Shown here: positions 1 to 64,000 of the stretch, piece by piece | How the letters are laid out: every line of letters begins with the position of its first letter | Position numbering within the stretch: position 1 is the stretch's first letter | Origin: Yuukianura sp. NJ FZ-2021 | Lineage: Eukaryota | Length of the DNA: 64,000 nucleotides | Reading direction: 5' to 3' | Assembly: GCA_046563655.1 (NCBI GenBank) | Contig: CM102289.1 | Coordinates: 3,472,001-3,536,000 of the forward strand | Made by a program: the position numbers and the translations under genes | Notes under the pieces: model-generated | What the model was told of the DNA's origin: nothing | What the model saw: only the letters and a program-made list of their open reading frames with translations | Databases searched by the model: none

Positions 1-1047
1 ATGTCAAATAACCTGAAAGAAACCTGTTTTGTTTACATTGAGGAAGTAAACATTCAAACTTAATATTTCACGAGAGAAGCTACCGGTGTAATGTTCTTGT
101 CAAAATCTTGTCAAAAAAGGTGCAAAATCTAGGTCATTCTCCCCGTCTCTTTGGCGTTATCTTTCATCTTGCTCAAAAATCATTTAAATTGATAAAAAAA
201 ACTAATGAAAATCAAATGTAGAATTACGCCATTATTTCAAATTTCACTTTCATAAATTATAGTCTAAAGCGCAGCACTCAACTCCTTAATGTGTTTATGG
301 ATGAAGTAGGTCACGGGTCCATTTTACTTTCATTGAAGGTGATTTTTGTTTAAATTATGACAATAAAAACAGGCCTTGACCTAAATTCTCGGGTCTTACT
401 CTAAATGTTATGTTTGTCAATGCTCCATAACCTTACCATGCTTTTAGAGCTTTTGGTCTAGCCAAGGTCCATTTTTCATTCTGATCTTGACCTTAAAACA
501 TGGACATCCACGTCACTGTCAAGGTTGTTCTAAGCACTTTCCTATTAATCAACGGAGTTACGCAAGGTCAGTATTCTGAGTCTGAAATATTGGCAATTTA
601 CTGCAATGCGGTGTTATTCAGTTTTTGAATGGTTAATCGCCGTTTTCCAGTTGCGTACTTAATTTTAACTGTTAATTGTATTCAACGATGCAGGTACGGT
701 GGAAAACAACGACGTTGCCAATCAAGAGCGTTTCGATGGCACAGGTACTAAATTGGATTTAAAAGTAAGCCAGACTAGTATGCCTTGTAAGTATGCGTAA
801 TTAATGTTTAATGTCGAGGGCTAACCTGGAAAACCGTAACAAATCGACGCTTGCTTCAAGCTGAAACCCAAGGTTTCTATAGCAACGGTTGCTTCATAAG
901 GTTAAGCAATAAGTCTTGTTTTCCAAAAATCTCACTCCAAACTTTTTTTTCACCCAAGTTTCACCCAGAGTGGCTGAAAAGACATCACGGCGGCTGATGT
1001 ATTTTCGTTTTTGAAATTTTGGGAAGAAAAATATAACAATCGAGGTA

Positions 1048-1938
1048 TTGCTTAACCTTATGAAGCAAGAACTATTCCGTTGCTATAGAAACCTTGCTGA
1101 AACCGGAACAACTGCGCAGGCCAACGTCATTTCAAACAAAAAACGGTCCCTGCGCTTCAAAAGAGTAAATTTTCAACCTTCTTTGTCAGCATCAGAGACA
1201 TCCGATCGGGGGCAGCACCGTCTCGCCTTACGACAAATCGAAAAGATGCCATTCAATGGACAAGCTCCGTTGCAACCGAATTTTCCAACTGCGAATGTCA
1301 ATAAGCCATTGCATTCAGGGTCCAATCAGATGGCTTCAACGGGGCCTTATAGTTTGCCCCCGATGTCAATTTTCCCTCTGGCGTTTAATTCAAATCCGAC
1401 AGCATATCCCAGCCCTTACGCCTTTCCGGGAGTACAACGTGGAGCCTATCAGCAACAATCAATGCAACACCCATTAGGCCAACTTCAAATGAATCCGATA
1501 TACTACTCCGTCCCGCCTTATTTACTTCAAAATCAATTCCAGCAGCCTTTTGCATTTCCCGCTCCAGCAGGACCTTGGACTGGACCACAAATGACCGTCC
1601 CACCGTACTTCCCGCCTCCATTTTTCCCTAGTTCATCGCCTCCATTTCTTCCATATCCAGCAACGTTACATTCACCACCTTCGGACAATACGGTAACTCA
1701 AGCAAATTTTGTAAAATTTACTGAATTTGTAACTTGGAATTTGGTACAGAAAAATTCTACTGGAGATACTAATAGTAGCAGTGAATTTGCACACAGCGAA
1801 GAACAGATCACTCCCACCGTAGTGCCCATTGAACCAGGCGATACAGCACCGGTAGAGGGCAGTACTGATGTGAATTCAGCATCATCAAATTCACAGGTAA
1901 TGAAATACACCATGACAAATAAGTTAAGGCCTAGTTAA
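1048..1938 (+). CDS. Low-complexity Pro/Gln/Phe-rich ORF, hypothetical (possibly a gene fragment)
   Basis: 296-codon open frame in AT-rich DNA; no recognisable domain; start and splicing unresolved. Confidence 0.35.
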   Translation: MLNLMKQELFRCYRNLAETGTTAQANVISNKKRSLRFKRVNFQPSLSASETSDRGQHRLALRQIEKMPFNGQAPLQPNFPTANVNKPLHSGSNQMASTGPYSLPPMSIFPLAFNSNPTAYPSPYAFPGVQRGAYQQQSMQHPLGQLQMNPIYYSVPPYLLQNQFQQPFAFPAPAGPWTGPQMTVPPYFPPPFFPSSSPPFLPYPATLHSPPSDNTVTQANFVKFTEFVTWNLVQKNSTGDTNSSSEFAHSEEQITPTVVPIEPGDTAPVEGSTDVNSASSNSQVMKYTMTNKLRPS

Positions 1939-1982
1939 TAATTGTGCGATGATTACCTCTTTGACATGAATGAAAATGCGAT

Positions 1983-3024
1983 TTAATAGTAGTCTGAGTC
2001 AATGATGCTACTTTTAGCGTACTGGAATTTGGTAGACTGTTTACAATGGAACATTTTGTACTGTGACCACTTCCCGCTCGACCCACATTTCATGCGGGCG
2101 TATTTCATTTTGTAGTTTGCAGGCACAAAGTGAGTTTTGCAGGAAAACATTGCTGAAGTTCCCGGAACTCCGCCGGTGGAACAGTCATGTTCTCCACCGT
2201 CACGATCCAGACACGAAATCTTAATTCCCTGAAATCCAATTCAGAATTAGTAATCAACAAATTTAACATTTAAATTGCGTACTAAGCGGTAATGGTACCT
2301 CTGTTTTTTCTAATATCGGACACTTAATCACATCCTCTCCACTGTCCTCTTTTTCAATGTTGTCGATTCGAGCAATCGGATCTGGAGTGGGGTCGAAGCA
2401 AACCATGTAAGGAAGACCTACGTAGCCATTCGAGCATGCGCACAATTTCAGCGTGGAGTTTCCTCCATCTTGAGCCTGGTTCAAATCAAAATTTTTAAAA
2501 AAGAGGCGCTGAAGAAATGTTAATAACTCGGCACAAAAAGTGCAACTCTGCCACCCCAGTACTTACTTGACAAATGGCGTTTAGCCCACAATCGGCGTCA
2601 CTTTCACAGTCATAACGGCAGCGACGATGTGAGTAGGGGTAATTGTACACGAAAAAGTTAACGTTTTGATACTTTGGAAAGTATGGATCGTGGAATACAC
2701 ATTCGTTTTGTCCCCCGTCACAGTCAGAGTCCGTCAAGCAAGATTTAAAGCAAACATCATTCGGGAGCCCAACATACCCAGTTGCGCATTCGCATTTGGG
2801 AGTCGTCTCCTCGTTGCCTCCATCTTCACAAATAGAATTTCTGCCACAGACGTTGTCACCACATTGTATCCCAATGACTAAAATTAAAAAACAAAACAAG
2901 ACTTTAGAAAATCAAAAATTTAAAAATTATATATGTATACTGTTAAATTATATGAAAGTTACTTACATCTGGGAGAAACAAGAGGAAAGATAAGCGCCAA
3001 TACTAGTAACGATAGTACTTCCAT
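1983..3024 (-). CDS. Secreted Cys-rich protein with EGF-like repeats and a C-terminal Sushi/CCP-like domain (4 exons)
   Basis: Exons ~3024-2967 (signal MEVLSLLVLALIFPLVSP), 2877-2567, 2475-2299, 2228-1983 join in frame via GT-AG; two C.C..GYVGLP..VC EGF-like ends; last exon SC...DC...PGTSAMFSC...CGSSGKWSQ..FHC; TAA at 1985-1983. Confidence 0.75.
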
Positions 3025-3290
3025 GATGCGTCTGCGTGTGGGTGTGACTGTTAAACAATATCCAGTATGGGCTGATTTTCTGTTTGATTAATACGAAATA
3101 TGTTTGGATTGAAACACGTCAGTCCAAGGTTGAATTTCAATCGCAATTCAGGCGTCACATAAACTGGTTTTCAATATTTCCAAAACATTTTCGAATTCCA
3201 CCGATCCTGTGGAATCGTTAAGCTGCGGAAAAGAATTTGAGGATTCAACTTGTTAAAACTGAAGATGAGAAAATTATTTGTTTGTTTTCA

Positions 3291-3732
3291 GGATTTACCA
3301 GTCGAGCAACTTTTGAAACCAGTTTTAGCATTCACAGATCAAATGTCAGGAGGCTCCTCTAATGGCTCCATGATGCTTCAATCTGACATCAACTCCTCAA
3401 ATTCAGCTTCAATGTCTGAAATTGACAAACAACAATAAAATAATTTCCAAAATCTTGCCATCGGTCAAGTTCAACAGTTTCCATTGCAAGGTGGAAGCGT
3501 CCTTGACGAGACAGGAATGTCTAATGCTGAAAATGGTAATGCTGGTTACGAATCCTCTTCCTCAGTTCAACTGTCGTCGGACAGTGACAGCGTCAATCAT
3601 GGCGAGAATGTTGTGACAAATTCACAAGGCCAGTCAGTTCTGGTAAACAATTCTGGAATTCAAAATGAATTTGTCGGAGATGTGTCTGGAGCTGAACAGA
3701 GTTTGGAAGTTTGGAAGAGTTTGAAAGAGTTT
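3291..3732 (+). pseudogene. Ser/Asn-rich exon-like fragment, apparently frameshifted
   Basis: Acceptor ttttcag at ~3290; two Ser-rich ORFs separated by a stop (3250-3438, 3484-3738); donor-like G|GTTAGG coinciding with the start of the 570-bp array. Confidence 0.3.
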
Positions 3733-6143
3733 GGTTAGGAAAAAATTTAGAACTATTATTTAGAAAAGAGTTGTTTTCACTTTTTGCGTTTTAAGAAATT
3801 TCGGCTACGTTAAGTAAATTTTTTAAGTTGAGATTCGAGTTGTGAAAAACGAAATTCGGAATTAGTCTACACGAAGATACATACGACAGAGGACTAGTCA
3901 ATGACTACGCTCGAGATTCCGGCCCCAGTTCACTCGAACTGGCACACTCCGGACTTACCGAGAGAGATTCACACCCCTCCCTGCCCTGTGTCACCTGAAC
4001 AGCTACTTGCAAGCCTCGATCCGTCCTCGCGCCCAATCTACTACAATGCCGTATGTTCTAGCGTATAGAAAAAACCGAAAGTCACGTTAAACGTCAAGTC
4101 AAGTCTCGTTAACTCTAATAATAACACTTCTGCTGCGCATTCAAGCAAGAGACACAGGGACTAAGTTTTTTACCACATCCCCGAACCAATGCGGATTGAG
4201 ACTTTGAAACGATCTGTGCATGGACACATTCGTCAAGAAGTGATTCCGTAGGTTTCGGTTGTGGGATTTAGTATGTGTTCCTAAGTGATGGTACACAGAA
4301 GGTTTAGGAAAAAATTTAGAACTATTATTTAGAAAAGAGTTGTTTTCACTTTTTGCGTTTTAAGAAATTTCGGCTACGTTAAGTAAATTTTTTAAGTTGA
4401 GATTCGAGTTGTGAAAAACGAAATTCGGAATTAGTCTACACGAAGATACATACGACAGAGGACTAGTCAATGACTACGCTCGAGATTCCGGCCCCAGTTC
4501 ACTCGAACTGGCACACTCCGGACTTACCGAGAGAGATTCACACCCCTCCCTGCCCTGTGTCACCTGAACAGCTACTTGCAAGCCTCGATCCGTCCTCGCG
4601 CCCAATCTACTACAATGCCGTATGTTCTAGCGTATAGAAAAAAACCGAAAGTCACGTTAAACGTCAAGTCAAGTCTCGTTAACTCTAATAATAACACTTC
4701 TGCTGCGCATTCAAGCAAGAGACACAGGGACTAAGTTTTTTACCACATCCCCGAACCAATGCGGATTGAGACTTTGAAACGATCTGTGCATGGACACATT
4801 CGTCAAGAAGTGATTCCGTAGGTTTCGGTTGTGGGATTTAGTATGTGTTCCTAAGTGATGGTACACAGAAGGTTTAGGAAAAAATTTAGAACTATTATTT
4901 AGAAAAGAGTTGTTTTCACTTTTTGCGTTTTAAGAAATTTCGGCTACGTTAAGTAAATTTTTTAAGTTGAGATTCGAGTTGTGAAAAACGAAATTCGGAA
5001 TTAGTCTACACGAAGATACATACGACAGAGGACTAGTCAATGACTACGCTCGAGATTCCGGCCCCAGTTCACTCGAACTGGCACACTCCGGACTTACCGA
5101 GAGAGATTCACACCCCTCCCTGCCCTGTGTCACCTGAACAGCTACTTGCAAGCCTCGATCCGTCCTCGCGCCCAATCTACTACAATGCCGTATGTTCTAG
5201 CGTATAGAAAAAAACCGAAAGTCACGTTAAACGTCAAGTCAAGTCTCGTTAACTCTAATAATAACACTTCTGCTGCGCATTCAAGCAAGAGACACAGGGA
5301 CTAAGTTTTTTACCACATCCCCGAACCAATGCGGATTGAGACTTTGAAACGATCTGTGCATGGACACATTCGTCAAGAAGTGATTCCGTAGGTTTCGGTT
5401 GTGGGATTTAGTATGTGTTCCTAAGTGATGGTACACAGAAGGTTTAGGAAAAAATTTAGAACTATTATTTAGAAAAGAGTTGTTTTCACTTTTTGCGTTT
5501 TAAGAAATTTCGGCTACGTTAAGTAAATTTTTTAAGTTGAGATTCGAGTTGTGAAAAACGAAATTCGGAATTAGTCTACACGAAGATACATACGACAGAG
5601 GACTAGTCAATGACTACGCTCGAGATTCCGGCCCCAGTTCACTCGAACTGGCACACTCCGGACTTACCGAGAGAGATTCACACCCCTCCCTGCCCTGTGT
5701 CACCTGAACAGCTACTTGCAAGCCTCGATCCGTCCTCGCGCCCAATCTACTACAATGCCGTATGTTCTAGCGTATAGAAAAAAACCGAAAGTCACGTTAA
5801 ACGTCAAGTCAAGTCTCGTTAACTCTAATAATAACACTTCTGCTGCGCATTCAAGCAAGAGACACAGGGACTAAGTTTTTTACCACATCCCCGAACCAAT
5901 GCGGATTGAGACTTTGAAACGATCTGTGCATGGACACATTCGTCAAGAAGTGATTCCGTAGGTTTCGGTTGTGGGATTTAGTATGTGTTCCTAAGTGATG
6001 GTACACAGAAGGTTTAGGAAAAAATTTAGAACTATTATTTAGAAAAGAGTTGTTTTCACTTTTTGCGTTTTAAGAAATTTCGGATACGTTAAGTAAATTT
6101 TTTAAGTTGAGATTCGAGTTGCCAAAAACTAAATTCGGAATTA
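3733..6143. repeat. Tandem array 1 of a 570-bp unit (~4.2 copies)
   Basis: Near-identical units starting ~3733, 4301, 4871, 5441, plus a partial, slightly diverged copy 6011-6143. Confidence 0.97.
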
Positions 6144-6512
6144 ATCCCAAATTTTGAAAATCTGAGAAAAGAAATGCCTGGTTGACCTGTTACACAATTG
6201 CAAATTGACGTGACTATTCGCTATTTCAAATTCCTTATTTTTTCAAGTTTTTTTCCCATGATTTCTAAAACCGTCCCTATGGATAAAACCGGATAAAAAT
6301 ATTATCCACACTCGTAACATAATGCCTATAATATAACACTCGTAAAAACCTGCGAATCGGCACAGTCTGAAATATCTGGTTTTCGGAGGAATAGACATAC
6401 CCGATTGGTTGCTCCATGTGCTTATCATGTTTATGTACTTTCAAATTGTTATTATTCATATTCGTGCATCGGAAACACAAATCACACCTTAACAGTTAAT
6501 TCGTGTTTGCAA

Positions 6513-7146
6513 AAAGATGAACGAGAACGAGAGAGGGAAGATGACATGGAGAAAGAAGCCATCACTAAAAATCCAAATCTACCAAGTCTACAAACAGCTG
6601 ATACTGAAAAAATGGTAATTTCCAAAAACTAATTCCAAAATTTGCAACTTTTAGAAAAGATTTTTTTTTTTGAAAATTTCGAATTTGGTCTGAACAGGCT
6701 GACAAACTCATCGAAGCTCCTTGATGTATTCAAAGACAGTGCCGACGAACAACCTCTCCTGCAAGCCTACGGTGCTGAGACACTGAATGATTTCATGACC
6801 AAAGTGCTAAGTTTAAGTGCTATCAAGGCAGTAGAGTTGGAACAAAGCATTATGCTAATTCCGGTTTCCTACGTTCATCAAATGATTCCAGCACTGGAAC
6901 AAGCACGTCCACTCGCCCCTTTACGCTGAATTTGCAATCAAATGTCTCTCGGCTGTTGTCAACTTCCACTTGGATTCTCTGCGCCGAGTCGATAAAGAAT
7001 TGTTGAACAAAGTAGCGGATTTGGCAGAGTCCAGAGGCCTTGAACTGAGCGACAGACTTGGAGTGAACATCGCCTCAAATTTTTGCCGGTAACAATGGCA
7101 GAAAACTTGGCGTGAAATTTTGAATCTACCGTGAGAGATGTGAAAC
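6513..7146 (+). pseudogene. WDR3: 3' fragment of WD-repeat protein 3 (Utp12/Dip2 domain), degenerate
   Basis: EREREREDDMEKE...; PLLQAYG...IKAVELEQSIMLIPVSYV; then in a shifted frame AEFAIKCL..VVNFH...LSDRLGVNIA, resembling the Utp12 C-terminal domain; intron ~6615-6697 retained; no WD40 exons upstream. Confidence 0.7.
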
Positions 7147-7186
7147 GTAAGAGGAAACAGAGCGAAAAACTTATCAAAAGAGCCTT

Positions 7187-8247
7187 TGGTGTCCTAGGTC
7201 ATCCTTCCTTGTCCGTTGCAGATTGGTCAAGCAGAGATTGACGTCACAAAAAGAACGCAAACACATTGCGATTGCGATAGGAAAAGAGAAGCTGACATCA
7301 ACAGTTGCCAAAAACTTGCCGACGTCTGGTGGGTTTTCATAGTTTTCGCAAATATCCACATTCCAGTCCTGGCACTTGAGCTCTGTAGGTTGTCCACAGG
7401 TAGTACTTAAGGTGTCCTAGGTCATCCTTCCTTGTCCATTGAAGATTGGTCAAGCAGAGATTGACTTCGCAAAAAGAAGTCAAACATTGCGATTGTGATA
7501 GGAAAAGAGAAGCTGAAATGAAGTTGCCAAAAACTTGCCGCGTGTGGTGGTTTTCGCAAATATCCACATTCCAGTCCTGGCACTTGAGCTCTGTAGTATG
7601 TCCACGGTGAGTACTGTTACGGTTAGGGCATCCCAGGTCGTCCTTCCTTGTCCATTGAAGATTGGTCAAGCAGAGATTGACTTCGCAAAAGTTGAAGTCA
7701 ACCATTACGATAGGAAAGGATAAGCTAAACAAAAAAAAAATTGGCAACTTACCGACGTCGGGTCTTGAAGTCTTCGGAAATATCCAGGTAACAGTGAGGG
7801 CCCTTGAACTTTACAGTTTGTCCACCGTGAGTATGTCCATGTCATCCGTCGTCCTTGTCCATTGACACTGGTCGCTCACAAATTGTTCCGCACAAACGAA
7901 ATTTGCACGGTGTTGCAAAAAAAAGAGAAACTTTTGTGGTTTTTTTTTGCGAGGAACGTAAAGTACGTCTACCCAGGCCGGGTTTCTAAGAATCACTGCG
8001 GGATTTCAAAATGGCGACCGACGACATCGCAACGAGAACCTTCGAGAAGGTTCTAGAAAGACAGTGAACTTCTACTGCTTCTAAGCAGCGACTGCTATAT
8101 GGAAAACAATGGAGACTGTTACTGGCTATGATCGGTTTTCGATATAGCCGAACCTTCCAGAAAGTTCGGAGGGGGAGGGGGGTGGAAGGGGTGGCCTGCC
8201 TCTGGACAGTATAGCAATGCTCATCCATTGTTGTCCAAGTATTAGTA
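7187..8247. mobile_element. Putative non-autonomous element with ~220-bp internal subrepeats, copy 1 (class uncertain, possibly Helitron-like)
   Basis: Motif GTC(A/G)TCCTT(C)CTTGTCC recurs near 7198, 7421, 7638 and (degenerate) 7848; palindrome AGAACCTTCGAGAAGGTTCT at ~8035; G-tract and imperfect hairpin at 8170-8240; diverged second copy at ~14770-16030. Confidence 0.55.
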
Positions 8248-8704
8248 CTTTTGTATGAAGTAAACAGTTATGTATAGTTCCATTCATTTGTTCTAAAAAT
8301 AGCGGGAAAAAAAACGAAATACTACATTCATACCCAATCTACACACCGCAAAAATTTTGAAATTTGATAAAGCAGCATACCATTGGCAAAATTTCGGTTG
8401 ACATTTCGACTTAACAGTACACTCTCTGAAGTGAGTCCTTTGATAAATTTGACACCAAGACATGACAAATTATCGTGTTCAGTTTGGCCTTACTTGATAT
8501 CCGAACCTCTGACCTATTGCCTAATAAATTCTGACTCTGACTGTTTCAGATTCTTCTGCTCCGGCCAAGACGAATTGAATGTCCAGTTCCATTTTCTGGG
8601 GTCTGAAGATTGGTAGCATAAATCTCAAAGGAACGAGATTTCGGCGTCAACTTTACAGTTTACAATACTTGAATCTGAGAACTTAGACACAAGGCATCGA
8701 TACC

Positions 8705-10000
8705 ATGGAAAACAAAGAGATCGTAGCCATTATCGGGAGGTAAGTGTTTCTCGGTCACTGATGATGCTTTTTAGCGATATTAACTTATTGCATTTTATAT
8801 TGTTTGATCTTATTATAGCGGTCTTATTGGAAAGTCTTGGGCAATGCTTTTTGCCTCTGGAGGTCATCAGGTCAGACTTTATGACACGGATCCCGTTGTA
8901 GTAGATTTGGCATTGACAGACATCCGCAACAAACTGGAGAAACTGGAGGAAGATGGGACTCTGAAGAACTCGAAGATACTTTCATCTAAGATGCAATCCG
9001 AGCTCATTTCAAGTAAGATTGCAAGTGAATGAACGCCTCCAAAAAATGTGAGAAGAAAAATCGTTTTAACCGTAGAATATTTTTTTTATCATCATGTCTA
9101 AGGTTATTCTACTCCTGAGGACACCCTCCGGGACGCCACGTATATCCAAGAATGTACTCCGGAACGTCTAGACGTCAAGCGTTCAGTCTTCGTTAACATT
9201 GATGAAGTGTTGAACAAGGTTGGGAACACACAGGCTATTATTGGCAGCTCCAGCTCGGCCATTCCTTCATCGAAGTTTGTAAATGACCTGGGAATCCAAA
9301 CGCAGAGTCTGATTGTTCACCCAGTAAGCAAAGAATGTCTTATTACTATTTATTTGAGTAATTTCTAAAGTTATTGTTATTTGTAATACAGATTAATCCG
9401 CCGTATTTTATTCGGCTTGTCGAGTTGGTTCCGAATCCCAAAACAAATCCAGAGGTCACCTCTCTAAGGTTCGTCAACTTCTGACTGACCTTGGTCAAGC
9501 TCCGGTCATACTTAACAAAGAAATTGCTGGTTTTGCTCAACCTCGAGTTCAGTAAGTTCCTTCTACTGTTACAATTTAGAAATTGAGAATTCAACTATTC
9601 AACTTATTGAGAACGCATAGAGTAATTGATGTGAATTTTTTTTAGATATGCAATTCTCAACGCAACTTGGAACCTCGTCAAGGATGGAGTTTTGAGCGTT
9701 GCCGACGCTGACACTGTAACTCGTGAAGGGCTGGCTCCACGCTATGTCTTTATGGGGCCATTAGAAACAGCGCAATTGAACGCTGATGGTTTCTTAGATT
9801 ACTGTCAACGTTATGGCCAAACAATTTACGGCGTATCAATGGATTCTCAAGTCATTCCCAAATTTACAGTTGGAGCTGCTGCAGATATAGATGCTGGACT
9901 CCAAGCTCTTGTTCCAAATACGGAACTTGCGAGCCGCAGACAATGGAGAGATGCTAACTTGGCAAAGTTGGATCAATTCAAACGGAAACTGAGCTTGTAA
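8705..10000 (+). pseudogene. CRYL1: Lambda-crystallin / L-gulonate 3-dehydrogenase, full length with one frameshift
   Basis: Exons 8705-8739, 8819-9012, 9103-9323, 9392-9551, 9646-10000; [58 protein letters not shown]; frameshift at ~9461-9465 (ACC TCTCT AAG) may be real or an assembly error. Confidence 0.9.
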
Positions 10001-10056
10001 ATCTTTCATCTACTAACTTTAATCATCACAAACTTCCGGTGTACAAAAAAACAACA

Positions 10057-11985
10057 GTTAAACGTCAAGTCAAGTCTCGTTAACTCTAATAATAACACTT
10101 CTGCTGCGCATTCAAGCAAGAGACACAGGGACTAAGTTTTTTACCACATCCCCGAACCAATGCGGATTGAGACTTTGAAACGATCTGTGCATGGACACAT
10201 TCGTCAAGAAGTGATTCCGTAGGTTTCGGTTGTGGGATTTAGTATGTGTTCCTAAGTGATGGTGCAGAGAAGGTTTAGGAAAAAATTTAGAACTATTATT
10301 TAGAAAAGAGTTGTTTTCACTTTTTGCGTTTTAAGAAATTTCGGCTACGTTAAGTAAATTTTTTAAGTTGAGATTCGAGTTGTGAAAAACGAAATTCGGA
10401 ATTAGTCTACACGAAGATACATACGACAGAGGACTAGTCAATGACTACGCTCGAGATTCCGGCCCCAGTTCACTCGAACTGGCACACTCCGGACTTACCG
10501 AGAGAGATTCACACCCCTCCCTGCCCTGTGTCACCTGAACAGCTACTTGCAAGCCTCGATCCGTCCTCGCGCCCAATCTACTACAATGCCGTATGTTCTA
10601 GCGTATAGAAAAAAACCGAAAGTCACGTTAAACGTCAAGTCAAGTCTCGTTAACTCTAATAATAACACTTCTGCTGCGCATTCAAGCAAGAGACACAGGG
10701 ACTAAGTTTTTTACCACATCCCCGAACCAATGCGGATTGAGACTTTGAAACGATCTGTGCATGGACACATTCGTCAAGAAGTGATTCCGTAGGTTTCGGT
10801 TGTGGGATTTAGTATGTGTTCCTAAGTGATGGTGCAGAGAAGGTTTAGGAAAAAATTTAGAACTATTATTTAGAAAAGAGTTGTTTTCACTTTTTGCGTT
10901 TTAAGAAATTTCGGCTACGTTAAGTAAATTTTTTAAGTTGAGATTCGAGTTGTGAAAAACGAAATTCGGAATTAGTCTACACGAAGATACATACGACAGA
11001 GGACTAGTCAATGACTACGCTCGAGATTCCGGCCCCAGTTCACTCGAACTGGCACACTCCGGACTTACCGAGAGAGATTCACACCCCTCCCTGCCCTGTG
11101 TCACCTGAACAGCTACTTGCAAGCCTCGATCCGTCCTCGCGCCCAATCTACTACAATGCCGTATGTTCTAGCGTATAGAAAAAAACCGAAAGTCACGTTA
11201 AACGTCAAGTCAAGTCTCGTTAACTCTAATAATAACACTTCTGCTGCGCATTCAAGCAAGAGACACAGGGACTAAGTTTTTTACCACATCCCCGAACCAA
11301 TGCGGATTGAGACTTTGAAACGATCTGTGCATGGACACATTCGTCAAGAAGTGATTCCGTAGGTTTCGGTTGTGGGATTTAGTATGTGTTCCTAAGTGAT
11401 GGTGCAGAGAAGGTTTAGGAAAAAATTTAGAACTATTATTTAGAAAAGAGTTGTTTTCACTTTTTGCGTTTTAAGAAATTTCGGCTACGTTAAGTAAATT
11501 TTTTAAGTTGAGATTCGAGTTGTGAAAAACGAAATTCGGAATTAGTCTACACGAAGATACATACGACAGAGGACTAGTCAATGACTACGCTCGAGATTCC
11601 GGCCCCAGTTCACTCGAACTGGCACACTCCGGACTTACCGAGAGAGATTCACACCCCTCCCTGCCCTGTGTCACCTGAACAGCTACTTGCAAGCCTCGAT
11701 CCGTCCTCGCGCCCAATCTACTACAATGCCGTATGTTCTAGCGTATAGAAAAAAACCGAAAGTCACGTTAAACGTCAAGTCAAGTCTCGTTAACTCTAAT
11801 AATAACACTTCTGCTGCGCATTCAAGCAAGAGACACAGGGACTAAGTTTTTTACCACATCCCCGAACCAATGCGGATTGAGACTTTGAAACGATCTGTGC
11901 ATGGACACATTCGTCAAGAAGTGATTCCGTAGGTTTCGGTTGTGGGATTTAGTATGTGTTCCTAAGTGATGGTGCAGAGAAGGTT
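10057..11985. repeat. Tandem array 2 of the same 570-bp unit (~3.4 copies, different register)
   Basis: Same unit as array 1 with period 570; starts mid-unit just after the CRYL1 stop; units read GGTGCAGAGAAGG where array 1 reads GGTACACAGAAGG. Confidence 0.97.
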
Positions 11986-12109
11986 GAGTCAAAAATTTAA
12001 AGTTCATTTTACTATTTTTTGAACCAAAATTACGAAACAAACTCCAGATTTTTTCAGTATTATGCATAATGAATCTGTATAATTTTGTCAAAGAAGTTTC
12101 AAAGAAGAA

Positions 12110-12407
12110 GAGTTCCGTCCATGAAACATGAAGAGGAAGTGGGACTGTTGATGGCAGATATCGCTAAGGACTTTCCTCGCTTGCAGTACATTCTAAGGTC
12201 ACTTCAATTTTCAAAACTTAAGTTTTCAGCTAAGTTGACGTTCGTGATATTGATTTGTAAATTTTACTATTTCAGAGAGAATTTTAACATCGTCCTGTAC
12301 GGATTCGGATCCAAAGAACCAATTCTAAAAAGTTTCAAGTCCTTTCTCAACGATGAGTTTATGATTGTAGACATCAACAGACATTTTCCAAAGTTAAAAC
12401 CTAAGAA
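12110..12407 (+). pseudogene. ORC2: Internal fragment of origin recognition complex subunit 2
   Basis: ENFNIVLYGFGSKEPILKSF...IVDINRHFP resembles the ORC2 motif GFN.LLYG.GSK...VVINGFFP; intron 12198-12274 retained; no other ORC2 exons nearby. Confidence 0.75.
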
Positions 12408-12509
12408 TGTAAGTTTCTAAAATCACACTTCTAATACCAACCGGAAGTGAATGTATCAACTGTGCTTGATTGGAAATTTAGGTTCTGCTGAGTTACTGGG
12501 AACCGGCAA

Positions 12510-13918
12510 TGTGACATTGGACACCAGAATCGCTATAATTGGGAGCGGAATTGCCGGCTTATCGACTGGACTTGCACTACACAACGCTGGATTTACTCAA
12601 GTAAGGATTTACGAACGGGACGATTGTTTTGACCGGAGACGACAAGGCTATGGACTCACAATGCTACAAGGAAATACTGTCCTCAGAAGACTGGAGTTTA
12701 TGACAAGGTCAACCAGATTGACACGCCCTCCAGATCACTGCATCTTCGACTGTCATGGCAACATTGTCGGATTCTTCGGAACCAAATTCTGGCCATCACC
12801 AACCTCTGACAAGAAGGCCAAGTACAACCTCCATGTCTATGTCAGCAGACAGAATCTACGCAAAATACTGTATGAACAACTGACACTAAAGGCACAAGGA
12901 ATCGTTCAGTGGAACAAGATGTTGGATTCCATCTTCCAGTTCCAGAAGAGCCTAATAACGGTGAGGATTCGTGGGAACTTTCCTTTTCGGATGGACATTT
13001 TACTAAGGTGCAGTTGGTAATTGGTTGTGATGGGATTAACAGTTTCGCCCGTCGTCAAGCCTTTCCGGAAGATGACAATCCGCTCAAATATTTGGGAATC
13101 CTACTTGTTCTTGGTAATTCAAACATAATCAACTTAGTAAAATCACTATAATAGTAGTAATATAAAATAAAAGTACAAGTGTGTTTCTTTTTTAGGTATC
13201 ACTAGGACTGATCACTACCTAATAAGTCAAGAACGAGTGTTTCAAACTGTGGATGGAAACACAAGACTGTTTGCGATACCATTCTACGGAGATGAAAGCA
13301 GTCCGCATGAAAATATGATGTGGCATCTGTCATTCCCAGTGGAGGAACAAGAAGCGAAACAATTAGCTGCCAACTTAGATCAACTAAAAAGAAGAGTTTT
13401 AGAAATGTGTGGAAACTGGCACGATCCGAATCCATCCCTCATCCAGTCAACTAATTTGTCACTGCTCATGGGTATCCCTACCTACGACAGAGACCCTCAA
13501 CTGCCATGTCAAACTTCGAAGTCATTGGTGTTGCTTGGAGATGCTGCTCATCCAATGTCTCCCTTCAAAGGTCAAGGATCAAATCAAGCCTTACTGGACG
13601 GAGTCTACTTTACAGATTGTTTAAGTCGTGGAGTGAGCATAGATTCCGCTATTCGTAGCTTTGAAAGGTGAAACTGAAATGTGGAACAGAGTTCGTCGGA
13701 AAGTGTTGGATTCCAGAAAAAGAGCAACAACTTTCCATCACCCGGGCGTCCTCGGAGGTGACTTTTTCCTTTACCGGGGAATTGGACAAGAATTCCTCCA
13801 AAAGTTAAAAGAAAAAGGAGTCAACAGCAGCAGTGGAGAAGCAATCGATGACCTAATTATTTCAGAACTCAAAGGCCTCAATCTCAACGGTTACGGCAAC
13901 TCAACTGCTCAAAGATAG
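12510..13918 (+). pseudogene. Class A FAD-dependent monooxygenase (salicylate-hydroxylase-like fold), multiple frameshifts
   Basis: GSGIAG Rossmann motif, VIGCDGINS and LLGDAAHPMSPFKGQGSNQALLDG spread over several frames; intron ~13114-13195. Confidence 0.88.
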
Positions 13919-15225
13919 ATGACAATTATTTAAAAAAAAAAGTCAACGTTATTTGTGTAAAAGTGTAAAAATGTAAATAAAGATTTCTGTTCAGTTAATT
14001 TGTAAACTACAAGTTTTTAAGGTCCATCTTTTTCCTATTTGTGAGGTGTAGTACTTTCACTTTCGCCTGGAGAATAAGATTACTGAAATTCTTAAAGTGA
14101 AAGCGGATGTCCAGTTTTTTTGAAATCTCGTTTGGTGAAACATGTTTTGCTGACACTTGAAAGGAAATTGCGATTAAGTTTAGTCTGGAGATGCTTTCTT
14201 TTGAGGGAACTTGACTTTCACTTTGAGAAAACCAAATCATGTTGCATTTCCATTCGTTTGGCTCAATTCAATTTGTCCATCCCAACATCAATCTTTCTTT
14301 TCACTTACATCCTCCTTAAGTTGAAAAATTGAAGGTTGCGGGTGGTAAATCATGTTTTGATTGGGCGGAAATGAAACTGTCCATCGCTGGACCAAGTCTT
14401 CATCGTCACCTGTCACTAGCAGCACAGGAATCTCCTGGACAAACTCTACCGGAACTCCCATCCACTTTCACAAATCAATTTTTCTACTTCTTCAACTTTT
14501 TCCTCAACATGTTGGATAAAGAAAGTGATGTGTAGGAGAGAGAAAGCGATGTAAAATGTGAAATCGGAAGTCGATGGAGCTTGTAGCTGGAAGAGTGAAA
14601 GTGTGGTAGTTTTGTCTTTTATGTGAGATAGGAGGAATTAAGCGTAATTAAGATAATCACTCACTCAGGGTGACAAGGACCAGAAATTCCTGCTCAATTG
14701 GACTCACTCAAGCGAAGGCTTCTGTTTTAGCACAAACCAGATTCATCCCGCGCCTCTCAACAAAACCCATTCAACGTGAGAAAGTCAGAAATGGTGATAG
14801 GAAAAGAAAAGCGGAAATCTGAAAATTTGGCAAAAACTTGCAGACGTCGGGTTTTGGCACATTCCTGGCAGATATCCACGTCAGCCGGGGAACTTTGTAG
14901 TTTGTCCACTGCGAGTACATCGGTCGTCCTTCCTTGTCCAATCAGAGACTCGTCAAGCAGAAACTGACTTCGCAAAAAGTTGAAGTCAGAGATTGCGATA
15001 GGAAAGGAAAAGCGAAAAGTAAAAAGAAATTGGCAAAACTTACAGACGTCGGGTTTTGGCACATTCCTGGCAGATATCCACGTCAGTCGGGGAACGTTGT
15101 AGTCTGTCCATTGCGAGTACATCGGTCGTCCTTCCTTGTCCAATGAGAGACTCGTCAAGCAGAAACTGCATAAATATGGACATCACGGTGAGGGCACTTG
15201 AACTTTTCAGTTTTTGAACCAAATA

Positions 15226-15383
15226 CAGTGCGAATTTTATGTTTTTCGACCAAAAAACCTTCTCCAAAGCCAGTCTTCCTCTCCACCTCGATTTCAATCC
15301 TTGATCCCAGCGTCGAAATCGAAGTGGAAAGGAAAAGAGGTTTTGGAGATGGTTTTTTGGTCCAAAACATAAAATTCGCACTG
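15226..15383. mobile_element. MITE, Tc1/mariner type (158 bp)
   Basis: TA|CAGTGCGAATTTTATGTTTT...AAAACATAAAATTCGCACTG|TA; ~45-bp imperfect TIRs; TA on both sides; absent from copy 1. Confidence 0.85.
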
Positions 15384-15639
15384 TAAGTATAACATCACGA
15401 TGTTAGTTCTTGTTCACTGTAGCACTTTCACTCACAAATTGTTCAGCAAAAACGAAATTCGCACATTGTTGCACAAAAAAGTCAACTTTTGCAGTTTTTT
15501 TTTAAGAGAAAGAGAAACGTAGGTCTTCACTGGTCAAAGTTCTCACGATCACTGAAGGGCTCCAAGATGGCGGCCGACTACAGCAGAACGCACCCTTCTA
15601 GAACATTCTAGAACGTTCTAGAAAGACAGTGAACCTATA

Positions 15640-15871
15640 CAGTAGACTTTCCCACTTATTCCATTTGCCAAATACAAAACAATTTCAATTGACAAATACA
15701 AAACCCGCACCAGTACACTGGCGGTAAAATGGCAAAATGAAACATGCATTGGCAAATGGGGGTTTGCCAATGACAATTTGACCACACACTCATGTAATTT
15801 TCTAACCCCAGTGTAGTTCAATTGTATTTTGTTTTGTATTTCGCAAATGGAATAAGTGGGAAAGTCTACTG
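15640..15871. mobile_element. MITE, Tc1/mariner-pogo type (232 bp)
   Basis: TA|CAGTAGACTTTCCCACTTATTCCATTTGC...GCAAATGGAATAAGTGGGAAAGTCTACTG|TA; absent from copy 1 at ~8073. Confidence 0.92.
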
Positions 15872-16486
15872 TACTTCTAAGCAGTGTCCCTATATGAAAA
15901 AGTTAATGGCTATAATCGGTTTTGGACAAAAACAGTAAAGTAGGGAGGGGGGGGAGGGAGGGGTGGGGGTTAGGTAACCTGTCTCTGGACACCATAGCAA
16001 TGCTGATCCATTGTTGTCCAAGTATTAGGTAGTTCTTTTGTATGAAGTAAACAGTTAGTTCCATTCATTTGTTCTAAAAATAGCGAAAAAAAGGGAATTA
16101 CAACATTCCTGATTCACACCCAATCTACACACAACAAAAACGCAAAAATTTTGAAATTTGACAAAGCAGCATGCCATTGGCAAAATTTCGGTTGACATTT
16201 CGACTTAACAGTACACTCTCTGAAGTGAGTCCTTTGACACCACGACATGACAAATTATCGTGTTCAGTTTGGCCTTACTTGATATCCTAACCTGACATAT
16301 TGCCTAATAAATTCTGACTCTGATAGTTTCAGATTCTTCTGCTCCTGCCACGACGAATTGAATGTCCAGTTCCATTTTCTGGGGTCTGAAGATTGGTAGC
16401 GGAAATCTCAAAGGAACAAGATTTCAGTGTCAACTTTACAGTTTACAATACTCGAATCTGAGAACTTAGATACAAGGCATCGGTAG

Positions 16487-16794
16487 CATGGAGAACACGG
16501 TGATCGTAGCCATTCTCGGGAGGTAAGTTTCACTGAGTCACTGATGATGCTTTTTAGCGATATTAACTCATTGCATTTTGTATTGTTTGATCTTATTATA
16601 GCGGTCTTATTGGAAAGTCTTGGGCAATGCTCTTTGCCTCTGGAGGTCATCAGGTCAGACTTTATGACACGGATCCCGTTGTAGTAAAGGCATTGACAGA
16701 CATCCGGAACAAACTGGAAAAACTGGAGGAAGATGGGACACTCTGAAGAACTCGAAGGTGCTTTCATCAAAGATGCAATCCGAGCTCATTTCAA
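16487..16794 (+). pseudogene. CRYL1: Truncated second copy of lambda-crystallin (exons 1-2 only, with indels)
   Basis: Aligns with 8705-9012 together with upstream DNA (16030-16486 vs 8250-8704); small indels; similarity ends at the exon 2 boundary. Confidence 0.88.
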
Positions 16795-17385
16795 GTGGGG
16801 CCCACTTCCTTAACCCACACCTAACCTTTGGATTTCCCACCTTATTGCAGTGATGTTGGAGGCATTTAGTAAAAGGTATTATGGGTTTGTTGGATGGAGT
16901 TCAAGAGTTTGATTAATTGATGTTGTTAACAATGATTTATTGGTTTAGAAAAAGCATTTTCGACATATCCAAATCAAGGTCACTGGAATCACGATGTTGA
17001 TAGCAGCAAGTACAACGAAAACGAAGAAGTAGATGTCCACATGCTCTCTCACCCAGTACGACTGGTCAAGGTCCATTTGCTTCAAAGGTGATCAACACTC
17101 TTCGTTTTCCAGCTCCAGCTCAAGTTCTCAGTCCAGCAGTAGTAGTAGTAGCAGCAGCATCAGCAGCAGCAGTAAACAGTTGTCTGCCACTGGGACTGGA
17201 GGGTGGCTGAAATAAATGTTAAACTTCATGAAAAACTGGAACTTTGAATAAAATTTAATTAAAATTGAAATGTTCAAAAAATATACGAAAACAATAATCT
17301 TTCTTACTGGGGTATCACATTTAATTAATAGCACATCAGTTTAGGTCCTGAATCCGGAACATTTTCAATCAAACAAATAACAGTG

Positions 17386-19482
<2,097 letters not shown>

Positions 19483-21015
19483 TTAAATCCTTGGGAGTTA
19501 AGCTTTAAGCACCGAATAAGGGACCTGCGGAACAAGCACAAACAATAGGTTACTCAAAACAGCATTAACAGCAGAAATGACTGGAATTGACTTACCAACC
19601 ACTGGCTTCTTTCTGTTGACTCCAACGATGCAGTTCCAGATGGACCTAAATGGCTCCAAAAACAATATAAAACGTGTGTTTTGAATTTCAAAAACCGACC
19701 AAATAAGGCTAAAACAAGCTTTAGACAAGTGAACATTACTTGAACAGATGACAGGGACCGGGAGCTAAACTTGACATAAACAAGACACGAGGACACGACA
19801 TTCTTAGAATTAGTGTGACCCCGTTGCGACCTACCAGTTTGCTGTTTGAGAGTTGAGGAGACTGTTCCAATTTCTATGCATGGTTGACGCAAGGCAGAAT
19901 TGCATGAGACGTAACTACCACGAAGGGCTCTCTCGAACTTGTATGCGTTAATTTCCAATGCTGGCTCGCAGCCAATGGCTACTAGCAGCGAGCGCGTGAG
20001 AGCAAGGAGTGCCAGTGCCTTAAAATACCGACAACATTTCATTTGTAACAATTTCTCGCCCGAAATATCCGAAAGCACAAAAAATCGTAAATTTCGGTGC
20101 ATTTTCCAACTTTATTCAGTTTTCTCAATAGGAAGAAACAGATTAGTGTATTATTTAATAATCCTTTCATTATGTTGGCGTAAAGAGGCTTTTTGAACTC
20201 AGCTATTTCGATACGAAATGGCGGCCTTCTACTTAAACCACGGTGTAACTTCGCGTTACTTAGCGGGAGTTCTGTGAAGGGATATGCGAAGTATGGGAAG
20301 GCATTCCATGGGGTTGCAATTTAACGGTTACAACTTTTCCGGATACACTGAAATTAAGATAGATATTATGTCCCACAGCATTAAAAAATAAAATGGCCAC
20401 AGTAGTAACGCTGTGTTTACAACACAAAATAATTCCGTCTTTCATCAACCTTTGGCTTGTGCGTGTCGTAGTGTACTCGCGATAGTCTTCAAGTTCGATG
20501 AGGACCGGATTAATATCTCCCGCCAGTCAGCCAAAATTCTTCGTTCAGTTAAGCGTGTACGAACAATAAGGTCAATGCTGCGTGAGTTTGATGCTGTGAT
20601 GTGATGCTTTCTACAAAATGGAGGAATTCATCAAATATTCATCAACTTGAAAACATCAAAAAAATACAAGTACACATACCGAAATTAATGATTTGGCAAA
20701 AAGTGGTTGAGAAACCAGATTTAGTCAAAAGCGAAAGAAAGGAGCGTCTTGTCTAACCAGTCTTTATGTTTCCAGTTTTTGGGAAAACTGGCTTACTTAC
20801 CCTCCTCTGACTTTACATCCCGTTCAATGACCCAGCTTTCTCTAACTCTTAAGCTTGTGCAGGCTTCAAAAACAACTAAATGGATTTAGTGCGTTGACAA
20901 AGCCACGAAGTTTACAGTTGACAATCTGGCAAATTAGAAAACGCACACGTAGAAAGTGTAGGCAAAATTAATTGCCTTCATACTTAAATTCTACAAGGCA
21001 TCTAAACATACGACA

Positions 21016-22191
21016 ATGGAGATTGGAGGCTCTCGGGCAGCAGTCGAATCCATTACGGTTGTTATCGGTAAATGATAAAAAAAACGTTTATTGTAAGAAA
21101 TAAAAAAAAAAGTTATATAAATAAAAATAAGATGCCATGCCCCTGCGCATCGCATTAATTACTGGCGATCTTGAGCTAAAACTTTTCCATTCTTTCTGAA
21201 GGTATTGTGCTTTCGTACTTTGTTTTTCAATTGAACCCAACTCGACGTGGATTTTACTGCGACGATGAGTCCATACGTTATCCTTACAATGGAGAAACAA
21301 TCAATACTACCGCTACGTTTTTAATCACGTTCTTCACAGGGGTCATTTTGGTATGTTCAAAATTATTGTACTTTACTTGCCAATTTCCAAAAATTCTAAC
21401 CTAAGGCAAAACCATTTTTTTTAAAAGATTACGGTGACTGAATTTGCAAAAGGATCGTTGTTTGGAAAATCGGATTCCAGCGGATTTGATTGGAGAGAAT
21501 GGTTGATTCAGGTTTACAACTGCTTAGTTGACTACGTCGTATCAGGAATATTCCTTGTCTTGTTTGTCGGCGTTTTGAAAAGTGTGACAGGATCACTTCG
21601 ACCCACATTCATTGCAGAATGTCGCCCAAGCATTAACACATCCGACTGCGGACGTAAATATAATTTTTTTTAACATTGCATTTACAGTACATTGTACATT
21701 AGTAACAAGTTTACATTAGCAGCAAGTTTTACTTTATTTTAGGATACCATAATGACTACATTACGAACTACGTTTGTAAAAGTGGAGTTGACGAGTCACT
21801 TCGTACGTCATTTCCATCTGGACTTGCCGCTTTGTCTGCCTTTGCCACTGTGTTTTGTATTCAGTACATCCAAGCCAAATGGGTAGCAACGGAAAATCAT
21901 CCACTAAAACTAACAAAACACATCTTCATGGGACTGATTGCATTGGGATACATTTGTCTCACTGCTACGGCGTACAACGACAACACGCATCATCCCATTG
22001 ACCTCTACATTGGCTATATAATCGGAATTGCTTTTGGAATTTATACTGTAAGATTTTGAATTTACAACGTCCATAGGAAGCTAGCCTCTGATCTAAACAA
22101 ATTTTTTATGTAGACGAAGTACGTGACGGGGCTAGAGGGCGACAATGGCCATGGTGAAACACAGCCCTTATTGCCTGCAACGTCGCGTTAA
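21016..22191 (+). CDS. PAP2 / wunen-like lipid phosphate phosphatase family protein with degenerate catalytic motifs (5 exons)
   Basis: PTRRGFYCDDESIRYPY, KSVTGSLRPTFIAECRP, RTSFPSGLAA, TAYNDNTHHPIDL; exons ~21016-21067, 21202-21350, 21428-21653, 21743-22047, 22114-22191. Confidence 0.88.
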
Positions 22192-22526
22192 CTCTGAACT
22201 AACTTCTTTAATTTCTACCCATTTAAAGTGGACACTGTAGATTAAAGGAACGTGATTTTTGTTTAACAAGAATTTCCAGTTTTTCAACTTACTGCCAACA
22301 TTCCCACAATTTTAATGGGATCATGTCAATTGAATTTTAATTTAATCAATCAAAAGCAAATGTGAATCAATAAAAAACTATATTAAATACATATATTATG
22401 CAAATGTTAGCCAATAAATTCATAACTGTTATAGCTAATTTTTACATACTGCACCAGGCAAAAAAGTATTTCAGGCAGATTCACGATGATTTGTGAGTCA
22501 CAAATCAATGGAGTCACAAATTGTGA

Positions 22527-25500
22527 CTACAAAGATGAAATATCCACCGTAGTCGCGTCTATGCACACAGTTTCACTGACATTGCTACTGTCACACGATT
22601 GTTCAAGGAAAATTGATGCGATGCTGTCAGTACTACTTCCGACTTCAATTGGTTCTGGTGATGGCGCGACAGTACTAACAACGCTGTCACTGTTTGCTAC
22701 TTGTCTAGAATAAAGTTCGTTTCTAGCTTTTGCATTCAGAGTACAGCATCGGCAACACACAATTTCCTTGAAGACAAAGTAGAAATCGTCGTTGAACAGA
22801 GTGTAGATGACGGGATTCAACGAACTGTGAAAGTATCCAATCCATGCAAAAATGTTGTAGGTCCAGGCACTCACTGTTGACACTCCACCTGTTCGTACGA
22901 TTTACAAAGTCAATTGCTTGAACAATTTCTAGAAAACTGTACTATAAAAAATATATTAAGAATTTATTAAACAAAACAGATTTTACCCGCCAAGCGACAG
23001 ATGGAATCTATAATGAGGTACAAGAAGAATGGTACGAAACATGAAACGAATGATCCAAGTACAAGCGCAGTTGTAATCCACCCTTTCTTTTCTTGAATAA
23101 CTTTAAGTGAGGATTTGTTAATCAAATTGCATTCTAGTTTAATGTTGACATTAATTTAATATAATTTATTTTTCTTTTAATATAATTTACCGTTAATAAT
23201 AGACTGCACAGTCGATTCGTTTGCTGACTCGGTACGTTCACTGCGCTTGCGTCGTTCTACAGTTTTTGCGTGTTGTTGTGTTAATATTACCCAAATCTTG
23301 GCATGGATATATACCATGAGGCCTATTGGAACGAAAGCGCTGAGTGCCACGGCAAGTTGATAACTAAACCACAAATACATACACTTACATACTGTAATAC
23401 ACGTTCTGCACAATATATGCTTTCTTAAACTTTAAGCATTAGATTCACTCACGAGGGAACATTCCCAACCGGTTCGCAAGTTTTTGAATTTAAATATATG
23501 CATAGTCATACTCTGTATGCCAAAAGAAAATTTTCTTCAGTAGCTTCGGTTGCTAACGCCACAAAAAAAGTACCCCGACCAGGACTCGCACCCATGACAC
23601 CGCTCCAGAAAAAAAAGTCGTGTATTCATACTTGTAGAACCAATGTCAAATTATTCAACAGTAAACGTCCAGATTATGATGTAACATCTTAACTACGTTT
23701 TCTGTTGAAGAATTCGACATAATTTTTTTTTATTTTTCTGGACTGCGGCTACGGGTTCGAGCCCATGTCGCGCTAATTTTTTTTGGCGTTGGCAACCGAA
23801 AACCAAACTGCATTTTTTTTTCAATATTACATAATACGACTGTATTTTTTAAATTCAAACCTGGAGAACCGGTTGGGAATGTTCCCTCGTGAGTTTTTAG
23901 AAAAATTCACTTTACTGCAGGGTGTCGTTGGTTTAAACCAGTTGGTTTAAACCATGGTTTAAACCACGGTTTAAACCAGTTGGTTTTTTTAAAAAAACCA
24001 TTGGTTTAAACCAAATCAAGAATTTCATGCGAAATGATAAAAAAAAATTCAAAATAGTTTGACAGGAGCTTTGTTTTTCTCCTTTTCTGTCAAAATATTT
24101 TTAGTTTTGCTTGAAAAACCGAAACCTCTTGCTGTTTCCAGTGTATTTTTGGAATAAGACCGCCTTACGCGCATTCAAAGTTATTCTTCTATCCTACTGT
24201 TCAATGCGCCATTTCGTTTAAAGGCTAAAATTGTTCGTAGTTTTGAGTTAATTGAACAATGAGTAGCGGTAGGAAACGTGACATCGTTCGGTTAAGCTTC
24301 CAGTTTTTCCTGACCGAAAGGGCAGTAGGGAAAAATGTAACGCCTGTGGACAAGAAGTGGAAGGTCAAGTGGCAATTTTTAAATGCAAAGGTTTCGAAAA
24401 ATGTAATGGATTCCACTAAGAAGAGAATGTCGCAGGCCAGTGCCTGCGACATTCTCCTAACCTTCCTATTCATTATTTGGCCAATCTGATGCATCCTGTT
24501 TAGATTGGCAAAAAAAAACTGTCGGAGCATGTAAATTGAATTCGCCATTACTTATGCAGCAGTTGAAAACGAAAGGGCTCCAGAATTTTTAGTAGTCTTT
24601 ACGAAGTACAGAGCACAAACGGGACCATTCCAAAAAGTTTTGTTTTCTAACACTGTTTTGACGACGACATAATCTGCTTCTGATTGTTGGAACAAACTTA
24701 TATTGTTTTAGTTTAGTTTAAATTTCAACTTGATTCGAAAGGGTACCTAATGTAAAAATGCCAGATATCCTTGGCAACCATTTTGATTTACTTCTAGACC
24801 ATTCTTCTTCGCGCATCGCGCATCAATTCGCAAGCTTTGGTTTAAACCAAAAAAACCAAAAAAACCTGGTTTAAACCAAAAAAACCGGTTTTTTTGGTTT
24901 TTTTCAAAAAAACCGAAAAAACCCGACACCCTGCTTTACTGTTACCCACCCTGGTGGTGTAACCTCAATACACGTTGGCATGTCCATTTCTGGTTTGTCT
25001 GGATCAGCGGTATCTGGTCTAGTATGAGTAATCCACCAATAAGTGATTGCTGCCGTAATTGATGTTATCCAGATAAAACAAACGGCGCCAATTACTTTTC
25101 TGCCAGTGTATTGCACTTTGTAGAATAGAGGATGAAGAATTGCAACGTATCGATCCAAAGAAATCATGGTTAAACTCAACATCGTTGCACATGACGCAAG
25201 TATGTCAACTAATGTAATAGAACAATAGAGATTAAAATGTGGTGGTTAATAAAAATATAATTTGGTATAAAAAATGTTATCCTCCAAAAAAGAAGTTACC
25301 GGCAGCCCAAACTTCGCATTCGACTAAATCCTCATTCCACGGATCTCCAGTCTGAAGGGCTTTGATTGGCACCACAACTACGCCTACAATCAAATCCGCT
25401 ACAGCAAGAGACAAGATGAAATAGTTTCTGGAATGCCGTAAAACTTTTGCCGCCAAAATTGAAACAATGACGAGCAAGTTGCCCGCTAAAATTAGAACAC

Positions 25501-25600
25501 CCAAAATTATTTCAAGGACCAACAATGCCCAGTCCACGGGCTCTTCTGGCATAAGGTCAGCCAGTCCCGTGGGCACTTCCGGTGGATGAGTCGTAGCCAT
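22527..25600 (-). CDS. Class A GPCR, divergent biogenic-amine-receptor-like (paralog A)
   Basis: [55 protein letters not shown]; 5 exons. Confidence 0.9.
23447..23894. mobile_element. Foldback/MITE-like element in a GPCR intron
   Basis: 29-bp perfect TIR ACTCACGAGGGAACATTCCCAACCGGTTC plus internal inverted blocks (23547-23615 vs 23730-23800); no clear TSD. Confidence 0.75.
23918..24933. mobile_element. Non-autonomous hAT element
   Basis: TIR CAGGGTGTCG/CGACACCCTG; perfect 8-bp TSD CTTTACTG (23910-23917, 24934-24941); subterminal GGTTTAAACC repeats at both ends. Confidence 0.92.
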
Positions 25601-26029
25601 TGGTCAACTTGACATTTGAAACTGGACGTCGTGACTCCGTTTCGAATGAAAGATGAAACATTTGACAAAAAATTGTCACTTTGTTATCATTTGACACGGG
25701 CGTTGTTTTGATCTGTGTGCTTATCATGGACAGCATATGCTCGGATTGACTCCGAAATAATTGCAAACGAGCTAAGGCGTGAGAATGCGTTGTACATTTC
25801 CGCTTCTAATTGACACAACATAAGCCTATCAATCCTAAGTACTTTTTTAGTTCATTCTTTTGTAAAATTAGTTGCCTGAATAGCCACTTTGATAAATTTC
25901 AAATTCATCATCAACCGTGATATGCTGTAAAAGTTGATAAAAAAAAACTTCTTTATTTGCTATTACCTTATGAGCAGTATTTTTTGAAAATTTTAGAAAA
26001 CTTATAAAATAAATGAAAGAACTTGCATC

Positions 26030-27761
26030 TTACATTCGAGAGATTTCAACAGAATATGTTACAGTAGGAATACTTTCACTAGATAGATGGAAAGCATTCA
26101 GCGTACTATCGATACTGCTTACAGTACTAGTAGATACTTCGACAACGTTAGACATGGTGTCAATACTGTCGTCACTGTTAGCTACATCTATGACGTCAGG
26201 CGATGGAGCGACAGTGCTCATGACGCTGTCATTGCTTGCTACTTGTCTGGAGTACAGTTCGTTCCGAGTGTTTGCATTCAGTGTACGGCATCTACAACAA
26301 AGGATTTCCTTGAATACAAAGTAGAAGTCGTCGTTGCACATGGTGTAGATGATGGGATTCAACGAACTGTGAAAGTATCCGATCCATGCAAATAAGTCAT
26401 AAGCCCATGCAGTCATTATTGACAGTCCTGTAAGTTAATTCAACTTGTAAGTTAAGATAGCTCTACCACACAAATTGATATGTTTAAAATATATAAATTC
26501 AGCTTGCCTGTAAGTCGGCACATAGCGTCTATAGCAAGGTACAAGTAGAACGGTAAAAAGCAGAAAACAAAACTTCCAAGCACAAGCGCAGTTGTAATCC
26601 AGCCTTTCCTTTCTTGAATAACTATCAACAAGTTAAGTATATGTTAACTTAATTTTGTTAGTCTTTGTAGGAATTTTAGGTTCATTTGTTAGTCTACTGC
26701 GGTAAGGTAACGAGATTCGACTTCGATACGAACGTAAGTTAGGTTAATGTTGTAATGAGTGATAATGATAAATTACGTTTTGTGACACATTGTTGTATTG
26801 ATTCGCTAGATGATTCTGTCCTCATAGTTCTGGCGCGTCGTTCGATTGTTTTATCTCGTTGCTGAATCAGTATCATCCATATTTTACCATGGATAAAAAC
26901 CATGATACATAGAGGAAGGAAGAAGGTTACAACGACCACGCCCAGTTGTGAACTAGAACATCCAATACGACTAATTTTACATAACATTCAAAAGGTGTCA
27001 GTACTCCCTATTTAGATAGAAATGGAGTTTTCAAAATAAAATTCTTACACAATTGGTGCCGGACGGATGCAAGGTGGCAGCTCGATCTCTGGATGAATGC
27101 GTTCGATAGCTTCTGCATTGAAGTAAGTGAGCAACCAGTAGTCAACTGTACAGAAGATTGAAATAATCCAAACTCCACAAATTGCTCCAATTACTTTTTT
27201 GTGTGAGTAGTGAACTTTGTAGTACAGTGGATGCAGAATTGCAATATAACGATCCAGTGAAATAGCGGTAAGACTCAATATGATCGCGGTTGATGTACAG
27301 GCGTCAACTAAAAAGGATTTGCAAATATTCAAGAACTTAAGCGTTACTAACAGTAAGACGAGTAAGTAAAGTAATATAATTTAACTAAATATAAAATTTA
27401 AGTTATAATTATATAATATTAATATTATCTATCGAATCAAAAAACGTTAGATACCGGACATCCATAGGTAGCATTCGACATACGTGTCATCCCACATGCT
27501 TTTGTTTTGAGTCATGAGCATTTTGATTGGCAAAACCAAAACGCCCACCATTAAATCCGCTACTGCCAAAGACAGAATCAAATAGTTCCTCGAAAATCGT
27601 AAAACTTTTGCCGCCAAAATTGATACAATCACAAGTGTGTTTCCAACGACGATAAGAACTAGCAAAACCAATTCAAGAATTAACGTTGCCCAGTCAATTT
27701 GTTGTGATGGAGCTGTTTCCAACGAACTACTGTCTACCTCCAGCGGATTCGTCGAATCCAT
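26030..27761 (-). CDS. Class A GPCR, divergent biogenic-amine-receptor-like (paralog B)
   Basis: Same motifs and intron positions as paralog A; last intron (26507-26428) has a GC donor. Confidence 0.9.
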
Positions 27762-28908
27762 GGTAGAAAGAAAGCAACACGATAGACAACTGAACATTGT
27801 AAAATAATTTTCTAGGTAACGTAGCCTTGACAGCAGATCATTCTCTGGACTTTCCGATTTCATATCAGTGGACATGGGTGTGTCTTCTAGATCCGTTGTG
27901 ATCATCATAATAAACTCTATCGCATTGCGCGGGATTTCGAAAAATGGATGAACTGGCGTCATTTGTGACGCGGGCAATATAGTCATACTTCTGTAGTTTT
28001 TTCTTTGCCTGGTGGTAACACTGTGCGAAATTGATAAACTTTAAAGTTTGGTTTGCGTGTTGCCCAGTTTTCAGCAAGTCTTGGGTTCAATTATCGGTTT
28101 CAGCAAATCCATTGAATTCCAAACAGTTAAACGTGGAGAGCCTAACTTTTGAAGGGATTTAAACGCAGTCCTGATTTGAAGAAATTCTTAAAATGGAAAT
28201 TTTTAAAACAACCGGAAACAAAATTCTGTAAAATTAGTTCAATTGTGTTTGATTTGGGACACTTTCTTAAAAAGGCTGTCCGAAACTCAAAATTCTAACG
28301 TAAGTATTAAAAATTTTGTTGATGATTTTACACAACAATAGTAATACATAGTAAATTTCACATCAATAAAACATTCAGTCGGTACGATGTGATTTACAGT
28401 TTACTAAAACAAGCAAGTACTCGTTTGATCCCCTTGCGTATTCAACTAAACCGTTTACTGAACTACTATCAACTCTATTCTGAATTCGAATTTTGAGAAA
28501 CAATCGAAACATTTCTGTTCACACCTTTTGCACCTCATTAAAACATTAGTGTTGATTTTTGATTGTTTTGTTATTATCAGTTTCAACAACCTAGCCAAAA
28601 AAAAAATCTTTTTTTTAATCTAAAATAACTGTAACCATCGATCCCGATTTCTTATTTTTTCTTTAATTTTCAGCTTCAATCGCGTGTTTGTATTTTTTCC
28701 AATGCTAATCTTTAGATAACTTATGAAGTGCATGTGACATGGTTTCAATGGGTTTTCATCTTGTAATAAATTTCATGGGGATGGGTCAATGTTCGGTGTA
28801 CTTTGTACAATGACTGAAGTGGGAATGATAACGCAAACTTGTTGCATCCCGTGGGTCCTAAAATTTTATTGGAGTTCATGACAGTTCGTTTTTTGAAGAT
28901 GTCAAAAA

Positions 28909-30801
28909 ATGTTCGGGTTTAATAGACGTCAAAATTATTTGGAAATTGACGATGATCAATCCAAAAAGTCAAAACGAACAAAAAATTTTCTTATAATAGC
29001 GGCTTCAATAGCGTTTGTGGGATTGGTTGCAGTTACAGCGGTCGTGACCTTGACCCCCACCAATCGCAACAACAATGAAGTTGTTCTACAAAGTTCGAAA
29101 AAATCAGGTCAACGCGCGAAAACAACTCAACTTCGAATTTCAAATGGTGCATTGGAAGGAGTCCTTCTAAAGTCACGTCGTGGAAGAGACTACTCTGCAT
29201 TTTATAACATTCCCTACGCACAACCTGCAGTAGGTCCACTGCGGTTTGAACCTCCTGTCGAGTTCACTGAAAAATGGCACGGTAAACTTCAAAATTTTAC
29301 AAACAAGTGACAACAAATAAAATTACAAGACGGTATTACAAGAATAGTGTTTTCATTAAACTAATTTTTCTCAGGCCTGCGCGATGCAACCAAGCCAGGC
29401 GCTATGTGTATTCAAACGTCGTTCCATCCAGAAGATCCAGACGTGGATGGCGAAGAAGATTGCCAATACTTGACCGTTTACGCGCCAAAAGTGTTTGGAT
29501 CCCTCCCACATCGGCGTCAAAAGAAACTCCTCCCTGTCATGGTCTACTTTCTAGGTGGTGCGTTTATCAAAGGTCACGCAAGTATTTACGGCGGAGACTA
29601 TTTCATGGACGAAGATGTCATCATTGTCCTTCCGGAAACTCGGTTCGGAGTCATGGCGTTTCTCTCCACTGGAGATACCGTAGTCCCTGGCAACATGGGG
29701 TTCAAGGACCAAGTCGAAGTGTTGCGGTGGGTTCAAAAAAATATTGCAAAATTTGGAGGTGATCCAAAGAGGGTTACGATATTTGGCAACAGTTCTGGAG
29801 CCACCTCGGTTCATTTGCATATGATGAGCAACATGACCTCTGGACTATTCCATAGAGCAATTTGCCAAAGTGGAGTTGGGATTGTACCTAACACGGGGTC
29901 AAAGGTCAACACAACTAAAATTGCATTTGACCTTGGGGTCAAACTTGACTGTCCAGTAAACAACAGCACAGTATTGGTTAATTGCTTGAAAGAAGTCGAT
30001 GCCAAAACACTACTAGATGCTGCGGGGAAGGAAGTGGAAGCGATTGTTGTAGAATCAGCGGACGTCGAAAATCCGTTTTTAACGGCAACGCCATTAGAAA
30101 TTATGATGGCAGGAACACAGCCGAGTTTAAAAGTACCGTGGATCCTTGGCGTCAATTCGGACGAGTTTAACGTTGCCCAAGCAACTCTTGCAACGCTTAA
30201 TTCATCATTACTGTGCGCCATAAATTCAAACTGGAATGCCATTGCGCCGATTCTTCTAGACCTGCAGCCCACTCCAAGCTTGACCAACATTTCGGAGAGT
30301 ATATATGACTTTTACTTTGGCTCCAAATTAATTTCAACTGAAACGCGCCAAAATTTTTCAAATTTGATTAACGACAGGATGTTTGTTCATCCAACTTATA
30401 CGGCTGGAAGACTCCAAGCAGATTTTGATCAAAACAACGTCTATTTATACGTTTTGAGCAAAAAACCAATTGTGAGTTTAGGATCAGACTTGGAATCACT
30501 GTTTGGTCCACAGTATGGAGTGACGCATGCGGACGAAGTGCAGTATTTGTTCCCATATTCCAAGTTTCCTTACATTGGGCTGGATTCAGTGGATTTGGAA
30601 ATGTCTGAAATCATGGTAAAAATTTGGACTAAATTTGCTGCAACTGGAAACCCGCATCGCCGTTGGGCGCCAATTTCAAATCCTGAAGATGCAACTGGAA
30701 CGAAGTGGTTTCAACTAGACGATGAACTGAGGATGATTAACTTCGCCGCAGATAGAATGAAATTTTGGAACCAATTTCCATTAACGTATTTGTATGCATA
30801 G
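28909..30801 (+). CDS. Carboxyl/cholinesterase family esterase with an N-terminal membrane anchor (2 exons)
   Basis: IPYAQP.VGPLRF, EDC.YL.VY, FGGDP..VTIFGNSSG, NSDE, GVTHADE (Ser/Glu/His triad present); intron 29282-29374. Confidence 0.93.
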
Positions 30802-31491
30802 ACGCTAAAAATAGAAGTTTATAAATAAAAAAAAAATTAATGAGCATGCTCAAATATTTTGTTTGTCCGTAGATAACAATGCTCAAACGGAATAAAATTT
30901 CCTGAAAACATATATTAAAATGAGTACCACCTTCTTTTTAATTCCAAAAATAATCCCGTAAAAATTTTATGAATTGTTTTAAATAATGATTATAGAAGGT
31001 TGTGTTATAAGGATTTCGCACTAAAGTTTACTTGCGGTTTTTACTGCTGCAAAAATGTCCAACACAGACGAACCAAGGCAAAAAAAAAGTTACAAGTTGT
31101 TTTTATACTTCTTTTGGCAATGATGATAGATATATTTCCAGCTGCAATAGTTATAACTCTGAAAGAGAATGGAATTGCCTCAATCAGTATAATGAGCTCA
31201 TTGCTGGATATTTTAAGTGGTGACACTACTTCGCCTTCTATGGCAAAAAAAAAACATAAACTGACTTGGTGAAGTTAAGATTCTGCGAAAACTCGCGAAA
31301 TCTTCTACAGTTGAGAAATAAACCTATGTAAAGCAAACTCAAGAGCTGATCATTATTAAATGAGACTGTGAAAAATCGAAACGGTGAGATCAACCAATTA
31401 AAAAATTTACTGCATATCCGAGAAGTAATTATTGCTTTAATTTCAGATTTAAATGTAAATTCTTGTAATTGTATAGAATTTTTCGCTTGCA

Positions 31492-33106
31492 GATTTGCCC
31501 TTCACTCATGCTAAGGCCACTGCAACGAAATGAGGTGCATGCACCACCAGTTATACGTCCTGCCCTTGGAGCGGTTGCAAAGTTGGGAGATTTGTATGAC
31601 CGTAGCTCCGATAATTTTACCGGCGACACGATGTTCACACGGGAGTTGTCAAATACAGAACGCCGTATTGACAGAATTCCCAACAAACAAACGAAGCATA
31701 GAAGATCAAACACATTCTTGGAAAAAGTAGGTCACTGGACAACGGATGAGGATTTAGAACTAGGCTTGAATATTGTTGGTGGTGCAGTGACTCTGGCAGG
31801 TTGTGGGAAGTACTTTGAACAACTAGTTTCTGGCTCTGAAGACGTCAGTTGTACTCTGATACATCAAATTACCACGGTGCAAGAAGAGATTAACTTTTAT
31901 AATCCTGGCGTACTAAAAGAGGTCAGTTCAGTTGAAGCTATTGAGAATAGTCCTCAGGCAACTCATTTCGTTTATGGAATTAATTGGGGAGCAACGCTTT
32001 TTCTAACTGGGACTTACCACGGTACTGACAAGGAAACTTGGAGGGGAGAAATTTCTAATCAGCTAGAAGCGTGCTTCCGTCAACTTTAACTTGCAGCAAA
32101 AGGTGTGGCTTATTGGAACTGCAGAGAATATGAGTCAAAAATAGTCAAGGATTCAACGTTTCATTACATGTGCGATACTTTTCCGGGACGTACTTTGGAG
32201 GTAACATTGGAACAAGCTTATGATTTAATCTCCAATTTTCCAAACGCACTATCAGAGACAAACGAGGAAAAAGGAATACAAGTTTGCTATTTCCTTGCTC
32301 CTTTGTCTATTCTCCGACACTGGCTTGAAGTTTCACAAAACTTTCCAAAATTCTTCACTCCATGTCAATGTTCTATGAGTCTCGAAACCTACGGAACTGG
32401 GGACATCACTCTGAAAGTTTTTTTGAACCGAGTAACTAAACTTTTTGATGATATGAATATTGCAAAACAGTTACTGAATGACCTTGGCAGTGACGCAATG
32501 TACAAAATCTTTCACTTTAGTAAAGAACCTCTTCAGGAAATAAAAACGTTGCAAGATCATTTCCGAATAGACTTCCGCGCGCTTCTTCTTCAAGTGAAGC
32601 GTGGAACTAAGCCTTTTCTTGACATGCTGAAACTTATTCAGAAGTACGAAGAAAGCGACTTCTCCGGTGCAAAGATCATTTACCTTTTGGATCATTGCTA
32701 TGGTTCAGAATCAAGAAAAAGAGTAGACATGTACTATTTCTTATGGGGACATAATGTCACTTTTATTCCAAAGGGAACATGGTTCGCTGAAGATTCTTCA
32801 TACACAGTTGGATGCCGGCAAGCTTACGTTTTATACACAAGTTACGTGCACAAAATGAATGAAATAAATAGTAAATGGCGTAAGAACGTTGAAATCTTCT
32901 TGATGTTGATAAGAAGTAGTCAATCAAATCCAATTCCTCCCAGATTTATTTATGTTGACACGGACATATCAAAAGACATTCCAATGACTGGAATCAGCCA
33001 CTACAGAAATGGAGCGTGTGTGTCTTTCGATAGTTATAGAAATCAAAGGCGTATTTTCAATTGTACTCCGATAAAGAACAAAGTATTGTCAATTTTTACG
33101 TTTTAA
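31492..33106 (+). pseudogene. Stonustoxin/neoverrucotoxin-like protein interrupted by one in-frame stop
   Basis: RPALG...LGDLYD...D.F and ATHFVYGINWGA resemble the stonustoxin-family N-terminal region; ORFs 31469-32089 and 32105-33106 share a frame, separated by TAA at 32087-32089. Confidence 0.65.
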
Positions 33107-34075
33107 TTTGCCATTTTTGAAATTCAATTTATTTATTATATACTTATTTATTATAACTTTATTATTTATTATAATTTCCCTATACAGTTATACCTTTATT
33201 GTTCTATTTAAATTAGCATTCCATATGCTATATGTTTTATTAATGTAATTTCTACTTGAGTTAGGAAAGAGTATAAATTAGAACGTATTAGTTCTCTGAA
33301 GCGCGGCCCTAACCTAGACTGTTGGATTAAATTAGCAAATGCTTTTACTTTTTTTTAAGTCCTGCTGTCACTGCGCATTATTCGTTATTATCATGGGACG
33401 GAAGATTAAGATATTTATTTTTTGCGTTAAAATCGTTAAAACCTTGAAAAATTATTAATTCTTTTTAAGGATAAAATCTTTTAGAAATTGAGACCCATCT
33501 TTTTCTACCAATTTTTTTCCCCAATTTTGTAATATTTCGAACAAATTTTGCCAAAAAGATATTGCTCCAATTTTGAATTGTCTAATGAAAACGCAGTTCC
33601 CACGAACGTTCAATGAGTGAAATGGTGTGTTCTGAAGTTTTTTGTCTCTCAAGACTTCATTTCGTGCTAATTCATTTTGTAAAAGCGCAAAATTTGACAT
33701 TGGAAAACTTCGGAATGTGCATTGAGTCACATTCCGACCTTGTTACATCAAAAGATATTCAATAAATTTCTAAGCTTTAAAACGTTTTTGCTACTTGGCT
33801 TAGTTTTTTTTTTAGAGGTTTAAATGTTCTTACAACTTCCTCTTTTTTTTTTGGAAATTTCTTTTCCGGTCTGTGCTCATCATGCAGAATAAATACACTC
33901 TGAAATTGTCTTCCAAAAATCGTCAATAAAAAAACGTCTTTTTTTTTGTTAAAACATTAAAATACAAAACACAAATTTGACAAGTGCCTTCTAAAAATAG
34001 ACAAACTATAAAAGTCATATTCACCAGCAACTTTCAATGCGAATTTTAGTATCTGACAACAAAGCTTCAGTGTCA

Positions 34076-36244
34076 CTAAAGCAAAATTTCCCAATAAATA
34101 AGTTCTCTTTAGAAGCATTTGTCATTTGAATTGAGTCAGTTGGTTTCTCGTTGCGGTTCATCTCTGGATCAGGCATTTCCCTTAATTTAAAAAAAAAACA
34201 TAACGTATAAAACGGTAAAGCGTAATTAAAAATTTTTCAAATATTGAACTTACTTTTGTGAAACAACGTGTGAGTGGATGTCAATTGGGCGTTTGAGCCA
34301 CATGTCATTTGCGTACTGCGATTGTGCATGAGCAGCACCAACGCACAAGTCGAAATTGGTGAACGTCAAAGTTAAGTCCAAGTGAGGCTGTAACAGATGA
34401 GTGTACATTTTGTTCGCATTGCTTGGAGTATTCCTAAAATAAAAGCAAACTCGTAAGCATTTTTTTTTTGGAAAAACATACAAAAATAATATTTAAATCA
34501 AAACTGAAAGTAATGTTTGACGTTTTCATTGCAAAAAATTAAGAACTTACCAGCGACGCTGGATATCTTCCGTAAACATTCCTTCAAGGAGGGCCCTTAG
34601 CTCATAATGGTACGTAGTTCCTTCAGCAAAGTCCTCATAACAATGGTAAATCAAAAAACTGCTCAGTTTCCAAACAAATTCCAGAAGCATGTCATAGTTT
34701 GTATTCCATTCTATATTTCCTGGAATATCGGGCGATTTCCGGGTTTTGAGTTTTGAATGCTTTGAGGTCTATCACAGATTATCGTTCAAGTACATTTAGT
34801 GTTTGACTACCGAAAAAAAAATTTTGAAAAGCATAGCGGAAGGATAAAAACCTAAATAAAAAAACTCACATGATGCGTTGAGTGACATTTTTTTTCGAAT
34901 TTAACTTCATAATTCGACGTTCTTTGGCGACATCTGGCGAGTGCTTGAGATATCCACTGTTGATTTTCCGGGGGAATGACACTTTGACGTGAAATTTCAT
35001 GCGTGGTTTCAAACAAAAGAACTTTAAACATGAAGAGAAAGTATTTGTAAAAAGTGACTGGAATAACTGAGGGATCACAAGCTGCTATTGCAATTAGAGC
35101 CGATTTGGTCAACATTTTGATTTCAAACGGCTGGAAATTTTCCAGATTTTCGTAGTTTTCTGCTGGAGTAGGTTTCAAAATGGCGCTCAGCAATTGAAGG
35201 CCCATACGTGACGACTGGAGATCAACATCGTACTCCAGAAGATTCTCATTCAAAATATCTCTTGCTGCGCAGTCTCCAGAACACTGGTTTCCATTTTCAC
35301 TTTCATCTGGCATTTGCCCGCATTCTGCACATGCACCGCGTACATCTTCATCCGCTGAGTCGAGGTCATTTACTTTGCTCGGCAGAACATCAAACCATTC
35401 GGCTCCATTTTCGTACTCACAGTCCTCCACAATTGTTAAAAATAAGGCCTCTGGAAATATCATTTCAAAATTTTACGTTATAAATTTACGCCCTGCTTAT
35501 AACAAAAGTTTTTCAAAATGATAAAAAAGCAGTTGAAATAAAAATATGAAACATTAATGTACAAATAATACACAATATACTGCATAAACTAATTAACCAA
35601 AAATAATGAGACTAACCTTGAGGAATGTTGTTACGGTTAATACAGAGACTTGAAACGTCGTACATAAAAGTTCCCTCCGAAGATGCCATATATGTAGAAA
35701 TATTTCCTGCCACAAATATGTGGGGCAAGAGACACAATGCATAAGGCTCGTCGTTCAAAGTCGTTCCCCACCGCTTTCCCGAGTCAACCAGTATAATCCA
35801 AAATGTGCTTTTGTGTCCGTTTTTATGACACTGGGCCGCAGGGTGAACGTTGAAGTGAAATCCATATGCTGTCGCTGTAGGTTGAACTATTATCCCATCA
35901 GATGAAGTCAACAAAACTGGCCCATTCTCTCCTAATCCTTGCGTCGAGCCAAGAAACGACGCATAAGTCATTGCGTTCTTCGGGGCTGCCTACCATTAAC
36001 CGATTTACAGAGTCAAATTAATGTATGAAGTATGTTCATTTGTAAAGTATAAATGAATAGAGATAAAAGTTTAGATATCAAAATTTTGTTACAAAATAAC
36101 TTCGATGGAGACATTTAAGTCCACTGCTGACAGAATTTGTGTAAATAAATTTTACAGTTGGACCGCTCTCGGGCGTGCTTTTGCAAATGCTTGTTGATAC
36201 AAACCAACTAGAAATAAAATTTGGACATAATAAAATAATAGCAT
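34076..36244 (-). CDS. Orphan multi-exon protein, possibly secreted
   Basis: Exons ~35989-35617, 35450-34870, 34767-34551, 34433-34254 and 34180-34076 splice in frame via GT-AG; candidate signal-peptide exon from 36244 has an unresolved phase. Confidence 0.6.
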
Positions 36245-36941
36245 TGGAAATGATTTACGAAATTCAAAATTAAAACAAACATTACATATAATTTTTGTTG
36301 CAGTGGAAAAATTTGACCTACGCGTCGGTTGCACACACGCAGCTCCAGTCAGGGTCCAATGAATTTTTGGGGATCAAAATCCCGCCAGTACAATTTGATG
36401 CCAAGAATTCTATCTTTGATGTACCATTACAAAATCGGATAAGTCCTGATTCACTTACACTAAGTCTAACACTACCCAAAAGGAAAGCCAATCTAATCAA
36501 CATAATTTTACTCAATTACAAAACTAAAACGTAAGGTTAGTTTTTCAAAAATATTTACGGTTTGTTAAACCAAGTGCAGGCTATAAAAGTAAAATATTAA
36601 CAGCAGCTTTTTAATGATAATTTGAAATAGTAAATTTTTCCTTTGTTTCTGTTCTAAGAATATTGCCTTATATTTACTGATTCGCAGTTCAAACGCACTA
36701 ACTTGCTTTCATTCGTTAGCGCCATGAGCGGGTTAAAATACCAATACTTCATATAGTAAAGTAAGAATCAGTTTTTATATTAGATTAAGAACAATTAAGA
36801 ATAAGCGCACGAACAATAAGAGTATGCTTTTATGCGGTTTAATTTTAATTATTAGCATTAATTGTGAACACCTTATCCAAATATATAATGAGCTACGATT
36901 TAATTTGTAATAGTAAAGCTAAGCATTACAAGTAGAAGATT

Positions 36942-37715
36942 TTAGTAAAGGCGCCTTTTGTAATCAATTTCTCTCTTCACTTGAAGTACTTCTGAAGCGG
37001 GAATATCTGAATATCGAATGAGGCCTTTTCCAGCAAAGGCGTCTGACTGTCTCCTCTCAAACTTTGTAAGAAAATGGACAGCAATTGCCAAAGCCGAGGG
37101 AAAGTCAATTGCATCATCCACTGCAAAAAGAAAAAGTAGAATTTAATTTATTTTTTGTAACGTTGTACCCATAAAAGTGTAACAGTAAAACTCATTCAAG
37201 TTGTATTCAATTTGAAAGAAATGATCAAGTCTTACAATATTTTACTTCCAATTTTTTTGTCAGTGGATCCAGGGTTGTGTACTTTTGACCTAAGCAGTTA
37301 AAAAACAAGTGGAATTTTTGAAAACAGAATTTCTGGTATAATAGGTCAAAGTTGAAGCAAACAGGAAGCTACTTTTTGCGTAGTAATCCATAACGTGTTC
37401 AAGTTCATCGTACGACTGGAAATTGGAAATAATTTTTGTCATTATTTCTCGCATTCCCTCTCGTGTAATAGATCCAGAACCAAGTTTGTCCGTTGTTTTG
37501 AAGAAATTTTCTAGGCCTATAAATTAGTTAGACCAAATTATTCAAATTTTAATTAAAATTAGTGTAATTTAAAATTTTTCAGTTAGCTACTTACACTTTC
37601 GGGACTCGCGTTTCATCTTATCCTCCTGAAAATCCACGCAAATATGAAAAAACGATGTTTTATATAGAAAAAATTGACTAAAAACGGATTAAAAATTTTA
37701 ATGCAAACCTACCAT
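36942..37715 (-). CDS. Small EF-hand-like protein (3' exons unresolved)
   Basis: ATG|intron, then EDKMKRESRKC|LENFFKTTDKLGSGSITREGMREIM (EF-hand-like loop); downstream exon phases ambiguous. Confidence 0.45.
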
Positions 37716-39298
37716 TTATGAATGGTTTCTGAGATGAAGTTTCACCTTAAAAAAAACTATAATGCAACAACTTTTACGTAACTTCAACGGTTTATTTATA
37801 AACTCTGTTTTAGAATATTTTAAAATTGCAAGTTGCAAAGCGTTCCCCTTGTAAGCACAACTTGTACTGATTGTACTTGGACTTGAACTTGCATAAGACT
37901 ACAATGAATCTTTTGAGAAGTACCGAATTTATAAAAAGCACGGTGCCAGGATGCCCTTCAAATTATTTTTACACTCCAGTCTTTGTTTCAGTGATTTATG
38001 TCAACTGGCTCCCGCAGTTGGACTACACAAAACTCGTTGAGACACAGGCGCCAAATTTCAAATGTTTTTGAAACTTGAAACAATGGGAGCTTAGGAACTC
38101 TTGGAATTTAAAAAAAGTTTTGTAAAAGCTGAAATAAATGACAGAAAGAGTGAAAAAGTATGTACGCTGGCATTGTGATTATGAAGCGTAGAAATGCCAG
38201 CAGGTTAAATGAAATGTGACGAATAGAATAGTGGAGAAATACGTGATGTGATGTTGAAAGAAATCTATTTAAAAATTATGTACATCATTAGCACAAAACC
38301 GGGTGTCTGCTTAATCTGCACTTCAACAAAATCTTTTCGTGAAAACTTGTGCCTCTTTGCTTACAAATATCGTTGCATTTTTTGCAGAAATTTGAGACCA
38401 AGTTCAATATTAAATTAAGAAACTGACAAATTGACAAAATGATCTGACAGCGGTAATGTTCTGCACTATCTTTAGTTTGTATTTATTGGTGCATGAACAT
38501 ATGGCATCTTCACACGTTTTAGATTTATGACATTTAAAATTAGCAATCTTCAGTTTTAAAAAATATCTCAAATTCAAAATTGTACAGCTCCATTTAACTG
38601 TAACGACACCTCGACAGCAATTTTTTAGTTTCAACTTTTCGCTTTGCTTTTTTCTATTAACCTTTCAGTTTTTCTTGCACATTTCTACAATATCATAGAC
38701 ACCTCTTAAGTGTTTTGTTCTGAAAAGCATAACTTAATGCTATATTTATCTTGAAGTTTAACGTTTAAAACAATTTTTGGATCTTCTTGTCACCAGATTG
38801 CTACATCACTTGAAGAATTCCAACAGCGATACGGAAGCAGTGATCTGTAGAGAATAAATTACTTTAGAAGGTATTTTGGATGATCCAACATAAATTCTTA
38901 CAACTTTGCTCACTTTCGCGCTCTTATGTAGTTACTCCAATTTTTATTGTCTCTTTTGAAGTCCTTTGCCAAGAATTTCCTGTTATACAAGGTACGATTT
39001 AATTAGAATTTTGAAATGAGGCGTATATTTTCGCTTGTGTTGCATCTCAAGGTCATTTTTGTGTGTATAGACTATAGTAGTTCGCGGTATTTTAAAAAAC
39101 GGCTTATTTATTTTTTGTCTATAAAATCAAAGCAGGTATTTACAAAGAAGTTTTAAAAACTAGTCAAAGGATGATTGACAAATAATAAATTGATAATTCG
39201 CAAAATTAGAAAGAAACGGATTTTAAGGGTTAAAATTAACTTTGGCAATTAAAGTCCAGCATATAATGTTGCTTCACATTTTTGTAGGTAGGTGAATT

Positions 39299-39699
39299 TC
39301 AAATTCCGCAACCTTTCAAGCAGTCATCAGCAGAAGCGAAATTGTTTTTGTTTCCACCACAGCCCCCGTATAAAAACTTCTTGCACGACTTGGCCTCTGC
39401 GTCGTAGTAGAAACGTGGAATTGCAGCGCGACAAGGTCCACTGACAGGAGCCAGGTGACATGCTGCAATGTACATTTATTGCTCATTAAGTTTAACAATA
39501 TTAGATTGTAACATTTTGGAGTAAATATGCAACATTTAAAAACGCAGGCGCTAATCAAGTTACAAAAAATTTCAAAAAAATGTTTGATACCTTGATCGGT
39601 TTCCCCCATTGGTTTCACTTCAACCTCCATTTGAACCGCCTCTGAAGCAATTATGTAGAAAACAGATGCAGTACAAAAGTAGATGCAAACCTTAAACAT
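39299..39699 (-). CDS. Secreted single-domain Kunitz/BPTI protease inhibitor (P1 Arg)
   Basis: Exon 39699-39591 encodes a signal peptide; exon 39462-39299 encodes CHLAPVSGPCRAAIPRFYYDAEAKSCKKFLYGGCGGNKNNFASADDCLKGCGI* with all six Cys; this frame is not in the ORF track. Confidence 0.95.
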
Positions 39700-40125
39700 T
39701 TTTCAACGTTTTCGTAAACTTTTGAGAACAGCAGAAAGTGAAAATAAAATTATGAATGTAAATTAGTTCGCGATGAAATTAGGTTAAACGAAATAAGCAA
39801 AAAACGGCGTTTTATAAATGACGTGTTCCAAGTCTGAAATAATCCTGAGGAAAAGATATAGCTATTGGCAAATGAAATCGTCAAAACTTTGATTAAAACT
39901 GACTCTTATCTGCTACACATAGGTTAACGCCAAAACACCAACGAATACTTCAATCGATGGATTGGCAAAACACATTTTACATTGTCCCAAAAGCCGCCAA
40001 TTTTGAATTCGGTTATTATATACGGCAGTTTCCAAACTTAAGTTAACCGTGAAAATGCACACCAATTGATCGGTAAGGTGCAATTTCAAATCAAAAGTGT
40101 TTAAAAAAAACTTTTATACAAGACC

Positions 40126-40639
40126 ATGGAAGAGGACTATGAATACATAGAATCAACTACAACCCAACCAATTGGAAGTATTATAGGTAATGTCATATTA
40201 CTAATGTATTAAGTTTGAAAATGATGTTTAAATTGTAATCAAAACAAATTTAATCGTCAGTTTAAAAATACTAACAAAGTTTAATTTTTAATTTTCCTGT
40301 TTTGTAGTTGATACCCTTTACGTTATGGGTAGAGTGATCAAGTCCGTCGGGGATGATTTCAAAAATACGCGTGATACTGTGGAAACGGAAGTTGGTGCTG
40401 TGATGAACCCGTCAAGATGGCTTCTTGGGGCATTGACCTTTGGAATTATACTTTTCATTCTGATTTCCTGCAGACTTGGCTGTAACTCCTGCCCAGGGCA
40501 CCACTGCCAATGTCCTTGCAGAAAATGTGAAAGAAAACGGACCGAACAAAATTCTGAACAGGCAGTTAGCTACCGTAGTTTCCAAAGTGAAGATGATCTT
40601 AATGATGCCAGTGACGGCAAAAATTTGTTAATTGTTTAA
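40126..40639 (+). CDS. Small single-pass membrane protein with a juxtamembrane Cys/His cluster
   Basis: Exons 40126-40186 and 40309-40639; TM WLLGALTFGIILFILIS followed by CRLGCNSCPGHHCQCPCRKC. Confidence 0.65.
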
Positions 40640-41117
40640 ATTATTTTTTTCTATTTGAAACAAAACATGGAATTTTTAATTTTTGCAACTTAAATAAATG
40701 GTACGTCCAGGTTTCAAGCATTTTTGAGCTATAATGCAAAGACAAAAACAGTTTGGAGTTTATTTTTTATTTTATTTGAGTTTTCCTTTGGAAGAGGTAA
40801 AAAATGTGCTCGGAAATGCGCATTACTAAGCTTGCCATTTTTAGTGTGGATTTACTAATCAGTTTTAGTGTGCCAATTCTTGTTAGTCAAATGTTCAAAA
40901 AATCCTTGTTTAACTTTTCTACAATGCAACTGAAACTGTTTACTCTGATAAGATTAGCCCAAAGCACGTAGATATTTGGCACTAACTTCCTTTCTAACTA
41001 ACTTGGCAACCTAACTAACCCAAAGTTTTTATGTTAGTCATAATTAGCAGTGCATGTGTCTAGCTAAAATTCACAAAATTTAAACTCTAATTCAACCATA
41101 CAACGATCTCGTAGACC

Positions 41118-41770
41118 ATGTTTGCACATCGCAAAAGCCTAGGTAAGAAAATTTGATTATATTTCCAGTTTTTCAGTCCGAATTTTTTCTCATTCTCTTT
41201 TCAATCTTGCCTTCATTTTTTTTTAATTTTTTACCAGAGTCAAGATCCGCGCCACTTCCAGTTCATCCGGTTTATGCTCAACAAACTGCAGAATTGGATG
41301 TGACCGCCTACATTTGGTTCTGGATAGTTCTGTCCATAGCATGTCTCATCATAATACTAATTGGAATTCGAATTTGGCTCCAAATGAAGAAAGAGCATGA
41401 GCACGGATGTCGTTGCCGTCACTGCAGACCACGCCCACATAAGCACTGGATGCAATGCGACATTGAAGCTAACAAATCCACTATAGATGACAATGTGAAA
41501 GCTGCAAAGAGACTTCAAAGCATCGACGAAGAAACGGTGGAACTCGTGACGTCCCCAGAAGTAACCCCGGTTCCAGAGCCTAACGAATCCAAAAGGCCCA
41601 TTGGATTTACATTTGAGATGGAAGAACCCACGCCAAATACAAAAAGTCCACCGAATGGAGTTCGTCGATCCATCTCCAGAAGGAATTCATTGCCTTCAAA
41701 TTTGAAAACGATTTATAACCAAACAAAACTCGGCTTTGATGGTTTGTTTAACAAAGACGAAAAAAAGTGA
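41118..41770 (+). CDS. Single-pass membrane protein, paralog 1
   Basis: Short exon 1 MFAHRKSL then an exon from ~41239; TM YIWFWIVLSIACLIIILIGI; HEHGCRCRHC. Confidence 0.7.
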
Positions 41771-42193
41771 AAGCATATTTTTTTCAAAGTTCGCCTACTG
41801 TTTTCTAAATAATGTAGTGAGAGTCAAATTAGAAATAAAAACTATAACTTAAATTAATGAAATCAGTTTTAGTGTATCAACTCTTGTTAGTAAAATGTTC
41901 AAAGTCCTTTTGCACAAAAGAAAAAAGAATCTATTTTTCAAATTGATTATCCAAATCGATGTGAAGTTGGATAATCAATTGGATAATCTGTGACTTTTCG
42001 TCACACACTGATAAGATTAAGCCGAAGCTATCTGAGATTTCGCGTCACTAACTCCCTTTCCAACTAACCTGACAACCTAACTAACACAAAGTTTTTCTGT
42101 TAAATGCAATTAACATCGTGTTTGGCTAAAATTCACAATTTTTCTGCGGAATTTCAGACTTATAATTCGAAGATTCAGTGACCTTGTACAAAA

Positions 42194-42855
42194 ATGTATG
42201 TGCATCGCGCAAACCGAGGTAAGAGAAAACTTAGTTATATTTGGAGTTTTTCAGCAGACTTTTTTAAATTTCGTTTTCTATACCCTTAATTTTTTTAACA
42301 GATTCAAGATCGGTGCCACTTCCAGTCCATCCTTCATATGCTCAACAAACTCCAGAGTATGATGTGACTGCGTACATTTGGTTTTGGATAGTTGTGTCCC
42401 TAGCATGTCTCATTATAATACTAATTGGAATTCGAATGTGGCTCCAAGCGAGGAAAGAGCATAAGGGCGGATGTGCTGGTCGTCGTTGCAGATCACGCCC
42501 ACACAAACACTGGACGCACTGCAACACTGAACCAAACAAATCCAACATGGATGACACTCCGAATGCCAGAAAGGAACTTCTGAGCGTCGACGAAGAAACG
42601 GCCGAACTCTTGACCTCCCCAGAAGAAACTCCGGTTTCAAAACCTAAGGAACCGAGAAGGCCTATTGCAGTTACACTTGAAATGGAGCAAACCCCGCCAA
42701 ATACAAATAGTCCACCAAATGAAGTTGGACTTCTTGAATCCATATCTAGAATGAATCGTGAGTTGCAACAGCTTGATGACGAAGATAAAGAACTCGTCTT
42801 GGAGATGCACTATGGGGGAATTGTAACCCATTTGTCTCAAAATTTTTTTTCATGA
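42194..42855 (+). CDS. Single-pass membrane protein, paralog 2
   Basis: Tandem duplicate of 41118-41770 including upstream DNA; same exon layout; different C-terminus. Confidence 0.7.
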
Positions 42856-43460
42856 ATTTGTACAAGAAAACAAATTCGGATTAACTAAAAATGAATTAAA
42901 TGTTGAAAAAAATTCATTTCGAACAAAAAAATCCGAAAAAAACCTAAATTTTTTAAAAAATCAGCAATTCGGATATTTCGGTTTTAGAGTAAAATTTCGG
43001 GAACTTAGGCCTGGGGGCTTACTACCAAAGCTATTGTGAAGCTCCATTTCAAATTTGAGGAAGTTATGTCAAGAAATAGCCAAGTTATAGAGGAAAATGT
43101 GAATTTATAGGGTCAACTTTGACAATTCGCCCCGCCCTTCCCGTTTAACGGCTCCACCCAAATAAGGTGGCAAATCAAAGACAATCTCAAGCACTACAAC
43201 TTATCTATTAGGCATTTCGCCGAATTCCGTCTGGAAATTAGTGAAACGGCCCTTTAAAGTTTTCTAAGCAACTTGCACTCTTGATGATAGGTAACACAGT
43301 GCCAAACACAGCTACTCAAAACGAAATAACAATTCATGATGAAATAAACACTACGAAAACCAGTGTTTTGGAAATTTTCAAGACATTAGTGTTTCTTTAC
43401 TACAGTAACATTAAATTGATTAGCGCAGCAACAATTGTGATTTCGTTTTGACTATCAGTC

Positions 43461-44968
43461 TTCCTCTATTTAGCAATACAAAGTAGAGTGTTAGAATTTT
43501 AGCACATTTTCCATTTTTAGCAATACAAAGTAGAGTGTTAGAATTTTAGCACTTCCCCTATTTAGCCATACAAAGTAGAGTGTTAGAATTTTAGCACATC
43601 GTCCATTTAGCAATACAAAATAGAGTGTTAGAATTTTAGCACTTACCCTATTTAGCAATACAAAGTAGAGTGTTAGAATTTTAGCACATCTTCCATTTAG
43701 CAATACAAAGTAGAGTGTTAGAATTTTAGCACTTCCCCTATTTAGCAATACAAAGTAGAGCGTTAGAGTTTTAGCACTTCCCCTATTTAGCAATACAAAA
43801 TAGAGTGTTACAATTTTAGCACTTCCCCTATTTAGCAATACAAAGTAGAGTGTTAGAATTTTAGCACATCGTCCATTTAGCAATACAAAGTAGAGTGTTT
43901 GAATTTTAGCAATTCCCCTATTTAGCAATACAAAGTAGAGTGTTAGAATTTTAGCACATCTTCCATTTAGCAATACAAAGTAGAGTGTTAGAATTTTACC
44001 ACTTCCCCTATTTAGCAATACAAAGTAGAGTGTTAGAATTTTACCACTTCCCCTATTTAGCAATACAAAGTAGAGTGTTAGAATTTTACCACTTCCCCTA
44101 TTTAGCAATACAAAGTAGAGTGTTAGAATTTTACCACTTCCCCTATTTAGCAATACAAAGTAGAGTGGTAGAGTGTTAGAGTTTTAGCACTTCCCCTATT
44201 TAGCAATACAAAGTAGAGTGTTAGAATTTTAGCACATCTTCCATTTAGCAATACAAAGTAGAGTGTTAGAATTTTAGCACTTCCCCTATTTAGCAATATA
44301 AAGTAGAGTGTTAGAGTTTTAGCACTTCCCCTATTTAGCAATACAAAGTAGAGTGTTAGAATTTTAGCACATCGTCCATTTAGCAATACAAAGTAGAGTG
44401 TTAGAATTTTAGCACTTCCCCTATTTAGCAATACAAAGTAGAGTGTTAGAATTTTAGCACATCTTCCATTTAGCAATACAAAGTAGAGTGTTAGAATTTT
44501 AGCACTTCACGTATTTAGCAATACAAAGTAGAGTGTTAGAATTTTACCACTTCCCCTATTTAGCAATACAAAGTAGAGTGTTAGAATTTTACCACTTCCC
44601 CTATTTAGCAATACAAAGTAGAGTGTTAGAATTTTACCACTTCCCCTATTTAGCAATACAAAGTAGAGTGGTAGAGTGTTAGAGTTTTAGCACTTCCCCT
44701 ATTTAGCAATACGAAGTAGAGTGTTAGAGTTTTAGCACATCTTCCATTTAGCAATACAAAGTAGAGTGTTAGAATTTTAGCACTTCCCCTATTTAGCAAT
44801 ATAAAGTAGAGTGTTAGAGTTTTAGCACTTCCCCTATTTAGCAATACAAAGTAGAGTGTTAGAATTTTAGCACATCTTCCATTTAGCAATACAAAGTAGA
44901 GTGTTAGAATTTTAGCACTTCCCCTATTTAGCAATACAAAGTAGAGTGTTAGAATTCTAGCACTTCCA
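43461..44968. repeat. 45-bp minisatellite (~33 copies)
   Basis: Unit TTTAGCAATACAAAGTAGAGTGTTAGAATTTTAGCACTTCCCCTA with variants. Confidence 0.97.
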
Positions 44969-45324
44969 TAATTAAAAAAAAACTTTCTCCATTTAGTTTG
45001 TATACAAAATTTCACAAAATTGATAATTTCTATGTTAAAGCCATAAGCCGACTGAAATTTCTTCTAATTTGAAAAGTGCTTTCTGAAAATAGGCAAACTA
45101 TAATCTTACTAATGCCGTTAAACTTAGGAAGTAGTGAATCAAATTATAAATAAAAACTATGACTGAAATAATGCATGATAAATATATTCCTTTTTGTCAA
45201 TATTTTTGTTTATAAGTGCACAACACATAATGGGAGAAGTCGATAATTATGTTGAGTGATTTATTTGAAATGTTTTGAAAGCAAAACAAATTTTAAAATA
45301 TGTGCCAATAAGCTACGAGTAATG

Positions 45325-47609
45325 TCAATACTTCTTTAGAATTCCAAAAACCGTTGTACACTTAGTGCAAATGCGCTTTCCAACAACAATTTCGAAACAA
45401 AAGAAAACCAAAGCCATAATCGAACCGTAAATGGTACATCCAAATATACCTTGCAGTGATGCAAAGTTGAGAGCAAGAATTGCAGAGCTGTACTTTCCAA
45501 CTATGTCCACAATTTTTCTGTTTTCTGGCAAATTTGGATTTGAGTTTAACCATTTAGCGCCATTGGATTTGCTGTCTGCCCAATCTTCTGCCACCCATTT
45601 ACTATAAATTCCTGATGCAAAAGTAGCCGCCAAGTATGTGTCAAATGTTTCAATCAAAGGTGACTTGTTTCTATAAACCCATGCTATCCACAGTCCGTCC
45701 AGAACAGAGTCCTTTGCTCTAACAATCAAATCTTTCGTTTGGCGTGCATGAAAAGTAGCGTTAGTGTAAGAAGCAAAATTCCATGCTCATCCCAGTCCAG
45801 ACAAGCGGATTTCTCATGCAAAATTGCCGCTACGATGCACTCCGTTGAAGAATTGACCAGAACTGCCCTGCGTACAACTTCGTGTTGTACTGGATCCAAA
45901 GAGTCCTGCGCAGCTTTGTAGGCAACTCCACCATAGTAACGGAAAAACAGTGTATAGTCTTGTTCTAGTAAGGCGGCATGCGTGGTGGGCAGTTCCGGAG
46001 GTTGCCGAAACGTGAGAAAGTAGGTCAGTCGTGACCTGTAGCCAGTACCAATTACCAAGCAAAAGAACATCCACAGAGACAAAAGAAATTTGATTCTCAT
46101 TCCAACCCGCGTCCTGTCTCCAGATTCTTGTTCGAACAGCATTCCAACAGTTGATGTAACTACGCTAAGCAGACGTGTGTTTGAACAGGTTTGAGACAAC
46201 GGAGTCTCTGTTTGTTTTGAATATTCCCAGCTTAGCGCCAAAAAATAAATGGGAATCAAAAGTCCCACCATGGCTAAAATTAGAAACCAAACGGAAGATT
46301 GAAATGGAGCTAAAATTGCTTCCCAATTGAGCTCCGGATTGGAGATTCGGATGAAAAAGACGCGGGAAATGTCTTCAAATGGAATGCCGTTGTCGATTGC
46401 CCAGTCACGGTGGGATGTAATGCCACATCCGAGTCCAATGTCGGCATCTCTGTTGTACACTTCACCTACCGTTCCGTACCAACGTCCATTTCGCATGAAT
46501 CCCGAGGAGCCGCCATCTAAATTTCAGAAGTAACAAAGAATTTTGAAATTTTGTTTCTGGTCCATCATTAGATTCCATCTTTCATTTGATTGAACCAATC
46601 TGCGTTGGTTCCATATGTATGTTCAGAATTAATTTGATCAAGAAGTGAAAGATCAAATATAAGATAACGTAGCCTAACCGTAATTTCTCATTAGTTGACA
46701 TTTTCAGTTTTTGGCCTATTCCCTTTTTGATCAAATTATTTTGACCATTTCGCCTGCTAGTACGTCTGCGTCAGTGTTTTAGGTAGATTAAGCCTGCACA
46801 GAAGAATAAAACTGACCTTTAGCATAATGAACTTCAAAAGTGAAATTGAACAACCGCGCCGAATCCGTCAACAATTTGAAGTAAATTCCGCTTCCCTCGT
46901 TTGAAAAACTGCTTGAACTGGAATCAAGGTTTATCCATGGAGTTCCACTGACAGACGCCACATTCAAATGCCTTCCATTCAGAATCGTGGCACACCGAGT
47001 TCCAAACAACGACGAAACATCACCACTTTGTCCAACGCTTTTGACACAAGCATCATCCACTGCAGTCCGACTTTCAACAACAAAGTATTTGTAACGTACT
47101 CCCTGCAGAAACACATTGTTGGGTGTGTTTTCGTTTTTTCCAAAATGTTGGAAAAAGAAGTAGTAGTCCTTATGTGGACGTGCTAAATTTTTCAGCACAA
47201 GAAACTTTATGATTTCAGCACTTTCACTTGCGGATGACAAAAATATTAGAGAACAGTGGCGCACAAATTTGAACAATCCTAACGTTGCAAAAGAAGAAAT
47301 AATTTCCTCACTTGTTTGCAACTTGTCGAAAGAAATCCTATTAGAAATGCCTGTTTGATTAGCATGTTCAATTTGCGAATTGAGAACAAAGGTTTTCAAG
47401 CTATGTTTGGATGCAAACTTTAAAATCAGCTCTGATTGGTCCGTCGCTGGAAATGAAGCAAAGATCAAATTCTTGCAGAGTTCATTCTCACGCCCAAAAC
47501 TGGCTTCTCTTCGTTGAATATAAGTTTGGAGGAAGTCTGATACTGCTTGACTTGTTCCAAATTTGAAACCGCAAAAAGTGAAAAGTACTGCAAATGTTGC
47601 ACTGGCCAT
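45325..47609 (-). pseudogene. Ionotropic receptor (variant iGluR/IR) with one frameshift
   Basis: Signal peptide; GRWYGTVGEVYNRDADIG; ILAPFQSSVW; WMFFCLVIGTGYRSRLTYFLT; FASGIYSKW; LNFASLQGIF..FCFEI; intron ~46816-46518; frameshift at ~45775. Confidence 0.88.
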
Positions 47610-48834
47610 TTACTAGTATTTAGCAATTACTTCTTGAGGCCCTTAAATTTCTTGCTTAACTTTCTTTTTTGAAAGCTGACCAAGCGGACAGTATTAAATC
47701 GGGAATTAAATCGCCTGGACAACAACCTAAACAGAATAAGCGCACGCTACCGTATTACCGTTTTGGACAATATAATTGTTAATTGGAAAATTGATGTAAT
47801 AAAACCGCCAGACCTGTCATCCTTAAGATCGAATTTTGTCCTTAACAAGCTTTTATGTTGTCTGTCAGTTGTCAGATTTAGGATTTGAATGATTTCGGAT
47901 TCAATCGAATTTGGACTTGCGGCACTTATGTGGACGAGATGACGCCACAACATTCCGTTGTGAAAGTTTTGAAATTACTTAATCACAGAAAGCGTCCGGG
48001 AATAACAAGCTTTTCATACAAAAGTAAACATGGAACTTGCATTACAAACCTTCGATCTGCCATGTGCCTTGAATGCCTCAAAATCAGAATGGTATTAATT
48101 CTGAGATTCTGTGTGATTCCGACACTCGAATTGTAGGTTAAAATGATCTAATACCTTCTATAATGATTTGCTTTTGGATAGAATTTTTTGAATGCTGTTG
48201 TGACGTTTTCCGTGATGCCCGACAGCATTTGTTTTTTTTCTTTTACTTCATGTTTTCATTTGAGAAGTGGAATAAATTATTCCTTGTTTTTCCTTTTTAA
48301 AGTCAATCGCCTCGTGAAGTTTGTTAAACTAGATCGTCATTTCTTTCTATTGTTCATTGTTCATGGTAAAATAAATCAGCATAATTTGTCAATTTTTTTT
48401 AGCTTATTTCAAACAGAGAAGAAGTAAAAACGTGTCAAATAAAGTTTAAAACATAGAAGTACGAGATATGATTTAATTAAAACGGCAATGCCAATTTGAA
48501 TATTCATATTCCAACATAAACTTATATTGCAAGAGTTAAATGCAATCGGTCGTAAGCAGGTATTCCTTTAAGTTTATCGTAATTCGTAAATCCTTAATTA
48601 CTGGGCTCATGCATTGTTTTTTTTTAACAATAGAAAAGCTTTCTGCATTTGTTGTTCAATGACTAGGCTAAAGAGTTCTATCAATTCTATTCTCAATTTT
48701 CCATGTTCTTCGTTTACAGTCTTAGATATTATTACTACAACTTTATAATTGGTGGATTGAGGATCCCAAGTCTCCAAAGCGTTTCTATTTGTTTTTATGG
48801 TTACTACATACTAATCTTGTGCATTAGAACTACA

Positions 48835-51073
48835 ATGCTCTTTGAAATTTTTCTTGGCGGTTGCATGGTCTTTGTTTTGAGATTATTGTACGAAAATTTA
48901 ACTGGGCGCAAACTCCCCCCAGGTAAGTTGTGCAGTTGAATTATAGGAGATAATTTATAATTATGTAAATTATAATGAAAATGTTTGGCTGGTATTGCTT
49001 TTATATGTTATGTGACTTCTTTCGTCAACAAGGCTGTTTATAATAGGTCCAATCAAATTTCCACTCATTGGAAATTTGGTGCAAATCCTGCATGCAAATA
49101 TCAAACCACATCTGGCGTTTACAAAACTTGCACAAAAATACGGTGACGTTATGCAACTGAAAATGGGAGTATGTGATCTCGGTAAGTAAATAATAATAAT
49201 TTATTTATATTAATAACAATAAGAATTTGTTTACACAAAAAATATCATTTCGTTTCTTGAATTGTGTAGTTGTCATATCGTCCAGTGAAGCAGCGCATGC
49301 AATTTGTTCCCTAGATTCTGTCACTGGCCGTCACCAATCACCTTTTATGCTATCACGCACCTTTGGAAAAAATATTGGTACACTGTCGAGATAATACAAA
49401 TTTCAAAATAAAGGAAAATCTCAAGATGCTTTTGATCTCTTTCAAAGGATTTTTCTTCAGCGGTGGAGAACTTTGGAAAAATACGAAACGGTTTGTAGTT
49501 AGAAATCTGCGTAACCATGGATTTGGAAAATCCCAAAGTATGGAGAAAGTCATTTTAGAACAAGCAGATGAACTGGTGGAGCGACTAGTGGAAGAAATGA
49601 AATCTCAAGGTCGAATTGACATGAGCGACTGTTTCGGAATCCCGGTTCTGAATGTCCTGTGGAGCATGGTAGCTGGTGAAACATTTCCACAAAATGATGT
49701 GCGCTTGCGCAGACTGCTTCAAATTCAAGACGACACTGTCAAGAGTGGCGACTTTGGTGGTGGAATAGAAATGTGCTTTCCGGTTTTAACAAAATGGTTT
49801 CCAGGGATTTGCGGCTACACGGACTTTGCCGAAAAAAATAAGATTTTGCAGAATTTTATTAGAGTTGAGAAAACTATGATATGAGATGTATCTTCAATTT
49901 CTTTTACCAGGTTTAAAATGGTGTTTGATTTAACTTTTGGGTGTTTGATAGGAAATTTTGAACTCTCGACGTAAGTACTTGGAAAATCATAAACCGACTT
50001 GCTTCACAGACACTTTCCTGATTGAAATTGATAAGTCGAAGACTTCAGGAAAGGAGGAGTTCTGTGGTGTGTGTGACACTTCAAATTCGATTTTAAAAGT
50101 TTAAACTTCCTAAAAACATAATATCCTTCAAAATTTAAACTTATCTTTTATTCATTTTAGAGGAACATGGCATCGTAACTGTGATGGACTTGTTCACGGC
50201 AGGCGGGGAGACCTCAAGCACCGGTTTAACATTTTGCGTACTCTACACGCTGCTGTTTCCCGAAGTCCAAAGCAAAGTTCATCAAGAAATTGACCGATTT
50301 ATGCTGACTGAAAACTCGGCTCCTGGAATGGACGACATTGAAAAGTACTTTCCAAATAATATACTGTTGGATAGCGATGTTGCCAACATATTGATGCTAA
50401 CTAGGCTTTATGTTTACACGATGCAACAAGAAGATTATTCGGTTTATACTTTAAAATCTTAATAGGTTTCCTTACACTCGTGCAGTTATACTTGAAGTCA
50501 TGCGTCATGGTATTGTTGTTCCGTTTACACCCCCGAGAACATCGTCTGTGGATATTGAATACAATGGAATGAGAATACGCAAAGTAGGCCACTTATACTT
50601 AAATCTCAAAGTTCTCATTTTGAATTATATTGTTCACTTTTTAGAATACTCCAATTTTAGTAAACATTGCAGCGATAGTATCAAGAGAAGATGTATGGGG
50701 AGACACTAAAAACTTTCGACCCGAACGATTTTTATCCGATTCCGGAGAATTAGACTTACAACAGTGCGAGAAATTGCAAAACTTTGGATTTGGTAATAAA
50801 AAAACGTTTCAATATAAACTTCAATTTTTACTTAATAAAATTTGGTGCTACATAATTTCATAAAAACAATGTTACACAGGTCATCGGCGGTGCCCCGGTC
50901 AACGCTTGGGGGAATCCATCATGTTCCTGTTTTATATTCGGCTACTTCAACGATTTCAATTGGTTTTTTCAGACGTCAATCAACCGCCAACTCTTGAACC
51001 AAACGTTGGTTTTACTATTTCACCTAAACCGTTCACTCTGGAACTTATTATTCGCCAGAGCAACTTTCCATAA
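48835..51073 (+). CDS. Cytochrome P450, CYP2 clan (9 exons, apparently intact)
   Basis: LPPGP.KFPLIGNL, WKNTKRF, DLFTAGGETSS, EVMR, FRPERF, FGFGHRRCPG; canonical introns; TAA at 51071-51073. Confidence 0.95.
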
Positions 51074-52461
51074 ACTACTATTACCAAAGAACCTAAATCT
51101 CCGCTAAAGTCAACGTTTAAAGTTCAGAGTTCAACAAAATTCAAAAACAACTTTATTTTCGATGCTGAACTCTATTCCGAATTCAGGCTTTAGTTTATGT
51201 TAGTTTAGCGTGAGTGAATTTTAGCAAGATCTATTTTTAATTTTCGGATGGTCATATACCTCGAATTGGAATCTTCAATGTGAAATCCAACAATGGAAGA
51301 CTATTAACAGACAGTTTCAGCATTTCCTTGGCAAGGAACAATCATTCTCCTGTCAACAACATGAGGCCATATTAAAACATGTTTAAACAATTGCGATCGA
51401 GTTCAAACGCTCGTGTTTTTTGCTTCTGACAAAGAAAATATGCCTCCACTGTAGTATTCACAATTAAATTACGGAATTAGGTTAACTTAATAAGGAATTA
51501 CGTGTGCAAAAGAGCCGATTTCATCGAGCTGGCAAAATTTTGTTAATCACCCGAAAAATCAAAAAAAAATGTTTTAGAATTTCCATCAATAAATAGAAAT
51601 CAGGTGTTGGAAAAATGAAGATACAATTAAGTGTATTCCGAAATTTCATTCTATTTTATGCCGAATTTATATTTATGTGTAAAGTTATCTGTGGTTTAGT
51701 TTTGTGTAGTTATATTCTGAAAGTGTGCAGTGCTGCATTTAAAGCTTACTGATCGTTTAGAAACTAACAATGAAAATGTAGCCAACAAGTTTTGTGTGAT
51801 TTCGTATGGAAAGCTGCAGACCTTGCATTGATGAGGTGACGCCACAACATTCCTTTTGTAAAAGTCAGTTGCTTTTTTTTCTCACAGAAACTGATTCGTC
51901 AATAACTAGGTTTTCATACAGAAGTAAACATATAGAACTTGATGCATTAGAAGCTTGCAATTCGTTATGCACTTGTTTTCAGAATCAGAACTCTACTATG
52001 GTCTAACACCTTCTGTGATAAATGATTTTGAGGTGTAATTAACATTTTGTCACGATATTCGTGACAGCATTTGCTCTTTTTACTTTATTCTTTCACTGTA
52101 GAGCGGGAATCCCAAAGTTTTCGTTCGCCTAAAATCGGCCCCACGTTTTGAAAAAAATGAACAATATGAAGATTAAGAGGAATACATTATGATTCTCCTG
52201 CTTAAAGTCAATCACCTTTTGGAGTTTGTTAAACTAGATCGGCATTTCTTTCTATTTTATTGTCAAAAGTAGCGATACGACTATTGTTAGAAGTCTATTT
52301 TTCACACTTCATTGGCCAATGATGCTTGAGGTCGAACTAAATTATTTGAAATGCTTTAAAATTACCCATCACTTTATTAGACGTTTTAGTCAACTCCCTA
52401 CTTTCCTGGCAAACTTTTAACTTGTGAGTTACCAAACACTATACAAAATTCGTGGAAAAAA

Positions 52462-53647
52462 ATGAACATCTTGCAAACTACAACGTGGAATACTATCATA
52501 TTCGGGTTGCTTTCAGCATTTTCACTGGTAAATTTTACAATTTTTGGCCTTTTATCTGAGTTTGGTAATAACTCGCAATTTTAATTCTTTTTCAGTTTAC
52601 AGCAGTTAGTGGAGAAAGCAATGTAAACAACTTGGGGTCACGAAACTCATCTTTGGGTAAAAAAAATTGCTTTGCTACTGCTGGTCCTAGGCAGGAACAA
52701 ATGTTGTCACTAAAAAATTTACAAATTCACCCATTTTTCGTGCAAGTTAGTGCAGTATATAAATTTAATAAATTGTATTTTAAAACAATTTATGTATAAC
52801 AGAAGGGCTAATGGATTTACACCGAAGTAAGAGGGCGACTGACTCCAAAGCACTTGGCGAATGTGCCACTCAAACATTTGTTTACTGTCCTTACAAATTC
52901 GATTTCCAAATGAGCCCTACCGTAAAATCGACCAAGGCAGAACTTGCTCTTTGCAAAACGACGTGCCCTGGTACCAAGGATTTGGATACGACTGTACCAT
53001 ACGAAGGTTGCGAACATGAGTATAGTTGTCTTAAAAAACCTGACATGTGCAAGGCCCTGGGAGCCAGTTGCTTTAGAAAAAATATGGGAAAAACTACTTT
53101 AGTTTATGACTGTTGTAACGGCAGAATTGTTACTCCTGACGGAGTAAAGATTCCGGTTGCTGGAGATTGTAACCTGAAGACGCTTAAATGTGAACCAACG
53201 TTTCCGCTTAATACGGTGTGCGGCAACGGAATGAAGGAGTACTTACGCTGTTACGTTGATCCCGAGGATATAATAGGAGAAACCGCTCGATGCGCTTATC
53301 CAACTGAGCCTATCAAGGATCCTAGCGACGACAAGCCACGGGTCGTAAGAGCCATCAAGCAAACAACGACTAATGGTGTGCAGGTTGAAGAACCAGGACG
53401 CTGTCGCCGAAAAGTTAACACTTGCAACACAAAGCCACCGCTGAAAATTTTCTGCGGTACTAAGCTTCCAAAGGAGTACGACAACTTCCCCTTCTGTGCC
53501 TGCCCATCACCCGACGGGGAAACAGGTTACCACTGTAATATCGTCAAGAAATGCGTTCCATGTAAGCTGGCAGGCGTCAGTTGTGGAACCACAGCCGATT
53601 GTTGTACCAAGCACAGCTGTAGCCAAGGCACATGCGTCAGAGACTAA
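52462..53647 (+). CDS. Secreted Cys-rich protein with a propeptide and knottin-like modules (3 exons)
   Basis: Exons 52462-52527, 52596-52656, 52803-53647; signal peptide; RSKR furin-like site; C-terminal CKLAGVSCGTTADCCTKHSCSQGTC. Confidence 0.8.
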
Positions 53648-54024
53648 CCGTGGTTCCAGCCGCTTGTCGTTTCTTTCTTCAAAACTGCATTTTTAGAATT
53701 TGCAAAATTACCATTTTTGTTTAGTATATCGAATTGGAATTAAATGCCTCATTTTCCATTTGAAAGATAAATAAATCCAATTATATAACTCGCCAAATTT
53801 TTTTTAGCTTATCTGAAATAAAGTGTGGTTTGGGATTTAGGACGAAACTTGAATGCGGTAATGCAGATGACGTCCATCTTCCACATTACTGGAACTTGAC
53901 AACATTCATTAGACATGTATCTCAGAATTCATGAAAATTATTTTGGCAATGTGAAATCTGGACTTCATATCTAAATGCGCCACCAAAGTTGACGTAACTA
54001 GGTTTCTAGGATATAATCAGCCCC

Positions 54025-54819
54025 CTGCGTTTGGTGTTTGAACGGTGTTTGTTTCGAGATTCTTGTACAAAGATTTAACTAGGCGTAACCTGCCCCCAGG
54101 TAAGCTGTGCAATGGGATAATGTGAAATTAATTTATAATTATGCAAATTATAATAAAAATATCTTACTTCTATTCTTGTTAGTAAGTTGTGCGACCTCTT
54201 TCGTCAGCAAGGCTATTGTATTATATAAAATATGGCTTGGCCAATTAGGTCCAATCAAATTTCCGCTCATTGGAAATTGGGCGCAAACCCTTAGTGTTAA
54301 TGCCAAACCGCATCTGGCGTCTTGCACAAAAATACGGAGACATTAAATTTTTTTACTTCTTAGAATTCTCCAATTTTGGTAAACATTGCAGAAATTGTAT
54401 CCAGAGAAGATGTATGGGGAGACACTAAAAACTTTCGACCCGAACGATTTTTATCTGAGTCCGGAGAATTAGACTTACAACAGTACGACAAACTGCCAAA
54501 CTTTGGATTTGGTAATTAAAAAGAAACTTTTCAGAAGGTTCAATTTCTACTTAATAAAATTTGGTGCTGCATAACTTCATAAAAACAATTTTACACAGGT
54601 CATCGGCGCTGCCATGGCCAACGCTTGGTGGAATCCATCATGCTCCTGTTTTATATTCGGGTTCTTCAACGATTTCGATTGGCTCTTATTGACGTCAAAC
54701 AACCGCCAACTCTGGAACCAAACGTTGGTTTTACTATTTCACCAAAACCGTTCTCTCTGGCATTTATTACTCGCCAGAACAACACATTCTCCAAACAACT
54801 ATTTCCACAGAACATATGA
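54025..54819 (+). pseudogene. Internally deleted copy of the neighbouring P450 (remnants of exons 1-2 plus the last two exons)
   Basis: High similarity to 48850-49150 and 50640-51070, introns included; middle exons missing. Confidence 0.9.
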
Positions 54820-55262
54820 TCTTCGCTAAAGTCTGTCTACGTTTTAAGTTCAGACTTCAACAAAATTTAAAAAGCAGAAGAACTTAATTTTTGATGCTAA
54901 ACTAGATTTTGGGATTTAGACTTTAGTTTATGTTTGTTTAGATTTGGGGAGTTAATTTTTAGCAAGATTTTCAAATATTCAACTTCTGCATCCCCAAATT
55001 GCGCTATCAACTGAATTTCATTTAAAATCGGTGCAAAAAATAGAGAATTATGAGAAAAAAAGTTGATGTCTTGGCACTACGGACTAACATGTTCGATTTG
55101 CTTCCGATGCAAAACAAATTGTTATTATCATTTACTTACTACAATTTTTTCCAATGGTTTATTAAAATCTATCCCGATAATTTGAAACGTTTATATTTAA
55201 AATAATTTCTGCCTCTAGTAAGCTTTCCTTAAGTCGGTCACGATTTACATGAATATTAGATT

Positions 55263-56584
55263 CTACTTTGGGTAACCGATGCCGTCTAATTCCCACTGAA
55301 GCGAATTTTGAATAAAGTTCGTTGTCATCAGTGCACTGCGCAGACGCAACTCTTCGTCGCCATTTTCACCACATTGCTCCTGAATGACAAGCAAAGCTCT
55401 CACCACCTTGGCAACATGTTCATCGTCACATGCCACTGCCTTCTGTTTTACAGTATCCCATGAAACACCTTCTAGTGATCCTCCATACTCCAGAATTCTG
55501 TTGATGTCAAAATTCGGCATTCCTTGGAGCCACATATTTGCCAGAATGCCCACCATACCCACTTGAAGAAGCCGCTTCTGCTCCACCAGGCTGAGGTGGG
55601 GCAGCAAAATTCGGATTGCTTGGAGTGACGTTACACTGTGCATTAGATAAAGGTCAATGGTGTTGTGTCGGTGTGATCCAAATGTCACTGCCAAAACGGC
55701 ACGAGAGAGCTCAACCAGTTTTTTAAAAATTTCGGCGGAGGTTGTAACTTTAAGGTTCCACTTGGAAATCATTTTGCCTAGTTCTGCTTCGTAGTGCTCC
55801 AAGATCTCTTCAATTTCAAACCCAGGTTTGTGCACTCGGGGCACCTGAAGATTCATTTGCTTCATAGTTTCAGCGGCTTCGAGCGGAGTCAAGGCATCCT
55901 CACCATCATTTTCTGGAAGACGGTCAATGATTTCTCCAACTTTGGAATAATATGTACAGGCATACGCAAGCCCTTCAGCGACAACTTCTGGAAATCCAAA
56001 TTCAATTCCAAAAGAGATATGAATCAGAGGATGGAACAGACCACCGACAAAACCCGGCAACAAGGTGGGCACAAATTTTGTTAGGGTTGGCACGAGTCCT
56101 AGTTCGGAAATTTGTTTTTCAAAAAATGGCAGCAGCTCTGTGTATGCACTGAAATTTCAGAGATTCATTAACTCAGTTTTTGATTTTTTTTTAAATTTTA
56201 TCCAAATTTGAATCAGGTTTTGTGTTACTGTTGATTTCCAATGTAGGATGTCCAATTGGTTGCATCCACTTTGAACTTCGGGGTTCCAAGAGGCTCAAGG
56301 ATTTGAATGTATTTTTGATAGTATTGAAGAATTCTTTCTTTTGAGGCTGCTTACATAAATTCATTTTAACAATATATATATTTACTTTCTATTTGTTTTT
56401 TAACTATAATTTAATATTGACACCGAAAAAAATTACCTCCTAGCGAATAAAGTGTACACAACCCATGGACGGCGTGGTTTGAGTGGTAGCCCGTGTGGTT
56501 AATGTGATGGGAAATATGATTCTGTTTCACAAGAAACTCAACCATGTCTTTTGCACTTGTTATTTTACTCAAAGTTGACTCCAT
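55263..56584 (-). CDS. Questin oxidase family (AflY/HypA-like) oxidoreductase, copy 1 (3 exons)
   Basis: GYHSNHAVHGLCTLYSLG, GGLFHPLIHISFGIEF, VVAEGLAYA, LMHSVTSL, DDEHVAKVVRAL; exons 56584-56437, ~56349-56229, 56148-55263. Confidence 0.85.
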
Positions 56585-57095
56585 TGTTGTAACCGTAAAA
56601 AACAATAATTATTGATTAAGTCGTTTTCTTTAAAACTGAAATCAACAAAGTTAAATACGGGAATTTTTTGAATTAAAACTCAAAGCTGCTGGGTGCAAAC
56701 AGCTCAAAAATTAAAAGTTGACGAGTATATTTAACAGGAAAGTTGCAATACATCTGTGCCCCACGTATGTAACTCATGTATTTTTGAAATAGATAACCAA
56801 CAGAGGACAAACGAAAGATTAATATGATTTTTTTGATTTTTTTTGGGTATACTATTGGAGTGCTGAGTTGAAATAACCTTGACGCTTTGCACTAACCACT
56901 GAGGAATCCCGAGCTGCTGCAGCGTTTCCTCTGGTTTTATTTGGCATAGTGTTTTTGAAGTGCATAAGATGGAGCGCTTATGAAGAATTTTTTTGGGTAG
57001 TTCACATAACCTTTGGTCCTAACTTCTGCTTCAACTATGCCTTCCTTAAATTGCTTACAATTTAATTTGAATAAGGTTAGATTTAAATGCAAATT

Positions 57096-58410
57096 TTAAT
57101 TTGGATAACCAATGCCGTCAAATTCCCACTGAAGCACATCTTGAATGAAGTCAGTCGTCATGAGCGCACTGCGCAGACTCACCTCTTCGTTCCCATTTTC
57201 ACCACCTTGCTCCTGAATGACAAGCAAAGTTCTAACTACCTTGGCAACATGTTCATCGTCACATGCCAATGCTTTCTGTTTTACAGTATCCCATGAAACA
57301 CCATCTAGTGATCCTCCATAGTCCAGAATTCTATTAGTGTCAAAAGTCGGCATTCCTTGGAGCCACATATTTGCCAGAAGACCCACCAAACCCACTTGAA
57401 GGAGCCGTTTCTGCTCCACCAGGTCGAGGTGGGGCAGTAAAATTCGGATAGCTTGTAGAGAAGTTACGTTGTGCATTAAAAAAAAGTCTATGGCTTTGTT
57501 TCGATATGACCCAAAGGTCACTGCAAAAACGGCACGAACCAGCTCCGATAGTTTCTCAAAAATTTCAGCAGACGTCGTAACGTGAAGGTTCCACTGAGAA
57601 ATCATCTTCCCAACGACTGCTTCGTGCTGTTCCCAGATCGCTTCAACTTGAAACATCCTTTTGTGCTCTTGGGGCACCTTGAGGTTCATTTGCTTCATAG
57701 TTTCAGCCGCCTCAAGCGGAGTCAAGGAATGTCCTCCGTCATTTTCTGGTAGGCGGTCAATGATTTCTCCAACTTTGGAATAAAATGTGCCGGCATAAGC
57801 AAGGCCTTCAGCGACAACTTCTGGAAATCCAAATTCAATTCCAAAAGCGATGTGAATTAGAGGATGGAAAAGACCACCGACGAATCCCGGCAACACGGTG
57901 GGCACAAATTTTGTTAGGGTTGGAGCTAGTCCTAGCTCGGAAATTTGTTTTTCAAAAAATGGCAGCAGCTCTGTGTATGCACTGAAATTTCAGAGATCTG
58001 TTTTTTATTTTTGATTTTTTAAAAGAAAATTTAACCAAATTTAAATCGTGGTTTGCGTTACTGTTGATTTCCAATGTAGGATTTCCAATTGGTTGCATCG
58101 ACAATGAACTTTGGGGTTCCAATAGGTTCAAGCTTTTGAATGTAGGTTTGGTAGTATTCAAGAATTCTTTCTTTTGAGGCTGTTTACACAAATTCAGTTT
58201 AACTTATATATTTTGTTACATTTTTTTTAACTACTGATATAATTAAATGTTGACATAATTACCTCCTAGCGAATGAAGTGTACATAAGCCATGGACGACA
58301 TGGTTTGCGCGGTAGCCACCATAGTTGATGTGATATGAGGCATGATTCTGTTTTACAAGGAACACGACCATGTCTTTTGCCTTTGTTATTTTACTCAAAG
58401 TCGACTCCAT
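57096..58410 (-). CDS. Questin oxidase family oxidoreductase, copy 2 (3 exons)
   Basis: Tandem paralog with the same introns; NHVVHG, HPLIH, DFFLMHNVTS, DDEHVAK. Confidence 0.85.
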
Positions 58411-60200
58411 TTTTAAAAGCCCAAAAAGAATTGATGACAAAGTTCTTTTCTTTTAAGAAAAACTATTTCAACAAAATTATTTTAAAAAACTAAATTCCGA
58501 ATTACACTTCAACGCTCCTGTGTTGGTACTTCTCAAAAAGTGAAACTTGATAAGTAAAGTTAAATGGAAAACTGACGTAATCTATCCCTCACTTATGTAA
58601 CTCAAGTGTTTTTGAAACTGACAGCAGATGATGGAAAAAAGATACTTTCGATGTTAGGCTATTGAGTTGAAAAGTCCTTGGCTCGTTGTAGAAACCAGAA
58701 ACCACAAAAAAATCAGGAGGTGCGGCTAATTACTTCAGCAATTAGGGCATGTGATCTTGTAGCGCCGTTTTAATTTGGTGAATTTCTGAAGTACCTAATC
58801 AACAACAGAGTGGTAAGGAATGTTTTTAGCTACAAATCAAGTACTTCAAATAACCCTGGTGCTAATGACTGTTTGAGCGATATGAAAGGTGTACAGAAGT
58901 ATGAAGCGTCTCGAGGCGTGGAGAAAGGATAGCCACAGTTTCCAAGCCTTTTTTGGAGATTATGGAAGCGCTAAACTCATCCTCCGGCTCTCGAGATTCT
59001 CGAGTCGAGAATCATAATTGTTTCTTGCCATTCTGCTTTCAAATTAGTTTTCAAATTGGTATCAAATTTTGCTCTCTTTAAACGATTCAATTTCGTTTCG
59101 TTACTCATCGTCTTTCAAATCTTTGTAACTTCATCATTAAGATTATGAGCGCTTGTCACCATTACGACGTTAAGTATGATTTCATCGAGTTGAGTTTCTG
59201 AACGGGGTTTTTTCTTGTGGTTGCCATTTTAGAATATCCTGATGGCCGTACATGTCGAGTTGAAAATTTCAACTCTAAATCGAACAATGGAATGATATAG
59301 TGTTTAACTGACAGTTTCAGCATTTCCTTGGCAAGAAACAATCAATCTGATGTCAAGAAAAAAAACGAGGCCATAGTAAAACATGCTTACAATTGCCATC
59401 CAGTTGTTTGGCCTCTGTTTTAGCTTCTGACAAAAAATATGGCTCCACTCTAGTGTTCAGGATTCGACTACAGAATTAGGGTAACTTAATTAGGAATGAT
59501 GTGTCCAAAAGAGAGGATTTCAAAGTTTTCCAAATCAACACAAAAAAAAAAAAAAAAAAAAACAATAGGAAATCAAATTTGCATTAAAAAATTAATACCA
59601 CGAATTGGAAAATGAAATTAAAATTAAGTTGTTTTGGATACTGCATTTGAATTTAGACCGAATTTATATTTCTGAGTAAGGTTATTTGTTGTTTAGTTTT
59701 CTGTAGTTTGTACCGTACTGTAATTAAAGCTTACTAATCGTTTAGAAACTAACAATGAAAGTGTATAGCGAATAGGAAAGAAAAAGAGCAGAATTTTGAA
59801 CCGAATCTTGTTTTCAAATAAGAATTGTTTTAACCTAGTTTTGCGGAATCGTAAAACTCCGAAGACTGAAATGCAGTGTGAGCTCTTTTCCCGGGCGAAA
59901 GTGATTACACTTTCGCCGTCCAAAGACTCACACGACTGCCAACTAGTATTTGCGCCAAGCACCATATTAGGTTAAGGCATTCGCACGGGACAAAGATACT
60001 CGAGGTTATAGTAGCTAATTATAGAATTGCGAGGGCTTTAAATATGCCTCCACAAGAGTCAATCGGGAGTTGACTCCAAGATCTGTTAGCTCACACTCTC
60101 ACCATCCCTTAAGAGACAATAAAGACGATTCGACCCAACTTACATTAAAATACATAGAACCCGACTTATGTGAGGAAAGTACCTCACATGCAGCATGGAC

Positions 60201-61883
60201 CTAAAGTCCACACTTTTTGTTATCTCCACATTTGTATTTTTTGCAACAAATTTCCGGGTCAGCAGCACAAGAGAATCCAGTGGTTCCGCAGTTTCTTGGA
60301 GTTCTCGTTTTTGAACAATCCACAAATGTGTTTGGCATTTGACCTTTGCAGAGAATGTACTCAGCAATGACTGATTTTCCGCTCGAATCCGTACAATTTT
60401 TCCTCTCTTGATGGTAACCACAGAAATTAAAGGCACGATTTACACGACAATCTTTAGAAGTTAGGTCGCATTCCGGTTGACACTTTCGGCCCAATCCACA
60501 GACAAAACCGGTACAGCAAGACTTAACGGTTTCATTTAACCATTTACATTCAGCTCCAGTGATTCCGCATTCCCTTGGTGGAGTGGAGGACGAAATCGCG
60601 TTGCATTCAAACCAAGTTTTTGGTTTTGGCCGTTTGCATGCTAGGAATCGAGCGGGAGCACCAAATACCCGGTTATTAACGGTACAGTTGACGATTTTTA
60701 CCGAAGTGGCTGTATCGGAACACGGTTAATTTGCGGAATTCCAGACGCATTTTTTGTCATCAGCTGAACTGCATTCCGGTTGGCAACTTCCTGTGTTACA
60801 CTGTAACCCAGTGCAGCAGTTATCTATTGGGATGCCAGTTTCGTTTTTGGTACATTTCGACCCAGGAATTGGGCAATCATTAGGTGGCGGGTTGTAGTTT
60901 ATATTTGGACATTGAATCATCGTATTCGGTTTGCTTCCGTTACAAAACAAGTAATACCCGGGTATCACCTTACCGTCTTTGCCAGTACAGTTCAAAAACC
61001 GTGTGTCAGAGTTGCATGCTGACAATTCAAGAGAAGGTTTGCAGTTATTGTCGTCAGCGGGGCATTCTGGTTCGCAAATGTTGTTCTTGCTGCATTTGAA
61101 ATTGACGCAACATTTTTTGATGCTTTCGTAAGTGCTGCAGTTGTAGCCAGTGCTTCCGCATTCTACGGGTTTATTGTACGTGTTATGACATTGAAGCCAC
61201 GTCCCATTGGTCTTTGTGATGGCGGTATTGTTACATCGGAGATAACGCCCAGGAAGCCCAAATTCCCGCCCATTTTTGTCAGTGCAAGTCTTTAGCAAAC
61301 TGTTAACACTGTCTCTGCCGGCGCATGGAACTTTGGCATAATTTGTTTTGCAAGTAGTGTTTCCTTCAGCGCACTCTGGTACGCAAGTGCCATTTGGACA
61401 GTACAGACCAGGGCAACAATCATCTACAGGCTCCATAACACTTCGCGTACAGTTAGCTCCAGTGGCGCCACAGATAGTCGGCGTGTCCTTTCCTGTTTTG
61501 CAGTAAGTCCAAGTGTTGGGTTTGGTTCCGTTGCAGGCTTTATAATTACCTTCAAACACGCGCCCATTTTGGTCTTTGCAACTGCTGATGTATTTAATGA
61601 AACTCTGGCACGGAGGAGTGCATCCGGCGATAATTTTGTATCTTCTGGCATATGTTGCGGACAAATCATTACAAGACTCGCCCTTTATGCAGCATCCGTA
61701 GGTTGTTCCGTTGAATTTACAGCCTTTGAGGTGGGCAGCGCAATAGGAACATTTGGAATCTGTGCAACTGAATGTTCCACCGATGTTTCTTCCGCCAAAA
61801 CTACCATCGGCACATTCCGTTCCATTATCGCCTGAACATGTTGTTGGAGAGACGCCAGGGTTCGGAACAGTTTTCGAATCAAA
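60201..61883 (-). pseudogene. Large Cys-rich repeat protein (knottin-like modules) with an in-frame stop; 5' exons not resolved
   Basis: Five ~90-100 aa repeats ending CG.TG..C...CC....C....C.PEC; the frame continues through TAA at 60728-60726 into ORF 60494-60201. Confidence 0.75.
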
Positions 61884-62254
61884 CTTTAAAAAAAAGAACA
61901 AAAAGGTTGTTAACACAAAAAAAAAACATCTAATGAATTTCCATTGTTTTGTTACCACAAGCTCTTAAAATTGTCAACTTTGTAATTAAAAATAAGTTTC
62001 AGTTTTTCCAAAAGTTTAAGGTCAGGTCACTTGACCTAACCATAAAAGTAGCATCCTGTTTTTGATCCAGTTTCTTAAAATCTTTTGAGAATCTGCCGAC
62101 TTGTTTTCAATCTCCCTTTTCCAAATTCTAAAGTGCAAGGACTTTTACTGTCATAAAAGTCCTCATATGACGGTCACCCATGCAATAGCATTAGGTGACC
62201 CCAAAAACTGTTTTTGCTCTCCATTCCAGTTTTATACTTTCTGTCCTTTTATTA

Positions 62255-64000
62255 TGTTACAAACAGACCCTTAGCTAAGGACAATACCTTTTTGCTTAGT
62301 ATAAATATTTCTGGAATCTCTGAATAAATCATCAGTATTCTTCCGAATCTCTTACTTACTACATGGTAGCAGATCAGGAGGTTGTCTAAAACAATAACGT
62401 TTAAAGTCAAGATCTTTGAACAATAGGGAAAGCTCTCTTCATCCGAAAGCTCGGGTACACTCAAAGTCTGACAGTTGTACTCTAATTGCTCAACAAGTCG
62501 CAGAGAAAAGATTTGTTGTCCAAGTTACGCATACAGTCAAAAGCTCCTCCCGCGTGGAGGGTGAAATTGGCTAGTTGTGCACCAAGTAACTAAGTGACAC
62601 TTATCATCTCAATCCTACGGGTCGACTTAGAGACTTAGAGAGGAACGTTGGACACGGAGTTGTATCTGTGGTCAAAGGTGTCCGGAGCCCACCTATTGTT
62701 CTAAATTTCATAAGAACAATATTTAAAACAATAAGAAATGTCTACGCCAGCAACAACAACCAAGAAGAAAGTCGACATTACGCATGTCGTGAAGCTTAAT
62801 GACAAAAACTACGAGGTGTGGCGGTTCCAGATAACCGCCATATTGAAAGCAGCCAAGTTGATGGGCGTCGTCGATGGGTCGAAGCCACGCCCCGCTGAAG
62901 CCCAGGACCAGCCAGCATGGGATGAACTGGACAATGAAGCCCAGGCTCTTGTCATCCCAACTCTTGATGAACGAAACACAAGCCACGTGATCAGCTGTGG
63001 AACGTCCAAGGAGATAGTGGATCGCCTTAAAAGCATCCACTCCGACGCCAGCCAGCTCAACAAACAGCTTACGCTCTCAGCCTTCCTTAACTACAAAATC
63101 AAGGAAAATCAAACTCTCCAAGAAGCATTTGAGGATCTGGAGAAGCTCTCCAGAAGCCTCAAAGACATAGGCAGTCCAGTGGATGACTCTGTGGTCATCA
63201 CGAAACTTGTCACCGCGCTTCCAGACAAGTACATGGGATTCCGCAAGGCGTGGTTTAGCGTCACTCAAGCTGAGCAGACAATGCCGAACCTGCTCGCCCG
63301 TCTGAAGCAGGAAGACCTGGAGCACAACAATAAGCCACAAGCGGCTTCCAGCACCTCCAAGGCCTTCCAATGTCAAACAAATGGAAAGAAGAAAACAAAC
63401 ATTGCGGAGCTCAAAAAGAGAACAAATTGTGCGAAATGTGGACGCCGTGGCCACTGGGCGAAGGAATGCCGGAGCCCATCAACATCGAACGGCAACAATG
63501 GACAGCAAAACGGCAACAATGGGCAACATAGCGGCAACAATGGCGGAAAAGGGAGCCAACAGCAGCACAGATCTGCATCCGCCTTCATGGCAGGTGGAAT
63601 AGTCGATCCAGGGGACTGGGTCAGCGACAGCGGTGCCTCTCACCACATGACGGGGAATCGGGCTTGGCTGTTCAACTTCAAGCGATTTTCACAGCGAAGA
63701 ACTGTAGAATTGGCCAATGGCCAAAAGGCTCAGGCAACCGGATACGGAGATGTGAACATCCTCATCAAACAGAATGAGACGACACGCCATTTCCAAGATG
63801 ACGCTGATGTTCAATTCTGCCACGTCAAGCTAACCCACGTCTGGTTTGTGCCAGGCTTCCGCAACATCATCTCTGAAAGCGTGCTGACATCAAAAGGCTA
63901 TCTAATTTCAAGAAACCACTTTAGTACTCAGTACTATGGGCAAAATGGTGACTTCGACATGACTGCAACGCGCAAAGATGGCCTCTACGTCATGAACATA
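62255..64000 (+). mobile_element. Ty1/copia LTR retrotransposon, 5' part
   Basis: Candidate LTR TG...CA 62255-62363 containing TATAAATA and AATAAA; PBS TGGTAGCAGA at 62364 (complementary to the 3' end of initiator tRNA-Met); gag-pol follows. Confidence 0.9.
62738..64000 (+). CDS. Copia gag-pol polyprotein (partial, runs off the window)
   Basis: KLNDKNYEVWRFQI (gag N-terminus), zinc knuckle CAKCGRRGHWAKEC, protease WVSDSGASHHMTG. Confidence 0.92.
   Translation, partial: MSTPATTTKKKVDITHVVKLNDKNYEVWRFQITAILKAAKLMGVVDGSKPRPAEAQDQPAWDELDNEAQALVIPTLDERNTSHVISCGTSKEIVDRLKSIHSDASQLNKQLTLSAFLNYKIKENQTLQEAFEDLEKLSRSLKDIGSPVDDSVVITKLVTALPDKYMGFRKAWFSVTQAEQTMPNLLARLKQEDLEHNNKPQAASSTSKAFQCQTNGKKKTNIAELKKRTNCAKCGRRGHWAKECRSPSTSNGNNGQQNGNNGQHSGNNGGKGSQQQHRSASAFMAGGIVDPGDWVSDSGASHHMTGNRAWLFNFKRFSQRRTVELANGQKAQATGYGDVNILIKQNETTRHFQDDADVQFCHVKLTHVWFVPGFRNIISESVLTSKGYLISRNHFSTQYYGQNGDFDMTATRKDGLYVMNI

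Follow-up and report, generated by a model that had tools for sequence, protein, structure and literature searches.

Two tandem, intron-containing genes of the questin oxidase family among animal-type genes, with a suggested origin in early-diverging fungi

Among the DUF4243 dioxygenases described so far, BTG13 (from Cercospora, PDB 7Y3W), GedK, MdpL and AflY (8YXS) cleave anthraquinone hydroquinones, whilst PaD (from Penicillium, 8Z4Q) acts on small monocyclic hydroquinones, a preference for small substrates that has been attributed to three extra lid loops (PMC11371914). The structures 7Y3W and 8Z4Q are all-helical. The ligand set of the family is reported to comprise four histidines together with one lysine in carboxylated form, which in PaD are H63, H166, H317, H394 and K397 (PMC11371914). 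In the account given for BTG13, lysine 377 is carboxylated (Kcx377), H58 and T299 are second-shell residues supporting this carboxylation, and His53 contacts the substrate from a key loop that differs between members (PMC12173810). Four-His/carboxy-lysine dioxygenases have been described from fungi and plants as well as from one pathway in bacteria, that of OzmD (PMC11371914, PMC12173810), an enzyme performing oxygen insertion plus rearrangement and hence other chemistry within the family (PMC12173810). As regards foreign genes in springtails, the genome papers on Folsomia candida and Orchesella cincta deal with them (PMC5490193, PMC4987106), and since such genes are well documented the general phenomenon is not new. 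The novelty of the present locus lies in its enzyme family, in the apparent donor group and in the question posed by its introns.

The locus lies in a gap-free (no N) 64-kb stretch of DNA, hereafter the window. Two tandem genes, both intact and having short introns in common, had been noticed there by the initial annotation, and our gene models reproduced them to the nucleotide: gene A (55263-56584) and gene B (57096-58410), both on the minus strand, each made of three exons and each with an open frame of 383 codons plus stop, giving 383-aa products. In gene A, exon 1 (56437-56584, ATG at 56582-56584) encodes an N-terminal helix with the motif NHAVH and is followed by intron 1 (56347-56436, 90 nt, 18% GC), by the 118-nt exon 2 (56229-56346), which showed a tblastx match to positions 27-149 of a metagenomic locus, L001, and by intron 2 (56149-56228, 80 nt, 24% GC). 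Exon 3 (55263-56148, including the stop codon at 55263-55265) encodes residues 89-383, HPLIH, MHSVTS and DDEHVAK among them. Gene B is organised in the same order as exon 1 (58263-58410, ATG at 58408-58410, carrying NHVVH), intron 1 (58180-58262, 83 nt), exon 2 (58062-58179, 118 nt), intron 2 (57982-58061, 80 nt) and exon 3 (57096-57981, including the stop codon at 57096-57098). All four introns are of the GT..AG type, and A and B have them at identical codons and in identical phases (1 for intron 1, 2 for intron 2). An alternative acceptor exists in gene A at 56349, 3 nt upstream, whose use would add one Ala; the 383-aa form is the one that agrees with gene B and L001.

Sequence reading of the minus strand also revealed candidate polyadenylation signals, namely an AATAAA 100 nt past the stop of gene A (55158-55163) and, for gene B, an ATTAAA 30 nt past the stop (57061-57066) plus a second candidate, AATAAA, at 56936-56941. 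Upstream of the coding sequences, an element located about 120-205 nt before the ATG of gene A (56703-56789) has a counterpart in front of gene B (58532-58617), also on the minus strand; both are 76% identical by blastn and are candidate promoter-proximal sequences. Scanning the window for Rfam families and tRNAs gave no matches.

Membership in the questin oxidase family, as initially proposed, was confirmed by HMM search. Pfam PF14027 (Questin_oxidase/DUF4243) matched exon 3 of gene A (E 3.3e-43, 149 bits) and of gene B (E 2.7e-44, 152.6 bits) far above chance, the curated gathering score being 27 bits and exon 3 alone accounting for positions 59-340 of the 340-position profile. Neither exon 1 nor exon 2, both short, matched Pfam when scanned singly (4 of the 6 queries were blank). 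A protein atlas look-up returned the same family, and phmmer against the PDB retrieved BTG13 (7y3w, 1.3e-11), AflY (8yxs, 5.2e-10) and PaD (8z4q, 7.4e-10), the PaD match spanning the C-terminal half. Exon 1 by itself found only chance-level matches in the PDB (E 0.3-7), and its homology was shown by the alignment to full-length relatives together with the profile search: exon 1 of gene A aligned to full-length fungal relatives at their N termini and, via these, to N54-H55..H58 of BTG13, and a profile including exon 1 matched AflY at 1.4e-43 and BTG13 at 2.7e-41.

The histidine motifs on which the initial proposal had relied were all found in the translations (NHAVH/NHVVH, HPLIH, MHSVTS/MHNVTS and DDEHVAK, as well as the DLYLMHS of one copy versus the DFFLMHN of the other). 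By alignment, the iron ligand set of both genes is H37, H128, H259, H333 and K336, corresponding to H55, H158, H296, H374 and K377 of BTG13, where the numbering of three of the ligand histidines is our own count from printed alignments. The equivalents of the second-shell residues H58 and T299 are also kept in A and B (NHxxH, MHxVTS). The position of BTG13 His53 is occupied by Ser in gene A and by Ala in gene B, Ala being the subfamily consensus; because the key loop containing this residue varies among members, the Ser/Ala change concerns the substrate and not membership. The products of A and B are most likely non-haem iron dioxygenases like BTG13, GedK and PaD. They would be catalytically active on a hydroquinone-like substrate, possibly a phenolic or quinone of dietary, fungal or endogenous origin, and, as the initial annotation suggested, may detoxify dietary fungal quinones or make host metabolites. 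Both genes retain the full predicted four-His/carboxy-lysine iron site, which some fungal relatives have lost.

The two products share 315 of 383 residues (82% identity) and their genes are arranged with a tandem period of 1833 bp. Comparison of the coding sequences gave a dN of 0.097, a dS of 0.39 and a dN/dS ratio of 0.25, and both copies are under purifying selection. Contigs of related samples showed 26 differences over exon 3 of gene A and 49 over exon 3 of gene B, without gaps in either case, and structural variation adjoining the 3' end of gene A was observed among these contigs. It had been suggested that changes near the motifs hinted at different substrates for the two copies. Judged on primary sequence, the differences did not cluster at the active site: 11 of 61 positions near the metal-site motifs and 57 of the 322 elsewhere differed (Fisher p 1.0), and this suggestion was abandoned.

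The neighbourhood of the pair was then characterised by a Pfam scan of 31 window ORFs outside A and B (23 plus 9, with one in both sets, smaller exons being left out). It revealed a 7tm_1 GPCR, a carboxylesterase, a MACPF protein, a Lig_chan ionotropic receptor, a P450, ALG8, an FAD-binding protein and a copia element, and no PKS, methyltransferase, cluster regulator or other natural-product gene was found among those 31 ORFs. The animal-type P450 is convergent with gene A: its last two exons (54364-54819 of the plus strand, as 54364-54519 and 54583-54819; Pfam p450 E 8.5e-6 and 3.6e-8) end about 450 bp from the gene A stop, and an earlier exon matches vertebrate CYP2B/2C structures, making this P450 CYP2-like. 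The five best named matches of the carboxylesterase all came from the springtail Allacma fusca (38-39% identity), so that the host, as far as one fast-evolving neighbour gene can tell, is probably a springtail. The GC3 of A and B (0.42-0.44) is as in the neighbouring genes (0.36-0.45), and their introns (18-24% GC) are AT-rich like the surroundings. Moreover, contigs of other samples were found across the locus: one in a related sample (X1) spans 54715-55349 and joins the P450 end to the gene A end, another, belonging to X5 of a second study, covers 55067-55395, and a third, in X3, runs from 56109 to 57966 and bridges the A-B junction. The initial assignment of the pair to an animal genome was thus upheld, A and B being physically embedded among animal-type genes (the P450 close by, and at a greater distance the ionotropic receptor, GPCR and carboxylesterase).

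Searches of 1.84 billion representative proteins yielded 803 matches at E<=1e-3, the best being 56% identical and the next 35%, whereas word-index searches returned 2 proteins with gene A and 11 in another. Thirty-two relatives were looked up. An organism name was attached to 18 of them, and all 18 were early-diverging fungi, with no Dikarya and no animal name among them in a collection that also includes springtail and insect proteomes; the four nearest relatives (P0001, P0003, P0004 and P0005) are among the 14 without an organism name and could be animal or fungal. Identity to the named fungal proteins reached at most 34%, among matches of at most 40% outside the window subclade. The initial annotation had described the family (AflY/HypA, GedK, MdpL) as best known from fungal anthraquinone and xanthone pathways. 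The nearest named relatives proved to be uncharacterised homologues from early-diverging fungi, not the Dikarya anthraquinone enzymes, and an anthraquinone substrate is therefore not indicated. No report of the family in animals was met in the papers located on questin oxidase, DUF4243 or AflY, nor any DUF4243, PF14027, questin, AflY or IPR025337 entry in the Folsomia and Orchesella supplements searched (for Orchesella, all files but one).

In a maximum likelihood tree of 43 rows, which is unrooted and belongs to a family with paralogues in single fungi (Basidiobolus ranarum is found in two clades, and so is Calcarisporiella), the window genes and four unnamed environmental sequences formed one subclade. 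This subclade was sister to a clade with Massospora cicadina and Neoconidiobolus thromboides (Entomophthorales), with a support of 97/90, and the successive outgroups were Basidiobolus (82/61), Dimargaritales (91/80) and the Thamnocephalis group (91/87). When the zoopagomycete group, which was defined after the tree had been seen, was constrained so that its 19 other rows stayed together without the window subclade, the log-likelihood dropped by 17.4 and the AU test gave a p of 0.078. The nesting of A and B inside the fungi is thus favoured by the tree but not significant by the AU test. As far as a non-animal source is concerned, the horizontal acquisition postulated by the initial annotation remains the best reading (18 of 18 named relatives are fungi, and A and B are sister to the Entomophthorales-containing clade).

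A metagenome scan with a narrowed alignment found a single locus, L001, the closest relative (56% identity). Outside the exons, its flanks resembled no part of the window. L001 has introns at both positions, with intron 2 at the same position and in the same phase as in A and B; intron 2 also appears to be common to P0003, P0151 and the Massospora-like P0285, and the Massospora gene model is interrupted precisely where intron 1 lies. The introns had initially been read as a sign of domestication in the animal. As both recur in L001, and seemingly in the fungal sister clade, they may have come with the gene and are not clearly such a sign. Intron positions common to the fungal side would equally fit an ancient vertical descent.

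Taken together, we consider it reasonably likely that an old fungus-to-hexapod transfer brought in a hydroquinone-cleaving dioxygenase gene, which was tandem-duplicated later and whose paralogues are functional. The donor would be an early-diverging fungus near the Entomophthorales, which are arthropod pathogens, and the gene would have been taken up horizontally, possibly along with its two introns. In the host, the gene would have come to match the surrounding base composition, a tandem duplication would have followed, and purifying selection would have kept acting on it. Its products would be cytosolic enzymes in which the four histidines and the CO2-carboxylated lysine hold Fe(II), and this iron would activate O2 for the cleavage of a C-C bond in a hydroquinone-type (1,4-dihydroxy-aromatic) substrate. 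We put forward more tentatively, and as somewhat less probable than its contrary, that an entomophthoralean pathogen itself passed genomic DNA, introns included, to its hexapod host, in which these introns would be spliced and the gene would have been retained and duplicated; A and B would then be the first animal members of the family and an instance of pathogen-to-host gene flow between eukaryotes.

The alternative most worth considering, though an unlikely one, is vertical inheritance, by which the opisthokont ancestor already had PF14027 with these introns, and early-diverging fungi and this hexapod lineage would have kept it whilst most animals lost it. The presence of the family in chytrids, zoopagomycetes and Calcarisporiella shows that it is old in fungi, which is in keeping with this scenario, as are the intron positions common to L001, the apparent presence of intron 2 in P0003, P0151 and P0285, the break of the Massospora model at intron 1 and the AU value of 0.078 for a placement outside the zoopagomycete group. 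However, with the window subclade sister to the Entomophthorales-bearing sequences (97/90) and further zoopagomycete lineages outside, vertical descent needs an odd fungal topology along with many animal losses, no animal was among the 18 named of the 32 relatives looked up, the word index found only 2 proteins with gene A, and the family gave no entry in the Folsomia and Orchesella supplements searched (for Orchesella, all files but one). Entomophthoralean fungi are arthropod pathogens, and their subclade and that of the window are reciprocal sisters, so a transfer in the reverse direction, from an arthropod host to these fungi, was also weighed. We regard it as quite improbable: the successive outgroups are all fungal and other animal homologues were not seen among the named relatives, which makes it more parsimonious that the whole clade arose in fungi.

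Every named relative being fungal, the genes might also come not from the animal but from fungal contamination or from an assembly chimera. This is the least credible of the readings considered, given the gap-free 64 kb, the animal-type P450 exon ending so close to gene A, the GC3 equal to that of the neighbours and the AT-rich introns, the X1, X5 and X3 contigs that bridge the P450-gene A flank and the A-B junction, and the identity of at most 34% to named fungal proteins. A different kind of objection concerns function, since A and B could have kept the fold and lost the ring-cleaving dioxygenase role, acting as binding proteins or through OzmD-type chemistry. Ligands are lost in several close relatives (Neoconidiobolus P0048, Basidiobolus P0007, P0151, P0009), indicating that the family tolerates non-canonical forms, the His53 equivalent is Ser or Ala, and OzmD itself exemplifies other chemistry in the family. 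Nevertheless, A and B keep each of the seven positions checked in the metal site and the second shell, and the dN/dS ratio is 0.25, and we hold such a change of role to be improbable.

Four-His/carboxy-lysine dioxygenases have been recognised structurally only recently, and an animal pair would extend the class to Metazoa. With 383 aa, these proteins would be short, compact enzymes for biochemistry. Besides, arthropods are the hosts of the apparent donor group, and intron positions are seemingly common to both sides, which makes the locus a testable case for eukaryote-to-eukaryote transfer and the survival of donor introns.

Compared with the described members of the family, the window proteins share with BTG13 and AflY the PF14027 domain, the positions of the four histidines and the lysine, and the second-shell H58 and T299, but they are about 60-70 residues shorter (383 versus 444-456 aa), they have Ser or Ala in place of His53 and, in contrast to the BTG13/GedK/MdpL/AflY type, their genes are found in an animal host, with no sign of a polyketide cluster among the 31 neighbouring ORFs scanned. 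Family and ligand set are also those of PaD, which at 473 aa is 90 residues longer. The nearest named relatives, the uncharacterised PF14027 proteins of Massospora cicadina (KAI0244783.1) and Neoconidiobolus thromboides (KAI9295277.1), resemble the window proteins in length, in the N-terminal NH..H region and, apparently, in intron positions, but are only about 25-30% identical to them, and the Neoconidiobolus protein is without three of the ligands, all of which the window genes keep. Fungal carotenoid genes are present in aphids, mites and gall midges, and the pair described here is like known fungus-derived arthropod genes in being a fungal-type metabolic gene that sits among host genes, has host composition, was duplicated and has been kept.

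The two questin-oxidase-family genes, A and B (55263-58410), lie on the minus strand as a real, well-formed pair. In our gene models, gene A comprises exons at 56584-56437, 56346-56229 and 56148-55263 (introns of 90 and 80 nt), and gene B exons at 58410-58263, 58179-58062 and 57981-57096 (introns of 83 and 80 nt). All four introns are bounded by GT..AG, have a GC content of 18-24% and interrupt identical codon positions in both copies, intron 1 in phase 1 and intron 2 in phase 2, leaving in each a coding sequence of 1152 nt (383 codons plus stop). Gene A has an alternative acceptor 3 nt upstream, the 383-aa form being the one that agrees with gene B and with L001, the DNA contig encoding the best relative, P0001. 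Each ATG is the first in its open frame; the in-frame stop before it lies 9 codons away in A and 15 in B. A polyadenylation-like hexamer (AATAAA/ATTAAA) follows the stop codon after 100 nt in A and after 30 nt in B. The duplicated unit (55260-56585 versus 57093-58411) has a period of 1833 bp and an identity of 84.5% across 1329 aligned bases; a tblastn search of the window with the gene A product revealed no third copy. A second short A/B match (76%), located some 120-205 nt before each ATG (56703-56789 in A and 58532-58617 in B, minus strand), is conserved although the 5' flanks have otherwise diverged, and can be considered a candidate regulatory sequence.

Genes A and B belong to an arthropod genome, with contamination as an improbable rival, because the window is gap-free (zero N, with an even GC of 32-46%), the neighbours are of animal type, the GC3 of A (0.44) and B (0.42) matches that of neighbouring genes (0.36-0.45), and contigs from other samples bridge the locus. 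Among the larger window ORFs, Pfam recognised a rhodopsin-type GPCR, a Lig_chan ionotropic receptor, a multi-exon P450, ALG8, a carboxylesterase, an SNTX-type MACPF protein and a copia element. The best five named matches of the carboxylesterase all came from the symphypleonan springtail Allacma fusca (38-39% identity), followed by insects, other springtails and crustaceans, so that, judged on this one gene family, the host is most likely a springtail. The P450, one earlier exon of which has vertebrate CYP2B/2C as nearest structures, is convergent with gene A, its last exons ending at 54819, about 450 bp from the gene A stop. Between 14 and 25% of sampled words were found in five public DNA runs (two studies), four of which were compared with the region, as contigs only and at 90-99% likeness. 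One contig (X1 record 6, 54715-55349) joins the P450 end to the gene A end, another, from the second study (X5 record 29), covers 55067-55395, and a third (X3 record 13, 56109-57966) bridges the A-B junction.

Depth in runs X1, X3 and X4 was sharply lower across 53838-55267 than in either flank, and several contigs diverge from the window exactly at 55267, just past the gene A stop, with a minor-depth contig keeping to the window. The related samples may therefore carry a structural variant or another haplotype between the P450 end and gene A. Between P450 exons (49315-49884 and 54364-54819) lies a 287-aa ORF (52784-53647, plus strand) without Pfam match and with a coding-like GC3 of 0.44. On the other side of the pair, abutting ORFs of 174 and 412 aa (60201-61964, minus strand) matched no Pfam family (best, Dickkopf_N, E 0.052, below threshold) and could be an uncharacterised host gene, a pseudogene or a mobile element. 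They are followed by a copia-type LTR retrotransposon gag-pol (62735-64000, plus strand; Retrotran_gag_2, E 2.7e-26, zinc knuckle and Pol_BBD) that continues beyond the window end. Two adjoining ORFs at 31469-33106 (plus strand) match stonustoxin-type MACPF/CDC-like PF24674 (E 5.9e-13) and DUF7656 PF24676 (E 1e-9), and look like an SNTX-like pore-forming protein gene of the hexapod genome. FAD-dependent monooxygenase-like exons were seen at 12451-13671 (plus strand), with an N-terminal DAO/NAD_binding_8 and a later FAD_binding_3 motif (PDB matches weak, E ~1e-3).

The initial annotation had placed both genes in the questin oxidase family, and the profile search bore this out: exon 3 matched PF14027 (Questin_oxidase) with E values of 3.3e-43 (A) and 2.7e-44 (B), the peptides of exons 1 and 2, four short sequences scanned singly, giving no Pfam match. 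Exon 3 also matched the structurally solved fungal dioxygenases BTG13 (7y3w, 1.3e-11), AflY (8yxs, 5.2e-10) and PaD (8z4q, 7.4e-10). Exon 1 was by itself too short to score against these structures; its residues lined up in every column with those at the N termini of full-length relatives, and a profile from the full-length alignment including it matched AflY (1.4e-43) and BTG13 (2.7e-41) from about residue 28 on. A HMMER scan of 1.84 billion representatives retrieved 803 proteins with E<=1e-3, 9 of them with E<=1e-30, the best (P0001) being 56% identical and the following ones 35%, 44% (a fragment) and 33%. An organism name was obtained for 18 of the 32 relatives looked up, the four nearest not being among them, and all 18 were early-diverging fungi: Basidiobolus (3), Dimargaris (3), Dispira, Tieghemiomyces and Calcarisporiella (2 each), and Thamnocephalis, Spizellomyces, Synchytrium, Geranomyces, Massospora and Neoconidiobolus (1 each).

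A quick tree of 71 rows (P0001-P0070 without P0065, which is under 200 aa, with the longer cluster-mate P0151 in place of P0008, plus A and B) and a careful tree of 43 rows selected from it were concordant on the following groupings, for which the supports of the latter are given. A and B grouped together (100/100) and were joined successively by L001/P0001 and P0004 (99/95), P0003 (100/98) and P0005 (95/86). This six-row subclade was sister to a seven-row clade with the Entomophthorales Massospora cicadina and Neoconidiobolus thromboides (97/90), with a Basidiobolus paralogue (82/61), Dimargaritales (91/80) and the Thamnocephalis group (91/87) successively outward. The best-supported history is a transfer from a fungal lineage near Entomophthorales to a hexapod, after which the acquired gene would have ameliorated, duplicated in tandem and been maintained as a four-His/carboxy-lysine Fe(II) dioxygenase, predicted to be catalytically competent on a hydroquinone-type substrate. 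Competing with it are vertical descent followed by massive loss and transfer in the reverse direction. A tree constrained to unite the 19 rows of these fungal groups to the exclusion of the window subclade, a set named post hoc, was 17.4 log-likelihood units worse (AU p 0.078), a suggestive but not significant result for fungal-side nesting.

L001 opens with an intron 1 acceptor at the same place as in A and B. It carries an exon 2 homologue (28-145) and an exon 3 homologue beginning at 201, the two separated by a 55-nt GT..AG intron (146-200), with junctions in the same codons and phases. In the gene calls of P0003, P0151 and P0285 (the last close to the Massospora protein) homology breaks off exactly at the intron 2 codon, the residues that precede it resembling a translated pyrimidine tract plus CAG. 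In the Massospora protein as deposited, the segment between the intron 1 position and the interior of exon 3 is missing. Intron sharing with these four is inferred from protein termini, not DNA; if these readings are right, both introns would predate the split between the window and entomophthoralean subclades, and would either have arrived with the transferred gene or be ancient. The pair makes a good candidate for a gene acquired long ago from a fungus. Foreign genes in springtails are already well documented; the interest lies in the donor group and in whether the introns came along. No published report of the family in animals was found in the literature searched, and family terms were absent from the searchable supplementary files published with the genomes of Folsomia candida and Orchesella cincta, although other springtail or soil-invertebrate supplements might list it.

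The products of A and B share 315 of 383 residues (82%) and their coding sequences 991 of 1152 bases, with Nei-Gojobori dN of 0.097, dS of 0.390 and a ratio of 0.25. According to PMC11371914, the iron ligands of PaD are H63, H166, H317, H394 and carboxylated K397; PMC12173810 describes a BTG13 metal centre of four His plus Kcx377, in which Kcx377 is hydrogen-bonded by His58 and Thr299. Counted along the printed alignments, H37, H40, H128, H259, T262, H333 and K336 of A and B correspond to BTG13 H55, H58, H158, H296, T299, H374 and K377. That the copies differ near the motifs, as initially annotated, holds beside one motif (DLYLMHS versus DFFLMHN); differences do not cluster there, since 11 of 61 residues differ within 6 residues of the seven positions and 57 of 322 elsewhere (Fisher p 1.0), and the primary sequence gives no sign of focused active-site divergence. 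One to three iron ligands are replaced in the close relatives P0048 (Neoconidiobolus), P0007 (Basidiobolus), P0151 and P0009, and in P0151 also the Thr partnering the carboxy-lysine. Because of these replacements, part of the subfamily is probably non-catalytic, in contrast to A and B.

Pfam scans of 31 window ORFs outside the pair found no biosynthetic gene cluster around it. Handling of dietary or fungal phenolics, perhaps together with the adjacent P450, would be a plausible role. The nearest relatives of A and B are uncharacterised proteins. BTG13 His53, a substrate contact in a variable loop (PMC12173810), corresponds to Ser in gene A and to Ala in gene B. A loss of catalysis in A and B is an unlikely rival reading. 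With all seven positions conserved, the metal site is fully kept, while the substrate loop is unlike that of the characterised enzymes.
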